Shown: one piece after another, positions 1-64,000 of the stretch
Layout of the letters: each line of letters opens with the position of its first letter
How positions within the stretch are numbered: position 1 is the first letter of the stretch
Assembly (NCBI GenBank): GCA_010909165.1
Contig: VJWM01000301.1
Span: 49,334 to 113,333, forward strand
Source: Anthoceros angustus
Lineage: Eukaryota; Plantae; Anthocerotophyta
DNA: 64,000 bases
Direction of reading: 5' to 3'
The notes under the pieces: generated by a model
The model's input: only the letters and a program-made list of their open reading frames with translations
Databases searched by the model: none
Told to the model about the DNA's origin: nothing
Program-made: the position numbers and the translations under genes

Positions 1-959
1 ACCCTGCTGGAATCCTTTCCTTCTCATCGCATAATTTTGGAGGCTCAGCGCACAGTCACTGAAGATGCTCCCTCCTTGGTGCAGCCACCACGGACTTGCC
101 CCGGTGGTGATGATCGGGCATGTTTCTCTCCCAAACTCCCATTATGCGGTGATCACATCCCGGCCTCGGAATATGTACGTGACCCCACACGGAATTGGTT
201 ATATATTATGGGCCATGCCATATCCATCCACGCTGTCACAAATGTCTTGAATAATGGATGACGCATTGGCGGGTGGTGATGCCCGCAAGAAGAAGATGTG
301 TCATCCATGCTACGTGACCGGGTCGGGACATGATCGATTGATGAGCGGGCACGTATGGTTGATTGGTCGTAAAACAAAATACATATGCAGGTCGAAATGG
401 CACATTGTACAATTTGCGTGACGGCAATGAATGCCTCGTTTTCGGTTTGCTCCACTTGGAAGGTGAGGCACCATGACCCACCATGACCCATCATTCACAA
501 CAAGTTCAACTCCTGACAAGAGCTGAAACATGGGAGACATGAGGTGAGCACTTTGTTCTCGATGGACAATTAGCAAGGTCGATCGTCGTGGCCACCTCCT
601 TCCTCTGCCGTTTCCTTGCACTCATGCTATGTTTTTTAGGAGAGCTTCATCTGGCACATATGCTTCCAAATGTTTTCATGCATCAGGATCTTTGCATGCA
701 TCATGTGGCGACACTGCACAGGCATGTAATCTATATGATGAAGGCGACCATGTTACTCTTTGCCTCAAAGCAAAAACTTAGTCGCTTGGCCACGTGGATC
801 ATGACTATGTTCGATGACTGGCGAGCAGCGATGTGTGTAGCCCTTGTGGTGGACTTGGCACGATGGAAGCGAGATCGGTAGAATACCCAAGCCGGTGGCA
901 CTGGAAGCCGGTAGTATACAGCGTGCAAGATCGCTGCAATGGACTTTGTACATGAGACT

Positions 960-1270
960 ACGTTGTGAATTTGGTGTAAAAGCGTCGAGGCTGATCTCGG
1001 CCTTGTCATACATTTTACAACATACAAGTGCGCTTTACAGCGGGCTGTGTTGTAAATTAGACTATGTTGTAAAAGTTGTGGGAGGCCTATCTTGGCCTCT
1101 CTTCGCTTACAATGAGTGAGGTTTGCAATGGATCGTGTTGTAAATTAGATTAGGTTATGCGTATGTTGTAAAACATGAGAGGCCGATCTGGCCGTCTCAA
1201 ACATTTTACAACGTACAATTGGGCTTTTGGACCGTGTTGTAAAACACGGTCCATTGCAAAGCCCAATTGA
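960..1270. repeat. Cluster of TTTTACAAC/GTTGTAAAA motifs ending in a nested hairpin (CACTA-like subterminal repeats)
   Basis: At least 7 copies of the motif in both orientations. Hairpin at 1216-1269: CAATTGGGCTTT/AAAGCCCAATTG plus GGACCGTGTT/AACACGGTCC. The same motif dominates 4900-5950. Confidence 0.55.
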
Positions 1271-1299
1271 ATGCTTTGTCTTGGGGAGGAGGTCCGTCG

Positions 1300-2250
1300 G
1301 AGAGAAGGCGGGAGGAGGTGATCGGACGGAGGTGTGTTTGGGTATAACTCTTCACTCCCACTTGTTGATCATTTTGGAAAGTGATGCTCCAACAACCGGA
1401 TCATCTCCGGTCCTTGTAGGATGGAGTCGGGTGAAAGCTGCGGATGCATTGCGTTGTGCATTCGCTGACTCCTCGCGGTATATATTGGTGCGGTGAAACC
1501 TCCTCACGGTGCGTTATATTCCTCTTCTTCATCTTCACGCTCTGCAATTGGAGAAGGGGTTGTGGAGCGTAACGATCGAGATGTCGTCCTCCTCTAAGGA
1601 TGCGAACCCCGCCCGGAGAGACTCCCTAGGCGCTGCGGCAAGCAAGGCGGCTAGGACAACCCTCTCTGCTGCTCGCAGGGACCCGACCGCTGCTGGGAAG
1701 CTCGAGCCGACCAAGCAGGAGCGCCCTCGGCTGGCAGTCGAGGACTAGGCGAGGCCATAATCGGGAGGACATGGGAGGTCCTCCATTGCGCTTAGCACAA
1801 TTTCTCCCACGCGTGCCCCTCGCCACTGCGCAAGAGGGAGCTCGGGGCCTCGACCATGGGCTGAGGCTATGTCTGACGGAGGAGGTGAGGCCCTCACGAA
1901 TTTCCCTCGAGGTAACCACGATAAGGATGTGAAGATTGTGAGCCTAGGCAGCGTACAGCAGCTCCTATCTCTGTATCGATGCAAGCATCTTGTGCGGTCA
2001 TGAAGCGGATCAGTGCGTGGTTCTGACTCTGTTCCACGGTCATGTTGTAAGCCGCCATGAAGTGACGGGTTTTGCTTCATCTCTGCTCCTACTCCCCGCT
2101 CTAAAGCTATCTAATTGCTTTGTGTCTTGGCAGGATCTCTTGAGGATTGAGGAGGATCTTGTTCCTCCCAAGATGACATGTGCGGTGAGGACTCGATGCT
2201 GAGGCCTCCAGTCCCTCCGACTCGGAGAATCCAAAGGAAGAGTCCTCCAG
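1300..2250 (-). pseudogene. Degenerate Ty3/gypsy gag-like fragment
   Basis: Manual minus-strand translation across frameshifts gives TRHFMAAYNMTVEQSQNHALIRFM...WEKLC...LQSVKMKK, resembling a retrotransposon gag core. Confidence 0.35.
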
Positions 2251-2299
2251 GGACGAGCCCGATGGGATTAGGTAGCAGGCATGTAGGCTAGTTGGGGTT

Positions 2300-2460
2300 A
2301 GATAGGAAAGTTCCGACTCCTAACCCCGGACCTCGAACATGCTTCTCGTGCAGCTCTTTTGAAAGAGCTTTCGTTAATATATCTGCGGGGTTTTCTTGTG
2401 TAGGCACATACTCCGGTTGCTTGACTAACGCTTTGCGTTTGGGATCGTGTTTGAGCTCGG
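2300..2460 (-). pseudogene. Ty1/copia RNase H C-terminal fragment
   Basis: Minus strand reads EYVPTQENPADILTKALSKELHEKHVRGPGL, the canonical copia pol C-terminus. Confidence 0.8.
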
Positions 2461-2499
2461 AAGTGAGATCAAGATTCGGAAGTGAGATGAGGAGTCAAA

Positions 2500-3170
2500 G
2501 TGTGAGCTCCTCTTCACTCGAGAAGGTCACCAGAGGATCCTTCAACCTTAGCGCTAAGGATCTAAATACTCCTATGTGTTTTCGGTGGAATCACCTCAAT
2601 CGCCATTACACTAATGACATTTTCCATCAGTCCTTCAACCTCTTCCGGATCTGCGGTGACATTTCAACATTTCAACATGCCTCTACATTTCGGATGTTAC
2701 GACTAACCATGCTTCGAAATCCCTCAGATTGGTTTTTTCAATTCGGCATACTATGTAGATTATCGAAGTGAAGGCCTATCGAAACTCTATACCTATTGCG
2801 TCTATTAGAAATTAGCTCGTGAGCGAGGCTTCATTGGCGCCTGGATTGGCCATTTCATTAGGCGACTTTGTCGCTAATATGCAAGAACTGCATATCATTG
2901 TATTACAAATCTTTATATGTAGCACAATCAGTGATTGTCCTAGTGTATCTCCATTGGAATTGCGGAAGGCGCAATCCAAAGGAAGTACACTAGGATTCCT
3001 ACCTAGATTCGCAGTTGCTATAAAATTTTCAACCGGTATACCCACGGCCTGGTTGAACTCACTACTCCACCATGGAGTAGAGATTATACATGTCTGGCAG
3101 CCCTTGATGAGTCGGCCAATTTTACCCCTAGTCTACCTAACATGCATATATAGCCCTACATGCAATATCT
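2500..3170 (-). pseudogene. Possible degenerate LINE (L1) 3' zf-RVT region
   Basis: Weak similarity only: YFLWIAPSAIP, NEASLTS*FL and IIYIVCRIEKTN to the L1 zf-RVT pattern; many stops. Confidence 0.25.
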
Positions 3171-3213
3171 AGAAAACGAATTCCCATGGTTCAAGGAAGT
3201 TGCCTTCCTCGGC

Positions 3214-3475
3214 CCTCGAAATAGGTTTCTATCTACATGCTACTTTTCCCAAGGACCAAGGAACATCCTTCCGAAACCCAAGACCAAGGACTAGGTTTCT
3301 ATCTACATACCATTTTCCCAAGGACCAAGGAACATCCTTCCGAACCCAAGACCAAGGACTCGAAATAGGCTTCTCTACTTGCTACTTTCCCAAGGACCAA
3401 GGAACATCATTCAAACCCAAGACCAAGGACTTGAGTCTTTCTTCCCAAACCCCAAAGACCAAGGACTTGAGTCCT
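3214..3475. repeat. Tandem repeat, ~70-bp unit x3 plus partial units
   Basis: Unit core TTTCCCAAGGACCAAGGAACATC..AAACCCAAGACCAAGGACT at about 3214, 3290 and 3359. Its reverse complement resembles the post-integrase region of the Athila element at 19060-19160. Confidence 0.85.
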
Positions 3476-3959
3476 ACCTATTTGAATAGATAGGACCGGA
3501 CTCGTAGCGGACTTGGCCACCGCTTCTCGGTGTGACCACACCAAGTAACCGTCCTCCCATCACCACTTCCTAGGACTCCCCTCTTGTGCGTGGGAAACTA
3601 GGCGAGGTAAGAGGAGCTCTTGCTCGCCTAACATTCTGCAAGGAGTCCGTGAGGTCCTCGGGTTAAACAACATGTTCAAGCCGACTTGTTGGATGAGAAG
3701 CTTGTTTCTTTGAATATGCAGTGGGTCATTGTGCTTCTCCTTCCAAGTCGAGCTCTCCAAAGCACAGGAGGTGTGCGGATTGGATATGGGAGTCGTGAAC
3801 CATCGACGTTATGTGAGTAGGGAAAGCTTCGAGGCCGTTGGAGCTCAGCCTAGCGTAGATAGACTATTCTATTCCTCACCATCTTATATGTGCTAAAACT
3901 TTGTGCGAGATAAGAAGGACATGGTTGTGGGATGAGCGTTCATGATCTCACATCAAACT

Positions 3960-4870
3960 TGGGTGCAGTCAATCACATACTTGGGGAACCATATCTTGCG
4001 GATGTATGTATAAGGTAGGCTACGAGGGTGGGCAAACCAAATCCCTTCATGTGGTTTTCAATAATCTCCATGCTACACATGGGGAGCCTAATGAGGCGAT
4101 ACAACTTTACTATGCGATGTGTCGCTGGTGTGGCGGATGCCCACATCTTTGTAGCGCCCTTCAAGCTTGTGCATTTCTTTGTGGACACGGAATCTAGCGA
4201 AAAGTGCGCATGATATGTTGCAGTGACATTCCACCGAACTTGTTTATTGCCAATCGGTGGACATATGTACGCAAAGTGGTGGAAGAGCACACACGGTTTT
4301 CGATAGGTTAGGCGAAAGGATGTCGTGACATGGACGGCCACGATAGTTGGGTATGCAAATCATGGGCTTGGCCAAGAGGCGCTTGTATGGACAAATGGAG
4401 AAGGAGGGCACGATTGTGGGCAACCTTTGCTTGCCTTCCGAGGCCTGTGCAAGCAAGTGCCTTACTGAAGGCGGGCGGCACTCCGCATTGTGGAGAGAGG
4501 GACTAGATAACACACTTGTGGGCACTTGCACGGTGGACATGTAGGCAAAGTGTGGCGAAGTAGAAGATGCATCAAGTTTTTCAATGCTTGAGCCCAAAGG
4601 ATGTGGTGACTTGGAATGCCACGATTCTTTGGGTATGGAAGGGCTTGGTCAAGAGGCGCTATTTTTGTATGGACGAATGCAGGAGGGCTGGTGATGAGGT
4701 TACTTTTGCTTGCCTTTTGAAGGCATGTGCAAGCATTGGTGCCTTCTGGAAGGTGCTGCACTCACACTTGTGCAAAGAGGACATTTGGATAACGTACTTG
4801 TGGGCGCTTCCTGGTGGACTGTATGCCAAGATGCATGCCTCGTTTTTTGACTTGGCTAGAAAATTCTTAC
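3960..4870 (+). pseudogene. PLS-class pentatricopeptide repeat (PPR) gene fragment, frameshifted
   Basis: Successive frames give YLGNHILRMY, KPNPFMWFSIIS, EGLDNTLVGTCTVDM, QVFQCLSPKDVVTWNA and DEVTFACLLKACASIGA, which are typical P/L/S motif starts of plant RNA-editing PPR proteins. Confidence 0.8.
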
Positions 4871-4899
4871 ACCGACATTTTACAATGCTGGCACTATTT

Positions 4900-6026
4900 A
4901 TAAATCGATAAATTTGTATAACATTTTACAATGTATTTGCAATGAACATGCCACAATTTCACTAATATATAGCCTCATAAATGACATAAATCAGAAAAGG
5001 TCTCTTCCACATATTTACAACGGCATTTGACAAGCATGCCACATCGCAATCTTACTAATATATAACCTCATAAATTACATAAATAAGGAAAAGGCATGCC
5101 ACATCGCAATCTTACTAATATATAACCTCATAAATTACATAAATAAGGAAAAGGTCTCTTCCAAAATTTACAACGGCATTTCGACAAACATGCCACATCA
5201 GCAAATAATATATTTATTCATGGATATTGGCTGGCTTGTGCATTTTACAACCATAGTTCTGACGCATGTGCCACGTCGAAAATATACAATAAAATGAATA
5301 ATCCAATAATATAACATAAATTGGAGAAACCATTTTACAATGATATTTGCAATGAGCTTGCCATGTCAGCAAATAATAAATTTATTTATAGATATTTATA
5401 TAAAATGGTTTTCATGCATTTTACAACCATAGCTACAATGCATGTGACACGTCAAAATACAAAAAAAAGATAATCCCATAACTAACATAAATCCAGAGAA
5501 ACATATTTACAACATCATTTGCAACGAACTTGCCACATCAGCAAATAATAAATCTATTCATAGATATTCCAATAAATGGTATTATTCCAAAAATCAAGTC
5601 TTGCACAATTTACAACCACATCTACAACAAACATGGTTTACAACGTCTTTTACAAGTACCGTTTACAACATCCTTTATGCCACGTCATTATAAATTCAAC
5701 AAAATGTAGTTTTATTAACAAATAACCCCCATAGTTTTCTAAATCAAAAGAGTTTATGCACAATTAACAACGTCATGTACAACGAGCAAGCCATGTCAAC
5801 GTTGTAAAATTTGTGTCAACATGCCATGTCAACAAATCCCGTTGTAAAATTCGTGTCAACATGCCATGTCAACAAACCCCCATTGTAAAATCCATGCCAC
5901 ATCATATTAGTTAGGAACCCTTGTTGTAAATGTTCAAAAACTTACAGGGCTTTGAGTAGTAAGAGTGTTGTAGTTTCCTCTAACTAAACTTAGACCCATT
6001 TGTAAAGAGTAGCCCTCCTTGTAGTG
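4900..6026. mobile_element. Right subterminal region and terminus of a CACTA (En/Spm) DNA transposon
   Basis: Ends in CCTTGTAGTG at 6017-6026 (reverse complement CACTACAAGG). Preceded by ~1 kb of AT-rich TTTTACAAC/CATGCCAC repeats. Athila sequence begins abruptly at 6027. The other terminus is not found in the window. Confidence 0.7.
5035..5154. repeat. Exact 60-bp tandem duplication
   Basis: 5035-5094 is identical to 5095-5154 (CATGCCACATCGCAATC...GGAAAAGG). Confidence 0.95.
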
Positions 6027-6045
6027 AGTCGGTGGGATTAGCCAA

Positions 6046-7273
6046 GTGGATTTTGTGTTTCCCTGCACCAAGTTGGATCATATGGCGAGACTCACTTCCC
6101 GGTCTTTCTTCATGAGGTGGTTAAAGGTACACAACTCGATTGGGCGGATGATCTTGAAAGAGCACCGTGGAGAGAGCGGCGCTCTCCCTTCCTCGGCCCT
6201 CCTTGATTTCACCTTTCTAATTCATGTATTCGCGCATTCCGGGTGTCTAACGGAGTTGGAAGCTGTGTCTGCCCTTCATAGCTGGAAACCGGTCAGGGAA
6301 CTCAAGGTAGAGGAGGAGGAGTGTAAGGAGGATTCCGGGAAGGATTCCAGCAGTTGGGAATGCGCCTCCCTAGAAGATTCGGATGAAGGTGGGGAGGTTT
6401 CCAAGGGCAAGAAGCGGAGGGCGGCGACGGCTGAACGGGGGTCGGCGAAGAAGGGAAGGACAGCCGCAGCAGAAGAGGAACCCACAGCTACACCTAGGGT
6501 CACCAGGTCGAAATCGCAAAGCAGGCGAGCGGTGAAGGAGGAGGAAAATAAAAGGGAACGACAAGTTGTTCCCCTCGTGTGTGGGAGGAGTCAGCTTAGG
6601 AGAGATTGGAGCGGATGAGGAAGTAGTGGCGAACCAACCCTAGAAGAGGGGTTAGTTTCGATAGCCAAGTCCGCGACGGAGCTCCGGAACATTTTTGGCA
6701 ACATTTCACTGATCCGTCCGGCTGAAGTGGAGATAGGTGACACCGCTCGCGTGCGAGAATTGTTGTGGAGGGGAATGGGCACGGGGGCAGCCCAATTCGG
6801 GAATCTGCACGACCATGGCTCGACGCCGGATCTCCTCGACTGTGCGACCATGGCTCTCACCGAGTGAGTGTGCAGGGCCAACAGGAAAAGTTGCTCAAGG
6901 AGAAGTTGGAGAGCCTAGAAGGCGAAAATAAGGTGGCAGAGGAGCGCAGACGGGAATGCGAGGCGGCCCTATGCAAGGCACAGGAGCAGCTAAGGGCCAT
7001 GACCACCCAACAGGAGGCCTTAGTGAATCAGGTCAAGGAGGCGCATGCCACAATTGAGGAGTTTCAAGATGAGGTCTCATGAGCCCAGAACAAGTGGAAC
7101 AAGTGGGCGCCCTGGAGAAATTCAAGAAGTCATGGAGAGATACAAGCGAGAGAAGTAGGGCTGTAGTCAAGAAAGAGGTGGCCAAACCAAGAAGGGCAGA
7201 GCTGGCAACCGCGATGGCAGAGCCACCACTGGTGAAACCACCACCACGGTGGCTAAACCGCCACCATCACTAA
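6046..7273 (+). pseudogene. Family G extra (env-like) ORF, 3' part, with coiled-coil C-terminus
   Basis: ORFs 6046-6618, 6765-7082 and 7079-7273. Acidic/basic low-complexity region followed by heptad-rich EKLLKEKLESLEGENKVAEERRRECEAALCKAQEQL. It lies between pol and the 3' LTR in the paralogous copy. Confidence 0.6.
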
Positions 7274-7879
7274 GAAGGAACCGAGGTGGGAGAGGTCACC
7301 GCAAAAGCCAGAGGTGGGGATACGATCCCCCTGGATTCCGTAAGGCAGCCGGCTCAGGATTGTCCACGGGAGGAGAGGGTAAGAACCTCCGAGAAGGGCG
7401 GTGCTCTGACGTCCCGGGCCGAGGATGCTCATGTCCACAACCTCGCATGGTGAGCGGGTGCTCACTCTAAATGTATGGTTATTGGGATGGGGGGCGTAAA
7501 CTATTGGCTGCACATCTTGGCCTTGCACTGGTTCTTCCGAGCAGGAGCGGGGCCTACCCCCAAGTGGTGATCAAGGAAATGAGCCAAGGATCGTGGGGCA
7601 GCCATGCTGGTGGAAAGAGGAGAGGAGAGGAGGAGGCAAGTGTAGCTCTCTCACATTGAGATGAGGCTTGGAGGGTATTTATACCCTCCAATGCTCCCTA
7701 GGAAGCTCCACAAGAAGCTCCTAGGAAGGAGCACAAGAAGCTTCCTAGTGATTAGCTTAAGCTAAACTAATGATACTTAACTGACACCTAACTTAGACTA
7801 AGTGTATTAGTCTAAGTACATTGGGCTTTAATACCCTTACAACCTCCCACTTAAAGGCCAATTTACCTTCGTGGAGAAT

Positions 7880-10800
7880 GGACTATCTCATGCCCATCGG
7901 TCCGAGCTTGTGCAAATTGCTCTAGAGAGTCCCTTGGTAAGAATATCTCGGGGTTCTGGTGTGAACCTTGACAAGTTGTACCCTCTTGTCGTCCAACACC
8001 TCTCGAATGAAGTGATACTTCACATCCACATGTTTAGTCTTCGCATGAAACACGATTCTTTGCCAATTGGATAGCACCTGCTATCACAATGCAACCGGCG
8101 ACTCAACCTTGATCCCCAAGTCTCCCACTAGCAAGCCATATGGCTTCCTTGCAAGCCTCGATTCGCAACATACTCGGCCTCTGTGGTAGATAGCGTAATG
8201 CATCGCAAACGAGATCGCCATGAGATCGCCCCTCCGGTGCGTGAAGACATAACTGATGTGGACCTCCTTTGTCCATATCCCGCATAATCGCATCTGTACC
8301 CAACCACACATGCATCTTCACTACCAAAACATATGCACAAAGCTTTTGTACCATTCGGATACCTCATAACTCCTTTTCGCCTCCCAATGCTTCTTGCGGG
8401 GTTTGACATAAACACCTAACCACTCCCCACGCAAAGGCAATGGGCGTGTAGCAATCATTGCATACATCAAACTCCCTACGGTGATGAGTATGGGACCTTC
8501 TCCATTTCGCTTTGTCCTCCTCGAGCTTGGGCAATCCCGCTTGAAAGTTTCACATATGGAGGCAATGGAGTACCCAATGGCTTCCCTTCTCCATGTTGAA
8601 ACGCGTTGAAGCACCACATTAATGTATTTCGAGACAAATAAAGCATGCTTATCTTCCGGCGAATACGCATGCCAAGTATATGGCTCGCCTCTCCCAAGTC
8701 TGTCATTTCAAAGTGAGCATTCAACTTTGACTTCAACGAAATCTCATCGATCTTGTTCCAATTAGCATATCATCCACATAGAGGATCAAAATGAGCAAGC
8801 TTTGATCCTTAGCTTATAGAGGCAATGATCCTCATCGCTTCGTTTGTAGCCTTGAGAAAGCATAAATGAGTGGAACTTGTGATACCACTCTGGGTGCTGT
8901 TTCAAACCATAAAGGCTCTTCCTCAACCCACACACGGATGCTCTTGCCCTTCTCAACAAAACCTTCGTTCGCATGTAGACGTCCTCTTGAAGGTCACCAT
9001 GCAAGAATGCCGTCTTGACATCCATCTGTACAAGTTCCATATCATCCCTGGCAACCAAAGCAAGAACACATCGCAAAGTTGTCATTTTGACTACTGGTGA
9101 GAAAATCTCATCAAAGTCAATGCCTGGTTGTTGCTTGAAACCCTTAGCAACCAGTCGGGCCTTGTACTTTGGTTTGCCATCAAGCGGTATGACCTTCATC
9201 TTGTACACCCATTTGCACGGTAGTGCCTTCTTATCCTTAGGCAACGGAACCAACTCCCAAGTTTGGTTCTTATGCAGCGAATTCATTTCTGACTGCATGG
9301 CCTTCTCCCACTTGTCTTTGTTACTCTGTGAGCCTCTTTGTAAGAAAGGGTTCCCCACAATCTGTCGATAACATAATCCGAGATGGATCATACAGCCGAG
9401 GAGGTGTAATCTGCACGACCGGACAGCACCTCTATAGGAGTGTTCGACTCTTGGTTCATCTCGGTGGAGGAATGTGCTCGCACATTACCACGGTATCAAC
9501 CGCCCATGATGATCATGTCCATCTTCTTGGAAGATCACCCTTCGCACCTCCACGGTTGGAGTAGGCTTCCTGTGCATCTTGTTCTCATTGAAGAACACGT
9601 CGTTAAATAACAACCTTTCTAGCCTCGATCCCACAAACGGTATCCCATCTCAGAATCACCATAGCCAAGAAAAATACATTTCTTGGACTTAGGTGCCAAC
9701 TTGTCCCGAAACTCTTTTGGAACATGGCGATGCCTCACAAACACTCGCAGATGCTTGTAGGATGGTTTCTTTCCGGACCATAGCTCCTCGAACCCCTCAT
9801 CAATTATTAGGAGATCTGTTAAGATGACGCGATGGTGCCAAAACCCATTAGGCAATCCAGTTTGACAACAAACTACGCATCCTCTCGAATGGTTCATTCA
9901 TCCGCTCGGCCACACCATTTTGTGGAGGAGATATCTGGCGATCAATTCTCTTTGATTCCTTGGAATCAGAAAGCTTTGAAACATACTCCACCATTATCGT
10001 CCACACTTAATCGGTGGCGGGCCGATTCTCTACAAGGGTGACAAATTTAAACACCGTGAACTTCATCCTTTTTCCTCAAAGGATAAACCCACACCTTGCG
10101 TGAGAAATCATCTATGAAAGTGACAAAATAGGAGGCACCGCCTAATGATGCGATGAGCATAGGTCCACATACATACATCGGTGAACCAACTCAAGAGGTT
10201 TACTTCTACCTCGTGTTCGATGTGATGATATTTTGTCTGCTTCCCATATAAACAGGCTCACACATCGAGAGATCGAGAGAAGTTAAACGAGGATATAACG
10301 AGCAGATAAAACCTTCATTCCCTTGAGACATATGTCCTAAAGCAATGCCACAAGGAAACATTTGGCTGCTCACACGTATCACATGATCTTTGATGTTTAC
10401 AGTGAGTACAAAGTGCCACACTTGATCCACGAGCTAACAAGAGAACCTTTGGAGATCTTCCAAGAGTGATCCCCAAACCAGCGGTAACCGACATCATCCG
10501 TCTGCGCTAATCATGCTCTTTGTCAACTTGAACATGCCTAACGTCCCCGGCATGAATGAAGATCCGTTGTCAAACTTGAGTTGCACATCACCTACGCTGC
10601 GATCGGCATGCATATTTCCAAGCCTAACGCATCCTTTCCTTGTAGCATCATACGTGTTAAACCACTCTCTATGGAGTAACATGGAAAGATGCACCAGTCA
10701 ATTATCCAATTGCGTAATAAATGACTATCCACGGTACATTAATTGTGATTCAAGTAAGAAGAGATAAGGACATCTCCGTCCTCAACAGTTTAACTCTTCC

Positions 10801-11555
10801 AACTGACATGAAGTCGCCTTCTTGTCGTCGCTTCTTCTCTTTTCCTTGGTCCTTTTGAACTTCTCGCACTCTCTTTGAAGTGACCCTTTGTGACAATAGT
10901 GACACTCCACATTCTTGTTACGACTAGATTTGCTACGAGAGAAGCTTCTCGGTTGCTTCCCCTTCGCAGGTGGACCTCCCTCTCATGAGGGCACCGGAAC
11001 CTTTGGAAGGTTCCATGTTTTTCACCTCCTCGCTTAACAGGCTACCTTCTACATTTACAATGGTAAGACCACTAGCGAGGCGAATTACTCGTATGCAGAA
11101 GGTATCCCAACTCTCCGTAATGTGACCAGAAACATAGCTCTCACACGGAATCAGGGCGTGATACCTTGAGATGAGCGGCTGAAAATGGTATTGAAATCAT
11201 TCGGATGATCGGACATCCTCGTCCCTTCCTTCATCTTCAAGTCCACCAAGTTTCAACCAATACACGAGAAGCGCACTTTGCTTCTCATACAGTCACATAC
11301 ACTTACGCCGTAACTCGTGGTCTTATCTTTCACATTGAAGTTGTTTTTGACAATGTTAGCATGATAGTAGATCTAGCAAGCTCATCCAGTCGCCACTCAT
11401 CACGTCATACTATCCGGTTTGGACGCCTAACAACTTTATGGGCTTGATGCTTTTTACGCACTAGAACATTATACACTTGTTCTTTCCGAGCGGGAAGTTA
11501 GTACCATCTAACTTCTCGATATTGAACATGACGTTTTCGGCGATGAAGACATCAT
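7880..11555 (-). pseudogene. Copia B gag-pol polyprotein (frameshifted)
   Basis: gag FNIEKLDGTNF; zinc knuckle ECHYCHK.GH..REC (~10910-10860); protease WII..GASFH (~10720); integrase KLAPKSKKCIFLGYG; RT ORF 8786-9391 with KARLVAKGFKQQPGIDFDEIFSPVVK and QMDVKTAFLHGDL; RNase H TTEAEY. Confidence 0.9.
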
Positions 11556-11699
11556 GACTCAAAAATCGTCTGATTAAACACTCAACTCGCCTTGTTAGAA
11601 AAGTCAAAAAGATCACCGTGTGTCTGTATTCCACGAGTATTCCGAATATTCGCGTTTTCTCTCGCCGCCGCGCGTTTCACTTTCTGCGCTGCCACCGTC

Positions 11700-12395
11700 A
11701 CGTGGCTGCGCTCGCGCCGCACGCCCGCCGCGCCACACGCGCTCGCCCGCCGCCCGCCGCCCAGCGGCCGCGCCGCCGCGCGGCCGCGCGCGCCAGCGGC
11801 ACCTGCGCCGCGCGCGGCGCACGCAGCGCGCGGCTGCACGCGGCGCGCGCGGCGCGCGCTGCGCAGCGCGCGGCGCCGCCGCGCGCGCGCCAGCGCGCGC
11901 GCGCCGCGCCGGCGCCGCGCGCGCGCGGCCGCCAGCGCGCCCGCGGCTGCGCGCCAGCGCGCGCCGCGCGCGCAGCGCTGCGGGCCGCGCGCCGCGGCCG
12001 CGCCCGGCGCGCCCGGCGCGCCGCGCCGCGCTGCGCCCTCCCCGGCGCGCGCCGCGCGCTCGCCTTCGGCCCGCCGCCGCCCGCCGGCCAGCGCTGGCCA
12101 GCGCCCGCCAGCTGCGGCCGGCCGGCCGCGCCGCGGCGCGCTGCGCGCGCGCGCCCACGCCGCGCGCGCTCGGCGCCGCTCGCCCCGCCCGCGCCGCGCC
12201 GCTGCGCCAGCGCTCGCCCTGGCGCCGCGGCTCGCGCGCGCGCCCGCGGCTGCGCTCCCGCGCCGCGCCGGGCCCGCCGCCGCCTCCGCCCGCCGCGGCC
12301 GCGCCGTCGCGGCTCGCTCACGGCCTCGCCGCTCGCGCCCGGCGTTCGCAGCCCTCGCCGCGATCGATCGCAATTCCAGCTGCGCGCCCTGCGGC
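11700..12395. other. Near-pure G/C low-complexity tract in the copia B 5' leader
   Basis: ~700 bp made almost entirely of CGCG/CCG words with very few A/T. Confidence 0.9.
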
Positions 12396-12960
12396 TAGAA
12401 AATTCTAGCATCACAACACCAAACCACTCGATACCGGTTGAAGGATCGTGGGCAGCCATCTTGGTGGAAAGAGGAGAGGAGAGGAGGCAAGTAGCTCTCT
12501 CACATTGAGATGAGGCTTGGAGGGTATTTATACCCTCCTAGGAAGCTCCAGAAGCTCCTAGGAAGGAGCACAAGAAGCTTCCTAGTGATTAGCTTAAGCT
12601 AAACTAATGATACTTAATCGACACCCAACTTAGACTAAGTGTATTAGTCTAAGTACATTGGGCTTAATACCCCTTACATGAGCGTGAGGCTGTATGTGGA
12701 GGAGGAGCACACGGTGGCTCAAATGATGAAGAGCGGAATAATGTGCAGGGCCTATAGACGCACGACGCCTATGGAAGACGCCAAGAAACCGCAGCAAGTG
12801 ATGAGGTGGAGGTTTTGGGGAGAATCGCTCGATCGAGGCGGGCAGGAGAGCGAGAGCGACGGAACCCCACCGCCGTAGGCTAGGCAAAGAATCATGACGG
12901 CTCACCGATTTTAGGGGAGCGCCACATCATAGGCCGAGGTTTCTTGGGTTAGGGATAGGA

Positions 12961-14005
12961 TGTTTTGAGGCCGCGGGTCAGAGTTACCTCGAATTGGTAG
13001 GAGCGCTGTGGTAGTGGGCCATATTTTCAGACATCGGAGTGAGTCGGGAGATCCAACCGAATGTATAAGAGACCCTGAGAGTCTCAATGCATAATCATGT
13101 GTGAACTCCGTGTTGAAGCGCGCCAGGTTGGTTAGGAGACGCCCCGATCAAGATCAAACTCGCTCGATGCACCGCTCGCACAAGAAGGCCGGAAGATCCT
13201 CGGATGGTCGAGAGCGAGTGGCCAAGCTCCACGCCTGGAGGGACGGAAGGCAAATCGACGACGCCGGGCGGGAGGTAGGGGTTGCCGCGAAGGCTGAGGC
13301 GGAATCCGGAAGGCGAATCGCCACCCGACTTGTTTTCCGATCTTCTTCCCAAATCCGCTGCCACCAGCGTGTTTCATTCCAAGAGGGGGTCTGTGGTGGC
13401 CCAAGGGGTCTGTGTGGCCCAAGAGGGGGTCTGTGTGGCCCAAGGTGGGGTCTGTGTGACCTGTGAGGAGAGGGAGAGAAGATTTATTTAGGAAGGGGAA
13501 GGTCCCCGAAAGGGTGGGTGAGTGCGCGCTGTAAGGGATTGTGTGTGCGTGTGGGAAAATCGGGAAATGGTTAGGGGAGAGTGGAAGTGAGTGGTGGAAT
13601 CGCGGGGAACTGGCGACGGAGTGAGGCGCCGCGGCACTCGAGGTCGTGGTGCATAGCTCCCGGGAAGGATCCGAACGCGGAAATTCCGGGAAGCGAAGTG
13701 AGGGGGCATGTAGGCGTGTGTATGCCCATAACCCCAAGGTCGCGCCGAGAAGTCATGACAAATAGTCACCATGCGCTAAGGCGCGGTGGGACCCGCCAAG
13801 AACCACCACGCGGTGGCCGAGTCTCCACGGGCGGGTTTGGGTATGGTAGCCGGGAGAGGAGGGGTAGTGAATGACGGGTAAGTCTAGAATCCATAGTTTT
13901 AGAACATCTTGACACAAAACCATTCCCTTGGGATCAATCCGGACTACAAATTACATAGAGGGTAAATGTGGCCTCATGCCTTCGGATGCAAAAACCCATT
14001 CCACA
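12961..14005 (+). repeat. Family G LTR shared between G0 and G1
   Basis: Starts TGTTTTGAGG after purine run AGGGATAGGA (start inferred). Ends CCCATTCCACA, followed by a PBS. The paralog at 40100-41132 (minus) has the same ends. Confidence 0.7.
13381..13458. repeat. ~21-bp tandem repeat x4 within the G LTR
   Basis: GGGGTCTGTGTGGCCCAAG units; only about 2 units in the paralogous LTR near 40645-40685. Confidence 0.8.
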
Positions 14006-14008
14006 TTT

Positions 14009-14023
14009 TGGCGCTTGCCGGGA
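14009..14023 (+). promoter_or_regulatory. Primer-binding site, tRNA-Asp type (degenerate)
   Basis: TGGCGCTTGCCGGGA versus the intact TGGCGCCGTTGCCGGGGA at 57134; directly follows the LTR end. Confidence 0.75.
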
Positions 14024-14149
14024 ATGAAACTGCGCTGGTTATAGGAAGACTAACCATAGCTTAGGTGTCCGGGAGGAAGAAGGCTAAGAAGGAGAGGAAG
14101 AAGCCCAGACCTGGGAAAAGAGAAGGATCCTCATCCTCCCTAAGAAAGT

Positions 14150-17100
14150 TCATCAGTGAAGAGAGCTCCACGTAAGATTCCACAAAGTTCCTGAGGAGGA
14201 AACGAGTGATCGAGGAAGCGCCATCGATGAGGAGCGCGCCAAATGGAAAAAAAATGAAGGGTCGCACGGACAACAAGGAGTCGGGTAAGGGCAAAACAAG
14301 AGGCGATGTACGAAAAAGGACGCGAACAAGCAAGGAGGAGGCCGAGGTGCAAGAAAGTGGAACAACAGGGAAACAAGATGGAGGAGATAATGGCAAAATT
14401 CGAGAAATTCCATCTTAACGCGGTAAAGGAGCACGAGAGAAGGAGAGCTGTCACGAATCCACGGGCTAACCTCTTCTGTTCAACGTGCGGGCAGCAGGGT
14501 CATTCCAAGGCTAACTGCCCGACAACAAGAGTGCATCTGCTCGGATATGAGGAGGAAGAGGAAGATACTCCTGTGGAGGATACATACCAAATTCGTGAAG
14601 TACGTATAAATCGTGTACCAAGACTATGTATCCTCCAACTTACGAAATTCGCCGTAGGCGTTCAGAATCAACAAGGGTAATAATAATGGGCACCGCCTCT
14701 TACAACCGCCGCAACCTTGACACTATGCATAAATGCCTTTATCCAACTCGTGGCAATGGAGATTTCGATAACCGTGTCAAGATTGCGTAGGGCATTTGGC
14801 CGAAGCGCATCGCCAAAACAGAAAACTGAGATCGCGCAGCCACCGGACGGGGTTCACCGGCCGAGCCAAGGTTCCGTCCGCCATGCATGTTGAAGACGCT
14901 GATGGTCAGAGGACGCCGAGATTAAGACCCTAAGGAGCTTAGAGGGTTTAGATGCCACGGATAGTGATTATTATGGGGAGGTATCTGCCATGGTCGTCAG
15001 AACGCGAAGCTCGAAAGCTAAGGAGAAGAGGCGTGGGGGAAGGAAAAGAAGAAAGGAGGTGGATACACCTGGCTGTGGTCGAGGAGGGAGCGCCGCCGGC
15101 CAAGCGAGGGAATGACAAAATTTGCAGAACCGGCGTTCAGAGGTGGAACGGACCCAAGCGCAACCGGCACTTTGGCGGACGAACCAATGGGGCAGGAGGA
15201 AGGTACTGCGACAGAGTGTTCCAGTGGACGAGGGTGCAAATTCAAAGCAGGGAAAGGAATTGCGAATGGACATAATTGAAGACACTTTACAAGCTACCCC
15301 AGGAATTGCTGAGCAGGAAAAAAATGGGTTAGGATTTCCACCAGACGTACGGGAAGAGGTTATGGATATGATCCAGGAGGAACTGGGCGAGAAGGCCAAG
15401 GTGGTCGAGGCGCCGGTTTCCAATGCTACCCCACCAGAGTCCGCCACCCCACCTGAGGAAGCCACCGTACCTCGAAGCCTAACGGAGTTGGAATCTACAA
15501 CCAACGTAAACTCTGGCGGAGGAAAAACGAAGGTGTTTCCTTTAACTTGGCAGAGGCCATCATGGATCAGATTTTATGATCACATTCGACAACTCCTTCG
15601 AGACAACCCACCAGATAGGCAAAGCAGATCGAGGGCATTGAAGGAAGCCCACCCAAGAAAAGCAACGCCTTCCTAAACCGGACCAAGACTTGTCACAACC
15701 TAGTATCCATGGTTGACCAAGGGCCATGAACCTGTAGAGATCGCGGATGCATCATAAAAGGGTACCTCTCGATACCGTGTGAATATCATGACGAGGAAAC
15801 GCTAAAATTGGGGTTGGAAATTGAGCATACAGCAAGGTTTTGCGCTTGGCGATATGTCCGTAATGGTGCCGAGGGAGAGAACTCACAGTGTTAACGATCT
15901 GGAACCATTCCCTATCTAATGGATTATGTAGTCATCCAAAGACAAGTCGCCGGTATAGCGCTTAATTGGTCGAACATGGATGTACGGATCTCAATGCACG
16001 CCAAATGGGGAAGAAAGGAAGTCGATTCAAACCATCGGAATGGGATCCTAAGACCAAGGAAGGTAGGATTTGCCTAACTCGGAGTAAGGACTGAGACCCC
16101 AATCAAACGGAAGGATACACCTCCGCTGAAGACACGTCGGGGGAAACAGAACAAGAAGACAAATTTCCTTTCGCGCACATCTCATGGTCTGACGAGGAAC
16201 AGGATTATCGCAGAGACATTCCGCACGCGATCAATCTGGTGGGCTGTTACGGGGTAACCATGGACTGCACTGGAACTTCGATGAAGGAGGGAACAGGCGA
16301 AGGGCAACCGGATAAGGAGGAAGAAACAGGAGTTACGCGTTTCACCTCGGAGGATCTGTTTAGAGAGTGGGGCATGCGAGAAGAGGAACCGCGGGAGCCA
16401 GAAGAAGGGTTTGGCATCAGCACCGCACCAGTGGAGCGTGAGTGGGTACAGGCAGATGAAGTTAAGGATGTTGAGGTTCTCCCAGGGAAAGTACTCAAAT
16501 TCTCAAGAACAATGGATGCCGTGTTGGGAAAGGCAAGCAAGCAGCTGCGTAATTCATCGATGTCGCCTCAAGTAACCGACATGAAGGGTATTCCCAAGGA
16601 GTGGGTGAATATAGGATTGACTGACCGTGAGCAATCCCAAGAAGGATTCCGCAAGACAAGTTAAATCCAAGTACCCTCAAGGTCGGAGCTGTGATCTCAA
16701 GGCTGGATGTGATCTATCCTATAGTCAATCACCGAATAAGGGTGGCTCAATCGTGGTAGTATTCATTCTTAGATGGGTACTTATAACCACCGCACCTTAG
16801 GGAAAGTGATTGGCCGACCGCTTACAACGGACCGGGGACATATGCCTGCGCACAGACGGCTTGACCGAGCTCTTTCATGCGAACCATTGTCAAGATCTTC
16901 AAGGACTTCTAGGGACTTTATGGAAGTTTTCTTGACGACTTCAGGGGCTAAGGACCATTTGTCGCACCTCCTGAACGGTGTCGAACCACGCAATTATGCC
17001 TCGCATCCGTAAAAGTGCTACTTTGGCATGTCAAGGGATTCTGGGCATCGGACGCAAGAGGCATCGAGGTCGATCCGGACAAGGTCATAGCCACTTAGGG

Positions 17101-18910
17101 CACCTTCAACGCTAAAAGAACTCCGTGGGTTCCCCGGAATGGTCTATTCAGACGCTTCTCCCAAATTTCGCCAAGCGGGCTGCCCCACTAACGAGCTTGT
17201 TGAGGAAGGACCAAGAGTGGGAATGGACGATGGAACGGAGAACGCATTCCGTGATCACGACATCGCCGCCACGCTTAAGAGGCCCGATCGAGTAAGAAAT
17301 TCCATGTTTTCGCTGATGTTTCAAAGATTTGCAATTGATCGGTCCTTAGCCAGCCGGATGAGAAGAAGAAGGATTTCCGATCTACTATGCCGCAGACAAC
17401 TAACGGACGCGAACGAAAGTATACCACCACGGAGCGCCAATCTGGAATGATTTACGTCGAAATTCGACACTACCTCCTCTCATATGAATTTGTGTTTCAC
17501 GCTGATCACTTTGCCTTGAAACACCTTGTGAATAAACCCGACCTTCGGACGGATAGCTCTGGATCCTACCGCCTGTGGAGTTTTCTTCAAGAGAAACGAG
17601 AGAGGGAAGCATGTCAACGCCGACTTCATATCCCGCTTGAAACAGGAACGGTGGAACGAAACCAGAAGATGATTTCCGATGAGACATTGTTTTCGAAGGT
17701 CGCAAACAAAGCGAAGACCAAGGAAATAAGGGTGGAGGGCCGATCGATTGAAGGAGGAGAGGTTCCACAAGACCAACATATCAGGAGATTTATGATTATC
17801 TCGGCACGGGTCAAATCCCTTCACATCTTCCCAAAGCACAAAAACAGGCGCTCGTCCACTACTCAAGACCACTTATACGGCACAGTACGAACTTATACCG
17901 AGTAGGTCCCGATGGCAGGGAGCGGTTATGGGTACGCGCCAAGCAGGCAAGCAGAGTACTGAGCTCATTACACGAGGGGGAAGCGGGGGGCCATTATGCC
18001 GCGCATGTCACTTGCAGGAAAATTCTGGAGGCTGGCTATTGGTGGCCTACCATGTACAAGGATGCCAAGGAATTCAAGCGCCCGGACGCCACAAAGAGTC
18101 GCAAGCCAACCGCCACAACCCAATGGCCCCTTGTTCCCATACTTGCACTCGCACCATTCGAGAAATGGGGGATCGATTTTGTCGGGCCCATCCAGCCCAA
18201 AACAAAGACCCGCCAAAACCAAGACATCCGTAGCCACAGACATCAGACACGGATGGTGGAGGCGCAAACCGGGTGGATTCGCGAATGGTATGTGTTCTGC
18301 TTGAGCAAATCATCACTAGATATGGCTGCCCATTGAGCTGGTCGCTGATAGAGGTACGATTTCAATCAATCGTAATCTAATATGACCAAATCACTTCAAT
18401 GTTGATCACAGTGAAGACCACTCCTACAACCCAAAGGCCAATGACAAAAGGCAAACGGCTTGTTGTGCAAGATCACCAAGCTCACCGCCGCTATGCATGA
18501 TCGATATGAAACGCATTCGCACTTTGGGCATACCGAATCATGGAAAAGGTGACAACGCAGACTCAGACACTTACATATGGACACCACCCGTCATGCCAAT
18601 AGAGTTCAAGTACCCACCCTCGAGTAGAAACAAGTCGAATGCCGTGGAGGAAAGCCAATTGGAGAGGTTATTGGATTCAGAAGACACACGAGGACAGAGA
18701 TGAAGCATAAGGATGATAATCAAGCGCCAAGAGTATGTTGTTCCCGGGACCGCTCTATTGTATGATAACCGATACATGCATTTTCCGTAAGTTACATTTA
18801 AGGTGGATGGGACCCTACAAAGTTTTGGAGGTTTTCGACAACGGATCTATCCACAGTTGAATGGATCCCGCCAACTAGAGTCAACGGTTGTTAAAAGTAT
18901 TATTAATAAG
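14150..18910 (+). pseudogene. G1 gag-pol (frameshifted)
   Basis: Zinc knuckle CSTCGQQGHSKANC (14306-14680 ORF); protease-like VPLDT..VNIM (~15760); RT DFMEVFLDDF (~16915); integrase FEKWGIDFVGPIQP (18052-18336 ORF); KLHLRWMGPY (~18790). Confidence 0.85.
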
Positions 18911-19195
18911 TTGGCGAGGACGCCAACAAATGAGAAGGGGAGTATGGAAGACCACATATACACTAACCCTCTCAAGTGTCGGATGAACGATTTTTTGTTT
19001 TGGGAGTGTTTGTATAGCAAAGTGCTTTGAGAATCGCCTGGGTAAGGTCTTTTATACGAGAATGGTCCTTGGCCCTTGGGATAATAATTTTCTTTTTTTT
19101 TGAACCTTAGGTTTTTCAACCTGATAGGTAGGTTTGAGATAGAGTCCTTGGGTTTTGGGTGATTTTAGAAATAAGAAAGTGTCTATATATGTTAG

Positions 19196-21052
19196 GTGCC
19201 TACATCCGCCATGCCAAGCTGGGAGGTAGCCGCCCACCACGGTCAAGAACGGACGCATGCACTGTGGGAGTTTACAACCCTAGTGGCGAGCTGCTACGAG
19301 CGCAATCGAGAGACGACACACCCAAGACCGCGAGGTCGCGAATTTCCGTGCCGGCGCCGAGCGGAGCAGGGGCGCATGCAACGCGCGCCGGCCGAGTCTC
19401 GCTCAGCAGTGGACGACGCCACCGTGCAGGCGGGCGGAAAGGAAACCAGGCAAGTAGCGAAGGAGGAAAAGAGGCGCCGAGGCAAGAGCGCCAGAAAGGG
19501 AGTGGAGGAGACGCGCGAGGGTGGTGTCCCTTTTCACCCGCAGGAGGGTCGTTCTTTCCAAGAAACAAGGAGAAAGGGAGATGGCGCCCGAGCCGCGCCA
19601 AATTACATGCAAAGGCCCAACATGGACTGGAAGGTGAGAGCGGCGTGCAGAGCTGGTCCGGAATTTATGGAGAAGAAATGGTGTTACCCCAAAGATTGGT
19701 GCAAGAGTGCGCAATTGAGAACCAAGTTGCAAGAGGGAGACGCGAGGAAGAGGCCGCAAACTGGGATTTGGGACTCTTTCGAGCAAAGAAGGGCGAAGCG
19801 AGGATGGAAGCTTGGTAATTGACCCCAGAGAAAGAAGACCTCGAGAGCCGCAAGGCCATGAAGCCTGGAGAAGTGAGAGTGAACAATGGATGGGTGACTC
19901 GCCAACTCGTGTCTGCAAATGTGGGATTAGCCAAGTGGATTTTGTGTTTCGTAACCTAAGTTGATCATATGGCGCACTCACTCGGTCTTCATGAGGTGGT
20001 TAAAGGTACAAAGATTGGGGCGGATGATCTTTGAAAGAGCCTGTGAGGAGAAATTGCTCCCCTTCCCTCGGCCCTCCTTGATTTCACCTTTTCTAATTCA
20101 TGTGTTCGCGATTCCGTGTCTAACGAGTTGAAGTCGGTCTCCTTCATAGCCGGAAACCGGCCAGGAACTCAAGGTAGAGGAGGAGGAGGTAAGGAGATTC
20201 CGGAAGGATTCCAGAGCTTGGGAATGCGCTCCCCTAGAAGATCGGATGAAGGTGGGGAGGTTTCCAAGGGCAAGAAGCGGCTACCCGAACGGGGTCACAA
20301 GAAGGGAAGGACAACAGAAGAAGAGGAACCCACACACACCTAGGGTCACCAGTCGAATCAGCAGGAACGCGAGTGAAGGAGGAGAAAATAAAAGGGAACG
20401 ACAAGTTGTGCCCTCTGTGCAGGGAGGAGTCGCCGCTAGGAGAGATTGGAGCGGATGAGGAAGTAGTGGCAAACCAACCCCTAGAAGAAGAGGGGTTAGT
20501 TTCGATAGCCAAGTCCGCGACGAGCTCCTAACATTTTTGGCGACATTTCACCGACGTCCTACAAGTGGAGATAGTGACACCGTCAAGTAGAATTGTTGTG
20601 GAGGGAATGGGCACGGGCAGCCCAATTGAATCAGCCCCGACCCATGGCTCGACGCAGCGGATCTCCTCGACTCAGCCCATGGCTCTCACCCGAGGCCAAC
20701 AGAAAAGTTGCTCAAGGAGAAGTTGGAGAGCCCGAAGGCGAGAACAAGGTGGCAGAGGAGCGCAGAGCGAGGCGGCCCTATGCAAGGCATGTGAGCGCAA
20801 GGGCCATGTCCACCCAACAGAGGCCTTAGTGAATCAGTCAAGGAGGCGATGCCACAATTGAGGAGTTTCAAGATGAGGTCTCATGAGCCTGTGAACAATG
20901 GAAACAATGGCGCCCGAGAAATTCAAGAAGTCATGAGATACAAGAGAGAGATGAAGCTGGGGCCGAGTCAAGAAAGAGGTGGCCAAACCGAAGAAGGCGA
21001 GCTACGGAACCGCTAGTCAAGCCACCTGCAGGGAAACCACCACGGTGGCTAA
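19196..21052 (+). pseudogene. G1 extra (env-like) ORF downstream of integrase
   Basis: ORF 19196-19822 continues by homology into the 6046-7273 paralog; same strand as pol. Confidence 0.6.
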
Positions 21053-21629
21053 TCTCAACATCAATTTCATGAGCGTTAAGATCAAAATCCTCCTGTTGCG
21101 AGGATGATCTAATGTGTTGTTGTCTCTTCTTTGAAGCCACGATCTTCTCCCTATACTTTGTCCGCTAAGATTAAATCCATGGAAGGCGTATCGAGAGATT
21201 GATACACAACAAGTGCATCCTTAAAGTATTAATGATCACCGGTTGTTTGCTTGCTCAAACAAAAAATTGTTGCATGATCTCGATAAGAGGTAAAATAGCG
21301 ACATTGGGGATGAGAGTGCCATGAGCATAAGCAAGCAAGAGTGGTCAAGCACGAGGAGGCGGTGTGCTCACGATACCATGATGAAAATCACACTAACTCC
21401 AAGCAAAGATGTTAAGCATATACAATTGATTTAATAGAGCAAAGCCTATTTATAGGAGGTGGTTAGTGGTTACAACCATAAGTAGTTGTAACCGCCAGTA
21501 GTTGTAACTACTATAACTACTAACTACCTAGATCAACTAACTAGTAACTACTTAATGCCCTAGGCATATAATAATGTTTAAGTTAGGGTGCCCTAATGAA
21601 TAGTGCCCTAACCCTAATATATTTTATCA
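21053..21629 (-). mobile_element. Truncated copia E: 5' LTR (21379-21629), iMet PBS (21366-21378) and ~310 bp of leader
   Basis: On the minus strand the LTR reads TGATAAAAT...ATTTTCATCA, followed directly by TGGTATCGTGAGC. An inverted LTR copy lies at 54964-55240. Confidence 0.8.
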
Positions 21630-23160
21630 TCTTTCCCTGTAGTCTACCCTCAAGCCGAAAGTTCCCTGGGCATTGCCACACACCCAAAGTAGAGCAATTT
21701 TACAGCAACCATTCACAAGGGAGCAACTGCTGAGGCGCTGGAGTAAGCCCTCCACCAAGCATCCGACCACCGCGACTTCCTCTACGCTGACGCGCGTTGG
21801 CTCCGCAGTAGCACAAAATTCCTTTACAAGGGCAAAGGACTCGCGAGTATGGAAGCGCAAGACGTGATACTTTACTTTGTGAAATCCTCCTCCTCTTATA
21901 GGAGGCCTTCTACATACAACCTCCCTTGGGTGATCCTACTGCAGGTCACCTTTTGCAATATTTTATTATTTCCTACCGCCAGCATTCAAGACCTGGCATC
22001 TAAGTCTATTGTCTGATCCTAGGTAAATTCTATTCTAGCAACTTCACCTAAGATCATTCTTAAAGAATGTCAGGCTACATCATCTATCCTCCCTATTCTG
22101 CCACACATCATTTATGGTCTTTGACCATACCTAGTCCTCATCGCCGGGTGGTGACGCTCCTGCAGATTGCCCCTTGCCCTTTTGCTCCTCTCCCCTCCCC
22201 ATCCTGCCTTCTTCCTAGCTTGGGCAGGCCATTCTTCGCCTTCCTCGCTGGGCGGCGCCCTGTTCCTCCCATCCGGCAATCGCGCTCCTCCTGGCTACCA
22301 GGCCCTTGCTTCCATCTCCACATGGCCTTCATAAGCACCCTCCGCGGTAGGCTGCGATCATCGTAGGCTGACTACCTACCATGGTAGTCTGATCCCTATC
22401 TCCCTTTTCTCTTCCCTCTTCATTGGTGACGGCTTCTGGAGTTGAAATCCTCTTTGCTCCTTTCCTGCTGTTTGGTTTGTCCATACCTATCATGGAGCAT
22501 GTCTTCAAAGGATCTTTCCCCCATTTGTTGGCCGATGATGTCCGCCTCGCTAATTCCTCCGGGCCTTCTTTGCATTGGTCTCCTCTCCTGGCCCCGGTTC
22601 CTCTCTTATCCGTGGGGTGAGGGAATTTCTCACCCCTCCCCCTTCCTCGACGGGTCGGACCCCGTCCTCGACCTCCTCCAGTGGGGCTGCTCCCTCCACC
22701 GCCTTGTCTCCTCCAGGGCATGCCGACCCCGGCCCTTACGTCAATCTGCTCCCATCGTCCCACGCCCACTGCTCTACCGCTGTAGTCCGGGCATCACTAC
22801 CGCGTGGACTACACGGCTCATGCACTGGTCAGGAAGGCTGCCACCACCGTGGTAGGGTGACCCCCTGTGAGGGCGGGCTGTCCCCCCTCCTTGCTCTCCG
22901 CGCCATCTTCCCTCCTTGGCGCCGCGGTCTCTCCTCCGTCCTCCGATTCTCCAGACTCCTCGGAGTCCATGTCACTTGTGGCCTCATCGAAGTCCGAGGC
23001 CTCCGGCTGCACTTGCTGCAGCTCCTTCCTGTCATCATCATGAGGACCCAATGTCCTCCTCTTGGCCAAACGCAACACCTCGTTGTTGGCCTTCAAGGTC
23101 CTGTTGTGGAGATGGGCCCCCAAGCTGTGATATTGCATCGGGAGGTCATCGAGCTCCGTG
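21630..23160 (-). mobile_element. Athila-like family H, copy H0: end of extra ORF, 3' UTR and first part of LTR
   Basis: Same orientation as 30700-32135 and inverted relative to 25170-26595. LTR part 21630-21918 follows PPT-like A.GGGAGGT. Confidence 0.8.
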
Positions 23161-23222
23161 GGTGTGGTGGAGAAAACCCCGGGGCTTCCGACGCTTTCCC
23201 CCTTTAGCGGCCACACTTATCC

Positions 23223-26200
23223 TCCTCAAGAGGAGGCAAGGGGAAAAAGCCAGCAGGGCAGCCAGAGGGAAAGGCGAGCTTTGATGCCCCACCACTTGTT
23301 TTGCGGCTAACCCCGAGAGATTTGGTTGATTTTCAAGAATGGGCGAGGAGGAGAACATCCACCGATGGGTGGGCCGCCAATGGCCTACACCAATTTGGAA
23401 TTGATTGAGGAGTGTTTCATCAACCTCCATCAATCGGAAGCAGCCTGCCGCTATCGAAGGAATGCTCGAACGATCCTCGCTGCTGACCGTAAGCATTCAG
23501 TGTATGGAAGACCGAGGAGGAGAGCTCGGAATTGCTCTCGAAAGGTCGAATGGAGGGAAGAGGACGCCTCCAAATTCCGCAGAGTTCCTCGACATGATGG
23601 ATGGAGGAGTGAAGGCCCACGCCAAGAATGGCTGGAAGACCGAGCATCAAGGAGTCAAGTGGAGGCTCTTCAAAGATTGTGGTTGGTAAATTACCAACGA
23701 CTCTTATTTCAGACCAACTTCCTCCTGGAAGATTTCAAGGAGCCAAGCCGATTGGGGACTATCATGTATGAAGGCCTACATCCACCAGGAGAAGCTCTCA
23801 AGCCAAATGGATGAGGAAGGCCAAGGCCCTCGCTACCTTAGCACCTATTTGGTGCATTTGTGGGAAACCGAGGGACTTCTCACAAGCAAGGAGCTTGAAG
23901 ATGCTTGGCATCCCTGAGATAATCCATCTCCATTGCTTGGAAAGGCCTTGCCTTTGCATTGAGGAAGACAGTGGAGGTCGACTCCACAAGCATGCTAGGG
24001 CAAGGGGAGGGATGTGAGGCAACAAGGTTGCCGGAGTGGGAACTTTTCCCACAAGAGGAGGAGGAGAGGAAGTGAACCCGAGGAAGGCCGAATGGTAGTC
24101 TATGAGAGGAGGACTACCAGAGGGGTGATCCCAAGGGTGGGGAGTCCCCACCATCTCATTTGTGCCTAGGAGAGGCACCCCGCACTACCCTAGGGGAGGC
24201 GCCCCACCCAGGGTGGGCGCCATCGGTAGGGGCACCACCACCAGAGGGTAGGCGCATCACCGTGGAGCACCCACGCCTAGGGTGCAGCCTCACGTAGGGA
24301 AGGGAAGGAGAAGAGCAGGTGCGCCAGGCGCCCAGGCCGCCACCACTCCGCCCTGGAGGAGAGCGGATGGAGCGACGGTGAGGGACCCCACCGCCGATGG
24401 CCCGAGAGCAAGGGAGCTGGAAATTTCCAGAAGAAGAGGGGGGTGGAATTAGGACCCCTAGGAGAATTGGTTTGGCTGAGAAGCACTCAGCGTGGATTTG
24501 AAGGGGCTAGCTAGCAGCCTCCTTGGGCAAGGGAGGAAGAAGGCCCAAGACATGGAGAGCAGGACCAAATGGCAAAGGCCATGGAGTCCGACGAAGGCAA
24601 GGCAGCCAAGCCGAGAAGGTCGGAGAAGCTCCAGGATCTCGTGGACCATGGAGAGCGAGAAGGTCCTAGAGGGAGGTCAACATCAAGAGAGAGCCATTCG
24701 CAACAACCCAACGGACATGGAGTGTATATGAAGAGCATTTTGCCCAATTAGAGCAAGAGGCGAGGAGAAAGGTGGCGTCCAACAAATGGACGACAGAGCA
24801 GTGATGGCTACCCAAGCCATCAAGATCCGGACATGGAGGAAGAATTGAGAAGACCCGATAATGGAGGAGAAGGAGTTGGAAAGCTCAAGACCAGCAAAGA
24901 GTTGAGCGAAAAGGGTGCTGGCAAGAGGAGAGGAGAGCTTGCTAAATCGAGGAACAAAGGAGGTTCCAGAGGAGGAGTACCACAAGAAGGTGGTGCATGA
25001 TGCCGGTGGTGAGGAAGAGGAGATTTTGGGCGATTATGCCCTTCGTGCAAAATTGGCCAACCACCAAAGGAAGCAAGGAGGAGAATGTGACCTCCATGTC
25101 AAGGTGGGGAATTGACCACCTCAAGGGACGCCTACAAGGGTAGGTGTGAGGATGGAGAGTGGCCCACTGGAGATTGATGATCTCCAAATGCAATATCATA
25201 GCTTGGGGCTCACCTCCACAATAGATTTTGAAGGCCAACAATGAAGTCTTATGCTTGGCCAAGAGGAGGACATTGGGTCCTCATGATGATGATGAAGGAG
25301 CTGCAACAAGTGCAGCCAGAGGCCTCCGATTTTGATGAGGCCATCGACATGGACTCCGAGGAATCCGAGGAGAGGAGACGAGGAGGAGCGCGCCAAGAGG
25401 AAGATGGCGCAGAGCAAGGAGGGGGGAAAGCCCACCTCGGGGGTCAACCTACCATGGTGACCACTACCACGGTAGTCCGCTGACCACTGCAGACACACCA
25501 CGCCTAGTCCGCGATCACCGGGTAGGGTGCCCGGGCGTGAGGCTGAGGGCCGCGGAGGCCCGGGGGATGAAGGAGCCGGGGTCCAGTATACCCCAGGAGG
25601 AGGAGGTGGGGGGAGACAACCCCACCGGAGGAGACTAAGGACGGGTCCCACCCGAAGGAAGAAGGGGTGAGAAGTTCTCACCCACGATAAGGGAGGAGCC
25701 AGCCAGAGAGGAGACCAACGCAAAAGGCCCGAGATTAGTGACATCGGCCGACAATGGGGAGGAAGACTTTGAAATGCTCCATGATAGGTATGGACAAACC
25801 AAACGGAGGAAGGAGCAAAAGATCTCACCCAAGAGGAAATGGAGAAGAAGAAGGAAAAGGGACTACCATGGTAGGTCACTACCCCGAGTCCGCTGACTAC
25901 CGCGTAGGGTGCGGAACGGGCGACCAGGCGAGCCGGAGAAAAGGCGCCCAGGTGCGCGAGGGGCGCGATTGCGGAGATGAGAATTGGGGCGCCGCCTGGA
26001 GATGGAGGAAGGGGCAGATTGTACTTGCCCCACACAGGAAGATGACAAGATCCGGGAAGGGACAGAGCAAAAGGAGGGCGAGGGAGCCAATCCACAAGGA
26101 CACGCCGCCACCCCAGATAGACTAGAATGGTCAATGACCATAAATGAGCTTAGGAATAGAAGGATAGGTGTAGTCGACATCCTTAAGGATGATCTTAGGT

Positions 26201-27149
26201 GAAGTTAAGTTAGAATAGAATTTACCAAGGATCGCAGATTAGGTGCCGTATTAAATGTCGGTAGGAAATAATAGAATATTGGAAAAGGTGACCCGCAGAG
26301 GGTCACCTAAGGGAGGTTGTATGTGGAAGGCCTCCTATAAGAGGAGGAGGATTTCACAAAGTAAAGTATCACGCCTTTGCGCCCATACGCGAGTCCTTTG
26401 CCATTAGAGGAATTTCGTTTACCGTGAGCCAACGCCCCGTAGAGAGGAAGTCATGTGGTCTGAGTGCTTGGTGGAGGACTTGCTCACGCAAGTGCCTAAA
26501 CGAGTTGCTCCCTTGTGAATGGTTGGAAATTGCTTTGCTTTGGGTGTGTGGCAATGCCTGTGAACTCGGCTTGAGGGTAGACTACATGTGAAAGACTCGG
26601 AGGTTCTCGTCGTGTCAAACTCATAGCAACCGCCCAAGGAAGAACTTGCTGGTGGAGGCCGACCCACCAGTAAGGGCGTAAAGCCGAAGCCGAAGAACCG
26701 AGGTTAGAATAGGAGGAAGAGGATGAGAAGATGAGTAGAGGATTAGAGGTGTAGGTGTTAGTGGAAGGCCACAGTGCAGCCTAAGGGACGAATCCCAAAT
26801 CAAGTAAAAGAGCCCCCCGAGTGGAGAAGAGTGGTCTTAGAAGTAGGGACAAAATTGTGTGTGGATGTGGGGTCCCCGGCGCCCGTGATAGGCTCCTCCG
26901 CTAAGGCGTGGACCTCGCAATTGTGTTGTGTCGTAGGTCGAGGATTGGTGATTTTTCGAGCGGTGTGGTGCACTGCCAAGAGGGAGAGTAGAGGGCCTTG
27001 CTTGTTTAGAAGGTCGAGAAGTGTGTCACCGCAGTAGCGATCGTCACAGGCCTCGAACTTTCACACAAGTCTCATGGGACGAAACCCAACGACGTGGCGA
27101 AAGGATAAGTGTGCTAGAGGGAGGATCTCGAGCCCCGGTTTTCCCCACA
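23223..27149 (+). mobile_element. Athila-like family H, copy H1: extra ORF plus 3' LTR (26318-27149)
   Basis: Reverse-complement match to 30122-34130. PPT AAGGGAGGT then TGTATGTGG. Ends TTTTCCCCACA with no PBS following. Confidence 0.8.
23326..25400 (+). pseudogene. Family H extra (env-like) ORF, frameshifted
   Basis: ORFs 23326-23814 (YTNLELIEECFINLHQSE...), 24492-24751, 24915-25115 and 25241-25483; Glu/Lys-rich coiled-coil C-terminal part. Confidence 0.5.
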
Positions 27150-27899
27150 TCCATGCTCGTCAACCGTAGAGCATGCGTGAGGTGTGATGTCGTCAAGGTT
27201 CTCCACCTTACCAACTGCCTCCAAAACATCCTTTTGAATAGGCCGATTCTCGATGCGAGTTAGGGGGTCTTCATCCCGACAGCATTCAAGCAACCGCTCC
27301 TTGTCCGCTTGATACAGAAGCATGGTATATCCTCTAGCAACTCCGCACTGCTTGTTGTTTTTTTTTTTTTTTCTCCTCGTCCACTAGCCCACGCTCGAGA
27401 ACGACTCCTCTCGCTCGATGCTTGGCCTCAATGCCTTTTTCCTCCGCTTTATTTCCACTCACATCCATGCATGGAGGAGGCCGGCCCGGCCCCTCCGCCT
27501 CATCAACACCATCTCGTTGGCCTGTCAGGTGCTTCCTGTGAATGACCAGTCCGGGGCGCCGGCCTACGTGCAGGCCCCGCCCTTGGGAAGCGAACAAACC
27601 AATCCGGATCGGTCACCAAACCGAGTTGCCTTCTCTCGAAGGCGCTGGCCGGGCCGCCCTTCCACTCCTCCGCGCTCACCCCGCCGGGCTAGCACTGGCA
27701 TCCCTTGTCTCCACGATCGCGATCTCGCTCACAAGATCCGATTGATCATCATCGCTGCGTCTGAGAATATCGGAATAGGGCCATCTTCATCTTCCTGGCC
27801 CAAGCTCTTCCTTCTTCACAATCATCGGAGCTAGATGTTCCTCCTCAACTCGCACTGGGCTCGAGTGTGCCTTAGGGACATGACTCTTCCGTGGTCAAC

Positions 27900-28620
27900 A
27901 ACCATTGAGTTATTTCGCACAGAACGATGTATGCATTTCCAATTTGAGGCCCCTCCAGTTGACACAAAATTTGTGGTTAGTGATAAGGGCGAAAGCACCT
28001 ACAAACATTGCAGAGTTCTCACTAGCGCCAGAATGCATTCTGAACAATTACCGTTTGCTCTCGTCTACATTCGCGAAAGATTTGCACCAGCCTCTGGGGC
28101 TCGCATTTCTTGATGATCAGGTTGTTGAACCTAAGATCAAATGCCCTGTATAGCTCCGGCCCTTGTGGCACTTCATCAAACTCCTATGGCTTCGTTATAC
28201 AAAGCAGTTGCACCAGTGGGTCTCCTTGACACATGTCCAGGTTCGCCCAGACAACCCACCCAGCCCTCGCTCGCTGATTAGGCAAGGCATCCTTGTATCC
28301 CATGATCCACAACTTGAAGAGTGGTGTCCAGAAAATACCTGTCATCCCTCTGTCTAATTCTTGAACCAACATCCGCCTCCTTATCCAAAAGAGGTGTGGA
28401 ATCCATCTGCTCCAAGCCTTCGTATGTAGACAGCCTCCTCAAAGTAAGGGAGGAATACCACGCCTGCGCTTTGTCTCCTTGTCACCAAGGAAGACCTTTG
28501 GTTGTGCTAGCCTTACAAGTAAGGCTCCTGGATTTTGCCCGACGGCACCTCCTACCAATTGACCCAATCGCAAGCCGGGGCCCAACTTTGTCCATCGCCA
28601 TCGGGTCCTACACCTCCGCG
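27900..28620 (-). pseudogene. Possible degenerate retrotransposon gag fragment
   Basis: Manual translation gives GDKAQAWYSSLTLRRLSTYEGLEQ and EVPQGPELYRAFDLRFNNLIIKKCEPQRLVQIF, resembling gag core helices. Confidence 0.35.
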
Positions 28621-30121
28621 CCTTGAGGAGCATCCATGGCGCCCGCGAGATGCCTTCCCTTCCCGCCGCCGCGATCTCCTCACCTTCAGGGGTTAGGACT
28701 GTGGATTCTATCGCCTGTCCTTTTGCTCCTCACCCATTGTCATCTGCTGGAAGACCACCCAAACACATGTTGAAGAACGCAAGTCGGGCATAGAGGTGGA
28801 AGCTGGATGAGCAAACCCGCTTCATCCGACCTTTGTTCAGAAGGTTGGCAAGGCATGGCGAACATGGCGCTCGCTAATTGCTCCTGCTGCGGCGGCGACA
28901 GCATTCCTCGCAGTGCGCAAGCGAGAAACGCCCGCACGATCGTCACGACGCCGAATGGGGTGCACTTCACCAAGGTTCCATTCGCGACGGTGTTCGATGC
29001 ACATCGTGAAAAAGAGATGCTTCAATATCATGTCAATGCGATCCCCATAAAGTCGATGTATAGCAAACGCCTCGAAGACTCGATGGATCGGAAAGAAGGT
29101 ATAACCCTTCACAGCCGCAAGTATGACCCCAACAAAAATAGGGTTTAAAACATGTTTCACCATCATGGTAATCAAAATCCCCATAACGTCTACATCATTC
29201 CGTGTGGTGAGCTGAGCATAAATGCAATGTAGTTAAAGCTGCCGCCATTCCTTGTCACAGCTAGCGGCGCCGCATATCTAAGCCTGATACGCTATTAACG
29301 TCCATTTTTCCCAAATGATTGACCAAAGTTTGCCTTAACCTTGCATGGCGGCCACAAGGGTTTCAGGTTTGTCGGCCCGACACTTCATTTCGTCTGCGCG
29401 TTTTCCAGCCGGCCTTCACAGACATGTTGAATGCTACTCATCCTTTCGAAGGAGATGAGGTTTGGATTGTTTTGTTGTCAAGTTTCCGAGGTTTTGGGCC
29501 TTTAGATGCACACTATTTTCATCCAGGTGTATCACCTCCAGCAACAATGTTTTGCGACGGCGAGTGCAATTCAGCCGCTGAGGATGTTGCCCAAAGGAGG
29601 TTACTAAACGTGCCTCAAATGCCTGTGGTGTGGACCGCCTCCAAGGGCAACGCATTCCGTAGGTATAACCAGGAGAATCCAAAATTTTTGTTCCTACTCA
29701 ATTCCGCTCCCACATACCAATGCCTTTGCTTGCATTTGCACTCGTTCCGCCAGGGCACAATGGGCCCCGCCGGGTTCATCTTCACCATCCGTCCGAGGGG
29801 TGTGCCTCCCAGGAAACCTCAATTTGTAGTCGCTTAGATAGGAGCCCCTGGCCGACGCATGAGAATGTACAAAGTTGTGGACTGCTCCACCCGAGTAGGG
29901 AGGGCCTCAAGCATTGAGGCGCGACTTATTTCCTACTGGAGGAACGTGGGAAAGGTATCCTCCGGAAAAGTCACCGCTTTGACGAGAGGATGACGCCTTT
30001 CAAACACCGTAGGTGGACATGCCCCAAGAATCATACCATCCCAAGCCTTTGAGCAAAAGCTTGATACAACAAAGGCTCTTGTTTCATCCGTAAAAGACGT
30101 ACCGGTGTGCCGATGAGGAAA

Positions 30122-33100
30122 GGTAGGGAAACCCGGGCACCCCGAGGTCCTCCCACTATAGCGGCCACACTTATCCCATCGCCGCTCAGACGCTGGGTTT
30201 CGGCCCCATGAGACTTGTGTGAAAGTTCGATCCTGTGACAACTAATCGCTACCGCAGAGACACAACTTCTCACCTTCTCAACGAGCAAGGCGCCTACTCT
30301 CCCTCTCACCGATGCACCACTTGCAATCGCTCGAAAATCAAACCCTCGACCCATAACGACACAAAACAATTGCGGTGTCCCGCCTCAAGGAGGAGCCTAT
30401 CACGGCGCCTGTGGACCCCGATCCACACCGCGATTTCGCCCCTACTTAAGACCACTCTTCCACCTGTGAGCGCCTTTACTTGCATTTGGGATCTGGCCCT
30501 TAGGCTCGCTGGCCTTCCACCAACACCTACACTCTAATCCTCTACTCATCTCTCATCTCCTCATCTCCTCATCCTCTTCCTCCTATTCTAACCTCGCCTG
30601 GCTTCATCGGCTGACCGCCTTACGACAACCGCCTGGGTCCGGCCTCCACCAAAGAAGTTCTTCCTTGGGCGGTTGCTGAGTTTGACACCATGCCGCCAGT
30701 GAGTCTTTCCCGTAGTCTCAGCCGAGAGTTCTCGGGCATTTGCCACACACCCAAAGCAAAGCAATTTCACAACAACCATTCACAAGGGGAGCAACTCGTT
30801 TAGGCACTTGCTGAGCAAGTCCTCCACCAAGCACTCCGACCACCGCGACTTCCTCTCTACCGACGTTGGCTCACACACACGAAATTCCTCAGAATGGCAA
30901 AGGACTCGATGAGGGTGGAAGCGCAAGACATGATACTTTACTTTGTGAAATCCTCCTCCTCTTATAGGAGGCCTTCCACATACAACCTCCCTTAGGTGAC
31001 CCACCGCAGTCACCTTTTCCAATTTTCTATTATTTCCTACCGCCAAGATTTAATGTCCGCACCTAAGTCTATTGTCGATCCTTGGTAAATTCTATTCTAG
31101 TAACTTCACCTAAGACCATCCTTGAAGGATGTCGTTACATCACCGTCCTTCTATTCTTCTAAAGCTCATTTATGGTCATTGACCATAGTCCACCTTGGGG
31201 GTGGTGACATGTCCGTGGATTGGCTCCTCGCCTCCTTTTGCTCTGCCCTTCCCTCTGTCATCTTCCTGAATGTGGGCAAGTACAATCTTGCCCTTCCTCC
31301 ATCTCGGGCGGCGCCTGATTCCTCTTCCTCGCGCGCCCCGCGCCTAGCCTTTTTCTCCCCGCCGCCTGGTGGTCTGGTTTATCAAGACACGCGTAGTCCG
31401 GGCATCATCGGGTAGGTGACTACCTACCATGGTAGTCCGCCTCCTTCTTTCTCCTTCCTCTCCATCGATGTCTCGGGTGAGTCTTCCTCCTTGCTCGTTG
31501 GTTTGTCCATACCTATCATAGAGTCTTCAAAGAATCTTCCCCCATTGCACGCGCTACTAACTCCTTCGGGCCTTCTTGCTGGTCTCCTCTCCGGCCCCGG
31601 CTCCTCCCTTATCCGTGGAGGGAACTTCTCACCCTCCCTTCCTCGACGCCTGGACCCGCCTTAGTCTCTCCGGGGGTTGTCTCCCCACCACCTCACCGCC
31701 TAGGGGGTATACTACCGGACCCCGGCTCCTTCATCTCGCCAGCCTCCGGCCCGACTCCCAGCCCGGCCTGCGCACACTGTTCACCCCAGCGACCACGGGC
31801 GAGGTGGTCCCACCACGGTAGTCCGGCAGACTACTGGTAGGTGGTCACCCACCGGTAGGTTGACCCCGAGGGTGGGCTTTCCCTCCTTGCTCTGCGCCAC
31901 CTTCTACCTTTGGCGCCACGGCCGCTCCTTCGCCTCCCGACTCCTCGATTCCTGAGTCCATTTCACCGATGGCCTCATCAAAATCGGAGGCCTCTGCACT
32001 TGCGCCTCCTTTCACATCATCATGAGGACCCAATGTCCTCCTCTTGGCCAAACGCAAGATCTCATTGTTGGCCTTCAAAATTCTATTGTGGAGGTGAGCC
32101 CCAAGCTATGATATTGCATTTGGAGATCATCAATCTCCGGGCCACTCTCCATCTTCACACCTACCTTTGTAGGCCCCTTGAGGTGGTCAATTCCCCACCT
32201 TGACATGGAGGGTCACATTCTCCTCACTTGCCGGGCCAATTTTGCTCAAGCATAGTCCGCCCAAAACCTTCGCTCACCACCAAGATTCTGCACCACCTTC
32301 TTGTGGCGCCTCCTCTTGGAACCTCCTTTGTTCCAATTCGCCGGCAAGTCTCTCCTTCTCCACTTCACCACTCTCCTTCTTGCACCTGCCGATCTTGAGC
32401 TTCAGCCCGCTTCTTCCAAATTGAACCGATCCTTCTCAACTCTTCTTCCATGGATTTGATGGCTTGGTAGCCATCACTGCTTCGCGTCCATTTTGGACCG
32501 CTACCTTCTCCTTCCGAGAGCCTCTGCTTTGCCCTTTCGCTCTTGCTCTAATTGGGCAAAATGCTCCGCCTTGTCTCCATGAATCTTGGGTGGTTGCTCG
32601 ATGGCTCTTTCTTCGCTTGAGCCAACCTTCCCTCTAGGACTTTCTCCGCTACCGCTGATCCATAAGGTCGGAGCTTCTCACGCCTTTTCCAACTTGGCTG
32701 CCTTTTCTCGGACTCCATGGCCTCCAATTGCCACTTGGTCCCCGCTTCCTCCCGCCATGTCTTGAGATTTCACTCCTCTTGGCATGCCCACAAGGAGGCG
32801 CTAGGTCCCTAGCCCCTTCAAATCCACCGAGTGCTTCACAAGCACCCAAAGAATTCTCCTAGGGGTCCTAATTCCACCCCTCTTTCTTGCTGGAAATTTC
32901 CAGCTCTCCCGCACGGCCATCGCGCGGGCGGTCCTTCACTGCCGCTCCATCCGCCTCCCACCCGGAGATGGTGGTTGCGCCGCCGCGCCTGTTGCTTCTC
33001 TTCCCCGCCAGAGGGCCGCCCGCCAGGGGTGCCTACCACTGCAGGGCCGCCCCTACCGCAGTCCGCCTACCTACCATGGTAGGTGACCGCTACCACGGTA

Positions 33101-34800
33101 GGCTGCCCACCCCTTGGGTAGACCGCCTCACCGGTAGGACGGGTGCCTCTCGTAGGCACAAAGGAGATGGTGGGGACTCCCCACCCTTGGGTCACACCCT
33201 CCCGTGTAGTCCTTCTCTCATAGACTCACCATTCGGCCTTCTCGGCCTCGCTCTTCTCCCTTGCTCCTGTGGGGAAAAGATTCCCACTCCAAACCTTGTT
33301 GCCTCCAATCCTTCTCCTCTTGCTTCTAGCATGCTTGTGGAGGTCGACCTCCCACCGCCTTTCCTCAATGCAAAAGGCAAAGGCCTTTCCAACTGGAGAT
33401 GGATGACCTCAAAGGATGCCATGCATCTTCAAGCTCCTTGCTTGTGAGAAGCCCTCCGCTTTCCCACAAAATGCACCAAATAGGTGCGAGGTAGCAAGGC
33501 CGGGCCTTCCTCATCCACCGAATTTGGCTTGAGGAGCTTCTCTCGATGGTGGATGTACGCTTACATAATGGTTCCCCAATCCGCTTGGCTCCCATGGAAA
33601 TCTTCCACAAAAATTGGAGGAAGTTGGTGCTGAAATAAGAAGTGCGTTGGTAATTTACCAACCCCAGACACTCCGAAGAGCCTCCACTTCAGCCTCCTTG
33701 ATGCTCTCGCTTTCCACCATTCTTGGCGTCCTTCACTCCTCCATCCATCATGTCAAGGAATTCTGCGAATATCGGAGAGGGTCGTCCTCTTCCTCCATTC
33801 GACCTTTCGAGGAGAGCACCCGAGCTCCTCCTCCGGCCTCCATACACTGTCGAATGCTCCTTACGTCCAACAATGGGATCCGTCGAGCATTCCTCCTAAG
33901 CGGCAGGGCGCTTCCGATTGATGGAGGTTGATGTAACACTCCTCAATCAATTCCAAATTGGTGTAGGCCCATTACGGCCATACACCCATCCGGATGTTGT
34001 CTTCTCCGCCACGCCGAAATCCACTAAATCGGGGTTGAGCCGTCGCAAAACACGTGAATTGGGGCATTACAAGCTCATTTCTCGGCGGCAGCCTCTGCCC
34101 GCTTTTCTTCTTGCCTCTTGCGAGGAAGAACTGCGGCTCCTTCCCTTGCTCTTCCTGAGGCATGGCATGGCACCCTTACTCCATGAAGAGAATTACTTTC
34201 CAATTCCAAGCGTGCTCCAAATCTTCACTCCCAAGCACTCCTTCCTTGTCACTGGAGCAACACCCAACCAGGCACAAGTATGCCTAGCCCGGTTGAACTT
34301 TCCGCCGCCAATTTCCTTCGCGATTTCTCCTGGGCAGGCGCGCCGGCGAAATCGGGGAGCTCCTTCCGCTTTTTCGACTTTCCACCTTCGCTTCAGCCTG
34401 ACCGGGGCCCTCCGGTCTGCTCTCGCTTCGCTTGGCGCTCACCGAGCACGAGAAGACTCCCACGCTCCGAGGGATGTTTTTCCGCCCGCCACGCTGCTAG
34501 GGCTTCCTTCCCTTCTTCACGCGGACGCCTCTTCCTCTTGGGCGATGGCGCTGGCGATGGCGATGGCGCACACTTCTCCCTCCTTTTCCTTCTCCTTGTG
34601 GTTACGCTCCAGCTTCAGTCTCGCGAAGTGAAGTTGGCTCAGTTCGAAGGGAAAGTTGGCGCTGCCCAAATTGCACTTTGCCCTCTTCGGATTGCTGCCA
34701 CCTGGAGAGTTCCCAACCCTAGATCCGGTTCAACATCCTAAATGACCAAGCCTGCCTAAATTACCTACCTTCCTGCCCTAAAATCAATTACCTTCTAATT
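30122..34800 (-). mobile_element. Athila-like family H, copy H2: extra ORF plus 3' LTR (30122-30984)
   Basis: Inverted copy of H1 extending further upstream; interrupted at 34801 by the Sola-like element. Confidence 0.8.
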
Positions 34801-35132
34801 AATTCTATTGGTCTGCTTCCCTATTGGTGAGCATATATAGTGGATATTCCCCTTATATTCATTGCTTTTCCCCGGCGAGATTCCGTCACCTACATGTAGT
34901 CCGCCACCATCATGTGGTCCGCTTTTCTCGACTACCGTGTGTGGCGGCACCATGGCCAGTCCGCCTACCTTCACTGCCCTCCCCGCCTCGGGGGTCATTT
35001 CGACCCATTCTTCCTCCCCGATATATCCTTTTCACTCCCTAACCACATCCTACAACTCCGCTTCAAGATTCTCGTTTCGACATGCTCCTCTTGATCGTTT
35101 AGCCAAAAATCAAACTTGTTCGTCTCGGCTCT

Positions 35133-37915
35133 TTGGTTGCCCAACTTTATGCTCCACAAGGCGGCGAATCTCCTCCATTGATTGCAAGCCCTCACAACCA
35201 GAAGTTGACTATAGAAAGGTTGCGGGAGCAGAGATACCGGTTTCTACAAATGGGCAGACACGAGCAGGAGACGTTTCTAGAATCTCTTGTTCATGTGGAT
35301 CGCAGTGGCCAGCACAATGATAAAGTTGTGACCCATCTATGGAGGTCAGTCAGAATGCGATGCTGTCTAAGAGCTTTTCGCAGGGTATATTGCATTGGCC
35401 ATAGTAGGTATGAAGAGCTGAAGAGAAGGGTTATTGCACATGCACCGGGATGGCTTTAGAGCAAACCCTAAATGCAGCCTACATATGCTAGGTGCAATCG
35501 CGTGATGGACAACACATTCTGCTCATGGCGGAAAGGCTCCCCAATGTTGATGTTTAACCTTCCACACATTTACAAAGTTCAAAAATTTGGGCAAAATATA
35601 AGCGGCAATGTGAGGGTTCCACCAACGCTTTGTCACCTATGCTTGGTTTTTGAAACTTTGGAGGAGAACTTCATAGGTGAAGATTCCAAAGTCCAACAGT
35701 GTTCTCCACGTGCTTGCGCAGGATTGACAATTAGAAACACGATCGCTAAAGTCACCAAGGTATTCTCCAATCCTTTCCGAGTACATTATGTGTCCTTCTA
35801 TGTCCTTTGTTCCCGCACACTCTCCATGTCGGTGGTTAGTACATCGTGTTCTCTGTAATTTGTGTGGCATGTTGAAAGGGACGTGCTCATTGAAGTAGGC
35901 TACCATGTCGGGTTCGACCAATGAGTGGGCGCGGCGGCGGCGCCCACTCTCTCCTCTCTTCTTTGTTTCCATACTCCTGTCCATTCGTATAGAAGAGGAA
36001 GTGTCTTGGCCAACCTAGGAAGCTTTGGGTGGGAAGGTAAAGGTGTCGGGAAGGTTAGGGTAGTAAGAAGGAACGCCCTCTCCTCACCATAGTAAGTCTG
36101 GTGGTAGGGGTTTGCGAGGCTTAACATCCGCCGCCTCATCTCCCGCCATGGTGAGGCGGGCGGTGCAGTGGTGTATGTGGATAGCCGGCGGGCGCGCCCT
36201 AAAAGTCCACTTTGTTTCATTATCTGTCACGGTTTTGGTGGTGACGGCAAGCATTGACCTAAGGGTTGAACGCAGTTCTCATGTTGCGGATCGACGGGTT
36301 GCCATACCGGATCTTGGGTGTTCCATGATGCGCAATGATCCTATGCGCAATGCACATGAATGTCTAACGTGTAACACCAATTGTTTGCGAGAAATATCAG
36401 GCGCCTTAGATGCCCATCGAGATCGGCTCCACACTGAGCGAGCGAAGATGGCAAAACATCGCAGCAAGAGCTACGTGGAGCCCCACAAATATATTTTATT
36501 GGCAATCGGACCAGAAGAAGACTGAGATTCCGCATTTCTTGCGGTGGCCGAAGAATTTGGATGAAGAATGTCGTATTTCAGTGCACGTTGTGGGGTGCAT
36601 GATTCACAATTACACTCACAAAGCTAGGGCATATTTGCATTATGCCAACCTCCGCAATGATGCCAATTTGACTATAAACATCATTCAAGATGTTATCCAC
36701 AATTATGATGGGGTCTTGCCTAAAGTGTTGTACTTACAACTGGACAACACTTGGAGAACAAGAACCAACTACTCTTTATCTCAACATGTTGGTAGACATG
36801 GGAACATTTGAGAAAGTGAAGGTGGGCTTCGCTAGTTGGGCACACCATGATCAAATTGATCGGATGTTTTCATGCTTCTCTAAAAGCTTGAAACACAAGG
36901 AAGCGCACACCGCCGCATTGGCAACTATTATCGAGGGCACTCCAAGGCCGGAGGTGAAGATCTTCAAGTTCCCGACTTAGTATGTATGGCCAATAAGGCG
37001 GGATGGGCGGGCGTATTCGGCATGTGAGTAAATTGAATAATCGTGCGCATCAATTCAAGATAACACGCGAGGAGAAACCGGCGTCGGATTTAATCAGAGT
37101 ACTCAACATCGCTGTTGTGGGAAACAGAAGGAGGCTTGGAGTTTTTGAAGTTTGTGTCGCAGGAGGTGATAACTGCGCCTCCTTTGTTGGCCTTGCGGGC
37201 TAGAGATAAAAAAAGCTCAGCCACATGTCTCACGGCAACAGAGGGCGTTGCTTACTTGAAGCGAGGGTTATCGAAGCTCCGGCCTTACGTTACCGCGGAA
37301 GAGTACACATGGTGGGATGAGTTCTGGGTTGACCAGGAAGAAATTGCTGTAATTGTGGACAACCATATCGGGTTGGTTAGCGACCATGGAAGTGGTTTTC
37401 GAGTGGAGGCCGATGGGAGTGGTGCCCTTATGCATGCCCGTGCGGCTTTCTTTGGGCAGCTATTGCGAACTTCCACGCGATATGTATTTGGGGGCATATA
37501 GAAATTTGGGCAAGCAACAAGAAGATATGACACGTTTGAATGGCGATATTGGAGATCAATAAAGGAATGTTCATAGCAGTCCGTGTTGTTCAGACACTCA
37601 CAACAGACCATTTTGGATTGGAAAGGTCATAGATGTGAAGTTGGAGTCGCCCAAACCTCACTTCCTCGTTCATTGGTATATGACCAGCATACGGATGCAT
37701 ATGAGGGAAGATATGTTGAGGAATATATAATTCGGAAGCGGTACGAACATGGCTTCAAGGTAGGGAAGAAAGGAAGCAAATCCTTGTATACCAAAAATAT
37801 TCAACAGGTCTTTGTGAGCAAGCGGTAATCCTTTATTATGGATTCGTCTTTGAATGCTCGAAAACATTTATATGTTGTTGACAAGAAAGCGATAAAGGAT
37901 AAGTTGAATGAATTA
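35133..37915 (+). pseudogene. Sola-type (DUF7869-like) transposase, copy 1, frameshifted
   Basis: N-terminal CCLRAFRRVYCIG..RYEEL; CLTC motif; KYILLAI(DG)MDQKKTEIPHF; LPKVLYLQLDN; VKVGF..VGHTHDQIDRMFS (best seen in copy 2); C-terminal PFWIGKVIDVKLE...HWY. Confidence 0.75.
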
Positions 37916-38039
37916 TGCGTGGGTTTATTCACCCGATCCGAAAGTACCCACGAGGATAGTGATGACCATGGTGCGGGGCGAGGGTCCGGCGGCGATGAGT
38001 GACCTCGGAGTGGATAGGGTGGATGACGCCGCTTTCACC

Positions 38040-39760
38040 AAAAGTCCACTTTTGTTTTTACCGCTATCCGTTTATACGGTTTTGAGGGCCAGAGCATTCG
38101 CCTAAGGGTTGAACGCAGCTCATGTTGCGGATAGACGGGTGCCATACCAGATCTTGGGTTCCATGATCGCAATGATCCTATGTCCGCAATGCTGAATGCA
38201 ACGCGTAACACCAATTGTTTGCGAGAAATATCAGCCTTAGATGCCCATCGAGATCGGCCCACATCGAGCGAGCGAAGATGACAAAGCATCGCAGCAAGAG
38301 CTACGTGGAGCCCCACAAATATATGTTATTGGCCAATGGATGGAGAAGACGAGATTCCGCATTTCTTGCGGTGGTCAAGAATTTGGATGAAGAATGTCGA
38401 TTAGTAACGCTAGGGGGGTGCATGATTCACAATTACACTCACAAAGCAGGGCATATTTGCATTATGCCAACCTCCGCAATGACGCTAATTTGACTATAAA
38501 CATCATTCAAGATGTTATCCACAATTATGATGGGTGCTGCCTAAAGTGTTGTACTTACAATCGGACAACACTTGCCGGAGAACAAGAACCAACTACTCTT
38601 TGATCTCAACATGTTGGTAGACATGGGAACATTTGAGAAAGTGAAGGTGGGCTTCCTGCTAGTTGGGCACACCCATGATCAAATTGATCGATGTTTTCAT
38701 GCTTCTCTAAAAGCTTGAAACACAAGGAAGCGCACACCGCCCGCATTGGCAACTATTATCGAGGAGCGTACACTCCAAGGCCGGAGGTGAAGATCTTCAA
38801 GTTCCCGACTTAAAGTATGTATGGCCAATAAGACGGGGATGGGCGACGTATTCGTGTGAGTAAATTGAATAATCATCGTCCAAAGATCAATTCAAGATAA
38901 CACGCGAGGAGAAACCGAGCCGTGATGTAAGGAGTAAGCGACTCAACATCACTGCTAGGGAAAGAAGGAGGCTTGGAGTTTTTGAAGTTTGTGCCACAGG
39001 AGGTCATAACTGCGGCTCCTTTGTTAGCCTTGCGGGCTAGAGATAAAAAAAGCTCGGCCGCTTGTCTCACGGCAACAGAGGGCGTTGCTTACTTGAAGCG
39101 AGGGTTATCGGAGCTCCGGCCTTACGTTACCGCGGAAGAGTACACATGGTGGGAGGAGTTCTGGGTTGACCAGGAAGAAATTGCTGTAATTGTGGACAAC
39201 CATATCGGGTTGGTTCTGCAACGACCATGGAAGTGGTTTTCGAGAGTGGAGGCTGGCTTCAGTAGTGCCCTTGTCTGTGCCCGATGAGGCTTTGCTGGAA
39301 GCAGCTTTATTGCGCGAACTTCCACAACGCGATATGTATTTGGGGGCGTATAAAAATTTGGGCAAGCAACAAGAAGATATGACACGTTTGAATGGCGATA
39401 TTACGGAGATCAAGAAAGGAATGTTCATAGCCTGTTCATGACACACAACAGACCATTTTGGATTGGAAAGGTCATAGATGTGAAGTTGGAGTCGCCCAAA
39501 CCTCACTTCCTCGCTTCATTGGTATATGACCGAGCATACGGATGCATATGAGGGAAGATATGTTGAGGAATATATAATTCCGGAAGCGGTACCGAACATG
39601 GCTTCAAGGTAGGGAAGAAAGGAAGCAAATCCTTGTATACCAAAAATATTCAACAGGTCTTTGTGAACAAACGGTAATCCTTTATTATGGATTACGAATG
39701 CTCGAAAACATTTATATGTTGTTGACAAGAAAGCGATAAAGGATAAGTTGAATGAATTAT
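38040..39760 (+). pseudogene. Sola-type transposase catalytic and C-terminal part, copy 2
   Basis: Direct repeat of 36200-37915 carrying the same motifs. Confidence 0.75.
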
Positions 39761-40099
39761 GTGGGTTTATTCACCAAGATCCAAAGTACCCCGAGGATAG
39801 TGATGACCATGGTGCGAGGGTCCGAGCGACGGCGAGGGAGTGACCTCCGGAGATGAGTAAACGTGCTTCCATGGAGAAGGAATTGGGAGAGGAGGCAATG
39901 GTTCCCGTGAGATAAATATAGGGTTCTAGCTTCACCCGGTCTAAATTCCACTGCACTCTTGTCGAGCCTTTGTTAGTAAGCGTACGTGAATCATGTTTGG
40001 TTTTTTGTCCATTACCACCTCAATGCAATACAATATTGGGTATCCGTATATGTGGTTTGCAACACACCAATAAATTAAGTATGTATTTGGGTCGGTTAT

Positions 40100-41215
40100 T
40101 GTGGAATGGGTTTTTGCATCCGAAGACGCAAAGAGGCCACATTTACCCTCTATGTTGTTGTAGTCCTAGGATTCGATCCCAAGGGAATGGTTTTGTGTCA
40201 AGATGTTCTAAAACTATGGATTCTAGACTTACCCCGTCGTTCACTACCCCCTTCTCTCCCAGCTACCATACCCAAACCCGCCACCGTGAAGACTTCGCCA
40301 CCGCAGCTGGGTGGTTCAACCACCGCGGGCGGGTCCCATCCAGTGCCGCCTTCCGCTGGTGACTATTTGTCACCCACTTCCACAGCCCTTGGGGCGGCAT
40401 ACACACGCCACATGCTCACTTCGCCTGTGAGAATTTCCGCTCGGATCCTTCCCGAGCTATGCACCACGACTCTCGAAAAGTGCGCGCCACTCCGCCCGCC
40501 TCAGCGATTCCACCACTCACTTCCCACTCTCCCAACCATTTCCCGATTTTCTCACACGCACACACAATCCCTCATGCCAAGACTCACCCACCCTTTCGGA
40601 CCTTCCCTCCGAATAAATCTTCTCCTCTCCACAGTCACACTCCCTCTTGGGCCACATGCACTTAGACCCTTGGGCCACAGACTCTCGAATGAAACACTGG
40701 TGGCAGCTTGGGAAAGAAGATCGTGGAAGAAAACACCGGCCGCTTCATGATTCGCCCGGCAGTTCCGCCTCAACCTTTCGCGGCAACCCCTACCTCCCTT
40801 CTGACGTGCGTCAGTTACCTTCCGTCCCTCCCAGGCGTGGAGCTTGGCCACTCCGCTCTCGACCATCCAGGGATCTTCCCGGCCTTCTTGTGACGAGAAA
40901 GCGGTGCATCGAACGAGTTTGATGCTGATCAGACGTCTCTAACCAACCTCGCGCATAGCTTCAACACACGGAAGTTCACACCTGTAATTGTCTGTTAAGA
41001 GAGACTCTCAAGGGTCTCTTATACATTCAGCTGTGGATCTCCACAGCTCACTCCTACCAGTGTCTAGAAAATATGGCCCACTACCACGAGCGCTCCTACC
41101 AATTCAGGTAACTACAGCCCGCCCTCAAAACATCCTATCCCCTAACCCAAAAAGAAACCTCTGGCCTATGATGTCGCTCCCTAAAATCAGTAGCTGGCCC
41201 GGGTTGCGCTTAGCC
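40100..41215 (-). mobile_element. Family G copy G2: 3' LTR (40100-41132), PPT and adjacent UTR
   Basis: Reverse complement of 12885-14005. No PBS beyond 40100, so this is a 3' LTR. Continues at 52902-53431 beyond copia A. Confidence 0.8.
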
Positions 41216-42021
41216 TAATGTAGTGCATGTACTACACGAGGATCCGAGTGCGCGAAGCTGAGCTGAGGACGCACCAAAGAAGGTGCACACACGAAACAAT
41301 TTACTATCAATTACAAAGAAAAAGATGTCTTATAGTACAATGTAAGAGTTAGGGTAATACGTCTACATAACCTACGCGACTCTTAGTTTATATAAAGCTA
41401 GGGTTATGGTTTGATAAATACATATCTAATACCCTCCCTCAAACCTAACCCCGGTAAAGTGATTTAACAATCCAGTAAAATCCCAAATGAGGCTTGAGGT
41501 GAGGAGTCCGAATCGCCAGCCGAGACATCCCCTTGACCCACCGTGAGGTGATTCCATGGCATTCAAAGATGCCTCGCCAATGATGATCGCGATCACATAC
41601 ACTGGTCACTGGATGCCTGCCCGCCCAAGACTCGTGATCACAAGACGCTGGCGAAAAGAGAGAGGCCGAAATGCATGAGGGAGAAAGACGCTGATGAGTC
41701 ATAGTGCCAAAGGGAAGCGCCTATTTGTCTCCATCTTGGCACACTTCCAAAACTGAGCTTAATGACCTCAGAGATGCATGCTTACAACCATTGCCCGAGC
41801 CAACAGACGATGAAGGTAAGAAAAAAACAGATAGCTGGTGCCCTGATTATATCATGCATTTGAGCTTCAACCAGGGCTAGCTACTGATGATGGTCGTAGC
41901 TTGCTCCGAGGCTGTCCTAACGCAACAGAGTAACAAGGTATGTGATCCTCATACCGGAGCATCAATGCAGTCCAAGAATCCGACCTAGCATGGATACCTG
42001 TGGACCGGGCTGATGTTCATG

Positions 42022-44475
42022 TCACCGGGGGAGTCCCTTAGTTAAAATATCAGCCACGTTCTCCTTGGTGTTGACATACTTCAGGCAGATAAGTCCTTGC
42101 TCTACTGCTTGCCTAATGAAGTGGAACTGTATCTCAATATGTTTTGATCTCGCATGCAAAACTGGTTTGTCATAGTGCGATTGCACACTGACGATCACGA
42201 CGTAGCATAGCGGTTGTGCCCATGAAATCTCATCTAGGAAGGCCCGGGCGAAACTTCTCGTCGCTGTGGATAGGGCCCCATACTCCACGACGAGATCAAT
42301 CTGCCGTGAGTCTCTTTTCGATCGCTAACCAACTAACACAACCTTGTAGTAGTACATGAAGTCGCAATGGACTTTCTTGAGTCTACATCACTTGCCCAGT
42401 CTGCATCTGAGTAGGCCATGAGAACGCTGGAACTCTGCTGCTGATAAGTAAGGCACATGTCCTGTGTCCCTTTCAAATATCGCAGAATTCTCTTAACTGC
42501 AACCCAATGCTTAGGTCCTGGATTTTCTAAGAATCGGGATACTATACCTACAGCTAGTGATATGTCCGGTCTTGTCCATCCAGCAAGGTATAAGAGGCTG
42601 CCTACTGCTTCACGGTAGGGGACAAGGGACATCTCAGCCTTTTGAGAGGCAGTAACAGGGCAATCCTCTATTGACAATTTCTCACTAGTTGAGACAGGGG
42701 TAGACACTGGATTCACATTTTGTAGGTTAAATTTGGTGAGCAGTTGACGAATAAAATGTGCTTGATGAATGGTGACTGAGGACCTATCAGGAGAGAAGGA
42801 AAACTGGATTCCAAGTGCAAATTTCAGAAAGCCCACATCGGTCATGTCCCATTCCTGTGACAGTGCCTGCTTAATATGGGTAAGGATTGTCTGATCACTG
42901 GCAAAAAGAAAATTTTCATCTACGTACAGTGCTATAATGCAAATGTGTTTGGACTGCTGCAGCACATAGACACTAACGTCTGCTGTAAGTGGGATGAAAC
43001 CTAGTGATCTCAACTTCTTGTCTGCCCTGGAATTCCAGATACGTGCCGATTGCTTTAGTCCATTAATTGATTTGAGTAGCTTACATACCTTGGTAGGGTC
43101 TGTCACATAGCCTTCCGGTTGCTGCATATAAATAACGTCGTCAAGGGGTCCATTGAGGAATGCTGTCTTTACGTCCATTTGGTGGACTAACAATTTGTGC
43201 TTGACAGCATAGCATAGAAGAATTCGCATAGAAGTAGGCTTGACCACAGGGCTAAAAGTTTCATGGTAGTCTAGGCCTTGAACTTGAGTATAGCCACGTG
43301 CTACTAACCTCGCTTTATATCTTGCTACACTGCCGTCAGGATTCAGCTTGAGTTTGAACACCCACTTGGAAGTGATAGGTTTCCCGTCCTTGGGTAAGGC
43401 AACCAGTTCCCATGTGTTGTAGGAAATCAGGCTGTTGTATTCAGAGTCTATGGCCTTTTGCCATTCTAAAGATTCTGGACCCGTTAGGGCTTCTTTGTAA
43501 GACATGGGTGTATTTGGTGGATCTATTAGTGATGACGCCACAGAGTTGGCAAAGGCAGCAAGATTAAAACGTGGTTGTTCTTCTTGAACAGGTGCAGTAA
43601 TGGTCTCTTTGGATCTGGATGTAAGGGTATCTCCAGCATATAGGAGGCTCTGGCCAACTGGGCTCGAGGACGGCGCGCCCCGTAGAACGCTCTAATAGGT
43701 ATCCGACATCCGCTTGTTCGTGTTCAGTTGTATAGGGGCAATCTGTACACCAGCCGACCAAATCTAATCGGTTTTTTGTTGACTCAGAGGATGTTCAAAG
43801 AACGACGCTCGTGAATGTGGGCTGCATTGCTTTGAGGAATAGGTTCGTGATCGTGCACAAAGTGAGTGGAATGTCGAAAGTATCAATGTCAGGGAATACT
43901 GTAAAGTCGTCACTGTTGAGAAGGTCATCGGAGAAATGGCCATGAGCTGTAGGTTGTGGCAGTGGAGTATGACTATGAGAGGACTGGATATGAGCTTGGA
44001 GGATGAAACTCTCATTGAAACTAACACTACGTGCTAGGGTTAACTGTCTGGTAGAAGGGTTGAAGAGTCTGTAGCCTTTGGATTGCTCTGAGTAGCCGAC
44101 AAAAACAAGTTTAATTGCTCGGTCATCCATCTTACCTCGCCTGTCTTCTGGAACATATGCATAGGCTGCAGAGCCAAAAATGCGAAGGTGACTGATACGA
44201 GGTTTGTGTCCTGTCCACCTCTCAAACGGAGTATAGTCATAAAGAGGCTTAACAGGTAGCCTGTTCTGAGTATAGTTAACAGCTGCAATGGCTTCAGCCC
44301 AATAACCACGTGTCAAACTAGCCAGTGATAATGTAGCTCGACATCGTTCTTGTAAGGTTCGATTATAATGTTCAGCGTAAGAGTTCTGTGGAGGGTGATA
44401 AGGCACTGTAAGTTGATGTAGGATGCCTTTAGCCTTGAGCAGTGTCTGGAAATCATGGCTCAAATATTCTGGTGC
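42022..44475 (-). CDS. Copia A pol, 3' part (integrase C-terminal half, RT, RNase H)
   Basis: ORF 43795-44493 with HQLTVPYHPPQNSYAEHYNRTL; 402-aa ORF 42333-43541 with YKARLVARGYTQVQGLDYHETFSPVVK, QMDVKTAFLNG and IALYVDE; ORF 42022-42288 with RSKHIEIQFHFIR and ENVADILTKGL. Confidence 0.92.
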
Positions 44476-44480
44476 GTTGT

Positions 44481-47400
44481 TGTTGATGCACAAGTGATTT
44501 AGGTGTTCGCCAGCAGACTAAGTTCTAGGGCACGTTTCATTAGGGTTATTTACTTGTACGTAGTTGCTAGCTTAAATACTGGCTTAATCTGCTTATTCAT
44601 TAGTAGATTACAACTTACTATTGTAAGCCTACTTAAGTGTCATGTACACAAGTAAATTACTTCTTCTTCATTATTCTCTACTTTTAGATGGTATCGAGCC
44701 TAGGTTCGGCCGCCTCACACAAGAACCTGATCTGTGCAATCCAGCATGACGCCCGCATCAAGCAAGATCTCAACATAAAGATCCCGGCCTCAGCATGCCT
44801 CGGCGCCGCCATCCAAAGAGTTTTGCGCCACAAGGCAGACCCACATCGCAAGTGACCAGACTTTGCAGCGATTGCCTGGATCGCATCATCGCACCCAGGA
44901 GCGCACCGCTCCACCACCCACGCCCGCGATCCGCTTCCATCGCCATCGCACACCAAGACCGAGCCGCCTCAAAGACAATTCACACACTCAACACATCGCC
45001 ATGGTCGGCTTACATCGCGCCTCTCCTGCAAAGATTCACCGCAAGTTCGTAGTATTTCAAAATTCGATCAATTGCATAGAGTCGCAACTAGAAGCCCCGC
45101 ATCTAGAAGTGCTTGCCATGATGCCGCAAGTAGACTATGTAGACCACTAAATTTGCGACTCGCGACATGTTTGCTTTTGATCCATTAGCAACAGCAGAGG
45201 CCAACATCGGCGCCGTTGCCGCATGATGGCCGAATCCACCACCCACCAACACAACATTAAATTTCAACACCACAAACCGGATTTGAGACCGTGATCGCTC
45301 ACGGAAGCGATTACGACATATGGCAGATGAGGATCCAAGCCTTGCTTGAGGAGCATGACCTTATGGGCATCGTCGATGGCACACACCCTAAGCCATCCAC
45401 AACATCAAACCCACCAGCAACTCCAGATGAAATTGCAGGATGGGAGAAGAGTGACAAACGAGCCCGCAACATTCTTATTTCGGCAATCGATAAGAATATG
45501 TTACAACATACACACGGCCAGGCAACTTCAAACGGCATCTGGAACACCTTCAACGAGATGTTCCAAGCCCAAAGTTCAATGTCACTAGTAAATGCAACAC
45601 GTCAATTTTACTCATTGAGAATGAAAGAATCGGTTGAATAAAGACGCGCATAACTTTAGGTCCGCAAGGGCAAAGTTATCCACCAGCACCACCTCACAGT
45701 AATCGCAAGCGATCTTTCTAACCTCCTTGCTCGGTTCATAAGGTAATATCTGTCTTCTCAAAACACGGCTCGACAAAGACAAGGAGGTTCGCACCTTACA
45801 CACTTTCTGAAGTCGTTGCAGCCCTTCTTGAAGAAGAATCCAGTCGAATAGGCACTTCACGCTCCAATATTGGAGCCAATCACGTGCTCTTTGCATCACG
45901 AGGCCGTGGTGCAAGGCGAAGGTTTTAGACCAGCGGTTTTCCTCGCGAGCCCATCGGGCCCAAAGACCTTCAGTCCAAGGCAACCACAAAATGTAATTCA
46001 AGGGAGCATGCAACCGGTGCAAAATCATTGGGCACTATGAAAACGAATGCCGTAAGAAGATGTCAGTGAACCTCACGAGACAAGGGAGCGAGTCACATGT
46101 CACCACAACCAACAAAAACTGCAGAAATTCAATATTGGCGATGCCTTACACTTACGAGGATGATCCTCATCGATGGTTCCTCGACTGTGGGGCTACCACC
46201 CATATTTGCGCAAGATCGACATGTTCAACTCATACCATCAAGTATTATCCGACCAACACGTCTTGCTCTGAGACGGTGCATTACCCATCAGCAGGTCAGG
46301 AGATATCAAGCTACGGCTTGCAAACGGAGAAACACTCCTTATAAACGGAGTTCTGCACGTCCCAACAATGACAAAGAATTTGCTATCAGTCCGCAAGCTA
46401 GCAACTGAGCATGACCTGGTAATCACATTCGTTGGTAACCACTGCACCATTAGCCATGCAAAAGACCCTGACCACACAGCCCTTGCTCACGGCTTACCTT
46501 ACAATGATTTGTACCTGCTGAACATTCAATCCTACTCATCTTTGTCGGTGAGACTCCGTAACAAAACAAAACAAATTCCTACTATAATCGCCGGTCACAT
46601 GAACCCGAGGTATTTGAACTCATTTGCCAATCTCGCAATGTACAGAGATCCAATTAAACTTCATGTACAACAGGACTTTTTCTCGAAACTGTAAGTACAC
46701 CAAACTAAATCAATCGCCATTCAATGACCTCAACCTACTGTGGCTAGAAGACTGGAAGTCATACATTCGACATTTGTGGTCCCATGAGGCGCTTTCCTTC
46801 GGAGGACACTCATACTTCCTCACCTTCATGGACGAGTGGAGTAGGTATACCCATATATACTTCTTGAAGCATAAGAGCAAGCTTTGATTACTTCCGAGAG
46901 TTCCTCACCACCGTAGAACGCCAAACCGGCTTCCTAGTTGGCACCGCGAATGGACAATGCGGTGTGAATACACAAGCCAGCCTTCCTTCAGAACTCAAGG
47001 GCATCCTCGTGCACTGCTCCTCATACTCCTCGCACAAAACCCCTTCGCAGAGAGGCTCAACAGATCCATACTTGAAATCTCTAGATCCCTTCTCAAAGCT
47101 AGGATCTAACAAGGGATCTGGGGGCGGGCCTCCACCGCAACCTACCTTAAGAATAGACTACCAACCAAAGACCTCCCAAACATCACACCTTACGAAAGAT
47201 GGACCGGCAATAAACCAAGAATTTCACTTACGTATCTTTGGGAGTCCATTTTGCCCATATAGCGTATGTCAATCGAAGCAAGTGGACGACAAGAGCGTAA
47301 AACCCCGCTCATAGGGTACTGATCAAGTTAAAGCCTATAGGTTATTCGACCCCTACAGCCGAGAGGTCATTCACTCTAGAAGTGCACATTTTAATGAGGG

Positions 47401-50001
47401 CAACGTTCTTCACCATTACCTCACCAGTACCCAAACTGCTACCCCCCTCCCTGATGCCAGCCTTTATGGACACTCCTTCGCTGATTCCCCTCTTGATCTT
47501 GAGGGGGCCCACTACGACCCAGATGATCTACAATCTCAAGCTGTGAATCAGCAATTTTCCATCCCAGGTCCTGCACCCATTGTCCAACCAAAGATCACCG
47601 CCCCTTCTTCCGTACCCACACTAGAAGCAGTATGCCACTAGGGTCGCAGCCACAACTCATCTACCAACCTCCCGATTCAAGTCAGCACACAGAGGTAAGC
47701 GAACTCCTAGGTATTCCCGAACCTCACTCACCACCGCAGAACCCGAATAAAGAACTCCCTGCATCATCTCGACATAGGCCTCCCGAGACGAATGGAGCCC
47801 CATATGTACCGGAGATATCCTCATACAAGACAAATTGCAGAAGCAGACGCCTGGACACACAACAGCAAAGAAGTTCAAATAGCTCTTCATCAAGCATTAT
47901 CAATCGAAATGCAAGGAGTCCCACTCACAATAGAAGAGGCTTTCAAATCTCCAGAGTGGACAGCAGCTGCAAAAGATGAGTATGACTCTCTTATAGCAAA
48001 TAAGACTTGGGAACTGATAGACTTGCCTCCAGGCAGAAAGCCCATATCCTGCAAATGGACATTTCGGAGGAAGCTCAACCCGGACGGCACAGTGTCAAGA
48101 TACAAAGGACGACTGGTGGCCAGAGGTTTCACTTAGATCCCTGGGTTCGATTATGAGGAGAATCAGTACCCCTTGTCAAATCAACTTCCATTCGAACTCT
48201 TCCGGCCTTTGCGCACATCACCACCTCGATATTCATCAAGTCGACGTAAAACAAAGATTCTTATACGGAACACTCAACGAGGAAATCTATATGTTGCAAC
48301 CACCAGGGTTCGCGAAGGATAACAAGAAGGTTTGCCGACTCTTGAAGTCACTGTATGGTCTCAAACAGTCAGCCCAAGTATGGAACGAGACCGTAGATCA
48401 TTACTTGAAAAAATGCGGATTTGTTCCCCTAACTGCTGACTCAAGTGTTTACCTCATGAGAGATGGGGAGAAGTTCGCCATTGTGACACTTTATGTCGAG
48501 ACAATTTCGTCTTCGAAATGATTCGCTCATGTAAGGTAAAAGACCTTTTATCCAAGGAGTACAAGTTTCAATTGACACCGGGCACGCCTCGGCAATTTGA
48601 GAGAGACCCTAAGAACCACACGTTCTTCATACATCAAGCACACTATGTGGAGCAACTTCTTGAGCGATTCAATCTCAAAGACGCAAAGCCCGTCGCAACA
48701 CCCATAGCAGTGATAAAGTATCGAGAACCGCCTACCACACTAGAGGAGCGTATGGAGATGATCAACATACCATATAGCGAGGCGAGGGAAGTATTCGACT
48801 TATCTATATGGACTCGGACGACGTGGCTCAGTCACAACATTGCTTCACGATATCCGCCAAACCCCAGTGGCACACATCGACACATGTTAAGCGCATTTTG
48901 AGATATCTGAAAGGCACCAAGACGCTCGGACTTTACTACAAAGGTGACCCTAAACACAAACTTACACTCACTTCTTTCTCGATGCGATCAAGGAGACCCG
49001 ACGCCGATCCACACGCCATCGTATGATGATGAATGGAGGATGCATTTCATGGGCGTGTAAGAAGATGCCCACACTATGCCTCTCTTCAACTGAGGCAGAA
49101 TACGCTGCAACCTCACCGGCGCGAAGAAACTCGTGGATCGATAATTCACGAAAGACATTGGAGAGGAGCGACGCCCACAATTCTTGCAGACAATCATCAA
49201 AATAGCTATGACTTTGAACCCCGTTTTGCACGCACGGACTAAGCACGTAGAGATTCAGCACCACTTTATTAGGCAAGTAGTCGCTAGTAAGCAAGTAGCA
49301 CCGCAGATGTAAATAACGATAACACGGCAGATCTCATGACCAAGGGATTGTCGAAGCATCTGCATGAAAGGAACGTACAGGGTATTGGACTTATAAGCAA
49401 GGAGACTTATCTAGGGTTCGCACCCACCGCCAGCAAATTTTAAGGGGAGCTCAAAGATCGACAGGAAGAGGAGTCTTCGCAGCTTGAACATCCATCTTCA
49501 CCAACTCAACAGCTTTATATGGCCGCAGAGGTGTTGATGCGCGATCATGAACTCTTCCATACCGACGCCTTCCCAAGCCGCATGTGATGCTCCAGTCCTT
49601 TTCACCGGACTTCTTCGAATCCTGCCTAGGAACTTCCTGCTCGAGACTTGCGATCTTGTTGCTCACAGCTGAGATTAGGTGACTCATGAACTGAAGGAAC
49701 CACCAGATGCTTGATAAGATGCTCAAGTAGAACGGAGGAACGCTGCAAGATGGCAGCCCATCCGAGCTTCAAATTAGAACCAAGTCACGACGAGGGGAGT
49801 GTTGATGCACAAGTGATTTAGGTGTTCACAGACTAAGTTCTAGGGCACGTTCATTAGGGTTATTTACTTGTACGTAGTTAAGCGCTTTAAGCATTTAACG
49901 TTATTCATTAGTAGCATACAACTTACTATTGTAAGCCTACTTAAGGCGTGTCATGTACACAAGTAAATTACTTCTTCTTCATTATTCTCTCTACTTTTAG
50001 A
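44481..50001 (+). mobile_element. Full-length Ty1/copia element C nested in the integrase of element A
   Basis: LTRs 44481-44687 and 49800-50001. Perfect TSD GTTGT at 44476-44480 and 50002-50006. PBS TGGTATCGAGC at 44688. PPT GAGGGGAG at 49792-49799. Confidence 0.93.
45240..49420 (+). pseudogene. Copia C gag-pol (frameshifted)
   Basis: gag GSDYDIWQMRIQALLEEHDL; knuckle GHYENECRK; protease WFLDCGATTHIC; integrase SFGGHSYFLTFMDEWSRY; RT ISCKWTFRRKLNPDGTVSRYKGRLVARGF; RNase H LSSTEAEY. Confidence 0.9.
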
Positions 50002-50006
50002 GTTGT

Positions 50007-51804
50007 CACTACGCAAGTGCTTAATACGCTGACCAGATTGATTTTCTGCCATGAGCATATACTCTAGAAACTTCTCATATGTTTGGCGTCTTGTATGCAG
50101 AAAGTAAAGACAGCAAAAATGGCTCCATTCGTCCAGAAAAGTAAGGAAGTACACTGCTCCACCGAAAGAGTGGGTGGACATTGGTCCGCATATGTCGGTA
50201 TGTATCACATCCAGCAATCCTTTGGCTTTAGTAGGACTGGGGTCATTATAAGGCTTCTGTGCCAGTTTTCCTATCTGACAGTTCTCACAGAACAATGTGT
50301 CTTGGACTTTAAAATTGATGGGGTCTTTGTATAGGTGTGGCTTTTGCACTAGGTGTCTAACATACGTAAGACTAGGGTGATAGAAACGACAATGCCAGAG
50401 AAGTGTACGATCAACGTAGGGCCTTGCATCAGCAACTAGGGTCTGAGCCACAGGTAAGGTGTCAAATTTGTACAAGTCATGGTAAAGGATACCTTGTGCT
50501 ACTCCTTGGCTGACGTCAGTGCTGGATGTGATGATGCAACCTGCAGGTGTAAAACTAACATAGAGGTTGTGGTCAGCAACTAGTCTCTGCACAGATAGAA
50601 GATTCTTGGTCATACTGGGAACATGTAGCACGTGCTGTAACTGAAGTGATTCACCACCTCTGAGAGGTAAAAGTACTTCTCCATGACCGGCTATGGCTAG
50701 ACCACTGTCATCTCCAAGTAACACAAATTGTCCAGGCAGAATATCAGTGTATGTGAGAAAACTGGTTCTCGAGTAACAAATGTGGTTAGTTGCTCCTGAA
50801 TCCAGGAACCACATGGTTGCATCCGCTTTTGTTAGAGTCAAACAAACTGCCAATATTGCTGGTGCCTTGTTGATGCTGTGAGAATTGCTTGACTGGCCTC
50901 TGATCACAACATGTGATTCCCCTGTAGGCTGATCACGGCGAGGCTCTCCAGCACGTTTCTTCCTACATTCACTTTCGAAATGACCAGGTATTCAGCACCA
51001 GTTACAAGTACCTTTCTTTCTTTGTGATGTAAAACCAGAAGGTGCTGAAAAGGGCCGTCTTGACTGGAAGGGTGGTCTGTAAGAACCTCTTCCTCTGCCT
51101 CGTCCTCTTGTTGTGAAGAGGATATGGGAAGATTGCTGGTGCTGTTGGTTGCGTCCTGAAGCAACACGACTAGATTCTTCCTCAAGAAGAGCACCTATAA
51201 TCTCAGAAACTGTTGTAGATGCCTGGCCATCTCCTACTGCCTTGCGCATAATGGAGTTCTGAGAACTAACGAAAGCTCCGTAGCTAGCAGGCAGTGATGT
51301 AAGAAGAACAACTGCTGCTTGGTCCTCTGGAACATCAGTCCCACACGAGGATAGCTTTGCACGCAAGGTACGAAAGCGATTGATGTGATGCTCTATGCTA
51401 TCAGAATCTTTCATCCTGAGAGCATAGAAATATCTTGTTGCATTAAAAATCGACATGGGATCTTTTGCTGCAAACATATCTCTGAAAACCTTCCAGACTG
51501 CTGCTGAGGTCGTTTGACCTTGTGTATGATGCATCATATTCTTGTCCAAAGGTCGACAATTTCTTGCTCGCCTGCTTTTGCCCAAGCGTACCGCAATTGA
51601 CGGAGGAGAGGCAGATGCCGGGTTTGTGGACTTGCCAGTGACGACATCCATCAGGTCATGTTCCTCCAGCACTGCAGTCAGTCTCATTTCCCAGACTGGG
51701 TAGTCTGATCCGTTGAAACGATCCTTGTCTTTGATGTCCACTTTAGTTGTGTTGTTAATTATTGTATTGGATGCAGTTCCAGATCCTGATCCTGATCCTG
51801 ACAT
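50007..51804 (-). CDS. Copia A gag, protease and integrase N-terminal half
   Basis: ORF 50992-51891 with KDRFNGSDYPVWEMRL and KKGTCNWC; ORF 49951-50907 with WFLDSGATNHIC, LLWHCRFYHPS and DVIHTDICGPM ending KHLRSDN at the C insertion, resuming as APEY at 44475. Confidence 0.92.
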
Positions 51805-52901
51805 ATTTAATGGCTGTAGATTAAGGTCTCTAGGCGAGGTAAGAAGATAAAATGGGTCAATAGGTATTCTGTGGGGTGGTGACCACATCAACTATAGTAG
51901 TATATTTTCTACAGAATGGTGAGATCATCGCCAAAAAGCTTAGCGAGTGATGTGAGGACAAGCTCTACAGGTTCTGACATGTGTTTGCTGACAGGTTTGT
52001 GTGTATGTGATTGCAGCAGTTTTCTGGGTGCAGTTCTAGGTGCAGCATTAATGTTTGTGACTAAACCTCCGTACGACCGGCGATAGTGATGAACTTTCTG
52101 GACTAGAGAAACTATCTGCTCTCTGAGGTTGTTGATTTCCTTCCTGTGCTTTAGCTTGTCAGAAAGTGCGGTGTTCTGTGCTATAGAAAGTCTAATCCTA
52201 AGATCATGTATGTCCCGTGTTGGTAATGATGGCTGACAAGTGCTAAGTTTTCTACATGCAGCGTGACAGGGACAATATGGTGAGAGTGCTATTTCCCGAT
52301 TACAGCAACAAGTTTGTGTCTAGGGGCAAACTGTAGGACATGGACAAGATGTCCTAGTAGTGCGCCTCTTGCTGTTCCTCGTCATGACACGCTGCTCAGG
52401 TATTTTGTCGCTGGCTGCGTTTCCATTGTGAGATTAATCGCCAATGCTCTCGTAGCATTTTGAACATCAAGTCTTGTGCCTGCCTGTGGTTGTGTGATCA
52501 CCGGTGATTTCGACGGACAGCCGATGCGCCGCTTTTCTCCATCGTGCCGAGACTGATCGGCAACAAAATTTCTTTCAAACCCTAGCCGGGTGGCGTGGTG
52601 TATATTCGCCTTCAATCAAGCAATCAACTGGTCGCACGCCATCATGCCAGATGGCTAGCAAACATATAGGGCTTTGATACCATAATGTAGTCGATTACAC
52701 GAGGATCTCGAAAAGCGAAGCGCAGGAGCTGAGGGACGACACCGCAAGGTGCACACATGTAACAATTCGCTACTATCAATTACAAAGAAAAAGATGTCTT
52801 ATAGTACAATGTAAGAGTTAGGTACGCCTCACATAACCTACGCGATTTTAGTTTATATAAAGCTAGGGTTATGGTTTGATAAATACATATCTAATATAGT
52901 C

Positions 52902-53431
52902 ATGTAGGTGGGGTTCCTGCCGCCTCGCCTCCCCCGCCACGCCCGATCCGAGCGATTCTCCCCCAAAACCTCCACCTCACTATCACCGCCTCAGCTTTCC
53001 GGCTCTCCCATGGGCGCCATGCCTATAGGCCCTCTGCCTGTTATTCCGCTCTTCATCGCTGGACAGCCACACCGTGTGCTCCTCCCTCCACGCCCTGGCC
53101 TCCGCTTCGCTCATTTCTCGATCACCACTTGGGGTAGGCCCCGCCTCCTGCTCGGAAGAACCACCGTAAACGCCTGGTGGTCAAGATGTGCGCCAATAGT
53201 TTTCGCCTCCGTCCCCAACAACCACATACACATTTAGAGTGAGCACCCGCTCACCATGCAGGCTGTGACATGAGCATCCCCACCTGCAGAAGCACAATAC
53301 GCCTTCGGCCATGAGGTTCCTACCTCTCCCGTGGACAATCCCGAGCCCGCCTTCCCGAATCCAGATGGGATCCTCACCGGGCAGCTCTGCTTGGACCTCT
53401 CCCACCTCGGTTCCTTCTTCCGCGACGGTGG
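52902..53431 (-). mobile_element. Family G copy G2, upstream part (end of extra ORF and 3' UTR)
   Basis: Reverse complement of 7261-7584 joined to 12684-12877. Carries the empty site (single TGAGC, 53109-53113) of the copia B insertion. Confidence 0.82.
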
Positions 53432-53599
53432 TATAGATCGAGTAAGTAATATAAATTATGCTCGCATAGATTCTGGTGATGATGCAGATCATTTTAATAT
53501 GAAATCATGTCGTTTCTGCCCACGCCTTTTCTTCGATACACCATTCGAGAAGACGGCGTGTCAAAGACGGCGTAATCTGCATTAATAAACTCACCTGCA

Positions 53600-54963
53600 A
53601 TGGCGGAACTCTTGACCGACCAAGAACTTGCCGCCGCCAAGGCCAAGTTCTTAGCTGACCAAAAGGCTAAATGGCTCGAAGACGAGCAAGCCAAATGGGA
53701 AAGAGAACTGGAAGAAATAAAGGAGAAGGAGAGAGCGAAAAGAAAATCTGACTTAAAAACCCTAGTGGTTCAAGCAGATAATTTCAAAGACAAAGATAGA
53801 TTCAATGGAAGAGGGTATGACGTATGGCAAAGTCGTGCCCAAGGAGTGCTACGTAGTCGTGACTTGTGGGAGATCGTCAACGGCACCGAGCCTCGGCATG
53901 CTTGGGACTCAGATGCACAAGATGTTTGGGATGCCAAGGACCAGAGAGCTCGAGATGTTTTAGTTGGTGGCCTTACCGAAGCGATGGTGCGACAAGTTTC
54001 CGAAGCAGACACCTCCTGTGATATGTGGGAGCGCCTAGCTCAATTATACGCCTCCAAAGATAGAATGAGCTTATTGACCGCTACCCGCCATCTCCATACC
54101 CTGAAAATGAAGGAGAATGATTCCATTGATCGCCATATAACTGCTTTCCGCGTCGCCAAAAATAATTTTGAAGCGTCATCTCAAGAGAAGCTCTCCGAGA
54201 AAGCAAAGATTTATTGCTCTCCTTGCCTCCTTACCACCCTCCTATAGGGCCTTTGTGACAACACAAAATGCTGTCCTTAGAGCCGCACAGAAAGAGAAGA
54301 AAGCAAATGGCTCCGCCACACTGGACATGAGTGTCACTGAATCAATTGGAGCCATCATACAGGAGGATGCCAGTCGTCGACAAGAGAATCCTAGATCCAC
54401 CAAGCAGCAGGTGATGTTTACAGGATAAGGTAGAGGAAGAGGACGCGGCAGACCCTTTCCTCCTAGGCCGAATCTTGGTCAATATTCTCCGACTGGAGAA
54501 AACTCTTCTTCTGCAAAAGGTAACAAGAAGAGTGGAGTTATATGTAATTGGTGCAGAATGACAAATCATATGGAGAAGGACTGTAGAAAAAAGAAGAACA
54601 GCGAGCCTAGGAAGGAGGCCACCCCTGGAGCACATGTTGCCATGAAGAAACAATCTTCAGCAACACCATCAGCTCTCACTGTCTGCTTGGCATCATCCAA
54701 GCCCTCAAACCAAAATTGGTATTTAGACAGTGGAGCAACATCACATATCTGTCACAACATAAACTCTTTTGAGTCTTACTCGCCCGCCAAAGGACATCAA
54801 ACTGTCATATTGGGTGATGATCATAACCTCACTATCTCTGCTGTTGGTTCAGTTGTTCTCAGATGCTCTACAGGCCAAGTTCTCTCACTTTCTCATGTCC
54901 TCCATGTACTATCCATGTGTAAAAACCTAGTGTCCGCCGCCAACTTATGTTCAGAACATAGCA
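53600..54963 (+). pseudogene. Truncated copia D gag-protease
   Basis: ORFs 53600-54247, 54168-54428 and 54558-54977: KDKDRFNGRGYDVW, knuckle CNWCRMTNHMEKDC, protease WYLDSGATSHIC. Cut by an E LTR. No own LTR or PBS seen. Confidence 0.88.
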
Positions 54964-55240
54964 TGCAAATATATTAGGGTTAGGGCACTATTCATTAGGG
55001 CACCATTCATTAGGGCACCCTAACTTAAACATTATTATATGCCTAGGGCATTAAGTAGTTACTAGTTAGTTGATCTAGGTAGTTAGTAGTTATAGTAGTT
55101 ACAACTACTAGGCGGTTACAACTACTTATGGTTGTAACCACCTAACCACCTCGCCTGTAAATAGGCTTTGTACTTTCTATTAAATCAATTGTATATGCTT
55201 AAGCATCTTTGCTTAAGGAGTTAGTGTGTGATTTTCATCA
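54964..55240 (+). repeat. Copia E LTR, second copy
   Basis: Inverted near-identical copy of 21379-21629. Ends ATTTTCATCA; start degraded (TGCAAATATATTAGGG). No PPT before and no PBS after. Confidence 0.88.
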
Positions 55241-55576
55241 AAAGACTCCCTGGAGGTTCTCGCTGTCTGGTGTCAGACTCATAGCAACCGGCCCAAGGAA
55301 GAACTTGCTGGTGTGTAGGCGGACCCAGCACAGCCGTATATGCAGCCAAGGCCAGAAGCCAATTGAGGTTAGAATAGGAGGAGGATGAAGGAAGAGTAGA
55401 GAATTAGAGGTGATAGCGGAAGGCCAAGGTGGCCGCCTAAGGGGCTAATCCCAACCAAGTAAGAGGGCGCCCCCGAGTGGGAGAAGATTGGTCTTAGAAG
55501 CGTAGATGAAATTATGTGTGATCGTGGGGTCCCTGGGCGCCCGTGATAGACTCCTTGCTGCTAAGGCAGGCCCTGA

Positions 55577-56865
55577 TGTGGAGCTACTTTTGCTAGCGGA
55601 CTAGCCGGGCGCACACTAACCCAGGGTCGATGTAGTACGGGGGTTCGCTCCACAGGGAATGGACTCGTGCTTATTCTGCCTAAGCTCTACAATTGGGCAC
55701 CTGAACGGACTTCATCATGTTGGGTCCGGCGGTTCCACAACCCTAAGTGTGTGCCCCTTCACAACTCGTCGGGCCAGACGCGCAGCCACCGGACCTTCCC
55801 ACAAACCTCGCCCGGGTGTCTCCAGACCACCGAACAAAGTTTAGCGACGCTGCCTCCGCCAATCCACGACTCCAAAGGCCCCGCCCTCAACTCCTCGTCC
55901 GCCACAACTCCACCTCAACACACACGCCGCAACGCGACCCTCCTCCTGCACCCATAGCTCGTTTTCGCAACACCAGCACGCCGACGTATTCACACCGGAC
56001 CCCCCTTGCTCCTTCCGGCTGCTTCACGTTCTGCGGAGAAGTGGCTTCGCAGCCTGCAACCCCACAGCCTCCATTCTAGCAGCCTCCACGGATGGCTTCT
56101 GCCCAGCAAGGTCATCCCCAAGCGCCCCCTAACCCTTCCTACCGGGTTCACGCTCTGGAGAAGTGGCCACCAGATCCCACAAACCTCCTCCGTTCGTGAC
56201 CTCCAAGGTTAGTCTCGCACCCAGAAATCACCATGAGCACCTCCCGAGCTCAGTCCAACCTCGTGCACCCATCAAGCGTTGGCGGAGCTCGTCACCGTAG
56301 CTCTAAACACATCCCCTACCACCAATTAATCCTGCACGGTGACGCAGGAACTCGCCCGCCCCCGAGCAAAGGCAAGAGCACACTGAGCGCAAGATGGTAC
56401 CCGGATAGTTCACCTCTTGCGCCAGCCTTTATATCCCCACACCCTAATCTAACCCACCCATGTATGTACCTTAACCCCGGATCGTGGTAACCGCCGCACG
56501 GACTTCATTCCGAACGCCCGGTCGGCCGGACTTACTCACGAACGACGCAGGGTCGGACTTCATCTGGCCGAACGCCGCCGGACTTATCTGTCGAACGCCG
56601 GCCCGGACTATTCACGAACGCCGGGCCACCGGACTTACTCCGTCAGACCTCGCTCGGACGGACCACTCCGTCGGACCTCGCCCGGACGGACCACTCTGTC
56701 CGCCAATGGACCAAGGGTCTATGGACTGCATTGTAAGTGCAATCTAGCCAAAAATGGCCTTATTGGCTAACTCCACCCTATTCCTGCTAAGAAGTGACAA
56801 CGCAAAAAATAAATCAAGCCCAAAACAAGTCGCCGAGGTCATGTACACCGGATGGGCGCTCCACA
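55577..56865. mobile_element. Solo LTR of a separate family (F), 1289 bp, inside the H LTR
   Basis: Perfect 8-bp inverted ends TGTGGAGC...GCTCCACA. Flanks CCTGA/CCTGC (4 of 5 TSD match). Host LTR resumes colinearly. Internal CCGGACTT..CGAACG repeats at 56496-56700. Confidence 0.75.
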
Positions 56866-57133
56866 CCTGCAATTGTGTTGTGTCGTTGTAGGTCGAGAAT
56901 TGGTGATTTTTTCCGGAGCAGTGCAAGTGGTGCAGCTGCTGTAAGAGGGAGAGTAGAGGGCGCCTTGCTTATTTAGAAGGCTGAGGTAGGGTGTCACTGC
57001 AGGTAGCGATTGTTTTCCCCAAGACCCGATCTTTCACACAAGTCTCATGGGACGAAACCCAACGTATAAAACGACAAAGGATAAGTGTCAGCTAGAGGGG
57101 AAGCCCAAGCCCCGGGTTTTCCTCCCACATTTT

Positions 57134-57151
57134 TGGCGCCGTTGCCGGGGA
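57134..57151 (+). promoter_or_regulatory. Primer-binding site complementary to the tRNA-Asp 3' end (Athila type)
   Basis: TGGCGCCGTTGCCGGGGA, 4 nt after the LTR end CCCACA. Confidence 0.9.
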
Positions 57152-59086
57152 TTTGTTGCTGAAAGATTGAAGTCTTGTGGTTTCCATCGCTAGGATGCAG
57201 AATGTTTGTGGTTCGGGAGAGACTTGAGAAGGAGATCTAGTGACCATATGTTGTAAAGAAGGAGCATCACGCCCTCTAAACGTCGTGAGTGTGTGCGGAT
57301 GAGAAATTGCAGACACTAAGGGGTGTGAGTTGCTTTCTCCTTAACGACTGTGTGTTGGAGATCATGAAGATGCTTGCAGATGTCTGGTAGGGGAAAGACT
57401 TGAGGAGAAGAGCATAGAAGATCACCCCCACCCGTCACTGCAAGGGATTTGAGAGCTGCACGAAGAAATCGATTGAGAGAAGAGACCGCTACTGCCGCCA
57501 CCCGTCGACAGCAGGAAGAGAACGAGTTACGGGCACTCGAGGAGGAGGCTATCTTCGCTCAGGGTTGTAAAGAAGAGAACGGTGAGCAACAAGAGGACGG
57601 ATCCGAGGAAGACGGTGCGGAGTTCACCCTCCCCTGAGCGCGGTTGGCACTTCACGACCGACGCAGGGCCTTCGCAACGCTGGGCCTTTCGAGGCGGTGA
57701 GTCCACCTCGGTTTCGAGCGAAACCGACAGTGATGAAGAGGCCGTCAGTAGTGGGGAGTTCCAAGCTTGGTCTTAGGACCTAGTCAACGCCGATCGCATC
57801 GCCGCCAACATAGAGGGAACTGCTGGCGAGGGGCGCCGACGCCAGAACGGTCGAGGCCGCGATGAGACCGCGAGGCCGTGGCGCCCGACGCGAGTCCGCT
57901 CGGCGTAAAGGGAGGCGCCGAGTTGGGCCGAGATGCGCGCTCCACTTTCTCGATCGCGCCGAGGCGTGAGGTCTGCTCATTTAAGGGTTGCTGCCCAAAT
58001 TTATAACTCTTCTTTCTCTCTTCTTCCATGTAATTGATAAGGTAACACAAGTTTTGATTTTAGCTTTCGCTTGGTAAAAGTCCCAATTTTCAACTTTTAA
58101 CTGCTTTTTTGGACGTTATTGTCTCGATCTGTGAGGACATATTCTATTGGGGTTGACGGGGTGTAAACAGGTGATCCCGGTGGTGCATAGTCTTCGGAGT
58201 AATGCTTTTTGATTTGCTCGTTGTACGGTCCAGATAAAAAGTTTATCATCTCAAAGATTTCGTCCAGACGTGAATATTTCTACAAGCAATTTTATTTGTT
58301 AGTAATTGAAGTTTTTAAAATTTCAAACAAGCAATTTAATATACTAACCTCAAACAGTGCAAACAACTCCTTTTGTTTCTTCGATAACTACAAACGAAGG
58401 TGGAACAGGTCAGTAAGTTACCTCCATTTCAAGTCGAAGTACGTCCTGCTCGGTAAATACCTTTCTGACTAACAGATCACCACTTCGTTTCAATCAACTG
58501 TGAGGAGCTGGGAGTGTATTGTGTGCTTGTCTCTTGTAAGCCGTCATCTGGTATTGCTGTTTATTAGCGATTTGGGGTTTGAAGGTTATTCTTTTTTCTC
58601 TTTAATGTCTAAACGCTCACTTGCTGAAAAGGGCTTTGGTGTTTGTAGGGGGCTTCAACGCTAGGAGGGTTTGCCCCAACTTTCGGAAAATCTTGCTGGG
58701 AAAAGCATTTTGTGGTTTATTGTCTGATGTAGTGGTGTTGTAGTTTAATTTTGTCTTTCCCAGCTGGGTTTAAAATGGGTAAAATGCATCAGCTTTTCCG
58801 AATGCCTTTTTTTAAACCGTGCATGTCAAGAATGATAAGGCGAAACATGTTTGTTCGTCTCATTATCAAAAAGCAAAGGGCAGTCGGGCATGGGTTTCGT
58901 CGTCAGATGTTGTTGTTGTCTCAGTTGTTACCATCGCCCTTGCTTCTTCGATCATCTGATCATCAACTTCTAAACCTTCCAGCAGGTTTTATCTGGAATT
59001 GTGTTTTTCACAAGTAAGTTAAACAGTGTTGTTTTGCTTTGGTTTGTTTTTCTTGTAGTTCTTCTCTCACAGCTTTTTTCTCACAG

Positions 59087-62000
59087 ATGGCTCCAAAAAG
59101 AAAACCTACTGGACCTGCTGGACCCGGGAAGAAGCAAGTACCCATGTCTGAAGTCATGTCAAAGCCCTTTACAAGACAACGAGTCAAGTCTGCCATTAGA
59201 CATACTGCAACTCATCCTCTCAATGATGACGGTAAAATCGATGGCGTTCTTGTCCATAGTGAGGGAACGTATTTGGTTCCAGTGAAGGAGTGTCCAAAAT
59301 TGCCAAGGCGATTTTCTTCTAAAATGGCTGCTCGGCGCGCAGCCGAGTTTGCTCAAAAGAGAAGAAGATTGGACACTCGTCCAGTTCCTTTGGTGGAGGG
59401 CCCTTTGTCCTAAATCACTAAATACGTCCCTGTTACTAAGAGAGGAGTCGATTTTGTTGGTGAAAATGAGCATTTGATCACTAATGACACTATGGTACTG
59501 GATGCTGCGAAGACATGTCTCCAGACTGTAAGTGTCTGTGGGGCGGGTTTCTTGCAGCAGGCCAACGATTGTCCCGCCATGCCATCTGGGGTTGGTGAGT
59601 TTTCCATTCCTGTTATTGCCCCTTATCTAGAAGTGGTCCCTGATCAAGAGTGTCTTGATATGTTTGAAAGATTGAGAGTTTCGGAGATGTGTCCGGAAGA
59701 TGATTTTGTTATGGGCGCTGAAGAGATTGAGGATGAAGTTAATTTCAGAGAGCAAGGGTTTGATCCTTCTGTTCCTGATGGTGCTGTTTTTGATGCTCTG
59801 AGTGGGGGTGAGGATAAGTCAAAGCGTCAAAACAATTGGTATCGAAGTAGATTGAGAGCCTTTATGAAAGTAAGTGGTGTTAGGGGTTGGGATAGAGTAG
59901 TAGAAGATATCCCCCATAAAGATCTGAACTTGATTCTGATACCTTTCTTCCATCAAGTGCGAAATCTGAAGAACAACCTCAGGTTCTCCCCAGAAACGTA
60001 AGTGTGTTTTTTTCATTGAGTATTTCGGTTTTTTGAATCTTTGGCATCTTACCCTTCTCTGTTTTTCAGGTTGATGTCCTTCTTCCGAGGGTTTAATCGG
60101 ATCTTGATAAGAAAGTGTGTTCTCGACCAAAGCCGTTTGGGTTCTGATGTCCCTATCATAAATATGTTCCATGGTATATTTCATGGGGCACAGGCTGCCC
60201 TGGTGGCCTCGATGAAGATCAGCAAGGACCTTGGCATTGTTTCTTGCCGTAAGGAGGTAAAGGTCATTTCTGATGATGATGAGCAGAGGATCCTTGCCCA
60301 CAGGGACCATCAATGTTCGTTTGGTCGTGGCGCTCAAAAGAGGTATATCTGCTCTTTCTTTTGAATTCAGTTGAAGGAAATTGTTGTTTGACCTTGAGTT
60401 CCTTCTGGTGCAGGTGTGCATACTTTTGTATGAATCGGTTTGGGGTTCGTGGTGGAGAGGAGCTACACAACCTCCTGATTATGGATTTCACCTTTGGATC
60501 AGATTCTCGCGGGAATTTTGTCCAGTAAGTTCCTCTTTGTGTCTTGTACAGTCAATGAATTTTTTGGGTATTGGCTGATTTCTAAACTGTTTGCAGGTAT
60601 GAGGAACGAATGTCAAAAAACTATAAGGTTGATATGCGAAACTACCAAAGCGAGCATTTTTGGCCAAAGCTCAAGAATTATGAGTTGGATGTGATCCAAA
60701 CCTTCAGGGCTGTTATTGATCACTCGCCGAAGTGGACTGAATGTGACCGAAATAAGGGTATCCAAGTGTTTTTGTTCAACTCGCCAATTGACAATCCGAG
60801 ATCAAATGTAAGTTTAATCTTTTGTTCTTTCCATCCTTTCCATTCATTGTTCTGTTCATTCATCTGTAAGTCATTCTTTTCTATTATGCACTAATTCGAA
60901 ACTGTTTCACCAGGCATGGTATGCAAAATTGCGTGTTTCGAAAGGGATGCTTTCTCGGTACATGAAGACAATGGCAGAAGCTGCTGGTCTTGAAGGCTAC
61001 TACACCAACAAGAGTTGTCGTGTGACACGTCTAACAATGGCTCAGGTGCCCTCTGATGCTGGCAGAAGTGTTACTGGGCACAAAACAAATGCTGGGTTTT
61101 CAAGGTACAGGGTGTGGTAGCTTATTCTCTTGGTTGTGTCCTTGTTTCTGATGGTTGTGTTCCTTTTTCTGATATCTTGTGGATTCCGCAGGTATGATAG
61201 GTCAGGGCAAGCGAAGCAGGCAGCAGCAGCAAGGGTTCTGGTGCCTGGAGAACGAAGATCTTACAAAGAGTTGCTGACTGAGGAACTCAACCGTATGCAA
61301 GATGATTTGTGTGGTGTGCTTCCATCAACTGTTGTTACTGTGACTCCGGAAGTTGTATTTGCGAGCCAGCCTGAAGATGTAAGTGTGTTTGGGTTTGAGG
61401 ATAAGCTTCTTCAAAAATGTTTTGACATTGTGTAATCGTAGGCTCATGTGAATTTCCCTTGCAAGCTCAAGGCGATCAAACTGTAAGTCAGCAATTTGTG
61501 TGATTTTGCGAATTTGTGGTTTGCAGAATCTCTGCTATGCTTTAGTGTGTTCTGACTGCTTCATTCTCAGGTTATGGCTGTTCCCACACCTGTAGAATTC
61601 ATCATGAAAATGGATTGCAAATCAATGTCAGCAGCATCTCAGATATTGTTGAAAGTTGTATTTTGCGTCCTGAAGTACAGGTTGGTACTCCTTGCTTGTT
61701 TTACCTGTAGGCGTTCTTTTATAATGTGGTTTAACTCCTTATGCTTTGACAGGTAAACAATGCAGTGGTTAAAAGCATTGCTCAGGAAAGGCAAATCAAT
61801 AACAGCAGACTAATGACTGGGACTATTCAAATTGAAAATGATGGCAGGGTAAAGTTTCTGACTGTAGAGTTTGTGACTGTTCATTCATTTGTGACTGTTT
61901 ATTCATTTGGAGTGCTTTTGGCAGATGTCAAATTTGTCTACCAAAGATGCAATCTCAACTACGAGTTTGAGCAGTTTCACTGTTCCAGACTTCAACATTG

Positions 62001-62661
62001 ATGGAGTGGTCTCTGAGTTGCGGCCTACTGTGCCTGCAAGTGATAAAGCGCCCAAAGTGCAACAAGATCGGAATTTGGCCATATTACACGTGACGGGTTC
62101 CAGAATGGGACCGGAATTCAGTAGCTTTAAATATTATCGATATCTCCGAGAACGGGACTTGGAATTTGATAGACAGAAAGTGGAGCGAGAGTTTCAACAG
62201 CGGAAAGAATTGGAGGCATTAATTGAGAGGCAGAGGCGGAAAGCCGTCGAACTCCGAGTATCAAAGCGAGGGAGAAAGCTCTGAAATTCAAAGGCAAAGA
62301 AATGCGAAGGAAGACAACAAAGAAGAAAACCGAGAGCAGAAGGAGCAAGAGAGGCGAGAATGCAAAGTGGAGACATCAGATCTAGAATGATCCTGGGCCT
62401 CGAGAAATTCCCAGATCCAATCATGAAAATCCCTCAGGAACTGTAAGTGTTGTTACACTCCCTTAATTAATTGTACTTGAGTGAAAATTAATGTTTGTGA
62501 TTGGGCAGGTTGTTTTACAAGAAAATGATGAATTTTTTCGAAGTCCTGAACTTCAGCAAGTTCTAGCGAGCTATGATAATGTTGGGGCCTATAAAACCAT
62601 CTCGACGCGTGAAAATTACATTTTTAACTTGTACAATTGTACAGTGAATTTTCCGAAATAA
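59087..62661 (+). CDS. Multi-exon DUF3504/Crypton-type tyrosine recombinase, with one in-frame stop at 59411-59413
   Basis: GT-AG exons 59087-59997, 60070-60342, 60414-60524, 60597-60807, 60914-61104 and 61192-61378 join in frame. They give MNRFGVRGGEELHNL, YEERMSKN, AWY...MAEAAGLEGYYTNKSCR, VTGHKT and SRY. Probable further exons at 61442-61482, 61571-61680, 61753-61848, 61925-62442 and 62509-62661 need at least one frameshift and end IFNLYNCTVNFPK*. The N-terminus MAPKRK is NLS-like. Confidence 0.82.
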
Positions 62662-63209
62662 GGTCAGTATGATTTCTGAAGTAACTTTGGTTATTGCTTT
62701 ATATTTTTGTTTTGCTATTACTCACTTAATTTATATTTTTATGTAGGTCTTATTGTGGCAGTAACGGGGATCAATCTATCCGGGTATTTACTCTATGTTG
62801 TTTTAATTTGACTTTCATTATATTCTGGATATACAGGAAACTCAACAAAGAAAAGGTTTCTTTGTTGGTTTTTTGTATATCCTGGATCCGCATGAATGGT
62901 GTTTAATCGAATATGTTTTACCGCCATTTAGCGATTTGGGATTCTAGGATGAGCTTTCATCTAGATGTACCGTATTCGCTGAGTTAATTTTTTCCACCGC
63001 CGCCATGGTTTCAACAGCTATGGTGGATGCATTTCACCTGACATGCCATATTTTTTACTCTGTTGTAATAGATTTTACTATATTGAGTAAATAAAATGAC
63101 CAAATGGTCAATTCTCTCTCTAGAAATCTATCCTCTAGGCCCCGAAAAAAAACCGAGGTAGCGCGTCGAGGCCCCAGACGAGGCCGCGACTTTACGATTT
63201 TGGGACGGT

Positions 63210-63320
63210 TGTGGAGTGATTTTCTAAACCAAGTGGTCACAAAGAGGCCACATTTACCCTCTTTATCGTTGTAGACTTGAGATTCGTACCCAAGGGAGTG
63301 ATTTCGTGTCAAGACAACCA
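63210..63320 (-). repeat. 3' end of an LTR related to family G
   Basis: Shares TGTGGA, AAAGAGGCCACATTTACCCTCT and CCCAAGGGA.TG.TTT.GTGTCAAGA with 40100-40205. Confidence 0.65.
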
Positions 63321-63540
63321 AAACATAGCCAATCCAACCAAACACGACACACCAAACATCTAGCGCTGACAGCTACTACCCTAACAACACTCACTGTGGC
63401 TATCTTAGCCACGCGACCGATACCCCGAACGGATGACCTTGCTAACTTAGCAACCGCCTCTATTTCTAGAGGGGGGGTCCACCTTGGGATCAGTCGGCTA
63501 TTAGGTGGGTCCTGTCGGGATCCAAGTGGATAAAGCTGAT

Positions 63541-63560
63541 CTCTCTCTCTCTCTCTCTCT
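63541..63560. repeat. (CT)10 microsatellite
   Basis: Direct reading of the sequence. Confidence 0.95.
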
Positions 63561-63624
63561 TACTCATCCACAAAGTTAGATCCACCAATGATTACGCCTC
63601 ATAACTCTTCCCCTCCTCCTCTCA

Positions 63625-64000
63625 CTCTTGCAAGATTTTTATTGCTGCATACCATCTTCTATGCAAAACATGCAATAGTGTTAGTGAAACATTAACAGGT
63701 ACCGTTTCATTATCTGCCAGTAATGCCCAGGCTTTTTCTTCATAAGGTTTAATAACAGGTTTAATTCTGTTAAACCCAATTTAAATCTGATGTAGGCATT
63801 CATGTGGCTGTCTGCTACATGGTGTATCAATTGCTTCACCGTCCATCCACCATCGCGATATGCTGTGTTTAATTGAACTGCATCGAATGTTTGTACAGCT
63901 CTTTCCAGTTCTTCGGGCAGTAACTGAATATCTCTTAACCATTCAATTTTTGCGCCTCAGAAAATGGCTTCAGTTCATATTTCCCAATTGGGTAACGCTC
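63625..64000 (-). pseudogene. yfiT: Bacterial YfiT/BstA-family (DinB superfamily) putative bacillithiol transferase fragment, running off the window edge
   Basis: Manual translation with two frameshifts gives [120 protein letters not shown]. This matches the recognisable YfiT motifs RYPIG, YR.GGWT..Q..HH.ADSHMN.Y.RFKL.LTE, IKPY.E..W and LH.RW. No introns. Confidence 0.88.

Follow-up and report, generated by a model that had tools for sequence, protein, structure and literature searches.

A damaged tyrosine recombinase gene in Anthoceros angustus, probably the sole gene of a Crypton-like DNA transposon

To our knowledge, no class of eukaryotic DNA transposons is less well understood than the Cryptons, whose activity has been observed in Chlamydomonas alone. 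The closest described systems to the gene analysed here are the CryptonA/DUF3504 elements of animals and Glomeromycota (Kojima and Jurka 2011, PMC3212892; Glomhopper, PMC13465315). Within the green lineage, CryptonF-1_cRei of Chlamydomonas reinhardtii was observed to insert and to excise at a target motif of short length (PMC9977147); it differs in being a member of the CryptonF group and provides the model on which the mechanism proposed below is based. Bacterial and phage tyrosine recombinases (Cre, XerC/D/H, and the Tn1549 and Tn916 integrases) are also alike in catalytic fold and residue order, although identity is only ~10–17% and the present gene is eukaryotic, with spliceosomal introns. 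A published description of a land-plant family was not found in the literature searched, in agreement with an earlier reading of this locus made from the sequence alone (hereafter the sequence-only reading), which knew of no well-characterised land-plant example.

The DNA analysed is a stretch of 64,000 nucleotides of A. angustus (contig VJWM01000301.1, positions 49,334 to 113,333, forward strand), referred to as the window and numbered from its first letter; it contains one copy of the recombinase gene only, at 59087–62661 on the + strand. As predicted from the sequence, a single frame of 628 codons is assembled from six spliced exons at 59087–61378 (+), separated by five introns of 71–106 nt, all GT..AG with T-rich tracts and CAG acceptors; these are the six in-frame exons, with the recombinase motifs in order, that the sequence-only reading had proposed, and its coordinates proved exact. 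Homologous proteins align unbroken across introns 2–5, so the spliced frame cannot be put down to chance. The gene appears to continue past exon 6, through about five further exons, to a conserved C-terminal tail that ends at 62661.

59087..59997, + strand: exon 1, with a basic NLS-like start (MAPKRK...), an acidic linker and, at ~59771, the onset of the helical N-terminal domain
60070..60342, + strand: exon 2, remainder of the helical N-terminal domain
60414..60524, + strand: exon 3, box I FGVRGGEE, arginine codon at 60448
60597..60807, + strand: exon 4, SKN lysine at 60616, beta-hairpin region
60914..61104, + strand: exon 5, box II NKSCR (K 61010, R 61019) and TGHK (H 61079)
61192..61378, + strand: exon 6, nucleophile tyrosine at 61193, then a helix
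61442-61482, 61571-61680, 61753-61848 and 61925-62442, + strand: probable exons 7–10, from the strongest splice sites
62509..62661, + strand: last exon, conserved C-terminal tail motif, stop codon at 62659-62661

The NLS-like start had been claimed before and is indeed present in exon 1. The helical domain that begins in this exon is core-binding-like, and Adiantum proteins align from 59771 onward, while the relative P0011 shows a weak alignment to the window protein starting at codon 124. The intron at 60525–60596, preceding exon 4 and its SKN box, is in phase 2 at a position common to four distant relatives. The region of the probable exons 7–10 (61442..62442) includes a coiled-coil-like charged stretch and has no homology to any relative found. 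In the last exon, the tail motif N-x-x-N-C-[TV]-V-N is represented by NCTVNF at 62635–62652; the tail had been likened to that of DUF3504/CryptonA proteins, and it is there, but the resemblance found is to the tail of the fern relatives.

The window copy is defective. An in-frame TAA at 59411–59413, missing from the sequence-only reading, occupies codon 109 in exon 1. With the strongest splice sites for exons 7–10, the reading frame is lost from 61571 and restored at 62386, and between exons 7 and 10 it survives only with two atypical introns (61293–61570 and 62258–62385), a break that the sequence-only reading did not mention. Brute-force splice chains were discarded as proof of an open frame, since weak sites can always force one. 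The full enzyme cannot be made from this copy, owing to the stop at codon 109 and probably also to the frame breaks in the 3' half.

The tyrosine recombinase residues follow one another in the order expected for the superfamily, R...K...H-x-x-R...H/W...Y (R 60448, K 60616, K 61010, R 61019, H 61079, Y 61193), save that the first histidine is replaced by a lysine (61010), three residues ahead of the box II arginine, giving K-x-x-R, a substitution also absent from the sequence-only reading. The six catalytic positions are conserved throughout the family (K in 21 of 21, K in 28 of 29, R in 29 of 30, H in 24 of 27 and Y in 26 of 28). In type IB topoisomerases, lysine likewise replaces the first histidine of H-x-x-R, as in Lys-220/Arg-223 of the vaccinia enzyme. 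Human topoisomerase I is among the fold matches of the family model described below, although the overall resemblance lies far below that to the recombinases and the parallel is limited to active-site chemistry.

The fold was assessed on an AF2 model of a 42%-identical relative, P0015:225-480 (pLDDT 80, pTM 0.78), not on the window protein itself, and this model is predicted to have the Cre/lambda-integrase catalytic fold: the best 50 matches in PDB are all tyrosine recombinases or topoisomerase IB (probability 0.96–1.00), headed by Tn1549 Int, XerH, XerA and Cre (probability 1.00, TM 0.45–0.56), and among Swiss-Prot models XerC/D, Tn554 and Tn916 were matched, with ZMYM, QRICH1 and KCTD1 absent from the best 30. 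An earlier two-domain model from a shallow alignment was poor (pLDDT 53), and fold searches from it were meaningless. By sequence, PDB gave no true match. Single exons of the window matched neither PF00589 nor PF12012 in Pfam. The gathering cut-off of PF00589 (Phage_integrase; 27.1 bits) was exceeded by the relatives P0029 (32.8 bits), P0008 (29.0) and P0013 (28.7), with the Adiantum proteins below it; that of PF12012 (DUF3504; 29.7 bits) was reached by no window exon and no relative, the best being P0018 (13.8 bits, E 0.06).

Two structure searches and one profile comparison place the Crypton/DUF3504 type closest among the known kinds, so that the earlier assignment to Cryptons holds in this sense, but not at the PF12012 cut-off. 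Animal DUF3504/Phage_integrase clusters ranked at the top of both shape searches (TM 0.85/0.84 vs 0.63–0.71 in one, 0.69/0.67 vs 0.57–0.60 in the other), in which DUF3504-type clusters outrank bacterial integrases. In hhalign, the family matched a clam DUF3504 protein that carries PF12012 (P0014) with a probability of 80% (E 1.4e-5) over the SKN box, box II, GH and Y. CryptonA/DUF3504 elements and the present family both encode a eukaryotic Cre-like recombinase alone, with no reverse transcriptase (RT), and in both introns are common and copies multiple. The present family differs in scoring under the PF12012 cut-off, in having K-x-x-R and not H-x-x-R, in carrying a long extension at the C terminus whose tail is conserved within the family, and in its land-plant host, DUF3504 having been described as opisthokont (PMC13465315).

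The nearest named relatives (~36–42% identity) come from the ferns Adiantum capillus-veneris and A. nelumboides, where they are hypothetical proteins present in multiple copies. The Adiantum copies lie on at least eight chromosome-scale records and are up to 96% identical, and their gene models often mis-fuse the recombinase with PPR, O-FucT, gag or RT genes. Further relatives are repeated, with flanks that differ between copies. Word-indexed searches with two family alignments reached, among named organisms, only Adiantum and one clam protein. A search of representative sequences, queried with the 63 aa of exon 5, gave only 14 weak matches, and P0001 (kinase repeats) and P0003 (cadherin-like) among them were false. 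The family signature found no relative in 185,579 prokaryotic species genomes, nor in IMG/VR viral contigs or metagenome contigs.

We infer, with a probability of about 0.68, that the window gene is a damaged copy of the sole gene of a Crypton-like DNA transposon residing in a land-plant genome. An undamaged gene would consist of ~11 exons, and its product of ~930 residues would comprise a basic nuclear-targeting start, a helical DNA-binding domain, a Cre-like catalytic domain (R, K, K-x-x-R, H, Y) and a long tail with the conserved N-C-[TV]-V-N motif at its end. If it works as Crypton enzymes do, the recombinase would excise the element as a circle and then insert it where a short sequence matches, through site-specific recombination and without an RNA or reverse-transcription step. 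The ends of the putative element would lie within the following limits.

57131..63239, no strand assigned: widest possible unit; the neighbouring window repeats stop at 57130 and resume at 63240
58564..58579, + strand: 16-nt direct repeat TTAGCGATTTGGG(G/A)TT, second copy at 62928-62943

The GC content drops from 0.57 to 0.42 near 58000. The 16-nt repeat was rejected as a terminal repeat, being at chance level (~0.4 such pairs expected) with unlike flanks.

The interval 57131–63239 encodes a tyrosine recombinase and no RT, as is typical of Cryptons, and the content of the interval also bears on whether the gene might instead have belonged, as recombinase module, to a DIRS/Ngaro-type retrotransposon, with the RT part lost or located elsewhere. 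Two A. nelumboides gene models would favour such an origin, one fusing the recombinase with a gag domain (P0020) and the other with RVT_1 (P0022), as would the best match by language-model features, a cluster of ALOG plus integrase. However, Pfam gave no ALOG match; between the flanking repeats, RT, RNase H and methyltransferase domains are all absent, as are long direct, inverted or split repeats, and the DIRS/Ngaro combination of an RT/RNase H frame with ITR/ICR or split direct repeats in one unit is not seen; and no RT was called within 6–10 kb in the relatives' loci L002–L007. Furthermore, a gene with ten introns, of which one is shared with distant relatives, does not fit passage through spliced RNA, and we regard a retrotransposon origin as quite improbable. 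It is very improbable that the gene is the recombinase end of an integrated element of far greater size, cargo-carrying or virus-like, as might be suggested by the repeated unit of the relatives L006/L007, which extends at least 5.8 kb past the recombinase gene: in the window, unrelated repeats begin within ~0.6 kb downstream and ~2 kb upstream, and the signature search of IMG/VR viral contigs gave no relative.

A pseudogene of a fern host gene family, derived from a recombinase by domestication and not mobile, would account for the intron-rich structure, the ancient intron and the conservation of both the N- and C-terminal modules in the family, and domesticated Crypton genes do exist in animals (PMC3212892). 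We nevertheless consider it unlikely, as the catalytic residues are retained family-wide, a rarity among domesticated DUF3504 genes (PMC13465315), the many near-identical Adiantum copies sit on different chromosomes and are mis-fused to unrelated genes, and other relatives are repeated with unlike flanks. The window copy, moreover, lies among retrotransposons, and it is broken and consequently not a working domesticated gene, contrary to an option raised in the sequence-only reading, whose picture of an intron-rich tyrosine recombinase gene in a plant transposon nest otherwise stands, the gene being surrounded by plant-type retrotransposons. These surroundings also make fungal or animal contamination or mis-assembly the most improbable of the origins considered: although DUF3504, the nearest Pfam-annotated kind, has been described as opisthokont (PMC13465315), the contig that bears the gene also holds Ty1/copia elements, for which the nearest clusters are from Streptophyta, and the closest named relatives sit on chromosome-scale fern records.

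More tentatively, and with the odds somewhat against it, land plants (ferns, perhaps bryophytes) may hold an old Crypton-type lineage of their own, sister to the opisthokont CryptonA/DUF3504, with a topoisomerase-IB-like K-x-x-R site, a lineage-specific C-terminal module, intron-bearing DNA inheritance that predates the split of the sampled relatives, and some copies that are possibly active. The window copy itself is merely a damaged witness of the family. A distinct multi-copy fern family with intact catalytic residues would give annotators of transposable elements a model for repeats that now go unclassified or are wrongly merged into gene models, would offer a natural K-for-H variant of the active site, and would extend the range of Crypton-type elements to land plants.

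The intron-rich tyrosine-recombinase gene on the forward strand at 59087-62661 was modeled from all three forward-frame translations of 59000-62750, whose segments were joined by script, and exons 7-11 were placed by the strongest splice sites 3′ of exon 6. The six exons of the sequence-only reading were recovered, exons 1-6 amounting to 1884 nt, or 628 codons, in a single frame.

Exons of the recombinase gene
Exon 1: 59087-59997, +, frame reading
Exon 2: 60070-60342, +, frame reading
Exon 3: 60414-60524, +, frame reading
Exon 4: 60597-60807, +, frame reading
Exon 5: 60914-61104, +, frame reading
Exon 6: 61192-61378, +, frame reading
Exon 7: 61442-61482, +, strongest splice sites
Exon 8: 61571-61680, +, strongest splice sites
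Exon 9: 61753-61848, +, strongest splice sites
Exon 10: 61925-62442, +, strongest splice sites
Exon 11 (last): 62509-62661, +, strongest splice sites

Introns 1-5 (72, 71, 72, 106, and 87 nt) all begin with GT (GTAAGT or GTATAT in four of the five), end in a T-rich tract and CAG, and have a lower G+C content (0.32-0.44) than the exons (0.45). The splicing is not a chance construct, because homologous proteins align unbroken across the introns: residues 96-265, 261-366, and 365-470 of P0015 match 59771-60361, 60412-60810, and 60911-61291, and residues 1-60 and 61-128 of P0027 match 60610-60810 and 60917-61108. The positions previously assigned to the R, K, box II R, H, and Y motifs all proved exact, and a further lysine at 61010, three residues before the box II arginine, makes this box K-x-x-R, not H-x-x-R. 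All six catalytic positions are present in the window protein and conserved in the alignment of 38 sequences. The K-for-H active site recalls that of type IB topoisomerases (vaccinia Lys-220/Arg-223).

Catalytic positions, with conservation in the family alignment
60448, +, box I arginine (FGVRGGEE), 14/18
60616, +, lysine (SKN), 21/21
61010, +, lysine of K-x-x-R, 28/29 (the single H is in the clam DUF3504 protein)
61019, +, box II arginine (NKSCR), R of K-x-x-R, 29/30
61079, +, histidine (TGHK), 24/27
61193, +, tyrosine (RYD), 26/28

The homologs P0029, P0008, and P0013 pass the Phage_integrase (PF00589) cut-off of 27.1 bits with 32.8, 29.0, and 28.7 bits, whereas the Adiantum proteins miss it and single exons of the gene gave no Pfam match; against DUF3504 (PF12012) the best family score is 13.8 bits, below the cut-off of 29.7, which places the family outside formal membership. 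An earlier two-domain structure model was poor, and the fold searches made from it were discarded. For the catalytic domain of P0015, which shows 42% identity to the window protein, a model built from the 38-row alignment reached pLDDT 80 and pTM 0.78. The 50 best PDB matches of this model belong without exception to tyrosine recombinases or topoisomerase IB (probability 0.96-1.00, TM 0.39-0.56), including Tn1549 integrase, XerH, XerA, Cre, and the lambda and integron integrases; among Swiss-Prot models, XerC/D and the Tn554 and Tn916 recombinases rank top. Two shape searches of the ESM Atlas, made independently, both rank eukaryotic DUF3504/Phage_integrase clusters first; most of these are molluscan, and they are of the CryptonA-like kind. 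With the Atlas model of the homolog P0017, these DUF3504 clusters reach TM 0.85/0.84, against 0.63-0.71 for bacterial integrases; with the P0015 model, the values are 0.69/0.67 against 0.57-0.60. When the family profile was compared with the clam protein P0014, in which both PF12012 and PF00589 occur, the probability was 80% (E 1.4e-5) over a span that takes in box II, the SKN box, GH, and Y. Because of the catalytic residues, the model matches, the Atlas searches, and the P0014 profile, the family is assigned to the tyrosine recombinases in fold and chemistry, with the DUF3504/CryptonA type as its nearest known kind.

Scanning all 1.84 billion representatives by HMMER with exon 5 as the query yielded 14 weak matches, two of them spurious, and the true matches led to a family whose named members are solely hypothetical proteins of the ferns Adiantum capillus-veneris and A. 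nelumboides. Alignments of the window protein with these span 350-390 residues at 36% identity (E 1e-65 to 1e-48). The catalytic core of the window protein shows a comparable 36-42% identity to the Adiantum group and to a second group, from Logan run SRR2148099, JGI metagenomes, and ENA assembly ERZ25073694, so that the window gene represents a third branch. The motif N-[MF]-[HSN]-N-C-V-[VI]-N-V occurs near the true C-terminus in nine Adiantum proteins, and the window protein ends in N-L-Y-N-C-T-V-N-F. A search of 185,579 prokaryotic species genomes, IMG/VR, and a metagenome contig set with the family's box II signature found no relative. Four short predicted proteins from ENA (P0002, P0004, P0005, and P0012) each have two tandem copies of the box II segment, with 31-35% identity to exon 5, and may represent a different, internally duplicated relative.

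In A. capillus-veneris, copies with mutual identity up to 96% are spread over eight or more chromosome-scale records, and gene annotation fuses several Adiantum copies to PPR, O-fucosyltransferase, gag, or RT domains, the usual look of transposon insertions in gene models. Two loci of ERZ25073694 (L006 9785-16286 and L007 1-6506) match at 99.94% identity for 6.5 kb before their sequences part. The recombinase gene lies inside this repeat, which is 6.5 kb or longer, has different flanks, and contains a 1.8-kb sub-repeat (L006 1026-2831 and 11980-13794); elements of the family may be larger than the gene. A second such pair is formed by two eukaryotic JGI metagenome contigs, which have the recombinase locus in common over 6.6 kb (L002 3830-10462 and L004 1-6632) and diverge beyond it, L004 running into a hAT-type DUF659 gene. 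In the window, at most ~6 kb is available to the unit, as other repeats stop at 57130 and resume at 63240, and G+C drops from 0.57 to 0.42 near 58000. The recombinase gene is the sole gene in this interval, in which neither reverse transcriptase, RNase H, or methyltransferase domains nor long direct or inverted repeats were found. The gene is flanked by a 16-nt direct repeat (58564, 62928), with ~0.4 such pairs expected by chance per 8 kb and with unlike flanks.

Such a recombinase could also derive from DIRS or Ngaro elements, retrotransposons that pair it with a reverse transcriptase. The intron before the SKN box has a position and phase (2) common to the window gene and the distantly related loci L001, L002, and L005, and less surely L006; these four loci are without window introns 4 and 5. 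The retention of this old intron during spread to many sites suggests that the family moves as DNA, not via spliced RNA, and together with the Adiantum copy pattern and the recombinase without RT, it argues against a DIRS/Ngaro origin. The same features would fit the definition of Cryptons, which encode a recombinase only and have no TIRs or LTRs (PMC3212892). Contamination as the source of the gene is also unlikely, because the Atlas clusters nearest to a copia polyprotein fragment found 8 kb upstream belong to Streptophyta, and the closest recombinase relatives sit on fern chromosomes.

The upstream Ty1/copia element is unrelated to the recombinase gene. Its kind is represented by fragments of several elements at
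43795-44490, -
48153-48518, +
49951-51888, -
53600-54974, +, pointing towards the recombinase gene, nearest Atlas clusters Streptophyta
with gag, Pol_BBD, integrase, RVT_2, and SH3 domains among them. Within the upstream retroelement, a 28-nt G+C-rich unit is tandemly duplicated (56637-56692). Just downstream of the recombinase unit, another repeat starts with 75 nt at 63240-63314 that are 84% identical to 40129-40203, and a (CT)n microsatellite occupies 63537-63562.

The window copy is damaged. The frame is interrupted by a TAA at codon 109 (59411-59413), which no intron plausibly removes, the sole surrounding GT..AG being 34 nt long and leading into another stop. The introns between exons 6 and 11 (63-88 nt) resemble introns 1-5 in style, and the last exon is in the frame of the NCTVNF tail, because the eleven exons total 2802 nt, a multiple of three, and end at the TAA of 62659-62661. 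However, the frame is lost from 61571 and restored only at 62386: only another frame is open through exons 8 and 9, and exon 10 has one frame open until TGA 62282 and another open only past TAG 62383. An open chain is possible with two atypical introns, 61293-61570 (278 nt) and 62258-62385 (128 nt), the latter purine-rich with a poor acceptor; open chains forced from weak splice sites were rejected as proof, since such forcing always succeeds. At least three lesions are more likely than one lesion and two odd introns. No similarity of any relative to 61442-62442 was found. The open frame of exon 8 (61571-61610) reads C-S-H-T-C-R-I-H-H, a peptide common to no relative, whose spacing could bind metal. 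A near-perfect 16-nt hairpin at 62838-62872 (AAACTCAACAAAGAAA / TTTCTTTGTTGGTTTT, 3-nt loop), 180 nt past the stop codon, could mark the end of a transcript or be part of a recombination site.

Cryptons are known in fungi, oomycetes, diatoms, animals, and Chlamydomonas (PMC3212892), with activity seen in Chlamydomonas only (PMC9977147), and DUF3504 proteins are widespread in Opisthokonta (PMC13465315). One survey table, based on automatic annotation, places Crypton among the superfamilies annotated in all major groups, including land plants (PMC4438587). In agreement with the sequence-only reading, which knew of no well-characterised land-plant example, full-text searches of open-access literature on Crypton with fern, Marchantia, or land plants turned up no described land-plant family. 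The window gene is a Crypton-like recombinase gene in a damaged copy, and the land-plant lineage that it comes from has no description in that literature. The gene represents an extension of a known kind rather than the new system that had been proposed.

Follow-up and report, generated by a model that had tools for sequence, protein, structure and literature searches.

Among described proteins, YfiT of Bacillus subtilis (PDB entry 1rxq) is a metal-dependent four-helix bundle with the DinB fold, and the yfiT (bstA) gene of the bacterium considered here encodes a metal-dependent bacillithiol S-transferase with this fold. Two of the three metal-binding histidines are presumably supplied by a WHGKHH..H motif, and the third by an HHxADSH motif. 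Bacterial-type coding sequences are found inside plant nuclear sequence as the result of established transfers from bacteria to ferns, hornworts, and mosses. Such genes have diverged from living donors, are shared among related plants, are usually intact and expressed, and have become adapted in composition. Bacterial sequences are also encountered as contaminants in eukaryotic assemblies. The genus Hydrotalea is among those recovered from sequenced negative controls, where its presence varied with the batch of DNA extraction kit (Salter et al. 2014, PMC4228153). In the aquatic plant Wolffia globosa, Hydrotalea flava has been reported as an abundant member of the endosphere (PMC13508461).

We analyzed a window of 64,000 nucleotides from the hornwort Anthoceros angustus (contig VJWM01000301.1). 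The original prediction had placed an intronless piece of a bacterial YfiT/DinB gene at its far end, joined to plant repeats, and had left two readings, a horizontally acquired fragment or a contaminant in a chimeric join. The yfiT fragment is most likely not a real part of the plant genome. The coordinates of all features are collected in Table 1.

The yfiT fragment and its donor

The bacterial sequence is 364 bases long and runs up to the last base of the window. It represents codons 5-126 of 175, and the ATG is expected at 64012, 12 bases past the window end. The coding sequence is spread over three minus-strand frames, beginning with an 18-residue piece, continuing with a middle piece (KIEWLRDIQ...FKLGLTE), and closing with a third piece that ends in RRWYAAIK. 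The pieces were searched separately rather than as a joined translation. Against the NCBIfam model NF009807 (YfiT family bacillithiol transferase), the middle piece matches positions 21-86 of 172 with a score of 94.4 bits (E-value 6.5e-27), and the third piece matches positions 82-126 of 172 with a score of 43.9 bits (E-value 2.1e-11). Both scores lie below the whole-protein cut-off of 160 bits; the window contains a fragment of a member of this family and no member itself. Residues 14-59 of the middle piece pass the cut-off of the Pfam family DinB_2 (PF12867), with 30.3 bits against 24.8, and that piece aligns to residues 24-87 of 1rxq with an E-value of 1.1e-20. The family assignment in the original prediction is upheld.

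Table 1. Features of the window that bear on the origin of the yfiT fragment. Positions are numbered from the first base of the window.
Feature	Position	Strand	Evidence or comment
yfiT/bstA fragment (Hydrotalea; bacillithiol transferase, DinB fold)	63637..64000	-	NF009807 matches and DNA identity
First frame break, one-base deletion, A6 to A5 on the coding strand	63947-63951	-	Alignments; A6 in all Hydrotalea contigs
Second frame break, one-base deletion, A4 to A3 on the coding strand	63760-63762	-	Alignments; A4 in all Hydrotalea contigs
Substitution CCG to CTG, Pro14 to Leu relative to closest strain	63972	-	Alignment
Substitution TTG to CTG, synonymous, window only	63920	-	Alignment; runs X1, X2, X10, and X14 read the donor base
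Breakpoint, where Hydrotalea identity stops abruptly mid-gene, after codon 126	63636..63637	.	Alignments
76 bases between (CT)10 and breakpoint	63561..63636	.	Matches neither the 6.5 kb Hydrotalea flank nor any other part of the window
CT-rich tract (GA-rich on the minus strand)	63598-63622	.	Sequence
(CT)10 microsatellite	63541..63560	.	Sequence
Plant-side dispersed repeat	63238..63314	.	Copies at 40129-40203 (84%) and 13907-13975 (76%)
Copia-type ORFs	42336-43541; 49954-51891; 53600-54244		RVT_2; Pol_BBD, gag_pre-integrs, rve; Retrotran_gag_2 twice

The reading frame of the window copy is interrupted by two one-base deletions, and its set of metal-binding histidines is incomplete. The first motif (HHxADSH) is present, and the C-terminal motif (WHxxHH..H) is absent. 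In the donor gene the latter occupies codons 156-164, well beyond codon 126, at which similarity in the window stops, so that the loss of the C-terminal histidines was correctly foreseen. The fragment, having lost the last 49 codons and with them two of the three metal-binding histidines, would be expected to have no role in the plant. As predicted, it has no introns, and it is colinear with the bacterial gene.

For the donor search, one genome was taken per bacterial species, and 80 bacterial loci were fetched. The best of these, from Hydrotalea flava CCUG 51397 (L001), shows 97.3% DNA identity over 366 alignment columns, corresponding to window positions 63637-64000. The next best among the 80 reaches 75%, and within the Chitinophagaceae, the family of Hydrotalea, other genera are approximately 70-75% identical to the fragment. 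The 90% protein cluster that includes the H. flava protein (WP_068241327.1, P0001) has eleven variants. One of these, WP_218330340.1 (P0004), whose sources are given as H. lipotrueae or an H. flava metagenome-assembled genome, has the same Phe43, Val46, Ala51, and Val116 as the window, and over codons 5-126 differs from the fragment only at Pro14. P0004 is encoded on ten independent contigs (L089-L098), two from NCBI assemblies and eight from Logan assemblies of sequencing runs. The fragment agrees with these contigs at 362 of 364 bases (99.45%), and all ten show the same pattern, with one mismatch at 63972, another at 63920, and two gaps of one base each. Against NF009807 the intact P0004 protein scores 230.9 bits, above the cut-off of 160, which makes it a full family member, and its alignment with 1rxq extends over the entire length (E-value 1.3e-54).

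Judged by these identities, the donor is a member of the genus Hydrotalea, and the fragment lies within the range of identity found inside a single species. The expectation of a bacterial donor from the Bacteroidota was thus borne out. Relative to H. flava CCUG 51397, the fragment has eight substitutions, which by hand classification comprise five that change an amino acid and three that are silent. We considered these as a possible sign of selection and rejected them, because six of the eight are common to P0004-type strains and the substitutions are therefore strain differences.

Gene order is constant among the Hydrotalea loci (L001 and L081-L098). A CAP-domain gene, a fructose bisphosphatase (FBPase) gene, a gene for a protein of 159 or 168 amino acids, an ABC ATPase gene, yfiT, and a NUDIX gene follow one another, with yfiT overlapping the start of the NUDIX gene by one base. 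In L089 a spacing of 8 bases separates the ABC ATPase gene from yfiT downstream of it, and the gene of variable length encodes 168 amino acids. Beyond the NUDIX gene, on the opposite strand, is a gene for a folylpolyglutamate synthase-like Mur ligase. One of these loci, L088, is a contig of 1,034 bases (JAANSX012276283.1) in assembly GCA_024449895.1, and encodes exactly the YfiT protein of H. flava CCUG 51397. Contig numbering in the millions suggests that GCA_024449895.1 is a very large and fragmented assembly of something other than Hydrotalea, and L088 looks like Hydrotalea contamination of another large assembly.

The breakpoint and the plant side

The original prediction had similarity to the bacterial gene ending near 63625. 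The true end is at 63637, and the bases from 63625 to 63636 are simply open reading frame that extends to the next stop codon. Past the break no trace of similarity persists. When 63400-63636 was aligned locally to the remainder of the gene, the score was 18, where shuffled sequences score 17.9 +/- 2.4, and the whole 6.5-kb Hydrotalea locus gives no better match to the plant side. Because the alignment score beyond the break equals that of the shuffles, the break must be viewed as clean. The GA-rich tract and the (CT)10 repeat described earlier as adjoining the bacterial sequence are both present. Adapter sequences for SMRTbell and Nanopore libraries, in versions that may be inexact and are therefore unreliable, match the junction no better than they match other parts of the window.

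Outside the fragment, the window consists of eukaryotic transposon DNA and has ORFs for copia gag, integrase, and reverse transcriptase. Within the dispersed repeat nearest the junction, the core at 63238-63271 has a summed contig depth of 4157 in one public sequencing run, X1, and so belongs to a very abundant element of that run's plant-like genome. A zone at 56000-58000 is rich in G+C (0.55-0.63, as compared to 0.36-0.46 in the next 6 kb), has no ORF of 150 or more amino acids, and contains, at 56523-56700, imperfect tandem repeats with 23-base and 28-base units. No RNA family from Rfam was found in the window, and look-ups of the exact products of three window ORFs (a 52-residue frameshift ORF, one of 53 residues, and one of 200 residues) returned none on record.

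The fragment in public sequencing runs

We searched public sequencing runs for the words of a 2,001-base query, positions 62000-64000, of which the bacterial part makes up 364 bases. None of the runs contains the plant side; in every one the matches fall short of half of these words. All runs with matching words, twenty from eleven studies, contain only a fraction of 0.12-0.16, as large as the bacterial share of the query. Their sources include drinking-water, biofilm, freshwater, and mine-drainage metagenomes, as well as several named organisms. The fragment is nearly identical, across unrelated data sets, to a microbe that is free-living or associated with reagents.

Contigs from four of the runs (X1, X2, X10, and X14) were aligned to positions 63000-64000. 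Those from X2, X10 (a drinking-water metagenome), and X14 span exactly 63637-64000, with two other letters and with two extra T residues, one after 63946 and one after 63759, that leave the frame intact. Before 63637 they run on with AGTTCGTTCAAAATCCTGTTGTGATAAATC, which is the reverse complement of the continuation of the H. flava gene.

Run X1 has short contigs that resemble the plant repeats of the window, which suggests that it may come from the same plant or a related one. No X1 contig lies at 63544-63611. A contig of 486 bases from this run, with a depth of 2.7, covers 63637-64000 without gaps and with a single other letter, at 63920. It lacks the two extra T residues and so carries both deletions, and, as that single difference implies, it appears to share the Pro14Leu change as well. 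At least 42 bases of this contig before 63637 do not fit the window; the contig departs from it at the junction, and its unmatched end is probably Hydrotalea sequence. Because of this departure at 63637, the deletion-bearing allele appears to exist apart from the junction. The frameshifts therefore cannot be read as decay that followed integration.

The original prediction of two frameshifts was correct in number, but it assigned only one of them to a run of A residues, whereas both are one-base deletions in such runs. Homopolymer deletions of this kind would be errors typical of a thinly covered and poorly polished long-read consensus, or else private variants of a strain. Those in the window fit a thinly covered long-read consensus, and may instead be real variants of the strain carried by the laboratory or by the plant. 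If X1 consists of short reads, the deletions would be real DNA variants, and the part of our explanation that invokes polishing errors would be wrong, while the reading as a contaminant would stand. A 31-base pattern applied to metagenome contigs from JGI found no match for the A5 allele and only one for the intact A6 allele, a comparison without power.

Origin of the join and comparison with known systems

We assign a probability of roughly 90% to contaminant DNA combined with a chimeric join. DNA of a present-day bacterium of the Hydrotalea flava/lipotrueae type would have been present in the plant DNA preparation, whether it derived from water, from reagents, or from bacteria resident on the plant or within its tissue. 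A piece of yfiT would then have become fused to the plant repeat region through a chimeric molecule, a chimeric read, or a false overlap, and the assembler would have retained the join. We infer that the contig continues past 64000 with Hydrotalea DNA. Two observations count against this reading, namely that no adapter-like sequence marks the join, as judged with adapter sequences that may be inexact, and that the 76 bases beside the breakpoint match neither the Hydrotalea flank nor other parts of the window. This reading, stray DNA plus a chimeric join, is favored because near-identical sequence occurs in many data sets of unrelated origin, the gene breaks off cleanly in its middle, the G+C content is that of the donor, and an un-joined form appears to occur in the plant-like run X1. 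Regarding G+C, the fragment has 0.387, the Hydrotalea locus 0.368, and the adjoining 540 bases on the plant side 0.49. Of the two readings that the original prediction had left side by side, the evidence thus favors the contaminant or chimera and goes against a transferred sequence resident in the plant, on the strength of the 99.45% identity, the donor-like composition, and the frameshifts shared with X1.

A genuine transfer would be expected to show divergence that fits residence in the host, and a composition or gene structure like that of the host. The fragment instead differs from ten contemporary contigs at two bases in 364, and it has both the G+C content of its donor and the intronless structure of a bacterial gene. 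A genuine insertion of Hydrotalea DNA into transposon-rich nuclear DNA, made very recently in the germline or in somatic tissue and truncated on integration, is a reading that we consider very unlikely. It would account for a join that lies within ordinary plant repeat DNA, and for the truncation and frameshifts of the fragment, which an inserted pseudogene could likewise show. However, at 99.45% identity to living strains, the fragment can have spent hardly any time in the plant. Both deletions, and by implication Pro14Leu, occur in an X1 contig that departs from the window at 63637, and therefore arose outside the junction. The donor-like G+C content of the fragment and the standing of Hydrotalea as a known contaminant genus also argue against an insertion. 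That a living Hydrotalea associate of the plant has only just donated chromosomal DNA into a nest of nuclear transposons is likewise very unlikely. If true, it would be an exceptionally young insertion, a transfer from bacterium to plant caught essentially at time zero.

It is also conceivable, but very unlikely, that the join post-dates the assembly of reads and was introduced by scaffolding, gap filling, or the merging of contigs, a variant of the artefact in which a separate contaminant contig became attached to one from the plant, with no gap of N residues and perhaps through a false overlap in low-complexity CT-rich sequence. The (CT)10 repeat and the CT-rich tract, 15-95 bases from the breakpoint, would be suitable material for such an overlap. 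The Hydrotalea sequence, however, lacks any CT-rich stretch, either at the breakpoint or beyond it, with which to form one, and the breakpoint itself lies 15 bases off the tract rather than within it. An ancient horizontal transfer, inherited in the plant lineage as a decaying pseudogene, would explain only the broken frame and the truncation. The identity figures exclude it, since relative to contemporary contigs the fragment carries just two substitutions over its 364 bases, where other genera of the same family reach approximately 70-75% identity. There is also no shift in composition toward that of the plant.

Under the preferred reading, contamination with a chimeric join, the main value of the fragment is as a flag for assembly quality. 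Hydrotalea DNA appears to be attached to plant contigs in this assembly, and claims of horizontal transfer from this genome therefore need support at the level of reads. As a rule for such claims, near-identity to a living water bacterium, when combined with homopolymer frameshifts, should be taken to indicate contamination and not a pseudogene.

Among known systems, the YfiT/BstA proteins of Hydrotalea flava and Hydrotalea lipotrueae are the closest to the fragment, which is identical to them in the N-terminal YPIG motif and in the histidine motif HHVADSH. It differs from them in its two one-base deletions and in lacking codons 127-175, which include WHGKHH..H. A NUDIX gene follows yfiT in every Hydrotalea locus, but there is none beside the fragment in the window. 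YfiT of B. subtilis, a distant orthologue, comes from another phylum, and relative to its fold the window copy represents only a broken two-thirds. The fragment is like the contaminants found in eukaryotic assemblies in its near-identity to a water bacterium, in its abrupt break in the middle of a gene, and in its donor composition. Unlike a contaminant on a contig of its own, however, it shares its contig with plant repeats and is physically linked to them. Its likeness to the established transfers from bacteria to ferns, hornworts, and mosses is limited to being a bacterial-type coding sequence inside plant nuclear sequence, and it has none of the traits by which those transfers are otherwise characterized.
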